Origin: Paragordius varius
Taxonomy: Eukaryota; Animalia; Nematomorpha
Direction of reading: 5' to 3'
Assembly: GCA_964247055.1 (NCBI GenBank)
Contig: OZ176059.1
Coordinates: 2,294,001-2,358,000, forward strand
DNA: 64,000 nucleotides
Shown: positions 1 through 64,000 of the stretch, in pieces
Layout of the letters: every line of letters starts with the position of its first letter
Numbering within the stretch: position 1 is the first letter of the stretch
Notes under the pieces: generated by a model
The model's input: only the letters and a program-made list of their open reading frames with translations
Databases searched by the model: none
What the model was told of the DNA's origin: nothing
Program-made: the position numbers and the translations under genes

Positions 1-543
1 ACGTAAAAACTTAAAGACAAATATTTTTGTCAAAAGACAATTATACTTTGTCAAATTTTTTTATACAATTTCATTGTGGGGTTCACCCGTTATCAGGATT
101 TTACTTTTATTTTCATTTATAATCAGAAAATATCATTGGTTACCAATATACATTTCTATATCATATTATCCAATTTTTTCAAAAACAGCAAGTTAAAAAA
201 AGTACAGCGCAGTCTCTTAAAAAAATTTTTGTCCTTATATATTTTCATTTTGTCCGTATTATCATCTCAATTTTTACTGTAAAAAACAACTTAAAAAGTA
301 AAATATTTTGTTTAGAAAAAAATATAACCTATATAAATATATATATGATTCCAATTTTTTAACATTATGTTTGTTCCCACAACTATAATATTCCTTATTT
401 GGCAAACCAAAACAATAAAAATATACATAAATAAAAATAATTTTAAAATTAAGTTGTTTTTTTTTGAATTTTTTAAACATCATATGTTTTGCTTTAATAA
501 TTTAATATTTTTATGATATATAAATAAATTATATTTGTCTAAC

Positions 544-733
544 CAAGAATTATTTTGAGGTATTCGCAAAAAAAGTTCATCATCTATTGGAATATTTTTG
601 TCAATATTTTCCATAATAGGTTTATCTACTATATCGATTGCGTTTAAATGGTTAGGGCTTTCAAGTATACCTTTCGGTGAGGATTTTGAAACATTAGAAT
701 CGTGTTTTAACTTATTTTTGTTATTAACTAAAG

Positions 734-811
<78 letters not shown>

Positions 812-3800
812 CTTACAGTCATGTATCCTTTGTTTTATTAAAAATTTATTTTTTTTGCGTTAAATGGGTCGGTATAAATATTTGGTAAAGAATGAAAAAA
901 ACAAAGGCTCTATGGTAATTCTTATATATTTTTTAATAAATATCATATTGTTAAAACCATAGAGCTCTTGTTTTTTCCATTCTTTACCAAATAATTATAC
1001 CCCCATTTAAAGAAAGAATATAAATTTAATAAAAAATATATGACTGTAAATGAAAAATTGGAAGATACAGATATATAAAATAATATTTTATAACATCGGT
1101 TTTTGATACTATTAAATATATATATATATATATATATATTTATTCTTATGCGTTGAAATTACAACCGTATTATTTTTAAATAATAATAATATATACCATT
1201 TACAATTTCCAAATTCACCCTTGAACAAGTGAAATTTACTCTAAAAATCAATTATGAATTTTCGCGCGGTTAATATAACTTAAGATATGTTATTGAATAA
1301 AAAAATATATTGCTTTTACTATCCAGTATTTACTAACAAATTTCATTTTAAATAAAAATGGTTCTTTTTACAAATTTTACGTAGGACTTATTGGTTTTTT
1401 TAAGCTGGTAAATGGCAACATTTACTATTCTTTTTTCACCTAAAATAATATCGGTTATATTTTTATAAATTTCTAAGATAAATGTTTTTTTAAATTACAT
1501 AATTCATATATATATAAAATATAAACATATTAATATATTTATTTAATATTAATAATTGTTTTATTATTAATAATAATTTTTCCTTTCTCCATTTTAAGCT
1601 TTGTGCGAGTTCAATATACAGAGATGTGGATTCCTTTTTACCTTTTCCAAAATTATATAAATACTCGGTTTTGAATCCTTCGTTTCAGAATTGATATTCT
1701 TAAATTAAATAATTATACTCGGATAATCTTTCAAATAAAGGTTTTTCATATCAAAAATTAATAATTGCAATTTGATTTTCCAAGTTTATGTTTTAATTTT
1801 TCCAGATTCGAAATTATCGAACTTTACTTTGATTTGGTGTTTCATGTTGTTAATTTTTTTTCTGATTTAATATATGTTCAGATATTTGTCATTCATATTT
1901 TTAATTTCGACTTGTATTTATATATTATATGGATATATATATATATATATATATATTTATGTATCATTACTTTGTTTTTTTTATTGAGATTGTATAACTT
2001 TTGTTAAAAAATATTGGATTTTTTTCAAGAATGTTCCACAATTATATAACTTTCTTCGGTCATATCATTTTTGTTTGTGTAAAATATTTGAGTTTATATA
2101 CATTATAATGACCTTAATTTTATACTATAAACATTAATTGATAATATGTTGATGATGGCATATAGATTATCCGAGTATAATTATTTATAAAAAAAAATAG
2201 AAATTAAATCAGAAACGAAGGATTCAAAACCGAGTATTTGTTTATATAATTTTGGAAAGGTAAAAAGGAATCAATCCATTTACAAGGAACTCATATCTCT
2301 GCATATTGAACTCTCACAAAGCTTAAAATAGAGAAAGAAAAAATTATTATTAATAATAAAACAATTATTAATATTTATAAATATATATTAATATGTTTAT
2401 ATTATGTGATTTAACATTTATTTTATAGAAATTTTTTTATAACCGTATCCTTAAGTGAAAATAATAGTTTAGAATTTTGCCATTATTGATCTAACCCAAA
2501 TACTCAAGGATGGGCTAAAACGAGATTCAATTGTTCAAAAAAACAATATATATATTTTTGGTATATTTATGAATAAATGTGTGTATTAATAACTGCATTT
2601 GTAAAAAATGGGTAGATAATCGATGATATTTATTTTTCAATAGACGACTTTCTATTTTTATTATGAATATTTCAAACGCATTTTATAAATGAAATCGAAA
2701 ACAAAAAAAACAAAATGAAAATAAACATTTTACACACAATAAAGACTTAAAAGTACCTATTTTTATTCAATGTTTTTTTCAAAAAATGGTACATACCTAC
2801 TTTTTATTCAGCAGGCCCAATATCTTCATGGTATACTTTATTATTTTTTCCGTATTAGATAATTGATTTAAATTAAAATTTCATTTTTTTAAAAAATATA
2901 TAAAAAACATATAGGTAATTTTTAAACTTATCAAACACACATAATATATTTAACACTTCGATTCAAATTGGGGTATTTAAATACCCCGGACTAAATTTAA
3001 ATTAAAATTTTTAGAAAACTACTAAAGAAAACGGTCCCAATTTAAATTTATGCTTCTATCCTGATAAAAATTATATAAATATGCCAAAATATCTTGATAA
3101 AATTTTGTTTAGAAAAAAAAGTTCCACCTCAAACTACTTCGACGCCATTTTTATTTTACAAAAATTGTGCAAAATATCGTCTTCATTTAATTTTAAGGGT
3201 AAAACTAAAGCTTATTATATAAATTACATCTAACATGGATAGAAATAGAAAAAGCGGTTTATTTTGTATTATTTTTTAATTTTACAATTTGACACATGTC
3301 ACGTTGACTAAATTTTTACCTTAGTTTTAGCTCAAAATTAGTAATATCAAGTATTTTTAAATAAATTTTTTTATATATTTTGGTTTATTAATGTTATATA
3401 AGTGCAAAATTTTGCCATGGTTTCGATTGCTTCCATACTTTTTAAACTATTTGATTTTAAAGAGGCCTAGGGTATCCAACTACCCCAATTTGAATCGAAG
3501 GACTAAAATGAGTGTGTTGTATCCAAGTGTTAATGGATGAATTTGAATTGTTCGAGGGTGAATTAATTTAAAGTGTAAATGGTATGTATGGTATATTCTA
3601 TTTTAATTCAATTGTACAAATAACCACACAAGTTTTTTGTAATGATTAAAGTATATTTTTTACATTGGTGTTAAATTTTATAATAATAATAAAAATAATT
3701 TAAAATACTCCAATATATATTTGTTGTCCAAAATATAGTATAGATTTAAGGCACCACCATTAAAATTTGGGAAAGAAATCACACTACCAACAATAAAATA

Positions 3801-5703
3801 CCCATATAAAGTAAAATTTCTTATGACAATCCATTCATTACATATAAAAACAGAAGTATACATTTTGTGATGATAATATAAGCTATTAAACTGTCATTAT
3901 TATATCGTACACATAAAAATATTATGATTTTTTTATTATATTATATAGTTTGATAAAATTGACACACAAAAAACCTATTGATTACAATATTTATCACTTT
4001 TTTTTATTCTCCAAAAAATTTTTAACGACAGCTGACTGCTTTTTAGGTTTCTAAATAAAACGTTATTCCCATTATTTTAGATTAGGCTTAGCTCGGTTCT
4101 CCTTAATTCTAAAGGAAAAATTTAAAATATGTTAAAAATTTAAATATACACACTTACAAATAATTTCATATAATAATATATCACACACTTATTGTTCTGT
4201 CTGAATACTTTGTAATAATTTTGAGTTCGTTTTAACATTATTTTAGTAAAATTATATTTTTCCGTAAATTATAATTAAATACTATTTTTCCTCGTTCCAA
4301 ATAGCTTATTATTATTATTGCAATTAATATCTGAAAAAGGGATTAATCCATCTAACTTTTCAGCCAAATTTAGCACCATTTTCCCGTGTTTATTGGACGC
4401 GTCACCTTAAAAATGATATATGCATTATGCTTGCTATTATAGAAAAAACTTGAATCAAATTAGAAAAAACTTATAAACATTAGTATCAACTTAAAAAAAA
4501 TTATAGAATAATATAAAAAGAGTATGATTAGATTTTATATTATGACAAAAAAATAGGTTTAAAGAGTATATATATATATATTAATTAACTCTAAAATGTT
4601 TAAATTTTTATATTTTACCATTCCCAAAAAAATTTTTAATTAAAAACGGGGAATGTCAAAAATGTTTCAAACATATTTAAAAAAAACACAGATAATTTTA
4701 TAAAGTTACAATTTAAATTTTATTAATATATGTATATCACCAGTTATAATTCAAATTCACCCTTGAAAAAAAATATGTGGTTTCGGGCTAATATAACTCA
4801 TCTCATAATATGTATGAATATTTTCTTTATGGCATAGAAGATAGTATTATATTAATATATTAAAAACGGTATTTGATTTTGTAAAAAAACTTCAAAAAAA
4901 GCATAGATAGTAGTTTTTAACATTCGAAAAAACATAATTTATTTAAAGGGGGTGGGTGAATTCGAAAATTGTTAAAGGGTGATTATGAATTGTAAATTGT
5001 ATATAATAGTATACCTGGACAGTCTGTTTTAAGTAACGGTAAACATTGTTTATGGGCTTTATATTCACAATCTATCATTTTTTGGCATATAAATATCAAT
5101 TACAATAAGTAATTTAATGTAGTAGTCGCTTATTTTTTTCTTATATTATACTAGGGAATTTCGCAACACAGGAGTGTATGGGAAAAAAGAAAGGAAATAC
5201 TTGTTTGTTTAATATGTTGTTGTTTTTTTCCATACACTACTGTTATGTTTTTTGCATACTCCCCTACTATAGTGCAGTGAAATAAACTACCAATAAAATG
5301 CATATTTAAACATTTTTATTTTATAATTTAAATTTTAGTTTATATTTTAATTTTATTCTTTACGTCTGAAAAAGATTACTTGTAGTAATCGAAATATTAT
5401 AATAAATTTATATAATTTTAGCTGAATCATAATTGCATTAATGTGATAGATATATTAAAATATATCAATTTTGCATATATGCGACCTGAGAAACTCTTCT
5501 GAGAAAAATTTAAAAATTGCAAAAATTAAAAAAAATATGCTCACAAAGTAATCTTAAAATATTGACAATTTCTGTAACATATCTTTAAATAAGTCACATT
5601 CGATTGGCAATAAACAACCCAACTTGAAAAAATTGTAATATTATTGTGCAGTTACATTAACAGTCTTATGTTTTTAAAATCTAATAAATTATTTAAGATT
5701 GCC

Positions 5704-5748
<45 letters not shown>

Positions 5749-8700
5749 GAAATTATACGGGCAAAACGTCAAAATATAAAGACAGATATTTTTTTTCCAA
5801 AAAAGAGAATCATGCTTTATATATCTTGATTTATTTATATAAAAATCGTTGTTTAAATTTGCAAAATATAGAAATGAGATGTTTGGTAATACAATTAATT
5901 ATATATGAATTAAATAGTTTATATAGAAAATATTAAGGTTTAAAAAAGTATGGAGTTGTTTTTTGAAAAAAACCTATTTGTTTTTATATTTCAACTTTGA
6001 AATTTTTTTTGTGAGCTCGCCGTATAATTTTAATTTTTTGCATATATATATATATATATATATATATACCAATTATTTTACTTTGATTTAATTAAATTTT
6101 TGGGTAAATACAAACTTTATTATAAGAAGCTAAATTTTTTTAATCAAAACCATTTTAAAATAATCAACATTATTAGAATTATTAAGTATTAATAAAACAT
6201 AAACTGAGATTCTCCATAATAATTAAAGAAACATAAAATTTCCAAAAAAAATTTCCAAAAAAATAGTTTTTTCTTAAAAAAAAAAATATAAATAATACTT
6301 TGACATTTATAGCCCTGTAGGATATATCCTTTGAGTAAAAGGTGGCAAAAATCGCACCGCATATCATTATTAATATTGCTAATATTATTATTATTGTTAA
6401 AATTGTTTGTAGTAAATGTATGGATATTAAATTGATGATTTTTAATGGCATTATAATTTATTGAAGGATTACACCAGATGCCTGGTTTAAGATTGTCTCT
6501 GTAAAAATGGGTTATAATTTATAATAAAAAATGTACATTAACCAATTCAAATTACCCTCGAACAATTCAAAGTTGAACCGATTTAAATTCAACCTAACTA
6601 ATATAACTTTAATTTAGATAAAAATCTTTATGGCATAGTTTATGTAATTTTGTATTATTGATATTTTATACTAAAATTTTATATTTTTTTAAAAAAAATA
6701 AAAATATAGTTAATATTTAATTTTAAAATGACACATAATTTATTTTAGGAGGGTGAATTCGATTTGTTTAATGGTGAATAAGAAGTATAAATGGTATATA
6801 TTAATTGTTAAAAAAAGATAAATGATATTTTATTAATATATTTTAACGATAAAATACCAAAAACAAAAATTTGAAAATAAAAAAAAGTATTTATAAAAAT
6901 TAACATAGAACACACACAACTAGTATAAACCAAATAAAAAAAATAAGAAAATAAAATATTTATATTGATATTAATTTACCCTAAAACTAATGATAAAAAT
7001 ATACTAAAATTTCGAACTATAAAACTTTAATTTTTTAATAAAATTAATTTATAAATCATATTTATTTTAAAAGCAAAATTTACTAACTGTAAGAATATTA
7101 GATGGACCAACCAAAGGACATAAATTTCGAACGATTTTGCATACATATTGTATATACAGCCAGGATTTTTATTTGATATCATAACCCAAGGGTAAGCCCA
7201 CTATAAATTAAAAAATTTTTATAAATCTATAAAACTCTAATATAACTTTTGATTACCACGGTAAATTTATGGATGTAAAAATTTAAGCCTAAAAACTTAG
7301 GTAAAAAAATAACTAAATTATTGTAGGAATAAATTGTTTGGGATTTTAAAATACAGACCTCTCAGAATATTTAGCTTTTTAAAATGAAAAATAACTACTG
7401 TCCATAAACTAATAAACTCATGTTAATAATTATATTTTTTTGATTTCTGTGAAAGCCACATATAATCACCCACAAACGAGTTGGTTCATTGTGAAAAGGG
7501 GAATATAAAACCCAAAATATCATATTAGATCGGTTACTTTAAAAATTATTACTATACCATTTTTCATGCAAAAACATCATTTTTTCAACCAAATGCAACA
7601 TTTTTTCAACCAAACTCAACATTTTTTCAAGCAAACGCAACATTTTTTCAAGCAAAGACAACATTTTTTCAAGCAAACGCAACATATTTTCAAGCAAACG
7701 CAACATTTTTTCAACCAAAGACAACATTTTTTTATCCAAACGCAACATTTTTTTAACCAAAGACAACATTTTTTCAAGCAAAAACAACATTGTTTTAAAA
7801 TAAAAAACCAATTTTTTTAATTTAAGAAATATTAAATTTAAAGTTAATGTAAATTAATTATAACGTGGAATTATGATTTTTCTTGTTTTATCATCAATTT
7901 TTTATGGTATAATTGATTTTCAAACATTTTAAATTAGCCCATAAATTGCATTTATGACATTTGCACTTCAAGAGTGTCCTTGAACACTTCAAGTTGGTCC
8001 TTCAATATTTTAATTTTGATTCTAACGTTTACTAATGAAGCAATAAAATATTCATTATTCAATCATTTGAAACCTATTTTTTTATATAACTTAAACCTTT
8101 AAGTGAATACATTTCTTTCATAAGAACCGTGTTATTATTTTTTATAAATTAACTATATTAAAAAATATCTACGTTTTTTGGGTTATTGATCGTAATATTT
8201 AGTTTAAAATAATAATAAATTTATAATATTGATAAATTGAAGAAAATTACCTCGAAACAAATAAAGTTGTTTTATGAAAATATTAATTTTGATTCAAAAA
8301 ATACTAATAAATAGAGATATTAAAATTTTAAAAATAGATAATTACACACAAAAATAACGGTCGTATGGAAACTGCAAAAAAAGTAAGAAATTTTAAGTGA
8401 AGGATAACTTAAGACTCTTAAAGCGCAAATTGTGTAGATTTTTTAGGTGAAACTATTGTTGTAAAAAAGTATTTATAAATAATGCAATTGGGCTAAATTT
8501 AAATGTTTGAAGATCAATCAATTTACCATCAAATATTGATGATAAGACAATAAATATCAAATTTCTACGTTAAAATTAATTTACATTAACTTTAAATTTA
8601 ATATTTCTTAAAATAAAAAAATTGGTTTTTTATTTTAAAAAAATGTTGTTTTTGCTTGAAAAAATGTTGTCTTTGGTTGAAAAAATGTTGCGTTTGGATG

Positions 8701-11700
8701 AAAAAATGTTGTCTTTGGTTGAAAAAATGTTGCGTTTGCTTGAAAAAATGTTGCGTTTGCTTGAAATATTGTTGTCTTTGCTTGAAAAAATGTTGCGTTT
8801 GCTCGAAAAAATGTTGTCTTTGCTTGAAAAAATGTTGCGTTTGCTTGAAAAAATGTTGAGTTTGGTTGAAAAAATGATGTTTTTGCATGAAAAATGGTAT
8901 ATATCAGAGCACATTACAAAAAAAAATTTATACTAATGTTTCTTAAGTTTTTTTACTTGAAATTTTCAACATATATACCATTTACAATTCAAATTCACCC
9001 TTGAACAATTCAAATTTACCCTCAAACAATTCAAATTCACCATTGAACAATTGAAATTCACCCTAAAAATAAATCATGAAATTTCTGTCTAATATAGCTC
9101 ATCATTAAAATTAAATATATTTTTATGGCATGGTTTATTAATTTTTCAGTATTATTTTAATTTTAAACAAAAATTCTTTTTTTAAAAAATATAGCTTATC
9201 TTAAAAAACACATAATTTCTTTTAGGTGATTTTGAATTGTTCAAGGGTGAATTTAAATTGTTTAAGGGTGAATTCGAACTGTAAATGGTATATATATTGA
9301 AAAAAAATTAAAACCTTTGATGTTTTTTTGAATTGTTGTCGCCAATAATCATAAGTAGTATCTATGGAAGATATTGCCTGTATTTTAGCCATAAAATCAT
9401 CTATTGGGCTTTGTTCGCGATTATTTTTGCAGCTAAAACAATAGTTATTTACATTATATTACATGATGTTATTGTCAAGTATAGTAAGTGTGTTTAAATA
9501 ACATTCATTACTTATTTATTACATATTTGGAAAGTGTATAAGAATGGGTTTAATGAGTTTAATAGCTTCGCAGGCCGTATTTTTTGATCGAAAAATCCGA
9601 CGGAGGGCATACTCAAAGCAAATTATAGATTGGAATTAACAAATTTTTAGATTATTTCAAACCAAAAAAGAAATTATAGAAATTACTACTCTCTTACTAT
9701 TCCAATTTTAACAATTTTTTGCCTAGTTCAATGGCAAAATTCGTAGAAGAGTTTTGATTCAAGAAAATTTTTGTCAAGAATATCACTTTCGACTTAGATT
9801 TTAATTTTTTTGTATTTGAATTTCTCACGATCTGCAAAAATATTTTGAAGTGTTACGTGTTGAACACCTCTTGTTTAAGGATCAAATATATTCTTATGTA
9901 TGTTATATAGAACTTAAAAAGCTTATCATTGACATATTGGGTTAATAAAAAAATAACATAAAATTGTTTATCATTTTTTCGCACAATAAAATTTAATTAA
10001 TTATATTATATTGTTTTTGTTGATATAATGAGAACGAATAGTTTATTAAAATAATAATTTTAATTATCGTAAAACTTATTAAATTAAATTATATCCAGAA
10101 TTTTTGCATGGTAGTATCTTTTTCAATGGATTAACTAAAATAAAAGACAAAAATAATAATAATAAAATATAATTAAATAAAATTTATAATTATAATATAT
10201 AATAAAAACAATAAAATTTTATTATAGTATATTGTTTTGTTTATTTCAATTTAATTTACAGAAATATTTTTCACAAAACTTTTTCTCAAAAAGCCTTATT
10301 ATTAAATTTATCTTTTATAAGCGTTCACTGTTACTATTTTATTGATATATAGAGTAAAAATTGGACTTTATACTGACAAAACGTAAAATTTAGGGACAAT
10401 TTTTTTTAAAAAAAGACAACCAATTTTTTTAAACCTTTTATTTTATCCTATAATAAACATTGAATAACAAAAATATATACCATTTACACTTCAAGAGTGT
10501 CCTTGAACAATTCAAGTTGGTCCTTGAACAATTCAAGTTGGTCCTTGAACAATTCAAGTTGGTCCTTGAACAGTTCAAGTTGGTCCTTGAACAATTCAAG
10601 TTGGTCCTTGAACAATTCAAGTTGGTCCTTGAACAATTCAAGTTGGTCCTTGAACAATTCAAGTTGGTCCTTGAACAATTCAAGTTGGTCCTTGAACAAT
10701 TCAAGTTGGTCCTTGAACAATTCAAGTTGGTCCTTTAACTTTTTTGTTTTGTTTTTAACTTTTATCAATCAAATCGAAAATAATTCGTCTATTTTATTGT
10801 TTTTAACCTATTTTCTATTATTTAACATAAATTTTAAATCAATATCAACTTTTAATCTTTGAGAAACCGTATATCTTTATAAATTTCTTAAAATAATTTT
10901 GGATATTTATAAGATTTTAGCACGAAATGAAAAAATATATAAGTTGTCTAGGTTATTAATTAAAATTTTTCATTAAAAACATTTAAAAGTCAAAAATTTT
11001 GTTCAATTGAAAAAAAAATAGTTTGAAACAAAAAAAAAGGTTTTACAATAAAAAATTTTATTTAAATGAATAAATATATAATAAATAAAGAAAATTAGGT
11101 TTATAAATAATTAAATAAAAAAATAAATGCAAAAATTATGGTTAAATCAAAATTTATAAATTTTAAGGACCAACTTGAATTGTTCAAGGACCAACTTAAA
11201 TTGTTCAAGGACCAACTTGAATTGTTCAAGGACCAACTTGAACTGTTCAAGGACCAACTTAAATTGTTCAAGGACCAACTTGAATTGTTCAAGGACCAAC
11301 TTAAATTGTTCAAGGACCAACTTGAATTGTTCAAGGACCAACTTGAATTGTTCAAGGACCAACTTGAATTGTTCAAGGACACTCTTGAAGTGTAAATGGT
11401 ATAAATGCCAATATACATTTATCCTATTTTATAACTCTTTCCACTTAAAACACTCACTTACATTTTTTAAAAGAATTAAGATATTTAAAAAGTATGGATG
11501 GTTATCTCTTAAAAAAATATGTTTATAAACCTCAATAAAAAAAGTTTTACCTTTCTAAAGCCACAGAACTTAGCCATGAAATAAATTGATTTTGATAACC
11601 ATTTTTATTTCGCTTAATATTATAGCTATCATCAGAGTGTTGTTGAATGTTTGTAATATCATTTGAGTCTGGTGAAGTTGGTGAATTAATATTAGCATTG

Positions 11701-14211
11701 ATATAACCATTTAGGGTTGTTAAATTTTTATTAGGTATTTCTAGGCGAAAATTTTTCAAACAAATTTGTTCTTTGATTCCATATTTATCCAACTAAAATA
11801 TAAAAATTTAATCCAAAAAACATTATAAAAAATAACAAAAAATTTTAGAAAAAAAATTATATATATATATATATATTTTTTATATTGTTTATGTTTAAAT
11901 AAATAAATGTAAAAAATTTAGTATTTTTTTATTTATAAATTGAATATATACAGTAAAAACTGAAATTATACGTACGAAACGTAAAAATATAAATAAATAT
12001 TTTTTTAAAATAACCATACTTTTTTAATCATAATTTAGTTCAATATAACTCATTGTTTTAAATAGCAAAGCAAAGCAAGAAAAAATATATATTTATTAAC
12101 ACAATCAATCCTATATTTTACGATTTTAATTAAATAGCTTATATAAAAAAATAGAAGGTTTTAAAAAGTATGATTGTCTTTTAGATAAAAATATTTGTCT
12201 TTATATTTTTTCGTTTCGTATAAATTTACTTTTTATTGTATGCATATATATATATATATATATATATAATACCTTGGGTAGTTTGCAATATATTAAAGAT
12301 TGATCAAATAGGAAAGCATATCTAAAAAGCAAAAAAACCATATAAAAAATAAAAATATCTAAAATTAATAATAATGTTTTATTTTACTAAGAAATATTAA
12401 ATTTAAAATGTTTAATTAATATATCAAAATAATATTAATATTGATTATAAAACAATAAAAATTATTTATCGGAAAAAATTTAATAAAAAAATAGTTTCAA
12501 ATAAATTATATAATACTTGATATATTATAATAATTATACATTTAATAAGAAGAAAGACATATCCAAAAAATTAATAAAGTTAAATAGGATTATATATTAA
12601 AAAATAAGGATACCAAAAATAAAATTTTTTTATAAAATTATAAATATGTTTTATCAAAAAAATTATTAAAAAAATCATTAGTAGTGATAAATTGATATTT
12701 ATTATTATTTCTTTTTTTAAATTCTAAATATTACAGTAAAAATTGAAATTATACGAACAAAACATAAAAATATAAAGACAAATATTTTTTCTAAAAGATA
12801 ACCCCATACATTTTAAATCTTAATTATTTAAGTTATAATTTTTTCTTTTAGACTGGAATTATATATATAAAAGATGTATATTGGTAACACAATCATTTAT
12901 GTATTTTTTGATTGTAATTAAATTATTTTTATAGGAAAAATGTAGGTTTATAAAAAGTATGGTTGTCTTTAAAAAATTTGTCTTTATATTTCCACATTTT
13001 GTCGGTAAAATTTTATTTTTACTGTAAAATTTCCAAAAAATTATAAAAAAATGACCTTAATTTCAATCTTGAATCATGAGTAGATTTAATTTTAAGTTCA
13101 CCCTCTGTATATAAACGACCCAATTTACAGGAAAATGGTAAGGGATATGGCTAAAACATTATAGATGTAAGAAAAAATAAAAAAAATTTTTTATAAATAA
13201 ATTAATTTTATATTTAAAACATTAAAAAATTGTAGATAAAAAAAGAAATAAATTGATAATAAATTAAAAATAAAAATTATACGGACAAAAAGTAAAAATA
13301 TCAAGACAAATATTTTTTTCTAATAAAAGACAACAAACTTTTTAAATCTTGATTTTTTTTCAATATACCATTTACAATTCAAATTTACCCTTAAAAAAAT
13401 CAAATTCATCCTTGAACAATTCAAATTCACCCTCGAACAATTAACACCCTCACATAAAATATATGTTTTTTATGATTAAAAATTACCTATATTTTTATAT
13501 ATTTATAAAAAATAAAAAATTTGTTTTAAGTTAAAATAAACTTAAAAAATAATAAACTATGCCATAAAGATATAATTAATATGAATAATGGGTTATATTA
13601 GTTCGAATACACAAAGTTTATTTTTAAGGTGACTTTGAATTGAAGGGTGAAAATTGTTCGAGGGTGAATTTGAACTGTAAATGGTATATAACTCATTATT
13701 TAAAATAGCAAAATATGAAATAGATATATATATATATATATATATATATATTACTAACGCAATCAATTATATATTTTACAATTGTAACTAAATAGCTGAT
13801 ATAGAAAAATTAAGGTTTTAAAAAACTATGGTTGTCTTTTAGAAAAAAAAATTTGTCTTTATATTTTTAGGTTTTGTCCGTATAGTTTCAATATTTATTG
13901 TATTATAAAAGCATTAAGATAAAAAAAAAGAAGAGCTTGATATAAAGATTGTATTTTATGCGACACTTAGGAGTGACAGAACAAATATAATATTTAAATC
14001 TTAAACTTTAAAACCATATAATCATTGGACAATATAAGTTTGTGTCTCTTTTAAAAAAATATTTTGCTATTTTTTTATATAATTAAATAAAAATTATGTA
14101 TATAAAATCTTTATACTATTATTGCTTAAATTAATACACGTTTAAAAGTCTGATGTATATCATATAATTTGCAATGGATGAATTCAAAACAAGCAATTAG
14201 ATATTTTTTGT

Positions 14212-14250
<39 letters not shown>

Positions 14251-17200
14251 GCTCGCTAAATAATAAGACGCATTTTATAAAAAGGCCAAAAAACAGTAAA
14301 CAATTAATTTATTAACAATTCTTAAAAAAATGATAAAAAAACAGTAAAAAATTAAAATTTATTAACGATTCTTAAAAAAAACAAAAATATAAGAAAAAAT
14401 TAATCAATAAATGATAAAATAAATTATACATTAATTAAAGTAAAAATATTAAATTACGGACGGGTCAACCACCAATTTACGTTGAAGAGTTTGAGATTTT
14501 TGTAAGGCTTCTATATCACGTTTCAATTCATTCAAATGTTCGGTTAAATCCTTTTTTCATTTATTAATTAAATAAAAAAATATTTTAAACATAGCTCGAA
14601 ATAAGTTAAATTAGGGAAAAAAGATATTTCACTTTTTACATGGGATTATTAAACAAATAAATATTTAAGAAAATATATATATATATATATGTATCTAAAA
14701 AAGTTAGGGAAAATAAATATCGAGAAATTATAAATGCGGTTCAAATACATTGAAAAAAATTTTTTTTATATATTTTAACCAGCTATTAGCACTAAAAAAT
14801 TAAAATGTTTTTTCATTAGGCTTTTTATTAAACGCGTATATCATTTCATTTCGATATCAATATTCCTAAAGTTTTTAACTATGGAATGATATATGATTCT
14901 TTAACATTTATAATTTGGTGTGCGTACACCGTGTAAAAATTAATTTATTTTTTTAAACTTTTTAAGTTATATATATATGTATATATGTAGCATAATCATG
15001 AAATAAAGAGATTTGCTTATTCAACACTATAGTAGGGCAATTTGCAACACACACAGTAGTGTATGGAAAAAAACACAGATTATTGAATAAACAATTATTT
15101 GCTTTCTTTTTCTACTGTGTTTTAAAAATTGTCCAACTATAGTGTGAAATAAGCAACTATTAAAAGAATCATTGTATATGAAGTTTAAAATAAAAAGTTT
15201 TTCAAAAAGTTAAGATTTAATTTTAAAAATAACTAAAAAACAGAAAAAAATAATTATTACCAATATTTGTTCCAAAGCTTTAGCTAACACATCGTAAGAG
15301 GAAGTCGACACAGGTGTATACCTTTTTAGCTCCTATAGTTACATACATATATTTATATATAAAAAAGCGAAAACTCAAAATATATTAACATAAAACATCA
15401 TCTCCCCATAAAGACCTTTATATCAAAAAAACGGCGTTAAATAAACTAAATAGCTTTTGATAGATATTACATTGTTCAAATACCCTTAAACATTTCAAAT
15501 TCACGCTTAAAAATTTCAAATTCACACTGAAATAAATTATTTGTTTTTTAAGGTTAAAAAATTGAAGGTATTTTTATATATTTATTAAAAAAATTGTATT
15601 AAATAATAATACTGAAAATATAATAAATGCCATAAAGATATATTTTATATAATGAGTATTATTAGTTGGAAAACACATAATTTATTTTTAGGGCAAATTT
15701 GAATTGTTTAAGGGTAAATTTGAATTGTTCAAGGGATTTGAATTGTTTAATGGGAATTTGAACTGTAAATGGTCTATATATTTCAATTAAGAAAGAAAAT
15801 AATGTTGTTTTAAAATAATTAAAAAAATGGGTGAAAATCTGAATAAAAAAATGGTGTTGTCATCACATATAAATGACATATCGTAAAAGTGATTGTGCTA
15901 AAAATTATTGGAAATATGTAAAATTACTCACTACAGTATACATTTTAATTTTGTGGGCAATTCGCAACACACAGTAGTGTATGGAAAAAACAACAGTGGA
16001 AAAAACAATATAATCCTTTCTTTTTTTCCATATGTTACTGTTGTGTTGCGAATTTCCCTATTATATAAAATATGTAAAATTACTATAGTTATAAAGCTGC
16101 ATACTACAATGGTATTGAACAACAAAAATTATTTTGAAAAAATAAAAAAAAAGCAAAAAATACGATAAAAAATAAATTATGTTGTAAAATACAGTGTGCA
16201 TTTTAATGGTTGCTTATTTCACACTATAGTTGGGCAATTTATACCACCCGAGTGTATGGAAAAAAAGAAAGAAAAAAACTGTTTATTCGCATTTTGTTGT
16301 TTTTTCCATACACTAGTGTGTTGCAAATTGCCCATATATATTGTGAAATAAGCAACCATTAAAATGCATACTGTAATGTATTAATAAAAAATTTAAGATA
16401 TAGATCTGATACATAAATAAAAACTTTTTAATATAAAAAAAATAACCAAAAACAACTTAATTTTTTGCATATATATATATTTTCTTATGTAATTCGAATT
16501 TTGAAATCGAGCTAAGTATTAGTAGCAAGTTAAAATATCCAAAAAATACGAAAATTATATAAACTAGAAAATCTATATTTTAGACCCTAAATTTGGTATA
16601 TATTATGTATATATATATACTTTAAGTAAAATATGATAACGTAGGATTCTTTGCAGAGGTAAGGCAATTAAATCGCGTAAATGGAATTTCGCTTGAGTAG
16701 CCTTATTTTGACAATCCTGTTGTTCCGTTATAAGAAAAATGAATATTGAGAAACTTTATGAAAACACTAGCTAAACTAGATATAAAAAATAAAATTGAAT
16801 TAAAAAATATATATATATATATATTTTTGTCTGTATAATTTCAATTTTTACCGTGTAAAATAATTACATTAATAAGCTAAAATGGGCCTATAACGTTTAA
16901 AAAGATTATACCTAAACAGTCGTATATATATTATTTATTAAATTTAAGAGCCTAAATTTTCCCAAAATATTTTTACTGATAAAATGATAAAACAATAAAA
17001 TTACTTGTACACGTTTAGATGGATAAATTAGTAATTTAAAAAAATTTAAAACCCAAACAAATATCAATGTCAATAAATAAATTTTATTAATAATGTATCT
17101 AGATAATTGAGTTTTATAATATACCATTTACAATTCAAATTCACCCTTAAACAATTCGAATTCACTTTCAAATAAATGACATGTTATTTAAGATTAAAAA

Positions 17201-17997
17201 TTACCCATTAAAAAATGAAATTCTGCATAAAATTAAGATAATACTAAAAAAATAATAAAACTATGCCATAAAGATATATTTCATATTAATAATAAGTTAT
17301 ATATTAGTTCGAACACACATAATTTATTTTTAGGGTGAATTTGAATTGTTCAGGGGTAAATTTGAATTTTAAATGGTATATTTAAAATATATACATAATG
17401 CATTTTAATGGTTGCTTATTTCACATTATAGTAAGGCAATTCGCAACACAGTAGTGTATGGAAAAAAAGAACAAAATATTGAATAAACAATTATATCCTT
17501 TCTTTTTTCCATAAACTACTGTGTATAGTGTGAAATAAGCAACCATTAAAATGCCTACTAAAATTTTAAAAAGGAAAAATTTTAAGGACTGCTGAAAGCT
17601 AATAAATTCAAATATATCGTAGACTTTTAAAATAATAATAATAATACAAATATATGGTAAAAACTACATAAATTTTTAATATAAAATATATAATATTAAC
17701 CGCTAAAAAATTAAGATTTCCTACGCAAAACACAACTGTTTTTTATAGTTTGAATCAAGTAACTTATTATATAATTTTGTCGTTTGGTTATTAAACAAGC
17801 CATAAAAAACGTAAAAAACCGTCTAAAATCTTTTTGGGCAAAAATAGATAAATGTGATTTCAAAAAAAAAACGTAGCAAATTTTATCCATATTTAACCGC
17901 TAAAATTAAGGCTTATAAGCTTTAAAAATTTCTAAAAACGGTTAAAAATCCATATTTAACGCTAAATACTTGAAATCACCCGAAAAACTATTTTAAA

Positions 17998-18036
<39 letters not shown>

Positions 18037-19430
18037 AAATTTCAAAAATTCATGCTTATATTGTCTAAAACTTTAACACTAACTGTAAAATAAAAACCAT
18101 ACCCAAAACACAGTTGAAAATTTTTCATTAGTTGCAATCAGGTGTGTTAAATGTTTGATTGCTGGGCCCAAATTAACACAATATTCCCCGTAGATCATAA
18201 ATTGGTCCATATATTGTAAAAAAACTTGACCAACACTTAATGTATCATGATTTTTATCATTAAAATTAAGGTTAAGTTTAGGGTTAATGCTGCTATTGTT
18301 TAAAAAGGCTGTAGAGCTTTCATAAGGGATGGTTTGTGTTAATTGTTCCAAAAATGAATCATGTATTCCAATTATATCCTAAAAATAAAGTAAAACATAT
18401 TTACAGTCATTTACACTTTATTTTATTTAAAATTTACTTTTTTTTCATTAAATGGGTAAAAATAGTTGGTAAAGAATGGAAAAACAAGAGCTCTCTGGTA
18501 TTAATCATATCATATTAGTTGGAAAAATTAAAAGAAGTGTGGGGGAAGGGCGTCGGAAATCTTTGGTAAAAAATGAAAATCTTAAAATATTAATTGCGTT
18601 TTTATGTGTGTTAAAAAAAGGAATTATTTTATTTAAAATGAATTGATTTTAAATTAATTAATTAATTATAAATCTTATTATTTTGTTCAGCTAATATGAA
18701 AAAAAAATTTTTTTTCAAACATTTTTTTTCTAGAAAAAGCGAATAAAAAGAATGGATGGAAAACCGGAACCGTTTTTGTAAAACAACAAATTAATTTTTA
18801 GGAGTTTAATCAATTTTTTTAAAAAAGTTTAATATATTCCTTGCGTTATATTATTTTGCATTTTTTGATTACGAAAAACTAAATAATACAATAAAACTTT
18901 ACGGTATATATTATAATCCTTTTTTCCACCATTTATACAAAGACAATATAAAAATAATTTTAGATTATCAATATATTTCAATAAAAATCCCTAAAACTAA
19001 CGATAAAACTGAACATTTTTAGTACCCAAAAAATCTTATTTAAAAAAAATTTCAATGAATATTTAACAGTTAACTTGAAGAGATAAATAAAATAGAATGA
19101 AAGGTACTTTTTTGCGGGTTAAAATAGCATTTCATAATTTTATTTAAAAAATTTTTATGTGGTAATTATTAAAAAATTTTAACAAAAAATTTAAAATCAA
19201 TAATTTGTGTGCAAAAAACTAAAAAATAATATATTATACTTCAATCCTACCAAATATTTTGTTGATATCTTGATGGCTTAACACGGGCCTAATTTTGTCC
19301 AGAAAATCCTAAAAAAACGTAAAATTATCATTAATATTGGTAATAATTGCACATGCGAAATCAAAAAAAAACTATATTATATATATAAATTAATTTATTA
19401 TTATTAATAAAAAAAATATGAATAAAAAGA

Positions 19431-19463
<33 letters not shown>

Positions 19464-21301
19464 TATAAAAGGAACAATATTTTTTATTCCTTAATTTTTT
19501 CTCTATATAAACTATAAAACCATTTTACCAATTAACATCTCTATTCCTTATTTAACAAAGGAAAAATAATAAGTGGTTTAAACTAAAATTATAATTATAG
19601 GATTATCTTTAAGTTTGGTTTGTCTTTATAAATAATTAATTAGTATAGTATAAAACCTTAACGACATCTTTTAAAGCTTTGACATAATTGGTTTCAGTAT
19701 TCAAAAGTTCATGAAAACAATGATCACGTTTACATTGAGGGGCAGGTAAGTTATTCTAAATCAAAATATGCACCACATATATACCATTTACAATTCAAAT
19801 TCACCCTTAAACAATTCGAATTCACCCTCCTTGAACAATTCAAATTCACCCTTGAACAAATCAAATTCACCCTCCTTGAACAATTCAAATTCACCCTTGT
19901 ATAAATTCACCCTTGAACAATTTGAATTCCGCCTTGAATAATTCAAATTCACCCTTGAACAATTCAAATTTACCATCGAACAATTCAAATTCACCCTTGT
20001 ACAATTCAAATTCACCCTCCTTGAACAATTCAAATTCACCCTCCTTGAACAATTCAAATTTATCCTTGAACAATTCGAATTCACCCTCAAAATAAATTAT
20101 GTGTTTTCGGGATAATATAAATCATCATTAATATATAAAATATATTTTTACGACATTGTTTATTATGTTTTCATTATATTTATTTTAAAAAGAATTGTAT
20201 AATTTAAAAATATTATAAAATAAAGGTTATTTTTTAATCTTAAAAAACACCTAATTTATTTTAGGGTAAATTTGAAATGTTCGAGGGTGAATTTGAATTT
20301 TTCAAGGGTGAATTTGAACTGTAAATGGTATATATAAAATATTTTTAAAAATATACGGTATTATAAATTTTTTATCAGGAAAATTGTAATAATGTTATAT
20401 ATATAATCCTGCCAAAAATACTTAAAAATCAAAACATTTCATGTATATCGAACTATTACTCTCAAAAATTATTTTTGAATTCCTCAACCAATGAGTGAGA
20501 TTGAATTTTAGTATAAAATTTAAGAAAAAAATGTATCTTTTTGGCAAAAACCATTTTTTAAAATATATAATTTTATTTAAAATAAATATTAATACAATCT
20601 TATTAAAGCAAAACTAAATCTAAAACTAATATTCATAGTCATCTGTGAGTTAATTAAATAGCCCGAAATTTGATTGAAATGTAGAGTGTATATTTTAAAT
20701 TAATATATATATTAATCACAATTTTAAATTTGATATATTATTAAGGGCTCTTAAATGTAAATTATAGGTGTGATTAAGGTATATAGTTTTGAGTGTTTAA
20801 TAAACAAAATAAATTAAAATATACAATTGTTAAAATGTACAAAGGTATAATTTTAAAGTGTTTAAGGGTAACTTACAATAAATAAATTTTGGGTGATATT
20901 AATATTTTTAAGGATATATATTTTAACCATTTAATAGGTTTAAAAGAAATTAAAATACTTTTTGGCTTGCTTATTAAAATCAATCTTGCTCAAGTATAAT
21001 AAAGTATAATAATAATAAAAGGTATATTAAGGGTGTTTTAAAGGGTTAATTTTATTAACAAAATATATTCGGAAATTACTTTAAATGTATTGTTACGTTT
21101 AAGTGTACACAATTCCTCGTATATATCCTCAGTTATACTATCATTATTATTAAGAATTGTATTATTAACATTATTTGAATTTGTAGGGCCATTTTCTGTT
21201 ACCATAGCTATATTGGTAGTTGTTTCCATTCGAATTAAATTCTGGTTGTTTTTAATACCATGATGAGGTGAATTGATAAAAATTCCCAAACTAGTTAACA
21301 T
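544..21301 (-). CDS. VAV: Vav-family Rho/Rac guanine nucleotide exchange factor (acidic-DH-PH-C1 region; partial, 3' SH2/SH3 exons beyond left edge; CH-domain exons not found)
   Basis: Hand-spliced GT-AG exons with consistent phases: 21290-21080 (..EDIYEELC.., Y174-like), 19755-19657 (KRDHCFHELLNTETNYVKAL, DH helix 1), 19308-19240, 18378-18103 (VFLQYMDQFMIYGEYC), 16716-16621 (FHLRDLIALPLQRILRYHILLK), 15332-15261, 14550-14458 (HLNELKRD), 13150-13056 (GRLYTEGELKI, PH), 12321-12273 (YAFLFDQSLIYCK), 11792-11551, 9432-9315, 7200-7088 (WAYPWVMI..YNMYAKS..W), 6498-6299 (HQF..CDFCHLLLKGYILQGYKC, C1), 5071-5015 (CEYKAHKQC..C), 4405-4283, 727-544 (ends TG|GT, in the Trp that opens the SH2 domain in Vav). 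2097 nt, frame intact. DH-PH-C1 order plus IYEEL is characteristic of Vav. The linker exons 4405-4283, 727-544 and 9432-9315 rest mainly on phase fit. Confidence 0.88.
738..808. repeat. (TA)n microsatellite (many shorter tracts elsewhere, e.g. 5708-5742, 12245-12268, 14216-14249)
   Basis: Direct reading of the sequence. Confidence 0.95.
814..1048. mobile_element. MITE family F (TIR TACAGTCATGTATCC; about 235 bp); other copies 21389-21620, about 30650-30841, half copy 18402-18510
   Basis: Nearly fully palindromic (GGTAAAGAATGGAAAAAACAAGAGCTCTATGG and its reverse complement). TACAG...CTGTA ends are Tc1/mariner-like. Confidence 0.85.
1410..2485. mobile_element. About 1.1-kb foldback element with about 350-bp inverted arms
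   Basis: About 1410-1770 is the reverse complement of about 2130-2485 (e.g. AAATACTCGGTTTTGAATCCTTCGTTTC versus GAAACGAAGGATTCAAAACCGAGTATTT). Confidence 0.75.
2954..3529. mobile_element. TTAA-flanked non-autonomous DNA transposon (piggyBac-like MITE, family G)
   Basis: TTAA|CACTTCGAT...ATCCAAGTG|TTAA, internal inverted GATTCAAATTGGGGTA. Nearly identical to 51557-52136. Confidence 0.85.
7555..8899. mobile_element. Foldback/MITE family C (TIR TACCATTTTTCATGC) with 21-bp subterminal arrays and about 400-bp inverted arms
   Basis: Unit close to CAACATTTTTTCAAGCAAACG at 7575-7800, inverted at 8640-8880. Arms continue to about 7945 and 8485. TA flanks. A family-B-like fragment lies inside at about 7965-8010. 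Confidence 0.88.
8976..9290. mobile_element. MITE family A copy
   Basis: Same TIR, 21-mers and internal sequence; TA flanks. Confidence 0.85.
10478..11401. mobile_element. MITE family B (TIR TACCATTTACACTTCAAGAGTGTCC) with about 11 + 10 inverted 21-bp subterminal repeats
   Basis: Unit TTGAACAATTCAAGTTGGTCC at 10501-10732, with the inverted array at about 11166-11380. TA on both flanks. Nested in a family-D MITE. Confidence 0.9.
11949..12240. mobile_element. MITE family D (TIR TACAGTAAAAA..GAAATTATACG); other copies 1-281, about 5740-6040, 12732-13026, 13270-13900, 41287-41564, 46130-46550
   Basis: Recurring inverted motifs AAACGTAAAAATATAAAGACAAATATTTT and AAATATTTGTCTTTATATTTTTACGTTT. Confidence 0.8.
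13366..13686. mobile_element. MITE family A copy nested in a family-D MITE (about 13270-13900)
   Basis: TACCATTTAC...GTAAATGGTA; family-D arms on either side. Confidence 0.8.
16190..16375. mobile_element. MITE family E (TIR TACAGTGTGCATTTTAATGGTTGCTTATTTCAC; about 185 bp); other copies about 5140-5310, 15015-15175, 15925-16105, 17398-17560, 34545-34756, 46320-46511, 53251-53468
   Basis: Palindromic element recurring at least 8 times in the window. Confidence 0.85.
17122..17378. mobile_element. MITE family A copy (further degenerate copies at about 4735-5002, 6533-6797, 15468-15774, 44470-44737)
   Basis: Shared TIR and internal TATGGCATA/TATGCCATA segment. Confidence 0.8.
19782..20330. mobile_element. 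MITE family A copy with an expanded left array (21- and 24-bp units)
   Basis: TACCATTTAC...GTAAATGGTA with TA flanks. Source of the spurious ORFs at 19788-20095. Confidence 0.88.
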
Positions 21302-21764
21302 AATAATGTATAATATATAAATATCAGTTATATCAGAAGCAAAAGCTTCTTTTATTTATTAAAAATTATTTTTTTGTATTCTTTAATTTACAGTCAGGCA
21401 TCCTTTATTTTATCAAAAAAATTATTTTTTTTCGTTAAATGGGTATAAATATTTGGTAAAGAATGGAAAAAACAAGAGCGCTATGGTAATTCGTATACTT
21501 TTTTAATGATATGATATTGTTAATACCATAGAGATCTTGTTTTTTCCATTCTTTACCAAATATTTATACCCATTTAACGAAAAAATAAATTTTTGATAAA
21601 ATAAAGGATACATGACTTTACTAGAATATCTATCATTGCTTCATTTATTGTTTGTGAATTTTAGATCATAAAAATTTTGTATATCGATAATTTAGTTAGA
21701 TATACATGATAATATATATAATATCCTTAAATGCTTGTATTTGTTATAATAAAACTATTTATAA

Positions 21765-21954
21765 CAGGGGGTGCTCAACACGCTTTTTTTCGGTACGCAA
21801 ATGTGCTCTAAAAAATGTTAAAATAAAAAATTGAATTTTAATAAATGATATACAGTTAATTAGAAGATATATCATCCAAAATTGTGCTCAAAAATCGAAA
21901 AAAAACCAAAAATTGTAAAAGCAGATGCGAAGGTAAATGCGTTAAACACCCCTG
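21765..21954. mobile_element. hAT (Buster/Charlie-like) MITE; similar ends at 40442-40711 and a right end at about 29440-29510
   Basis: CAGGGGGTGCTCAAC...GTTAAACACCCCTG; ATTTATAA on both flanks (NNNTANNN, offset by one base on the right). Confidence 0.6.
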
Positions 21955-23099
21955 CATTTATAAATTAAAAAAATGAAAAAATAGAACTATTATCAAAAAA
22001 CAATTCAACGAAGACCCATTTGTCTTAAATAAAAAATAAAAATATTTTGTTTCAAACTTTATTTTTTCGAAAAATACTGAATCTGAAACCGAACTAGGAA
22101 AAAAATTTGAGCCAAAAACGGTTTCAGTTAAATCCTTACATATGTATAAAATTTAAAATTATCGCCTGTTTAGGATTGACGTGATGAATTTGCTGTAATT
22201 AAATATTCGTCTGCCTATGTAAGACTATCTATTAGTATAACTAATGAAGACGTATGAAATAAGCATGTAAAGCCTAAATATACATTTTTATCAATAACGC
22301 GTAATTAATAAGTAAAACCTTACTAAAATCAAACAAAAACATATTCTCCATATTATGCAAGAAGTATTTTTAAAAACTGTTACTAATGAAACCATTTGAC
22401 TTTGAATAAAACATAAATATTATAAATCTTAACCATCTAAACATGGTTAAATTTGCCTGATAAGGTCGACGATCGATGTATATTACGAAAACAATTAAAT
22501 AACAAAGATGGAATGATTGATAGTGCACGAAACTTGTAAGCTTAACAATGCTTACTAATGGGTGCGATCGTCATGAATGTTATTATAAAGTTAACAATAA
22601 AAAACCATTATAGAACAACTAAGGAATCCAAAAACGAGTTCTTACCTCTTAAAATGTAATACCTTAAAATCTGGCTTAATATAAATCATAACGTCACTTT
22701 AGTAGACACCTATTATCACAAACGTAGGCTTGAAAGAGTACAAAAGCCGTTAGATCGATATATTTCCCACACCCTTGGTTAAATCAACAAAATTCATAGT
22801 TAAGTATTTGTTTATATCCTCTGTAATTTTAAAGTACCAAATAAAATTTTGATTTCTTGCATATGGGCTTGTTCTACTAAAAAATGTTTGACCATTATCC
22901 TTTCCAAACAAACTAATTCCTAGTGCCACTAATGTTTGATTAATAACTCATTTAAAAAAACATAAAATTCTTTAATGAATTAATATATAGTTATTTTAAG
23001 GGCTGCCATTGGATGGTAGCGGCACGGTTTGATTTTATTGGCCCATTTTTGTGTTTAAATCAATATTAGGGTTTTTTATGTTGATTTAGACTTTTTACA

Positions 23100-23800
23100 A
23101 ACAGCCAATTATTCTGATGATGTTGTTATTATACGATATGCGGTTCACACAATAAAAAGCCGTTATATCAATGAGCAATTTTAAACTTTTTTGAAAGTTT
23201 TTAAGCTAAAAGTTATATTTTCACAAATACTTTTGATTCTTTCATCCTAAGTTTTTACGCCAGAATCATATAATGGTAAAATTATATGAAAATATTAAAA
23301 ATATTTTTTTTTGTTTAAAAAACTTTAAAATTAAAAAATTTACTTATTAATTTCTTCCAGTTCTTTGTATCCTTCAGTATTGATCATTGAGTTTATCGTG
23401 TAAAGTGCGGTTAAAAACTATAATTAAAGCATGTTAATATAGCTTTATTTGTTTTGACTGTTTTTTGTAAAATATTCGTCAAAAACTTATATTAAAAATA
23501 TAATCATAATTAAATTTAATATAGACTCTTCCATTAAATGCTTTCTTTGAATAAGTTAAAAATTATTTTATATAAAATTGATTAAAAGTATATTATTCAT
23601 AGTTCATATTTTAAATGAATACTTTCACTGCAGTTTAAAAAATTGGACATAACACCACACAATTGCACAAATATTTTAGATAATTCTTCCAAATTATTGC
23701 AAGTCACTAACACACGATGAAATAATTTTTAAATTTTGTAGCCAAAATAGCAATTTTGTAATCATATGGTATTTTCACATGGTTTTTTCAGGCATGTTAA
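23100..23800 (+). pseudogene. Possible decayed hAT transposase fragments
   Basis: VIIRYAV..NEQF*TFLKV (about 23120-23210) and a THDEIIFKF C-terminal-like segment (about 23710-23740). Heavily degenerate. Confidence 0.35.
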
Positions 23801-26800
23801 AGAGAGTTTAAATATGTTCCTAAAAATTATATATTTTTTTTACATTGTATTTAGTTATGCTAATTCATATTTCTTCGAGGAATAAATTAAGGAGTATTAA
23901 TGTGTGACCTTTTGGGTAAGGTTTATGTTTCAGATCCATTAAAAACTTCAATATCATTATGTTTTAAGCCCAATTTAAAAATACGCTTTCTTTAGCTTTA
24001 AGGCGGTTTACAAATTTTTTTATGAAAATGTGAAATTGTAAAAAATCCTTATCTCAAACTTTTTCCTAGCCCTTTTTGCTATAAAATTAAATCGTTAATA
24101 CAACAGGCAAATAAATTATGTTTAGAAATTTCACTAATTAAATTAATAAAGCTTTTAGGCTACATTTTACCAGTAAAAATTTGATACATATTGAGTATAT
24201 TAGTTGTTCTTTTTACTCGTGTTTTTAGGCTGTCCCAATTTTCTCACAATACTAAAAAAAATTTAATTAAGAACAATGTTTGATAATTAAACTATAGCTG
24301 AAATATGCTAAAAAGTTGTCTATTTAGGAAATATAAGCTATTATTGATTGATGGCACGCTATTAGAGCATAAATCTGTTTTATGTTTTATATTTTTATAA
24401 ATTATATTATTATGGATATTGATAGGAATTTTATTTATATAAATAGGATTTTATCCCATATAAAATATCAAGTGAAACATTGCCGATTATAATTTAATGA
24501 AAGTAGAACCGCTTCCATGGTAATTGCACCATATCGTATAGCTCCAAATTATAGGACATTATACGCAGTGCACAAAATTCGATGATTTTAGAAAAAATAT
24601 TTATACTTTTGTGGAAATTTCTAGATAACTGGGTAAAATAATATTTTTAGTGTAAATTAAATGCTTCATTCCAAAAAATATTATTATAAATATAGTATAA
24701 CTGCGTCCGAAATAGGGGAGTATAAAAAAATAACCTGATGAAATATATATATTCTAATAGGAAAATGTATCACGATATCATGGTGCTTGTTTTGACCCTT
24801 ATAAGTGATTAACGAATGTTATTTACACTTTTATGGTAAATGCTCCATATCATAAAATGGCTAAATTTGCGCATATTTTTTTAATTAATTTTTTTTCAGG
24901 AAAATCTGGAGGCTTTATCCCAAAAAATATCAATGAAATATATTATAAACTGCATATAAAAAAAACTTTTTTTCAAATATATTTAATTTTAGATATCGGG
25001 TCCGAAAGTCCCAAATTTTTTTGCACTTCTAAAATAGGCTAGTCCTCTAAAAATAAACGGAAGAGTGCCGGGATTGAGCGATAAAAATTATAAATATATG
25101 CTAAATTTTAATATCAACTAAAAATATTTTTTAAAAAATGCATTTCTTCAAAAATTTATTTTTAACAAAATTTAGTTGCTTACTTCACACTATTGTGAGT
25201 CATGCTAACGGTGTAAAAACGATTTAGATATTACAAAAACTTTTTTTATATAATTTTCTACCGCTTTATTTTAATTTAAATCTTCATTTGTATTATAACT
25301 TGGTTTTAATTTTGTAAAAAAACACATTTTTTAATTAATAAAATTTAAGGACCAACGAATATAATAAAATTTTGAGCAGATAGAAATGTTTAGCAAATCG
25401 CTTCCCAAATGACGCTGGGTGATGAAGCCGTTTTCCGATTTAGCCCATCAGTTAGACCGTTTGTGATAAGATGGGAATTTTCAAGAAAATAAACTGGAAA
25501 ATTTTCAGAAAAAGTGTAGACAATTTAATTTAAAAAACTTGTTTCCACCATCTTTGCAAATTCTATAAGTTGAACAATCGGCATTAAGCAGGGAAAACAA
25601 TATGTTACACTTTCATCGACTCTTCAATTGGGATTAGAGTTTACTGACTTTTTGAATTCCTTGGATCCGTCTGTGAGGTCGAAAAATCACGTATAAGTTT
25701 GAGTGTATGATTTTTATCTAATGACACTTGCATTTAATTTTTAAATAATTATTATACTCTTGTACCGTTCCACCGGTTGACTATGGTTTAAAAGACCATA
25801 AATTACGCGTCAAAATTTTGCTAAAATAAAATTCTTAGGAAATATATGCTTGCTTCTGACGCAAAATCGGCATTTGTGCGTTGATTATAAAACACTAATC
25901 CATTCTTGAGAGAATTAAAAAATTAATTTTTTTGGAGACGACATCTAAAAATTATAATTTTGTAAAAATGTTGGTTTTAATGTACCTGATACATTTTTCT
26001 ATCAAATTATATATATATATATATATATATATTTTAACAGGTTATATTTTGTGGAAACAGTGTATATCCAATTTTCGTAAAACGGATAAAATAAAACAAT
26101 AATGCAATTTATTAAGCTTACATCTTGCAAACTATAATAATATGCAATTTGATGTATTTATACCTCTAAAATGTACTGAAAAGGATGTTTGAATGTTTAA
26201 CAATAAGGCCTAACCAAGCTTGATTAACAATAGGCAATACAATGAAAAATAATCAGATTTGCACTTTTTAAAGGTTGCAGGTATAAATTATTTGTAATGC
26301 ATGGTAAGAACAAGTTCCTAATTAACTATCGATTCTATTTCTTAAATCTAAGCGGGTATCTTTTTTTGAATTGTATAAGAGTTACACTTATTGTTTCCTT
26401 ATTCCAATCATGTGCTTTACCCATCCACATCTTCCAGATTATCCCGATTTTTGGCTAAAATCATCAAGGTGTGCCTTCATTCCCATGCTACCTTCAGGAC
26501 GCCTGTTGGCCGTAACGATCACCATAATTACGAAGTGTCAATACCTTAAACTAGTGTATACGAAAGTAAGTTAACTCTTTCTTATGCAAACACCGCGTCA
26601 GGTAAAAATTTGATTCGGTAGAATGTCGTTCTCAATTTATTGCGAAGGTATTCCACACCCAATAAAAACGTTTAATCCATTATTTTTCTTGCGACGAACT
26701 ACAACGATATGCAACGAATGGTTGGGAGCAGTGGATAGTTTTGATATTTCATTGTAAGGTATTTTTAAAGTCTATTACGAAAAATAAGCATTATAAAAGC

Positions 26801-26899
26801 TATCATGGGCGAAACCCCTTTACACCATATTTCTAGCCAATGCAGTATGTTAATATTAAAATCCTTAATCATCACTTAAACCCATCTAAGAAGTATAAT

Positions 26900-27800
26900 C
26901 AACCTATATGGTTAATAACCGGCATCACGAATATATTGCCTATGCCGGAATCTATATTTGTAGGTAGAATTGTTTTATATGTTCCTTCGTAACTGACATG
27001 TCATACATGATTTCTTAAATATCTTGGTCTATGACTGGCCAAAAACTATAAGATTTTTTCATTATGTTAGCCCCTGAACATCCGATAAAAAAATAAGGTT
27101 TCACAACGCCAACTCTGGAAAAATGATAGTCCTAATACAGCAATCAGTATTCTTGAACGTTTATTATGCTCAATATTGAATTTAAAATAAAAGCTGTGTC
27201 CCATTCTTATTTATAAAAAGTCGTTTTACGGCCATCGAAAACAACTCATATGTAAGATATATTCTTTAACCATATATATTTATTCATTCCTAGTGAGAAA
27301 AGTAATACGTCCTCCTTGTTTAATCCCCGATTCCCTCACCATCTTCTTCATACGGTAGTCTCAATAACCAATCTTTAAATTTTTCAAACCATTAATATGT
27401 TGTATAATAAAATTGTAATCGGCTTTTCCAAAGATCATTTTTAATAATCTACTATTTTATACTAATAATACAGGCAGGCAACTTGATTAGAGGCTAATGG
27501 TCGGTTATTATTACGAATTTTTTGCCTTACAAACATTTTTTACTTTTGTATTGCATATTAAATTGCACTTTTTGCAATATCTGTGAAAAGTGTTGTTCTG
27601 CCTTCCCACATTTCACACAGAAGCTATCGGCCGTTTTCTATACTCGAAAAACGGTAAAACTGTTTAAATTTTCCATTTGATGCATCTGTCAATACCAATG
27701 GTTTAGGTCGAAAATTATTAAACTGATCACCTTAATAACTAACATTTTAGCTTTTATCAAACATATTGGCATGTTTTTCCGATGCCGATTAAACCATTTC
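26900..27800 (-). pseudogene. Decayed Ty3/gypsy LTR-retrotransposon pol (RNase H-integrase)
   Basis: Stop- and frameshift-ridden motifs in the correct order: PKPLVLTDAS (about 27680-27707), ITDH*PL (about 27490-27510), DYNFIIQHING..DWLLRLP, FWPVIDQDI*E (about 27020-27050). Confidence 0.7.
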
Positions 27801-29869
27801 TCTTACCTGTTTGCGCGCCTTATTCCTCAATTATGGCATGTAGATATCGAAAAATACAAAATTTCTAGGTAAGACTGGATTGTTATTGGTAGACGTTGGT
27901 CATATTGTTTGTAGGTCTAATTCCCTTGAAATAAAATACCTAAAAGAGTAATTAAAGAATTGGCTATTGGAATAATCTTTATTTAGCAAACCCACCTAAG
28001 CCCATATATTTAAAACTTTTTTAAATTATTACTATGCTTTTTACCGTTATTTCACTAACGTTTACATGGTAGAAGTATACCGCCATTCCTATACAATATT
28101 TAATTAAATTACTATATCTGTTGGAGTATAGTTAGTACAATAAATATTTCAAATATATTTTTAAATTGGAAAAGGTCATATGCAAACTAAACCTAAGATA
28201 TTTGATTTGGATTGATATATATTTATCAATAAACACCTTTTGGATTAGGGTGCTAAAAACTTTTCCATGACCAATTTTAAAAACAAACTCATCAAATGTA
28301 ATCGAATGATCGACTGGAACCAATTTTTTCTATCACCACGAATCTATGTTGGGCTGTTTTGTTCGGGTGCCGGGTGCATTTTTGGATAGGAATCCGAGAT
28401 GCGTTTTCGGTGGCTTACATCTGAAAACTTGAAAAAAAGTATTTATAGGCTATTGTAATCGATGCAAAACTTCCAGGCATTTGAGATGGTAATGGAGTTG
28501 GCTTTGGCTAATAAGTAAGCTGATAGTTTGTTTTAGTGAATAGTGTAGGACGGGGTATAATCAAGGGATTAATAAAAGAAATATCAGTCGGTATGTTCAA
28601 AGCATTAATTGGTATTTGGCTGCAACTAAAGAAACTAACACTCACAATAGGCATATGTAGCAAATGATGTCACAATCAGCTTGAATAATTATAATGTTGA
28701 CGCCTGGACACAAGTTAAATCAAATGGTAAATGGGTCAAGATGTTGTATAATTCAAGACGCAAACCTCGTTGATTGACAAAAGCACGAGGTAAGAAATTA
28801 AGTCAGCATTATTACAGGCTGGTTTGATATTGGGTTTAATTAACCGCGTGTGGAAGTCATGAGGCAATGCAGGGTGAGAGTTTTAAGTGGAATAGAATGG
28901 TAAAAGATCCATAATGTTTGCTTACGATGGCAGATTGAGGCAACATTGGGTAAAGTAAATGAATAGTTTTTTTGCTGATATAAATTTTAACATTGTTTTA
29001 ATGGTGGATCTTAAACGGCAAATTATATTTAAGTTGTTTGACTATAAAAGAGATTTGAATAATATTAACAATACTGGACAATCTTAACATACAATATAAT
29101 TGGTTGGCAAAAATTTAGGAGATTTGTTATTGAAAAGACTATCATATAAAGATGCTGACGAGCAAGTTCAGGATTAGATAAGTACGCCCATCAAGTTTCT
29201 GACTTCGATTTACACTATGAGGTACTTTACAACAATATTAAACTTGTCACCAATGCTCTCTACCATCCACTGAAAAACTATATGCCGACAGACTAAATTA
29301 AAGGATCATTTGATTTATCTTAAACAAATTTTTAAAATATATCTAATTGGCCACGAACTAGAAAAGATTTATTGTTATAATGTGTAAAACTATTTTACAG
29401 TCTTTTATGTTTGTAATTTAATAAAATATTTATAAATGATTTCTCAGATGCGGCCCACGAGTGGTTGTTAAATATGCGGCCCATTAGCCCAATTCTGTTG
29501 GACATTCCTGGTCTAGTGTAATAATTATAAAAATTATATAATACTTGTAAATTTAACCCAAAATTATAAATATATACAATAATTTATTTTAAATCGATGG
29601 TTGTTAAATTAACCTGTTATTATTGTAAACAATTTCTATTGTATTTACCAATATATCCTATAAATATATCACTAAAACGTGATAATAATTGGATGTTAAA
29701 TATGATATCTCTCGAAACGTTTCAAACTCTCATAATAAATTTGTTTTAGCTAAAATATTTCCAATAGGTTATTGTACCTTTTTTTGTTATCAAAAACTTT
29801 AAAAATAACCCTCTTACAATCAATAATGTATCATTCAATTATCTGATGTTAATTTGGAGAAGGGATGGT

Positions 29870-29877
29870 TATATAAA
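29870..29877 (+). promoter_or_regulatory. TATA box of the 156-aa orphan gene
   Basis: TATATAAA about 115 nt upstream of ATG 29993, preceded by a G-rich stretch. Weak evidence in AT-rich DNA. Confidence 0.35.
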
Positions 29878-29992
29878 CACGCATTCAATCAAAAATTATT
29901 TGATTTAATAAATATTATAATTGTGTTATTTTTTGTTTCAATTTCAATCGTTTTAAGCTCACCGAATTTAAAATACACCAACATCTATTAAT

Positions 29993-30463
29993 ATGAACAA
30001 ATTTAAAATGTTATTAAGTTTTTTAATCCTTTACTTCCCAATTATTATGGGTTATATAATATCAACACCAATTATAAACCCTGAAAATAACACAGCCACC
30101 ATTTTGGAATCAATAAAATTGTTTAAAGATCAAATTAGCTTCAAAGTGTGTCATGAACATAGATACAAGTCAAGTAATTACCCCTTGGCCCCCTTCAAAT
30201 TTCCAAATGTTACGCATTTAACCGTAAAAAGAAATAACTCCGCTAGAAACTCCAACGTTCCAAACAGAGCCCCTTTCTATACTAAAATAATAGTAGAGAG
30301 ATATGAAGAGTTGAAAACAACAGCCTTATCATATATTAGAAGCGTATTTGGTAGTGAAAATATGAGACATTTTTACCAAGATTTACAGAATAAATCATAT
30401 CCAGAAGGAATGAAAACTCAATCCCTTTACCTTGCCACATTGCGAATCCCTGTTGATTGGTAA
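29993..30463 (+). CDS. Intronless orphan predicted secreted glycoprotein (156 aa)
   Basis: Longest non-repeat ORF in the window. Hydrophobic N-terminus (MNKFKMLLSFLILYFPIIMG), four N-x-S/T sequons, TATATAAA at 29870-29877 and AATAAA at 30493-30498. No family recognised. Confidence 0.7.
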   Translation: MNKFKMLLSFLILYFPIIMGYIISTPIINPENNTATILESIKLFKDQISFKVCHEHRYKSSNYPLAPFKFPNVTHLTVKRNNSARNSNVPNRAPFYTKIIVERYEELKTTALSYIRSVFGSENMRHFYQDLQNKSYPEGMKTQSLYLATLRIPVDW

Positions 30464-31332
30464 AAACAAATTTGATTTTAGATTTAATTGTTAATAAAGC
30501 GTATATAAATTAGGTAGAGGTTCTTGAACAGGGCCACTCAAACTGTTTTAAACAAAAATCATTATGTGATACCTGAGTTCAGGCATCAAGTAAATTTTAT
30601 TAACTGCGTAAAGAGGACAACCGCATGGTTTTTGGAATGAGTGAAACTAATCTATCAAAAATTTATTTTTTTTGTTAAATGGGTATAAATATTTGGTAAC
30701 GAATGGAAAAAACAAGAGCTTTATGGTATTAACATTATTTTATTCATTAAAAAGTATAAGAATTACCATGCTCTCGTTTTTTCTATACATAATTAACAAA
30801 AAAATATAAAATTTTAATAAAATAAAGGATATATGACTGTAATAGGGCTATCTGTCAATACTAAATAAAAATTTGGCATTATATTTTTACTTATACTGTA
30901 ATAAGTATAAAATTTAATATACACATATATATATATATATAGCCAAACTCCATATTCGTATGATGTAATCAATTCACCCAATAAAACAATTGTGTGTTCA
31001 GAAAAGTAAATATTTTATAATATCTATAAAATATGCAATAATCTGCCAAATAAATTATTTAATTTTGTAACGTTACTATTTGTCTACTTTTATTTAGATA
31101 TTTTAATAAATCTAAGCAGGCTGTTGTAAAATAATTGAACACTTATGATTACAAATCATGTTTGCATGTCATTCGTTACAAATTGGGGTAGTTTCCGACT
31201 CCAGACCTGAAAATAAAATATTTATAAAAATTTGGAATATATTGAAGCTTTTTTAAAAATTGCACTTATATAACATTGGTGCACCAAAAATAGGAAAATA
31301 ATTTAAAAAGATGATTGTATTTCTATTATGGA

Positions 31333-31529
31333 AGGTGTGATGGTATAGTAGGTAGGGCGACGGACTCTAACTCTGCGTGCCAGAGTTCGAACCCCGAAAC
31401 TACGCATTTTTTCCATCATCACTGTCAGCCCTGGGCAGGCGAGTGTTAAAGCCTTCACATGTCCGGATACAATTTAAGTCCTTACCCTTTAATAAAAAAG
31501 GAAAAAAGAGACTCTAAACTGTAATATAT
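31333..31529 (+). mobile_element. tRNA-derived SINE with 19-bp target-site duplication
   Basis: A-box-like TGGTATAGTAGG, B-box-like GAGTTCGAACC, A-rich tail. ATTGTATTTCTATTATGGA at 31314-31332 and 31530-31548. Confidence 0.8.
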
Positions 31530-32501
31530 ATTGTATTTCTATTATGGATTCGAAAATTCAGGCAACATTAAAAAGCTAATGTTTTATTAGTATAAACAAT
31601 TGAATTTGGCCTTAGAATCTTACAGAACAAAAGTTTTTTTAAAAAATGGCAATGAAATAGTTTGATGTGCATTTTTCATTAAACTTTGGCTATTTTAAAA
31701 ATAATGAAACTATCTATTTTGGAATGAGGAATATGGGGCATTGCACTAAAAGCGATTACAAATTTTCATATTTTATGTACTAAATTAATTCTCTTTTGGC
31801 AAATAGTAATTATGCATATATTTTATTTAGTAATGTGGTCAATTTGACAAACCTCTTCGTTTTATACCATAACTGCCATAGTACAGCGATCGTGATTGCC
31901 GTTAACCCAAAAACTGCCAATTCATCCAATACTAATTAAATGGTGTAATCAAATGAGCTGAGAACATTTTAATATTCTATTAATGCTTTTTTATGTATCT
32001 TACTTTTTCATTGTATGACTTTTAATCTTATATTTTAATCAAATAAATAATCCTAAATGACAAATATATCAATGTTTTATTTTTTATCATTTTGAAATAT
32101 AATTTTAAATCAATATAAATTAATTGATTTATTACCTTCCCGAAATAAAATAATGATATATTTATCATAGGTTAATTAAACATTTCAGGGCGAAATTTAG
32201 CCTTAACTCCTAATTATATTTGTTTGGAATAACTAAACTTTTATATATGACACAAGATAATAGAGATATGTTTTGCGTAGCTAAATGTTCTTATTTTTAA
32301 ATATAAAAAAATGTGTTAAATTTGCCATCCTTGTTTGTAGGCTTAAAATGTTTTAGTAAGAAGCACTTTTTTGGCATAAGATTTTAACGCCACATAAGGG
32401 ATAAACACAAAAAGATGCGCTAATCAAATGATTAATAGTATTTTGCATATAGCATTTAAACATATAGTAGAACGCTCATTTTTAAACATTTTATATATAT
32501 G

Positions 32502-33980
32502 CACAGTGTCCACAAAAATAAAAATCATGATGGAATATATATATTCTAATAGAAAAATTTATAAGGATTATCGAGGTGCTTTTGATTTTGGCCTTTACGG
32601 GTGATATAAGAATTTACACTTTTATTGTAAGTACTCCATATCAGAAAATTACACAATTCCATATTTTTAAAAATTTAGGTATATTGATTCCAAAAAATAT
32701 CACAAAAATATATAATAAATTACATATAAAAAGGAAAACAATATTTATAATAATTTAATTTTTATATGTGGGTTCCCAAAGTCCCAAATTTTTTCGCTCT
32801 TTTAAAATGGGCTGGTTGTCTTAAAATGAACGCAAAAATACCGTTGCGCGATGTAAATTTTAATTTTATGCTAAAATTTGAAATTAACTAAAAGTATTTC
32901 AGAAAATTTTACAGCGTGCTTCCTACTATTTTGATGCATGAAGGAAAAGGTATTAAAGATTTTATAAAAACACTTTTTCTAAATAATTTGATAATGCTGA
33001 ATATTTCTATTATCTCAGAATTTCGAAGTTCGTCTTAAATTATGTTGCATGAAAAAAGTGTTATTTTATAATTTATCGAATTTTAAAAGCAGACGAACGA
33101 TAAATTATAAATTCTGAAGATCTAAGCGTTTTAATACCAATTCCATCGAGAAAATAACAAATTAGCTTAAAATTTTGATAAAAATTAAATTTTGAAAATT
33201 GTTAGTTGATATTAAAATTTAACATATAAATGCAATTATTATCGCTCAATGGCATTTTTGCGTTCATTTACGAGAACCGGGCAAAATTTGAAATTAACTA
33301 AAAGTATTTCAGAAAATTTTACAGCGTGCTTCCTACTATTTTGATGCATGAAGGAAAAGGTATTAAAGATTTTATAAACACACTTTTTCTAAATAATTCG
33401 ATAATGCCGAAAATTTCTATTATCTCAGAATTTCGAAGTTCGTCTTAAATTATGTTGCATGAAAAAAGTGTTATTTTATAATTTATCGAATTTTAAAAGC
33501 AGACGAACGATAAATTATAAATTCTGAAGATCTAAGTGTTTTATTACCAATTCCATCGAGAAAATAACAAATTAGCTTAAAATTTTGATAAAAATTAAAT
33601 TTTGAAAATTGTTAGTTGATATTAAAATTTAACATATAAATGCAATTATTATCGCTCAATGGCATTTTTGCGTTCATTTACGAGAACCGGCCCATAGAAG
33701 ATTGAAAAAATTGGGACTTTCGCTTACATTTAAAAATTATATTTTCTAAAAAAAATTCTTTTGCTTTTTTATGTATATTACGATATAGTTTAATATTTTT
33801 GGAATGAAACATTTAGCATTCACGAAAAAATTAATTTAATGCGCAAATTTTTCCATTTTGATACAGCGCAATCACCACAATGTTTATATAACTTTCTTAT
33901 TTCACTCGTAAGGACCAAAACCAAAAGCATCATCGGGATATCTTATATACCCTCGTTTTTGACGCAGTCTATATATATAT
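32502..33980. mobile_element. Foldback-like element with an internal 410-bp tandem duplication; related sequence at about 24700-25380 and 57400-57800
   Basis: About 32530-32870 is inverted at about 33640-33980. 32873-33280 is directly repeated at 33283-33690. Confidence 0.65.
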
Positions 33981-35988
33981 ATGAAATATAAAACCCAATA
34001 ACTTCATTTTTTGGATAAAACACGTTTTAAAAAATGCTTAAAATTTCAACATAGTTTAAATCATCCTGATGCAGAAATATATGTCTAATGTATATAATAA
34101 AATTTTGTAAATATTTTCAATAGTGTTCTTTTGTTTTGGTTATTGCAAACCAAAATTCAGCTTAATATTGAATATTATTTGAGTAATATTTATATTAATA
34201 TCTTTTTATAATGTTTTTTATAGTGATGTCCCATCAGTTTTTAAAATCAATGTTTGTAAAAAGAATGGTTATCTTTTGAAAAAAAAATTGCCTTTATGTT
34301 TTTACGTTTTGTTAGTATAATATCAATTTTTACCGTAAATTTATTTGTATGAAAACACTTTTTCTGGATTTTCTTTATAATTTATTGTTTAAATATTATA
34401 AAAATTGATCATATGATAACATTTTTTCTCGTATCCAATTGAAATGGAATCAACATTGACAATTTTCCTAGTATCAACTTGAAAACTATAGAACTACAGG
34501 CATAAATAATTTTTAATCTATAAATCATAAATATTCATCTTACATAATGCATTTTAATTGTTGCTTATTTACCAAAGTTGGGCATTTGCAATACAGTAAT
34601 CTATGAAAAAACAACCAAAATGTTGAATAATCAATTTCTTGCTTTCTTATATTATTTTGTTTATTTTATTCAATATTTTGTTGTTTTTTCATAAGGTACT
34701 GTGTTGCGAATTCCCCAACTATAGTATGAAATAAGTAACAATAAGATGCATATTGTATTTAATGGAGTATCTGATAAAAGACCTTACACCAGTGGTTGAC
34801 AACCTTTTTTTTCTTCACACAACACCAAAAAAAATTCTTGAATCACCTCTCGAAAAATGCAAGATGAAAATGTAAAATATAATTTAATATTATAAAAATC
34901 ATAATCAATGAGATCCTTATATCTGCATTTTTTGAAATATTTTTTCCATTATGGTAACAAATCTTGATAATTCACATCTGAAATCTTTCAATTTGTTTCT
35001 ATTTTATTTTTTAATTAAATATTAAAAAAAATTCGCCCCCCCCCTTAAATTTTTCTACGCCCACTGCCATAAACATATATTGGAGCCTTATAGTTTAAGA
35101 AAAAGGGAAAATACGATAAATTTTTCCAGTTTATTTTATTATATTTAAAGTAATTTCTTTAATATAAAATTATAAACTATAGGGCTCATAATCAATTACC
35201 CATGAAGGAAAAAAAATAGGCCCCCTATATATCAGTTGTACCCAAACCGCGGCCCATAAACTAATTTTTCCACAGATTTTGCAAAATTATTAAAATTTTA
35301 TCATGTAAGGTTACATTAGCGGTACATGCGGCTCACATCACAATATTATTTTAAATTTTAGTGTTATGCACATGTAATTTTTCAAATAAATTATGTTAGA
35401 TCTACAATTATAAATATTTTGGTTTATAAATATTATTTGAATAAAAAGGTTGTAAGAAAATTATTAAATGAAAAGTCAGGACTCAAATTAAAACGGGTTC
35501 TTACACCATTATTGTATTAAGGAACCAACCTGGTTCGAAGCTCAGATTTATACTAACATAAAACACATATCAAAATGAAAAGAAAAGTAGACATAGAGGT
35601 AATTGTACTCAAAATGCACACAATTAGTCGAGAGATTAATTTTAATTAAATATGAACAATTTAAACACCAACATATTATACATATATATTTTTGAAATTT
35701 TATTACACCTAATTATAAAATATGAAAGAAATGATTTATGATAATATACGACATTAATTAGGATACTGTATAAAATATGATATATATTATGTAGAATGGG
35801 GACAAATCTAATTTTAGCTGTCTCAAATATCAATTATATATGCATAAAAACGTCTAAAATTATAATGAGACGAAGCATTTTGAAAGTGTGAACTGTTAAA
35901 TACCAAAAAATGTCTGCCTATATATATAAATGCAATTATGGTTTTGTTCTACAATTTTTTTATTTTTGTTTAAGATAATTTATACAAT

Positions 35989-36987
35989 ATGATGAAAAAC
36001 ATTTTTTGGATTATATTAGTTATATTATTGGGCCAAATTATGCATTGCCCGGCTATGACCATTAAAGAACTATCAAGTAAGTTTTTTTATTATTTTGCCA
36101 TCCCTCATGCCCAAAAAAATCTAATTGCATGGAAAGTTGTAACAACACATTCATTTTAGTCCTTCGATTCAAATTGGGGTAGTTAAATACCACAGGCCTG
36201 TTCAAAATTTTATTCTTTTAAAAAATATGGAAGGAGTCGAAACCCTAGCAAAATTTTGCACTTATATAACATTAATAAACCGAAATATAGAAAAAATTTC
36301 ATTCAAAAATAATTGATATTCCTTATTTTGGGCTAAAACCGAAAGGTAAAAATTTAGTCAACGAGACATGCGTGCAATGGTTAAAATGAAAAATAATACA
36401 AAATAAACCGCTTTTTCTATTTCTATCAATGTTAGATGTAATTTAAATAAAAAATAAGCTTTAATTTTACCTTTAAAACTAAATTAAGACGATATTTTGC
36501 AAATGTAAAATAAAAATGGCGTCGAAGTAGTTGGACATGAACCTTTTTGTTTCAATATTTTGGTAAATTTTATAATTTTTATCAGGATGCAAGCATAAAT
36601 TTAAATTTATACCGTTTCCTTCAGTAGTTTTTTGAAAACCCCAACTCAAATTTAGTCTGGGGTATTTAGATAGCCCAATTTGAATCGATGTCTTAAACAT
36701 TCTTTACTTAGCCTCACCAAATTTTCGCATCATGTGAGTTAAACATATTATTTCAAAAAAAAAATTTACTTTTTTCGATTTAAATAAAAACAATTTTTTT
36801 TATCAAAACTTTAGAGTTTGAAACGGATGAAGTACGTAGATGTTGGCAGGATGTTGAGAATCCTGACCCGTCTAGTTATGTAAGCTGTTTCCCCCAAAAT
36901 ATTCAAGATGAATACAATAAGGCTCAAAAAATAATTTTAGATCAACAACGGAAACATTACTTAACTACAGAAGATGATATACCTTAG
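35989..36987 (+). CDS. Two-exon orphan small predicted secreted protein (86 aa)
   Basis: Exon 1 35989-36076 (MMKNIFWIILVILLGQIMHCPAMTIKELS, donor A|GTAAGT) and exon 2 36815-36987 (ctttag|AG; FETDEVRRCWQDVENPDPSSYVSCFPQNIQDEYNKAQKIILDQQRKHYLTTEDDIP*). Phases match. TATA-like element near 35919-35930. Missed by the ORF track. Confidence 0.7.
36140..36695. mobile_element. Diverged inverted family G copy filling most of the intron of the 86-aa gene
   Basis: Reverse-complement similarity to 2954-3529; termini are degenerate. Confidence 0.75.
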
Positions 36988-37897
36988 CATTGCAATATTT
37001 GAAAAAGCTCAATATATACAGTAACGAGATAGCTATTATTATTATAAGCCATTTCGGTATTTTAAATGGTTGAAAGGCTATTTAAATTACATGACGGTTG
37101 TTGCATGTATAAAATTTTTATATTGTTTAATTACAGATTTATTTGAACAGTGTGTTTTTTTCCAAAGGAAATATTACTTTCATAAACGTAAATTATAACA
37201 TTCTGTTAGCCATTTAGAATACTAGAATGGCTTCTAATAATAGCCCTCGTTACTATATATATATATATATCATAATATATCGTAAAACCATGTCATATCA
37301 TTTGTTACAATACATGGATTACTTTTTGGTTATTTTATACAAAGAGTATTAATAACCAATTTTATATAATTAAACATACGAATACGGCTTAATTGAATTC
37401 ATAGCAAATTTATTTAGCCATTTAATAAATACTATTATTATTATTTATGTGAGTTCATTTACTATTTAATGTAAATTCTTGATGTATCTAAAACACTTTA
37501 TTTCTTCCACAGTTCAAATTTACCCTACACATTTAAAACAGCCTAATTAAATATATTTAAGGTATAATCGACGCAATTTATTATTTAGTTATAATTATTT
37601 ATAATAAATTATATATATATATATAAATAAAATAAAAAAACATAATTATATAAATAAAAAAATGCAAATCAATCATTAAAATATATTTTTAGTATTTGTT
37701 AATAAAATAAATAATTTCATAATTAGCTGATTAAAGTCAAATAAAAAATAAGATTTTTAGGTTTTTTTTCCTTTCCGTTAAAATCAACGATATATGGTTT
37801 TAATAATTGAAAATTGGCCAATATTAGCGAACATGCTAAAAAAATTGCACCAAATAGTTGATAGCATTTTTGGGTAAATTTTAAACTTGATGTAAAA

Positions 37898-39961
37898 CAC
37901 AGTGCGCACAAAAAAATAAACAAACATGATTTTTATCTAGAATAATAGGAAATCCCTTGGAAAAGAAGACCCCAAAAATTTTGGGGCAAAAATGCGCCCC
38001 AAAATGGAAATATTCCATTTTTTTCATTTTTGACTAGAAATAGACTTTCGTCCATATTTTTAAAACTTATTGAGCAAACATGATAAAACTTCTATATATT
38101 ATATAAAACCTAATATATTCTTAAGAAAAATACATAAAATTATTTTAAAGTATCAATAATTTTTTTTATTCCACAAAAATAGAAATTCGAAATTTATGAC
38201 ATTATCGAAATATATTATAAAAAAATTATTTGTAAGAACTCCATATTGTTTTTATTATTTAAGTTTATGACTTATTTATAACATACCAAAGAGTTGGTAT
38301 ATATAATAAAGGCTATGTATCTTTTTAAGTCCCTCCAAAAATTGTATTTTTTGAAAAATTTTCGCAATTTTTGTTGCATTTTCCTCACATGCTTCTCACT
38401 GTTTCATAAATACAGTATCAGTATCAGTAATCCGCAATTTCAAATGCGAATACTGAAAAAACCAATAAAACTTCAAGATTATGAAATTCCCATTACATTA
38501 CTTTGGATAAAAGTTTATATATTTAATTTATAGATAATAAATTTAATTAAAGACCTCTTGATATACAGAAAGCAGCATCGGAAATATAAATAGCTTTTTT
38601 TGCTATATACACTATATTTAGCTTTTTAAGTAAAATTCTATTTGTATTCACGTATATTTTCTTCATATAATTTTTGTTACAAAATAGAATTTTCCTTGCA
38701 CCAAAATTATTCTGACATTCGTAAATAATCTATTTCCAGAAACTCTATTGCCAAATTATAAATCTAACAATTATTACAATTATATATATTGAAAAACTGA
38801 TAATAGATGGATTTATTTTTATTCGATAGAATTTTTAGCATTCTTTTAAAATAAGAATATTTAATTAGGTTTCCACAAAATTTTACAATAAGTGTTCCGT
38901 TATCAAGATATTGTCAAAAACAAACTTCGTTTGCAAAAATTGCTCCTGCAACATCTCTTCAAATCTAACCCAACAACAACACTTAAATACATATAAGAAT
39001 TTAAATTTATTTATATATAATGAATATATTAGTCAGACTTAAAGTGAGTCCAATAGTATTCACCAACTATTGGAACTGGTATAGTTTTTTCAATATGTTT
39101 GAGCGTTTGATGGAACCGTTCTCCATCCTGGTCTGTAGCCCTCCACCGGAATTAGTATAAATATCTTGCTGTGGGCTCATATTTTCTTGTAATGAACTAA
39201 TTTCCCAGCAAAATATATGTTGTAATAGGTAGTTATTTATTCAGTTATTTTAATCAAATTTGTAGAGCGATGATACCTTCCACATATATAGCAGAAAAGG
39301 TCTTTATTCAATTTGCAATTGAATTTATTAACTATGTTATTAAATAATATATATATATACTTTTATCCAAAGTAAAGGGAATTTCATAATCTTGAAGTTT
39401 TATTGGTTTTTTCAGTATTCGCATTTGAAAATTGCGGATTACTGATACTGTATTTATGAAACAGTGAGAAGCATGTGAGAAAAATGCAACAAAAATCGCA
39501 AAATTTTTTCGAGGGACTTAAAAGGATACATAGCCTTTATTATATTTACCAACTCTTTGGTATGTTATATATAAGTCATAAAATTCAAATAATAATAACA
39601 ATATGGAGTTCTTACAAATAATTTTTTTATAATATATTTTAACAATGTCATAAAATTTGCGAATTTCTATTTTTGTGGAATAAAAAAAATTTTTAATACT
39701 TTAAAATAATTTTATGTAATTTCCTTTAGAATATATTAGGTTTTATAAAATATATAAACGATTTATCATGTTTGCTCAATAAGTTTTAAAAATATGGACA
39801 AAAGTTTATTTCTAGTCAAAAATAAAAAAATGGAATATTTCCATTTTGGGGCGCATTTTTGCCCCAAAATTTTTGGGGTATCCTTTTCCAAGGGATTTCT
39901 TATTATTCTAGATAAAAATCATGTTTGTTTATTTTTTTACCCCCCTTTTTTGCGCACAGTG
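37898..39961. mobile_element. 2.06-kb foldback DNA transposon with about 610-bp TIRs, Chapaev3/CMC-like
   Basis: Ends CACAGTGCGCA...TGCGCACAGTG, AAA on both flanks. Arms 37898-38512 and 39359-39961. The minus-strand spacer encodes DQDGERFHQTLKHIEK..GEYYW (about 39030-39140). Confidence 0.8.
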
Positions 39962-41577
39962 AAATAAAATGAATAAAATACCCAATCTAATATAATTTTT
40001 TTCAAAAAGCGTTTTCCACAAAAACTATTCGGTTGATATGTTCAATGCTGTACTTTGCCAAAAATTTGAGCTTAGCATCACTTATGGGAAAAATAGCTTT
40101 TTATACCAGTAGAATCATTCGTATAAATAAATAAAAGAATGATGGTTTAACTCATACTTTATTATTAGTTTTCAGGATTAAGTTACTTATGAAACATAAA
40201 AATATCGAAAATAGCTTGATATTAGAATGTGATAATATTTTAGTATTTTAATTTTATTTCAATTTTTTGCAAAGTTATTAAAATACTGATATACAATCAT
40301 TTATTTTTGCTATTTTTATATGAGATTTAAAGGCCATTATTTTTCAGATTTTAAACGAACATTCATGATATTAAAGAATAAAGAATTTGACATTACTTAT
40401 AAAATTCGCAATGAAATTCATATTCAAGTTATCATTTAGACCAGGGGTGTACAAATAACTTAGCGGGTCGCATTCAAAGTATATATCTGGGCATTTATAA
40501 GGAATATATTAGATTTCACGCAATCACAAAATAGCATTTTTTTCTAGTTTTTAACAATTGGATAGACTTAGTAAAAAGTTTGTTTGGAAATATCAATTTT
40601 ATTAAGATATTGTCAGCACATTTTTATAATTATGGATTTCCAAATTATTTGCGGGTCAGACATAAAGCCTCGGAGGGTCTAATCCGGCCAGCGGGCGTTT
40701 TACCACCCTTGCTTTGCACAATAAAAAAATGTTAAACTTTAGGTTATATATATAACAACAAAAAACAAAATTTATTAGCATACTTATAAGCGATTATTAT
40801 AGAATTAAACCAAATTAGCCATAGTAACATAATAAAAGTTAAATCATTCATTTACATGTGGCAAAATGATGTTTGAAATGAAGAAATATCACACACAATT
40901 TATCTATCAATATATTTATGATTGAAAGGGAAGCGATATATATATATATAATGTAATTTTGCACAAGTTATAATTGGCTAGCATATAAGCGTTTAAATCA
41001 TTTGCTAATACTTAATGATAGCTATCAATCACCAGGGTAACAAAATAAAATCATAAAACAGGTAATTCAACACAAAAATTTATAGGAATATGGTAATGAA
41101 AACAATGTAGATGATTATATAATATTAAAGCGACATATAATACAGTAGCGTAGGGTAAAAAACAACGTTTGTCCATAATTAAATAAACCAAATTATGGTT
41201 AGAAACAAAATCGTATAAATTTAACTATTTGTTATTATTACCATACATACGTTACTGTAGGAAAAATTTCATATATATTAAGTAATACAGACAAAACGAA
41301 AAAAATAATAAGACAAATATTTTTCAAACATACCGACCGCTGTACTTTTTTAAATTTAATTTTCTAAAATATAACTCATTGTTTTCAATTACAAAGTATA
41401 AAATAGAGATGTTTAAACGGTAGTATTAATCGTACATTTTACAATAGTAATTTAATGATTTATATAGGAAGATTAGGATTAAAAAAATTGGGTTGTCTTT
41501 TGGAAATAAATATTTGTCTTAATATTTTTACGTTTTGTCCTATATCATTACAATTTTTATTGTAAATAAATGTATTA

Positions 41578-47174
<5,597 letters not shown>

Positions 47175-47625
47175 TATATTCTATAAGACATATATATAAA
47201 AATTTTTAAAACCAAAACAATAGAAGGCTAATTTGTATACTGTAAAATCTTAATTTTTTTGTTGCTAATTCTATTAAATAAGTGGCAAAATAGGTATTAG
47301 ACATGTAAATGAGTAACACACTCAATTTTATATTTAAAATTAAATCATTTATGTTTGTTAAAAAAAATCAAGAGATATTATCTTTATTTATTTATTTTTT
47401 TATTTACATTTTGTCTTTAAAATTTAATTTTGACTGTAAATTTATTATTTAATCAAATTTCCAAGAAAAATATACAAATAACCTTAACCGTGTTTTCAAT
47501 AAGAAAGGGGATGGGATGGTGGGATCAAAAATTGCAATGTTTCATAAAACAATATGTGTTTCAAACGAGATGGTTTGATGCTGGAGAACGTGTATTTTAT
47601 TTTATTTTAAAGATTTTTTATAGAA
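47175..47625. promoter_or_regulatory. Probable bidirectional promoter between TPI and ARPC5
   Basis: Divergent start codons only 451 nt apart, in a locus where other intergenic gaps are kilobases and repeat-filled. No MITE seen here. Confidence 0.6.
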
Positions 47626-49035
47626 ATGCCTGCTAAAATAATCGTTACTATGGAAACTAAAAACAATAATAATTTACAACAAAATAATGTGCCAGGCTCA
47701 CAGTTTCGAAAATTAGATATTGAAAATACTTTATCAGCCGAAAATTTTACCGATGATACCACTTTGATTGGAGAGGGGTGTCGCAAAACATTTGATGAAA
47801 ATACCTATAAACAAATGCTCCAAAGATAATTTTTTATATATTTTAATTTTTGTACTTTATGTATAATTATAGTAATTTTTATTATTTTAATTTTTTTTCA
47901 TTTATACTGGTCGGAATATAGATGCGTTAAAGTATTTACTCAATTTTGTACCAATTGGGATACGTGATGCAAATTATCGAGTATTTATTTTTTATTATGG
48001 CCATCTTAACATTAGGATAAAATTTTTAAAAGTGTCATGCAAACCGTATTAACATTCAAATCATCCGAAATCAATAATGCGCTCACCTCACTTAATCGCG
48101 AAAATTTGGATTATCTAATGAAATACATTTATAAGGGTTTCGAAAACCCAGAGCTTTATAATTGTCCACTCTTACTTAATTGGCATGAAAAGGTAGTGAA
48201 GAATTGTTTTATATTTACCTTTTAAACAATTATTCTAAAATATTTTAAATGTTTTAATATAAAAAATTACCTATTTTATATAAAATATTGCTTAAAATTT
48301 ACATAATACAGTTAAAAAATTACGCCGTAAAAGAAACATTCCTATCCTCGATTTGATTTATGTTTACCCAATATACAATTATATTTTAGGGTTTATTTGA
48401 AATGTTTAGGAGGTGAGATGTATGGTATAGTATTATTAAATAAGTTTACAAAGTGAGTTGTTTATAGTATCGTTATAATTTTTATACTAATCCTTTGTCC
48501 CGTATTTTTTTGCCAATGAATTGGATTAATTAATTTTTTGGGTTGATTTCTGCTTAAAACAATAGCTTTTAATTTTGGCTCCGGTCAGTTTTATTTTTAA
48601 TTTATAGAGCTTATTCTTGATATTTGAATGATTATATCAACATAAACATATAGCAAAAAAAATATTGTGTAAATTGGGTTAACATAGGCTATTGCATTTA
48701 AAAAAATATTATTGTTTAGAACCGCGCTTTCAGCGTTTTAAAACATTTTAAATCGTTTTGAATTTTTATGGTTACAAAGCAATTTTGAAAGAAAATTTTT
48801 AAACAAAAAAACATTTAAATATTCGTACTATTTTAAATTTAATGAAAAATAAAAAAAATGAAAAATACAGTTGAACTATTCTTTTAAAACTGTGGCTATT
48901 TATTTATAAATACTTTAATTTTTAAACTACATCTTTTTATCGTTTTTTTTACTGATATTTATTTTTTAGATCTTTAACATAACCGGTTATGGAAGTATTA
49001 TACGTGCCATGTCTGATCGCAGACGAATTGTATGA
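47626..49035 (+). CDS. ARPC5: Actin-related protein 2/3 complex subunit 5 (p16-Arc; 4 exons, about 171 aa)
   Basis: Exons 47626-47825, 47908-47980 (73 nt), 48016-48192 (177 nt), 48970-49035. Motifs FRKLDI, LMKYIYKGFE.P, LL.WHEK, GYGSIIRAM..RR. Intron 1 is AT-AC; intron 2 is 35 nt. The start could be the second ATG at 47650. Confidence 0.93.
47826..47907 (+). other. AT-AC intron (ARPC5 intron 1, 82 nt)
   Basis: Junction CAAAG|ATAATT...CATTTATAC|TGGTCGG gives MLQS-GRNIDAL. Phase 2, followed by a 73-nt exon. Confidence 0.85.
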
Positions 49036-49493
49036 AATATGTTTTAAATGGAGAATAGTAAAATCCCTTTTTGATAACTTTTTATTGTATTGACCATTGA
49101 TTATTGTTAAATTTTGTTAATTATTGATATATTGTTACTCACATTTCACTTTTTTGGAAATTAAAACTTCTCATATATGATTAATTAACCAAAATATTTT
49201 TTGTTTAAAATTAATATATAATATATTTTACATTAACATTCATTACACGGTTAATGTGCACCCGTAGGGACCCATCATTCTATTGATAAAATTTAAATTT
49301 AATTCTATATTATATCCATTTAAGTTTTTATTATATAACACACATCTCTTATTTTGCATTTAAGCCATTCATTTTTATAATATATGTGTGAATAAATAAT
49401 TATTTTATTTATATACAAGGTAAAAGTTAACATTTATAACGCAATATGCCAGAAAAGGAGATTATGTATTGGGAATTGTTAGATATCAGATTA

Positions 49494-49971
49494 TCTATAT
49501 ATTTATAAAAATGGAAAATGCTGGCTTTGTGATCTGGTACAGGAAAACCGGTAGACCGATTCAAATCCAAACTTCGAAAAAATACAATCATTAATGAATG
49601 CCCCGACAATAGCTTCGCCCTTTTTTTGAAATAGGCCCCCAGTTCGGGCCTACCCCGTGTGAAAAATGGGTTAAGTCAATTTTTTGGAGAACGTGTTGGA
49701 CCATTCAATTTCATATATAATTTTTGTTTACTTATTTTTGATCGCGCTGAACATAGTCGACTCACTTTTTTGATTTAGGCTTTCTTTTTACCCGCTACCT
49801 CCGTAAAATGCCATTTTTTTAAAAAAAAAACAAAGTCCACAAAAATAATTTTTTGATTGTATTTTTTTGCCCTAGGTATGAGACTGTTTCGAGAAGGATT
49901 TTTCGTCTTGCCTGTTAAAAGGCAAAAATTTTAGTCAAGCGTTTCTTTGATGATAGCTGCTGAGTAAGGAG
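49494..49971 (+). mobile_element. 3'-truncated tandem copy of the Helitron-like element
   Basis: Near-identical to 50033-50511 (period 539-540 bp). Confidence 0.75.
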
Positions 49972-50032
49972 TATCTATCATATGTATAGGATGTTAAAAG
50001 ATATATGGATATTAATACATTATTTATGGTAA

Positions 50033-50657
50033 TCTATATATTTATAAAAATGGAAAATGCTGGCTTTGTGATCTGGTACAGGAAAACCGGTAGACCGATT
50101 CAAATCCAAACTTCGAAAAAATACAATCATTAATGAATGCCCCGACAATAGCTTCGCCCTTTTTTTGAAATAGGCCCCCAGTTCGGGCCTACCCCGTGTG
50201 AAAAATGGGTTAAGTCAATTTTTTGGAGAACGTTGTTGGACCATTCAATTTCATATATGATTTTTGTTTACTTATTTTTGATCGCGCTGAACATAGTCGA
50301 GTCACTTTTTTGATTTAGGCCCTCTTTTTACCCCCTACCCCCGTAAAATGCCCTTTTTTCAAAAAACAAAGTCCACAAAAATAATTTTTTAAATCTATTT
50401 TTCGCCCTAGGTATGAGACCGTAAAAATTCAATATGGATTCCACGTATTCCCTGTTAAAAGGCAAAAATTTTAGTCAGGCGTTTCTTTGATGATAGCTGC
50501 TGGGTAAGGAGCTACCCGCTAAAAACTGATTCCTCATGTAACTTTGTGATCTGGTATCGGAAAACCGGTAGACCCATTAAAATCCAAACTTCCAAACCCC
50601 CCCCCAGAAGTCCGAAGGACTTCCTCGGGCTGCGTAGCAGCACGAGATTTACGCTAG
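50033..50657 (+). mobile_element. Non-autonomous Helitron-like element
   Basis: 5' A|TCTATATATTTATAAAA; GC-rich hairpin CTCGGGCTGCGTAGCAGCACGAG at 50624-50646; 3' CTAG|T; no TSD. Confidence 0.75.
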
Positions 50658-51320
50658 TATTATATATAAAAATTATAAATTAGCACTGAATGCGGCCCCT
50701 TAAAAATATTATTATAAGGTCATTTAGATTGATGTAATTTTTTGATTGTATTTACGCTTGGGCATTCGTCTTTTATTCAATATTATTATTATTTCTGTTT
50801 TCAGCAGAGCGAATTAATAATATTTAATATAATATTTATGATTTTATCAGGAAAAACTCAAAATTTTGATTAAAAAGGAGCTGACTTATAAATTAAAATT
50901 TAAAGTGGAGGAGGGGAGTTTAAAATGAAAACTAACTTATCACCATGTTTATTTTTTATAGAGAAAAAAATGGAGCATATAAAACATAAATAGTCAAAAC
51001 ATATTTCATAAAAAACATACAAAAGAATGGATATAGGTTTTAATTAACTCTAATTCGTATAAACATAATTGGGGAAAAAAGGTCTCGATATTTAAACTGT
51101 TTAAGACTGAACCCAAGACTGAACAAAAGGCTATATTGGAATCATGTATGAATAAAATTTGCTGTGCAAAAATGCTACAAAAGCCACGATTTTTGGGTAT
51201 ATATTATTTCCGAAACCATATTTTCCATTAATAACACTTAACGCAGGGGCTAAAACGAGTTCTAGCTCTAAATATCCATGTAAAAAATTGAGATTATATT
51301 TCCCAAAACTTCCTTTAAAG

Positions 51321-51364
51321 CTTTTGTACTAAAGATTATCTTAAGATAATCTTTAGTACAAAAG
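51321..51364. repeat. Perfect 44-bp spacerless palindrome centred on TTAA
   Basis: CTTTTGTACTAAAGATTATCTT/AAGATAATCTTTAGTACAAAAG. Confidence 0.95.
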
Positions 51365-51556
51365 TAAAAGATTGGGTAAAGAGCAAATTTTTAATAAACG
51401 CTTCGTCCCACTCTGCGCATTTTTGTAAAATAAATGCTTTTAAAGTTTTAATAGCCAAATAAGTTAAGAACGTAGGGTTTAGGCTTAAAAATATAGATCT
51501 GTGCCATCTCAAAAAAACTAATGAAAACATACCCTATTATATTATTCGTATTTTAA

Positions 51557-52136
51557 CACTTCGATTCAAATTGGGGTATCTAAATACCCCAGACTAAATT
51601 TAAATCAAAATTTTTAAAAAAATACTGAAGGAACGGTTCCAATTTAAATTTATGCTTCTATCCTGATAAATATTATATAAATATGCCAAAATATCTTGAT
51701 AAAATTTTGTTTTGAAAAAAAATTTCCATCTCAAACTACTTCGACGCCATTTTTATTTTACAAAAATTTGTAAAATATCGTCTTCATTTAGTTTTAAGGG
51801 TAGAACTAAAGCTTAAATTTTATATAAATTACATCTAACATTGATAGGAATAGAAAAAGCGGTTTATTTTGTATTATTTTTTATTTTTACAATTTGACAC
51901 ATGTCACGTTGACTAAATTTTTACCTTTCAATTTTAGCTTAAAATAAGTAATATCAAGTAGTTTTGAAAAAAAATTTTTATATATTTCGGTTTATTAATG
52001 TTATATAAGTGCAAAATTTTGCCATGGTTTTGATTGCTTCCATACTTTTTAAAGTATTTGATTTTAAACAGGCCTGGGGTATCCAATTAGCCCAATTTGA
52101 ATCGAAGGACTAAAATGAGTGTGTTGTATCCAAGTG
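51557..52136. mobile_element. TTAA-flanked MITE family G copy
   Basis: TTAA at 51553-51556 and 52137-52140; colinear with 2954-3529. Confidence 0.85.
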
Positions 52137-53571
52137 TTAAATAAAATACTAATAGCATTACATTGTGCACAAATTCGGATGTTATAAACTTTTATCCTGT
52201 TAAAAATATATTCTAATAAAAAAATGTATCAGGATCTTGGGTGTTTTAGGTTTGGGCTAACGAGTCATTTACCCCTGACTTCTGTAACATGTATATTTCG
52301 TATAATATACAGTATAAGTTAATTACATTGCTAAAGATTTATTAATTATTGCCAAAGAGCATTTACAACAAATGGCAGTATTCTATTGCAGCTATTTTTT
52401 TCACTTTTTACTATTATTACCCAATAATAATTCTCTTTGCTGCATATACTATTTGGCAATTATTAATAACTTTCTAGCAATATAAACTTACTCATACTGT
52501 ATTTTAACCAAAGGTTTCGCTGCATAACATAAAAATGGCAATCATATTTGGTGATCGCAATAGGCATGATAAAATTTACATTTATATTTGCCATGTGATA
52601 TTAACTTTAAAAACAATATTAATTTTTTTTGCACAAATAATATTGGATAAAACGGTTTTCGGACTCCCTTTTTAAAAAACATTACCCAGATAACAGAAAA
52701 TTACTAATTTTTCTTAATAAATCAATATATTATTTAAGTAATATATTTGGAAATACAATAATTTTTACCAACAAACATAATTATCATATAGATAAATTAG
52801 CATTAGAGATCATTCACATCAATAAATTGAAAACAAATGGTAATATCATGAATAATTTTAAACTAAAACCAAAATTATAAAATAATAAGATTTATACATT
52901 GAAGTGAAATGCCAAACTAAGGTTTTTATTATATAATAACATTTACAAAAGAAAATAACAGACAATTAAATAATAAAGCAATTGAATAATGAGTTGAATA
53001 GTGATGAATAATGAGTTGAATAGTGAACTATTACGAAAGAAATTACAATATACAGTAGGAGTAAGTGTGAATTGTAAGATTTTCATTAAGTTTTGCTACA
53101 TAGAATTTATTCGTAAAGAGAAATATTATTGGCTTAAATTTTTCAGGTGGATAAAAAAAATGTATTTTATTCGTTTTATTTTTTCTATCAGCCAATATTT
53201 CTCTTTAAAGTAAATGCCATATGACAACATGTAATGAAAAACTACCAAGGTATACTGTGCATTTTAAGGTTGTCTTATTCTCATTATAATTAGAGTCAAT
53301 TAGTACACAGTAGTGTATGGAAAAAACAAAATGTTGAATAAACAATTTTTTCTATCTTACATTACATTGTTGATTTTATTTAACATTTTGATGTTTTTTC
53401 CATCCACTATTGTGTTACCAATTGACCAAATGTAATGTGAATAAGCCAGCCTTAAAATGTATACTGTATTTACTCACATTGTGTGTGTATATATATGTAA
53501 CAAAAACATCAACAATAAAGTTTAAATTATTGGCTGGCTAGTGCAGCAAGCTAGATAGTTAGATCCAACAA

Positions 53572-55534
53572 TTATCTAGAATTTTCACCCATTATTTCTG
53601 CTGATGGCGCTGGTGTTTGATGTCGATTACTGGTATTATTCGTAGAGGGGGAGTTGTGATGAGTAGCATTTTTATTTTTATCATTATTGGTCATTTTCTC
53701 ATGGTGGCTATGATGGTGTAAATCAGTTTTAGGCGGTTGGTTAGGAGTGACATTTCTATTTTTATGATTTGCTGGTATAATTTCACCCTTTTTAGCTACG
53801 CGTATGCGGGTATGGGTTATAGCTGTGGGACCGGAATCAATGCCACCATGCGAAGCCAAATTTTTGCGATCAGATTCTAAAATGACAGGAAATTTGGCTT
53901 TCTTAATAAATAAAATTTAAAAATAGGTCACTACACATGTTTCCTTCTCACAATATAAAAAATATATATTTTTAACCAAACTCTGGGCTTTTCCATTCAT
54001 ATTCGTCAACATTTTTCCATTCAAGAGTTCAGTTCAAAAAGCGTTAATTTATATATACCATTTACAGTTCAAATTCACCCTTGAACAATTCAAATTCACC
54101 CTCGAACAATTCAAATTCACCCTTGAACAATTCAAATTCACCCTCGAACAATTCAAATTCACCCTAAAAATAAATTATGTGTTTTCGAACTAATATAACT
54201 CATTATTTATATAAAATATATCTTTATGGCATAATTTATTATTTTTTCAGTATTATTTTAATTAAAACAAAATTTTATTTTTTAAAAAATATATTAAAAT
54301 ATAGGTAATTTTTAATCTTAAAAAACATGTTATTTATTTGAGGGTGAATTTGAATTGTTCGAGGGTGAATTTGAATTGTTCAAGGGTGAATTTGAATTGT
54401 TCAAGGGTGAATTTGAATTGTTTAAGGGTGAATTTGAACTGTAAATGGTATACTCCTAAAAGAGCATATTTATTTGAATTTTAACAATAATAGCGTGAGA
54501 AATTGGCTATAATAGCAAAGCTTTGAGTTAGGTTCATGCACCCACTTTTAGTTATCTATTATATTTTCGCGTTTAGCCATAAAATAAAAATATATGATTT
54601 TTAGGATTTTTTAAGCGCACCAGGTGTTATTGCATATTATCCATCCATATTTTTTTAAAATTTATAAAGAAAAGTTTCGTCTTTAGTTTTAGCGCCACCT
54701 TTTAAATTTTAGCAGATTTATATTACAGCAAAAATTGACATAATCCACACACCAAAAACATAAGACAATTATTTTTTATAAAGACAACCATATTTTTTTA
54801 AACGTTGATTTTCATATTGATTAAAATTGTAAAATATAAAATTGATTGCGATACATATTTGGATTTATTTATGTTTTGTCTAATTTTAATTAATACATTA
54901 TATATAATTTAAATATTAAAAAAGGAATATTTAAGATTCATTTCATTACTTACAATGAAATAATTTAATTAAAAATGGGTTTTATTTTACATTTGTACCA
55001 ATAATAAATTATATATTTTGGCATTTTTATAATATCAATAATAGTTATTAGCATTACTATATTATAAGAATATAAAAATATTATATTTTAACAATAATAT
55101 ATCAAAGATTTTTCAGAAATTATTTAAATTTTTTATAAACAGCAACTTTTTACCTGTTTGATATTCATAGGCGTTTACGTTAGAATTTATATCATTCATT
55201 CCATGACATTTTTTGCATTCATTGTCATCGTCATTTTCGCTTGAACTTTCGGAGGATGCATTAGGATCTTCGGGTTTAACATATATGCAACAACCTAATG
55301 GTTATATATTATAGAATAGATGGTTACATTTTGATTTCTTTTTCCCCATGTTTTCATTGTCAACCGTTTTGCTATCCCAATTAACTTGTTTCCTGCATCG
55401 TGGCTTACGTAATTTAATTTTCACAGGAGGACTAATCTAATTTATAAAATTATATTTATTTTATATACAGGTTGCTGTTGTTCATGTTCTTGAATGGTTT
55501 GGGTAACAGTACCCGATACAATTGTGTTTTGCAT
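53572..55534 (-). CDS. PPP1R11: Protein phosphatase 1 regulatory subunit 11 / Inhibitor-3 (Ypi1 family), 4 exons, about 206 aa with C-terminal extension
   Basis: Exons 55534-55469, 55436-55328, 55294-55154, 53876-53572. Protein contains IKLRK..[27 protein letters not shown].KP (RVxF-type KQVNW plus CCCIY), an acidic Ser-rich tract and NAYE. Exon 4 is joined by phase-1 GT/AG sites. Confidence 0.92.
54056..54450. mobile_element. MITE family A (TIR TACCATTTACA(A/G)TTCAAATTCACCC; 21-bp unit TTGAACAATTCAAATTCACCC), in PPP1R11 intron 3
   Basis: Near-perfect inverted termini, tandem 21-mers in both arms, TA flanks. Confidence 0.9.
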
Positions 55535-58500
55535 AGATTTATAATACCATATGATGCTAATTTGTTAGCATAAGCCAATATTGATAAATGTAATTGGCTT
55601 GTCGTAAAAACGAAATTTGGTAATATAATTTTTAATAAGGTTAAATTCTATAATATTATAAATTTTATTTTTATGGGGATTAATGATAAAATAATTGCAC
55701 CAAAAAATTCCACATTATAGTGGTTTTGGTTTTCGGTTTATTAACCATTTATAAATTTTAATCACATTTCTTTGGTAAATGATTTATACGAAAGATTTTT
55801 TATATTTAATGTACATTACACTGACCACATCTTGTTGAAATGTATATATTTTGATGAGAAAATGCTCATATTCTCATAGTTTTTCTTAAAATTCAAATTG
55901 CAGCCAAATATATCTTGACGAAAGAATATATTTCTATAAATATTTCTAGCTGATGTAGCCTTTGATTTTGGGCCTACGAGTCATTTTTCTCTTTTATGGC
56001 AATTTCTCTAAATCAAAAAATCACCTGGGTGAAAGCAAATCAATCCACATAACATTTTATTAAATTATTTTGGATGCCGGTTTAGGCTTTCTACCCTAAA
56101 GTTTTATATATTTTCTCCTCTATTATATAAAAAAGTTTATATTTGCTTCATTTTTCTAACTTCTAGAGTCCAAACTTTGGGTATCTCCAAAATCCAATTG
56201 AATCGGACAGCTTATAATAGAATCAATAAATATCGTTTGCTATGAACCTGATATCATTATAATTATATTTATATTTTCTGTTACATTAGCGATTTTAAAA
56301 ATTAAATAAAAAATGGTGAGGAAGAGTTGAAATTTTTTTTACATTTTTAGGTTGTATAAAAAATTTTATCATGCACTAAAAGGTTAATGGAATCATTTTT
56401 ATATATTTTGCCCTATAATTAAATTATTGACACTTATATTGGGATATAAAACTAGATCCAAACGGTAATTTGTGTACACAATATCTAGAATTAAAAAGCA
56501 CAATATTTTAAATTTTTGAATGTGAAATCCTCAAGTCATAAATTTTTTCCCCTTTATGGGCTAATTTTCTTGTAGTTAACGCAAAACATAGATTTGCAAT
56601 AAATATTTTTAATATATTTGACTCAAAAAGGCATTTTTGAAAAAATCAATACTTGGTTAAAGTATCTATTTTGAAAAATATTTAATATCACTTTTTCTAT
56701 ATAAATCATTGGCGCTAAACATATCATTCACTCAAATATATCTTTAAAGCGTCATTACCTTTTCAAATCTGTCCTCGTTTACCTTTGGGTATTTTTATAT
56801 CCAGAGCTCATTTCGTAATTAAACTACAGTTTTGAAAGTTATTTAAAATTTAATTATCGAACATTGTTCACATGTTCTAAATAAAACCGATCTTACAATT
56901 TTTATTCTAGAGTCTAAAATTGGGATAGCTCCAAATCACGATTGAAACGAACAGTTGATAATTAATAAATATTAAGCTGCTAGTAAAATGTAGCCTGAAA
57001 GCTTCTTAAAGTTTATTATTTTTCTAACCATAAATTCATTTATTTTTCTGTTGCATTAGTCATTTAAAAAAATAAGGTAAAAATGGCTGCTTAAAGGTTT
57101 GATATGAGGAAGCTCTTTTTAAAATTACCTTATTTAAAAACTTATTTTATATGCGCTTAAAAGGCCGATAAAAGTATATTTATAAATTTGGCTTAAAATC
57201 ATTAATACTTTTGATTGACTTTTATAAGTAGTTTATGATATATTTTAGGGATATTTTTTGGAAAGAAGCTTTTAGTTTTATAAAAAAAGAGTTTTGACAA
57301 ACAAAAAATTTACTAAAATTTTGCCATTTTCTAATATGGAGCATTTGCTACAAAAGTTTAATCTTTCTTATATAACTCGTGCGAAAAATTAAAAGCGCCA
57401 TGGAATTCCTGATACATTTTTCTATGGGAGTAAATATATTTCAGCGTGATATTTTTGTGTTCACTGTGTTATGGTGCATGATGGAAACGGTTAAAACGCT
57501 TTAAGATACTATAAAACACTTTTTTTATGTAATTTGATGCCGCACATTTCTATTGCTTCAGAATTATTTTTCAAATGATCGTTGGCTTACAAATTTTGGT
57601 GTTTATAAAAAAAATACTTTTACATTAAAAAATTTAATTATAATTAGGAGGTGGTAGAAATATTAGCATTATCGAATTATATAGAAATGGTGTTTTTATT
57701 ATATTTTAAAGCGTTTTTTTACCGTTTCCATTGCTAAACTAGTATAAAGTACGCTTCAAAAAATTTTGAAAAAAAGCGATTTTTTAAAAAATTATTTTCA
57801 GATATCAAAAAGGATATATTTTTGATTTTTCGGAATATCCCGAAATTTTTGCGTTTTATTTATGACAGCCTATTTTAGAGCAAAATTTTGGACTATTAAT
57901 CCCTTTTCTAAAAATTAAATTTTTTAAATTGATATGTAGAAGTTTTTATATATTTTAATTATATTTTGTGAATGAAGCATTTAGCTTTCACCAAAAAAGT
58001 TTTATTTTTAAAAATGTGTGTAAATTTTGTCATTCACAAAAAATTAAATAACTTTCATATATTACAAGGGCTAAATCTAAAAGCACCCAATCCTGATACA
58101 TTTTCCTATCATAATATATTATATTTCATTGGGAGATTTTATGGAGAATGTGTAAAAGACGAAATTCTAGAATTATGCGGGTTGCTGTAGAGCGATCATC
58201 TCAGTATTCTCAAGTCTTTGGCTAGTAAAACTTTAAATTTATTTCATATGAAAGCAGCTTGGAGCAAACCGAATCAAAGAGTCAACGGTCAGGCTCTTTA
58301 GCCAGGTATAAACCATCATATCAAAGTATGGTTTATCATTTAAATTGATGAAGCTAACATTAAAAGCATTCCTACCTACAACTTTTAATGCAGAGATATA
58401 GGAACGTATGCACTTGATTATTCTTTATTAATTGGTGGCAATTGATATATTTTCAGATAGGTTGTAGCTTGCAATTTTGCCCCCGGTGTATAAATCCGTC

Positions 58501-58739
58501 CTCTCCGTGAAACGTCTTACATTTTATAGAAATAATCAAATTTAAACCGCACTTATAAATGGGTTATTCATATTTAAAAAATAACTTTTAATTACCTATT
58601 TTTTTTAAATTAAATAAAACAATTTTAAAATCCGGCACCCCTTCGACTATGGCGCCCGGTGCATCAGCCCCTCTTCCCATCTCTTTAGCTACACCTCTAA
58701 TGGTTTGAGGGCTGATAAGATATGTTTATACCAAACATA

Positions 58740-59700
58740 TTGCATTGATTAGACATTGGTGTGTGAAGTACGCGTTTCGCGAACAGTTATAGTTCCTAAT
58801 AATGCCCTGATATTTTTCGTCAAAGATTTGGAAAATACCTTACCACGGGAAAATCATGTCAACCAGAGCTCCCCATCTGCTGATTAAAGAGATGGTGGAG
58901 TACGTATTTAACCCGTCAAATTTGTTCTCAAGAAATATCACCCGTTTTGATCCGTAAAAGGATTAATATTGTTGCAAATGGAGAATTTACCCAACCAAAT
59001 TTATAATCGGGCGAAAATGTTTTCATCAAGAATAAAATCCATCCGGGGTGGAAAAACGTTCGCTCATGGAAAGAACGGGATTACTTTCGCACAAGGATAA
59101 TAATCGAACACTACCTACGTAAACACGCTGATTGATTACCGCCAACCGGTATTTCAAAGGATAACAATAGGAATCTGACAACGGTAAGCCAGACAGAGGA
59201 GTATATGATTAAGACCAGAAATCTTTATGGACAAGAATAAAAAGAACTTCAATAACACTGATCAACAAGGTTTTGCACCACCCCATTATTTTTGCATTTT
59301 CTGATACCTAATGGCATGGAAAGGCCAAAACAAAAAAGAAAATTGAGGCCACCAATAGGACTTTTCCAAAATTTAATTTTTAAATTTGTATTTAATTCAA
59401 AAATAACAATCATTCCTCGTGTACATATGTTTAAATATTCAAACAAGCAAGTCGATACAAGTAATTTTTCATGCATGGATAACAAATTCTAGGCATTGAA
59501 TAAGATACTAAACAAGCTAACCAAAGTATTAAAAATCTAAAAGGGGCTTATGTATAGTGTGATAGATCCGGGCGGCTGCACAAGTTCTGCATATCCACCA
59601 AGCGATCCAATTATGCCAGATATGGGAAAGATAACAATAAGTAATCGTAAAGTCCGATAAGAGAGACTTGCAAGCAAAATCCAGGCAAATTGACATGTTA
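58740..59700 (+). pseudogene. GC-richer patch, probable decayed retroelement
   Basis: GENVFIK..GWK..LRKHAD*L resembles a gypsy integrase C-terminus. A KGLMYSV..C segment is weakly GIY-YIG-like. Many stops. Confidence 0.3.
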
Positions 59701-62700
59701 AATTAACCAATTTACAGAATAAAGTTAGATAAATACAATTAAATTGAATATAAATTAGGTAAATACAAATGGTCCAACCCCATAACAGTAAATTCTACTA
59801 AAAGTGGCTAAACAACATCCATCTGAAATTCAAAATACAAAACAACCAATAATTTTAAAAAAATAAGGTGTATCCACTAGGTATAAATAAAGAATTTTTT
59901 ATAAGAACCAACTCAAGAGAAAAAGTCTAATAAGTACTCGAAAGAACGAAAACTAACAAATAAATATAGCCTATCTGAAAGCCGAAGGTTTAAACCATAG
60001 AATCCCTTTTTTAGTATTTTTTTAAAAATTTTTTATACGTATTAAAAATTCACTTGAAAGAAAAGGACTAAAATTTGACGTTTAAGTCCGTACTATTTTT
60101 TTCTCTCTGATATTTAAATGACATATTTATATCAAAAGATAGAGTTTAAAACGCTTTATTAAATGATATTAAGTTTATAATATAATAACATTTTATTATA
60201 AAGTTATATTTAATTTTCTCTCGATTTTATCTTGTTTTTGAAAAATTGAAAAACCTATAATATTTCAAAATTCTGATTGGCGGGATCAAATTTTTTTTCA
60301 AATTCGGTTTTAAAACACTGAAATTAGTCATAATTTAAAAAGTTTGAGTGGTGGTGCTTAAAAATGTCCAAATTTGTCGACTAGTATGTAAGCAAGTCAA
60401 AAAAGCTAACTGATACCAGAAAGAAGATATCCACTAATTACAGCAGAAAAGTGGATTATATCGGATTGAGATAAAGAATTATGTTGAACATAAAGTGATT
60501 AAACTTACAATGCATTACAAATTATCCAATTAGCCTTAGTTGGAACACATTTTAATATACTATATATATTATTGCAAACCTTGTTTTGTATTGAATCTTG
60601 AAAATGCGCGTCTCATTTGCCTTATTTTATATTTGTTAATATCATTGTGATCACATTTAAGGTATGAACTCAAATTTAAATTGTAAATCTTTTTGAGATT
60701 TAACGCTTAATTTAATTATATCATCATTTTAACAGGTAATCCGATTAATATTATCACCCAATAATTTTTAATATCGTGATGTCTGTATTGTACTAAAATA
60801 AACACAAATTTTAACCCCAATTAATTCTATAGCTAATATTCTTAATTGATCTAAATTTATTATCTGTAACTGCGAATCATCCGGTTAGACATATAAACAA
60901 TTAATCATTAGGCAAGATAATGAGCCTTATTTATTTAAAAACGTCGTTATTATATAATTTTTAGCAAAATTAAAAAATGTTGTTGATATGACTTGTCTTT
61001 TTAAATATTTTTTTAAATTAATCAAAAACATATCAAATATCTTTATTAATATATATATATATTTGCTTAATATCACCTAAAATTTATGGCATTGTTATTA
61101 TAACTTAATATTGCATGCAGAAAGATAGATTAATATATGGATATATTATATATTTAAAAATTCATACTTTTTTCTTACCTTATCTAGAGTTTTATTGTAC
61201 CAAATATATAGAATAAGCAACAAGGTAGGTATCTTATAAATAAGTTGTCTGTCAAACGAAAACAAAATAAAAATATGTATGTATGTACAAAAATATTTTA
61301 TATCATATTAAAAATTGGCCTCAGGTATCAAACAATTTAACAAAATTTTGTAGTGTTTATTAGATTAAAATGTGAAAATTTGCGTAGGTAAAAAGCAATA
61401 TTTTTGGATAAATTATAATTATTATTATAATGTCATTTTATGGGCATGTATAAATTTTGTTGTTGTTTTTTTTCATAAATTTATTTTACCTTTTAAATGA
61501 AAATCCAAATAAATATTACATTTTGGTAATATGTAATATATTATTTATGACCCTTAAACCCTATTTATAAATAAATAGATATTTTATGCTTTTTTTAAGC
61601 GCTAATATGTCTGCCTATTCTCTCTATTACTTTTGCAATAAATTAATGTTTTATACCAATATACTAACCATATCCATTAGATTTTATATTTTTTATAAAT
61701 TATGATATTAAAAACGGTTTCATATATAGATGTGTTTAGAGAGGTATTTGTTTGTATACTAAGTTGGATTTTTTGATAGAGTCCATTGTGGTTGTAAGGT
61801 TAGGGGAGAGAAAAATTTGAGTTTTACCTTATGGATGATATAATTGCAGAAAATCGAAACCAGCTAAGGCTAAATATTATAACTTAATAATGGTTGACGG
61901 TTACAATTAATCAGACTATTATACATAAAATTCTAAATCATGCACAACTTTTGTAAAACTTTGGTTTTTTTTCTTTGATATATAAAATAAGGCTGAATCT
62001 TTAAAACGCTTTCATAATAATTTTTATAAAGACATAGAATATACCTTAAATGTTTTGGTCTTATTGTGTGGCATTTTATATTTATAAAATATAATTAGGC
62101 GTTTGCAAACTATGATTAATGCATATTTCTTTTATGGATCTGACTGTATAATATTACATAATTTTATAGCACAGTATCCATTCTATATTTCGCCAGAGAA
62201 GCAGAACAATACCTATAAATTTGATAAGTTGCAATATATATTGACAGTACATTTGAGTCAAAATGTGGTTTTTTTTAGTTTAAAAAAGGCCCAGCCTTTA
62301 AATCCCAGTATAATTGGGGGTTTCACATATATAAGAAAATTTAAAAAAAAAAGTAACCCATTTTAAACTGCTATTTAGGAAAGCCTCGTTTTTGAATCAA
62401 AATAACTTGTAAAGTTAATGTACACAATTAATATGCCTTCATTCCATTATTTACAGTAGGCACTTTATTGTAGTCCAATTGGTGATGCAGCAGCGTATGA
62501 TACAAAAAAATTTGTCCATAATTAAATAAACAATTTTAACGTTGTAAAATGAGGAAAATGTTTAATTTCGCACACTTGTTGTTTTTATCCATACGATACT
62601 GTAATGCCTATTGTCCGAAAATAATTTCAAGTGGCAAACACTAAAGTGGGTACAATATAAATTAAAGCGTCCTAAAAATATATAAAATCGAAAAAAATTA

Positions 62701-64000
62701 AATTTAATCAAAATATATATGGAGTTAAAGCATCATATTTTGTTCATGAGCCTTTTTACAGGTAATTGCCTGTTTTACACCTTAGAGATGAAATAATATA
62801 TGATTATATTTAAATATGAATTCTAAACAAATTTTTATATGATATAAAGCTTATATTTACCAAATAAATTTTTGTAAGATAAAACTTTTAAACAAGGTCA
62901 AATTTTTTAATAACAAATATGGTTTCATAAGGTTGGGTCTAAACCGCAATAAATCAACTATCAACAATGACTGTAGTCGTTTAAAAAATATGCAATTTCC
63001 ACCTAAACCCATTACGATTGTGTATCAACTGATGGTTGGAACAATGAATGAATGAAATATAAGCTAGGGAGTTAATATATTTTTACTCTTAAAAAACCAG
63101 AAAAATTTAATCGTAGATGTCCAGATATAATTCATACGACCGCAGAAAGTTTTAGAGATACCGTTAAATATACGGATTCCTTTTTTGGAAGTTTTGGGGT
63201 TTATAAGTTTTTTAATATATATATATATATATATATATTATGGTTATCACTCAAAACTTAGCTATAAACTTAGTTCAAAACTCGGGTAAATGAAGTAGTG
63301 TTAATAATAAGGCAAACAGACCAATACATTGTTGAAATGGATTATAACGTCAAATTAAATTATTTAAAATCGTGCAATTGAAAAAATCAAATTTTTGCAA
63401 ACTTTTTGGAGTGTATTTTTTGTATATTAGAGCATTATTTGTTACAAAAATTTCACACTACTGATGCGCAAAAGATATTAACTGTTAAATATTCCATGTT
63501 ATTAAGTGATCGGTGAATTATATGCAATTTTTCTAAATGTATATCAAAAACGTAAAATATTTCTGCCGTAAACCCCTAACAAAATTTAAAAACTGTCAAA
63601 ACAATTTAGCAAAACCGCTTAGCCTATAATTTAAATTTAAAAAAATACGCGAAAACATCAAATAAACCTAAACGAGTCGTATATTAATGTGATCTATAAA
63701 TTTTGTCCAAGCTTTCTCAATTCATAACATGTGAAAATAATCCAAATTCAACAACGTTTAAAAATCAATTCAAACTTTAACAGGTGTTTTACGTAACTTT
63801 GAAACATATTATATTTTGGGTTGGTAAAGTATGACAAATCAACCTAAATTATCCTAAATACCTATACTCTGTCATTGTGTTTATTAAATTTAATGTGGCT
63901 TCCTTAACTTTTTGATGGGGGCTGTGCTTTTTTTCAAGATAATCATTTCACAAAATTGTGTATTTATCTCCATCAGGAATATAGAAATCAAATTAACTAC

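Follow-up and report, generated by a model that had tools for sequence, protein, structure and literature searches.

The window analysed here, a stretch of 64,000 nucleotides of hairworm (Paragordius varius) DNA, belongs to a eukaryotic assembly of 110.5 Mb in 44 contigs and is very AT-rich (GC about 24%). It contains a four-exon ARPC5 gene on the forward strand, beginning at position 47626, and, head to head with it at a distance of about 450 bp, the TPI gene on the reverse strand (exon 1 at 46944–47174). In each of the two genes one intron appears to begin with AT and to end with AC, both lack the marks of U12-type (minor) introns, and their ends are similar, AG/ATAA(A/T)T...TATAC/, where a slash denotes the exon–intron boundary. 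The features are listed in Table 1.

Table 1. Features of the ARPC5/TPI locus (positions in the window), ARPC5 intron 1 in orthologues, and minor-spliceosome RNA genes of the same genome
Feature	Position	Strand	Description
ARPC5 exon 1	47626–47825	+	ATG to ...CAA AG; ends in phase 2; FRKLD motif and ...DENTYKQMLQ
ARPC5 intron 1	47826–47907	+	82 nt; AG/ATAATTTTTT...TTTTTTTTCATTTATAC/T; putative AT-AC; T-rich 3' end; U12 5' splice-site and branch-site motifs absent
ARPC5 exon 2	47908–47980	+	73 nt; 1 nt + 24 codons, GRNIDALKYLLNFVPIGIRDANYR (codon block 47909–47980); L022, L021 and L026 agree in length and phase
ARPC5 intron 2	47981–48015	+	35 nt; GTATTT...CATTAG; ordinary small GT-AG intron
ARPC5 exon 3	48016–48192	+	177 nt, 59 codons; P16-Arc profile positions 72–130; ends ...WHEK, as orthologues do
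ARPC5 intron 3	48193–48390 (boundaries tentative)	+	GT donor at 48193; TTTTAG acceptor, AG at 48388–89
ARPC5 exon 4, coding part	48391–48456	+	VYLKCLGGEMYGIVLLNKFTK, 21-codon block; stop TGA at 48454–56; weak similarity to ARPC5 C-terminus V..GG.G.IVRVL
Best GT-AG alternative to intron 1	47780–47921	+	T/GTCGCA...AATATAG/; removes 21 residues, including homologous exon-1 end and GRNID of exon 2
TPI AT-AC intron	41860–43812	-	1,953 nt; GAG/ATAAATATTT...TATATATATAC/GAT; U12 marks absent
L022 ARPC5 intron 1			67 nt; AA/ATATCCTTTT...TTTTTCCTTAATACCACTATCAC/A; textbook U12 AT-AC
L087 ARPC5 intron 1			66 nt; U12 AT-AC
L090 ARPC5 intron 1			132 nt; U12 AT-AC
L088 ARPC5 intron 1			Donor only, ATATCC
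L089 ARPC5 intron 1	1692–2249		558 nt; CA/GTATCCTTTTCA...TTTTCCTTAATAGTTTTCAG/G; U12-type GT-AG
U6atac	G000 C2:4857045–4857187 (L001)		Rfam model, 66.3 bits
U11	G000 C5:11395495–11395742 (L003)		Rfam model, 62.7 bits; 248 nt, large insertions in two stems
U4atac	G000 C4:4407422–4407525 (L002)		Rfam model, 50.7 bits, just below cut-off; short
U12 candidate	G000 C5:10606515–10606665; L004 1377–1527 (-)		Pattern search; 34 bits; diverged, consensus 5' end

The open frame from the ATG of ARPC5 exon 1 reads MPAK...SQFRKLDIEN...DENTYKQMLQ. Profile and PDB searches were made exon by exon, not on the joined protein. Exon 3 matched the Pfam P16-Arc family (PF04699) with an E value of 3.4e-17, and ARPC5 and ARPC5L chains in the PDB with E values of 1e-12 to 1e-13; exons 1, 2 and 4, searched singly against Pfam and the PDB, gave no significant family match and are recognizable only through alignment with orthologous exons. 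In the whole genome the P16-Arc profile matches this locus and no other, so a second ARPC5 copy was rejected, and ARPC2 is also present in the genome. As a single-copy gene in a genome that retains ARPC2, ARPC5 should be functional. Intron 3 somewhat lowers our confidence in full function. Its donor (AAG/GTAGTG), joined to the TTTTAG acceptor, leaves exon 4 one base off the conserved C-terminal frame (VYLKCLGGEMYGIV...); an extra G follows TTTTAG, and plain GT-AG splicing would give ...WHEK-GLFEMFRR-stop. The C-terminal frame needs either GT..GG termini (to 48390) or a weak AG at 48332–33, which adds 19 residues. The GGG at this acceptor is the same in independent contigs and is therefore not an assembly error. 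Either ARPC5 is partly degenerate, or splicing in this genome is more permissive than assumed.

Left unspliced, exon 1 meets a stop (...CAA ATG CTC CAA AGA TAA). We enumerated all in-frame, stop-free donor/acceptor pairs between exons 1 and 2, and among those with recognized terminal classes only two keep both the homologous end of exon 1 and the start of exon 2. Both are AT-AC: 47826–47907 (82 nt, ...MLQ-S-GRN...) and, from a second possible AT donor at 47829, 47829–47907 (79 nt, one residue more). All GC-AG pairs and the GT-AG pairs, the best of which is listed in Table 1, were rejected, with at least 21 orthologue-aligned residues lost in each case. The 82-nt intron, ATAATTTTTT...TTTCATTTATAC, has AT at 47826–27 and AC at 47906–07, the termini of the AT-AC II class. 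The original prediction, drawn up from the letters of the window, had described exon 1 as running into TAA unless spliced in this way, the splice as yielding MLQ-S-GRN with a 73-nt exon 2 and a 177-nt exon 3, and the GT-AG alternative as costing about 20 conserved residues; all of this held, the last figure being 21. The length and phase of exon 2, which it had matched to the human gene, recur in three other species (L022, L021 and L026). Exon 2 of the window aligns with theirs ungapped over 24 of 24 columns, with A6, L7, L11 and P15 invariant, and at the end of exon 1 the sequences likewise line up flush (FDENTYKQMLQ in the window, PDPNEVESLLN and PDENEWKRLVD elsewhere). Given these flush alignments, intron 1 is a phase 2 intron in all of them and interrupts the codon that precedes the first G of exon 2 (an M in L026).

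The letters at the two ends are reproduced in other material: the acceptor is matched with no differences by an independent genomic contig from another sample (run X4, record 15, covering 47904–48199), and the donor is spanned by a contig of run X3 (47506–47841) for which no difference is listed there. An assembly error at the intron-1 termini, or at GGG 48389–91, was rejected on this agreement. It is conceivable that the intron is real and has other ends, being either the 79-nt version (...MLQRY-GRN...) or a form with both boundaries shifted by 1–2 nt (AG..AT, GA..TA or TA..CT); each of these gives an in-frame, stop-free product, and intron 3 of the same gene resists GT-AG splicing too. We nevertheless consider such ends improbable. 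The AT-AC reading is preferred because the orthologous introns described below place A1/T2 and A(-2)/C(-1) at exactly 47826–27 and 47906–07; moreover, the 82-nt version reproduces the orthologous residue spacing, and AG/ATAA fits the local donor consensus much better than TA/ATTT. We infer that ARPC5 intron 1 is a real intron with AT-AC termini, with the junction as drawn.

A different explanation is that the gene itself is decaying or encodes an altered protein, the intron being retained, with a truncated product, or the GT-AG pair 47780/47921 being used, with the loss of 21 residues. Two of the three ARPC5 introns are non-canonical, and exons 1, 2 and 4 are too diverged for stand-alone matches. 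There is also a parallel in human ARPC5L, where cryptic U2-type sites flank the minor intron (PMC3958305) and cryptic U2-type splicing deletes 27 residues when minor splicing fails. Against this, the locus is the only P16-Arc locus in a genome that has ARPC2, and exon 3 shows good conservation (E 3e-17). Every exon retains an open frame, although in this genome a random frame hits a stop within about 11 codons, and the residues lost under the GT-AG option align with orthologues. Decay or an altered protein therefore seems rather unlikely to us.

The site of intron 1 has a clear history as a minor-intron site. Fragments of ARPC5 exons on metagenomic and Logan contigs were found by word search with a 69-residue reference, and the DNA was then examined. 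A word search with the exon-1 open frame of L022, a bona fide ARPC5 gene, gave 165 exon-1 fragments from genomic contigs, of which the 119 with FRKxD were counted. In 105 of the 119, exon 1 reads through at the same codon position into YP followed by F, L, Y or C, which corresponds to xx/RTATCCT; the pattern at the orthologous exon end is ...LL[NQ][KQ]/YP[FLYC]. The remaining 14 run directly into exon 2, the intron having been lost. Loss of the U12 intron with intron 2 kept (and read through) is seen in about 14 of the 119 fragments, namely P0080, P0089, P0094, P0096–P0098, P0105, P0117, P0120, P0123, P0124, P0126 and P0127. Five orthologues were followed as DNA and all have textbook U12 introns, four AT-AC (three in full, one by its donor only) and one GT-AG (L089), so that both U12 subtypes occur at this site; an ordinary GT-AG intron of 52 nt occupies it in L026. 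Human ARPC5 (PMC3728624) and ARPC5L (PMC3958305) are reported, at the gene level, as minor-intron genes; no ARPC5 entry naming the human minor intron turned up in the supplementary files of PMC3728624, PMC7367187 and PMC2831892. An ancestral minor intron at this site, and the minor-intron status of the two human genes, had both been put forward in the original prediction; the fragments and the four of five AT-AC orthologues uphold the former, and the literature, at gene level, the latter. The window intron shares with the U12 AT-AC introns of L022, L087 and L090, and with the human minor introns, its position, a phase 2 site within the codon that precedes the G of G..(D/E)AL. It shares with those of L022, L087 and L090 the AT and AC end bases and a similar size (66–132 nt in these, 82 nt here). 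It differs inside: the orthologous introns carry ATATCCTTTT and a TT(T)CCTTAAT element 9–12 nt from the 3' end, whereas the window intron carries ATAATTTTTT and no branch-site box.

The minor spliceosome is kept in this genome and is canonical. U11, U6atac and U4atac are present, together with a probable U12 (Table 1). The Rfam U12 model gave no match in the whole genome; the candidate was found with a typed 25-nt pattern and scores below the 53-bit cut-off, but over its first 30 bases, the branch-site-binding AAGGAAA among them, it follows the consensus almost throughout. The 5' end of U11 (AAAAAGGGCU) and the AAGGAGAGA box of U6atac are unchanged. Searching with a pattern for short U12 introns of the AT-AC kind gave 15 matches as against 5 in a reversed control. 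One of the 15, a textbook U12 AT-AC intron of 61 nt (ATATCCTTTTT...TTTTCCTTAACATAAGTAC), splits an RRM of the SRSF10 type at GFAYV/QY and has an open frame on either side. The snRNAs and the SRSF10 intron leave a loss of the minor system without support.

The recognition elements of that system are missing from ARPC5 intron 1; the absence of ATATCCTT and TCCTTAAC, noted from the first, stands. In place of /RTATCCTT the donor reads ATAATTTT, with A at +4, T at +5 and T at +6, and agrees with TATCCTT at four of the seven positions after +1, as ordinary GT-AG introns of this genome do. No TTCCTTAAC-like element lies about 9–15 nt from the 3' end; the best match to TTCCTTAAC is 5 of 9, at 17–22 nt from the end, while 52 local introns have a median of 6 of 9; for both elements the intron lies within or below the range of these ordinary introns. 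By comparison, the introns of SRSF10 and L022 match the full ATATCCTT box at 8 of 8 positions and have branch sites of 9/9 at 9 nt and 8/9 at 12 nt. Could intron 1 still be U12-type, with very degenerate signals in which drift from C to T has left G-U wobble with U11, U6atac and U12? Its AT-AC ends lie at an ancestral U12 site, the minor snRNAs are there to act on it, and ATAATTTTTT could pair, through U-G and U-A, with the U11 5' end AAAAAGGG. We think it unlikely, since the intron resembles the U12 5' splice site and branch site no more than background, nothing resembling a branch site lies 9–15 nt from the 3' end, the recognition regions of the snRNAs are canonical with no compensating change, and verified U12 introns of this genome, as well as those of equally AT-rich orthologues, keep exact ATATCCTT and TTCCTTAA followed by C or T.

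The comparison set for major-type features was 52 uniquely placed GT/GC-AG introns of this genome, from CCT, kinesin and proteasome genes. Their donors follow the consensus (A/T)AG/GT(A/T)(A/T)(A/T)T; G occupies +5 in only 15% of them, and GTTTTT, GTAAAT and GTAATT are the commonest forms. Local acceptors are T-rich and end in TAG. Scored on the local U2-type matrix with +1 left out, the donors of the ARPC5 (AAG/ATAATT) and TPI (GAG/ATAAAT) introns reach 6.9 bits each, where the mean is 3.2 and the standard deviation 2.4. The ARPC5 donor is thus a good U2-type fit apart from +1, which is the donor criterion for AT-AC II introns in PMC1557818. The 3' end, TTTTTTTTCATTTATAC, is T-rich, as is most non-coding DNA at 24% GC. 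Introns in the same gene families vary greatly in length, from micro-introns of 21–27 nt (e.g. L070, GTAATCAAAATTATTATTTAG) to more than 3 kb; the stops inside profile matches that enter a count of micro-introns are mostly read-through at match edges.

Our working hypothesis, which we regard as probable, is that ARPC5 intron 1 is a U2-type AT-AC intron whose direct ancestor was a U12 AT-AC intron. As it looks like a local major-type intron apart from its end bases, it is most likely removed by the major (U2-type) spliceosome. This ancestor would have been the U12 AT-AC intron that most of the other animals sampled have at the same codon position. Its internal U12 signals, namely the ATATCCTT box at the 5' end and, 9–12 nt from the 3' end, the TTCCTTAAC branch site, would have decayed in this lineage. 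The terminal A...C would have been kept while the boxes drifted towards A/T, with A replacing T4, T replacing C5 and C6, and the branch box lost. The drifted donor may have been usable by a local major spliceosome already accustomed to GTWWWT donors. The present form would then amount to a local major-type intron in which A has replaced G1 and C the final G, having exonic AG, ATAATT (compare GTAATT and GTAAAT), a T-rich tract, and TAC for TAG. As in AT-AC II introns, an A1–C(-1) pair would stand in place of the usual G1–G(-1) contact. In major-type splicing, an intron-initial A is known to be rescued when the intron also ends in C.

U2-dependent AT-AC introns are documented and very rare, making up 0.003–0.008% of introns (PMC1557818), with 15 known in human, 6 in mouse, 3 in fly and none in worm and plant (PMC1557818). 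The ARPC5 intron has the same AT-AC termini and an otherwise major-type 5' splice site, as do the human SCN4A/SCN5A and TAF2 introns (Sheth et al., 2006; PMC1557818), and, like AT-AC II introns (PMC1557818), it lacks the U12 box and the U12 branch site. It differs in three respects. In the U2-type AT-AC introns known so far +5 is G (PMC2831892), whereas it is T in ARPC5 intron 1; this speaks against our reading, but +5G is rare in this genome (15%) and its major-type donors mostly do without it. U2 dependence is experimental for SCN4A/5A and is here deduced from sequence. Finally, unlike the known AT-AC II cases, the ARPC5 intron occupies an orthologous site that is demonstrably U12-type in many other species. 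Introns converting from minor to major type are generally taken to go by way of a GT-AG form. The usual route, attributed to Burge et al., is a subtype switch from AT-AC to GT-AG followed by conversion (PMC2831892), and all 87 of the 87 conversions observed by Lin et al. (2010) ended as GT-AG, with no direct AT-AC case (PMC2831892). The same authors proposed a 'rare pathway from AT-AC U12 to AT-AC U2-type' (PMC2831892), which has been a proposal only, based on a few vertebrate sodium-channel introns. The pattern it predicts, with the ends kept and the internal U12 signals giving way to a major-type context, matches what is found here. Their scheme, based on those introns, supposed that C was replaced by G at +5, while ARPC5 would have moved through A/T-rich donor positions to a donor lacking +5G. 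With the ancestral state recorded in more than 100 orthologues and a canonical minor spliceosome retained, ARPC5 intron 1 would be a clean natural example of a change of spliceosome with unchanged ends. There is also a warning for annotation, as models for this genome that allow GT-AG introns only will drop 21 residues of ARPC5 and part of TPI.

How common such introns are in this genome was addressed with 64 pairs of adjacent exons anchored by profile coordinates in CCT, kinesin and proteasome genes, the proteasome search contributing few adjacent pairs. GT/GC-AG solutions were obtained at zero residue offset for 49 and at an offset of one for 7; the other 8 were canonical at a larger offset or when resolved by hand (L063), except for L069, for which no clear solution emerged. 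None of these 64 homology-anchored introns required AT-AC. At a true frequency of 8% the chance of this outcome is about 0.005, and the 95% upper bound on the frequency is about 4.7%; the original prediction had extrapolated from two cases to a genome-wide class of 8%, and this is not supported. No further AT-AC case occurs in this unbiased sample, so that an ability of the local major spliceosome to use AT-AC introns is not established. It had also been allowed that a background frequency together with an intact canonical U12 system would reduce the two introns to curiosities. The intact U12 system leans that way, whereas two cases in adjacent genes are far above 0.003–0.008% (PMC1557818), and if such introns are no commoner here than in other animals, their occurrence in two head-to-head genes lacks an explanation. 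It is possible, although we think it doubtful, that the lineage has an AT-AC class of its own without U12 marks, its major spliceosome, with weak GTWWWT donors and tiny introns, being tolerant of A1...C(-1). If so, the class might make up perhaps 0.1–3% of introns, orders of magnitude above other animals, and would draw its members from two sources, decayed U12 introns (ARPC5) and former GT-AG introns (TPI). A literature search on intron features of hairworm genomes returned nothing relevant.

Some minor observations concern the sequencing runs and the wider genome. Runs X3, X4 and X5 are genomic contigs covering the introns. Run X5, which bears a different organism label, contains pieces of the ARPC5/TPI locus at low depth with no differences, and could represent a host or a mixed sample. 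Run X6, which has the same species label and is guessed to be RNA, includes a highly covered TPI contig that is alike over only 37 nt with 3 mismatches, and either its label or that of the assembly may be wrong. Contig depth rises to hundreds to thousands of times that of neighbouring bins at 43200–43760, 44322–45256 and 46192–46565, with many back-and-forth joints; these stretches are high-copy repeats in and beside the TPI introns. In the whole genome, an exon-wise search recorded at least about 11 kinesin-motor loci and at least about 8 myosin-head loci, which is small for an animal.
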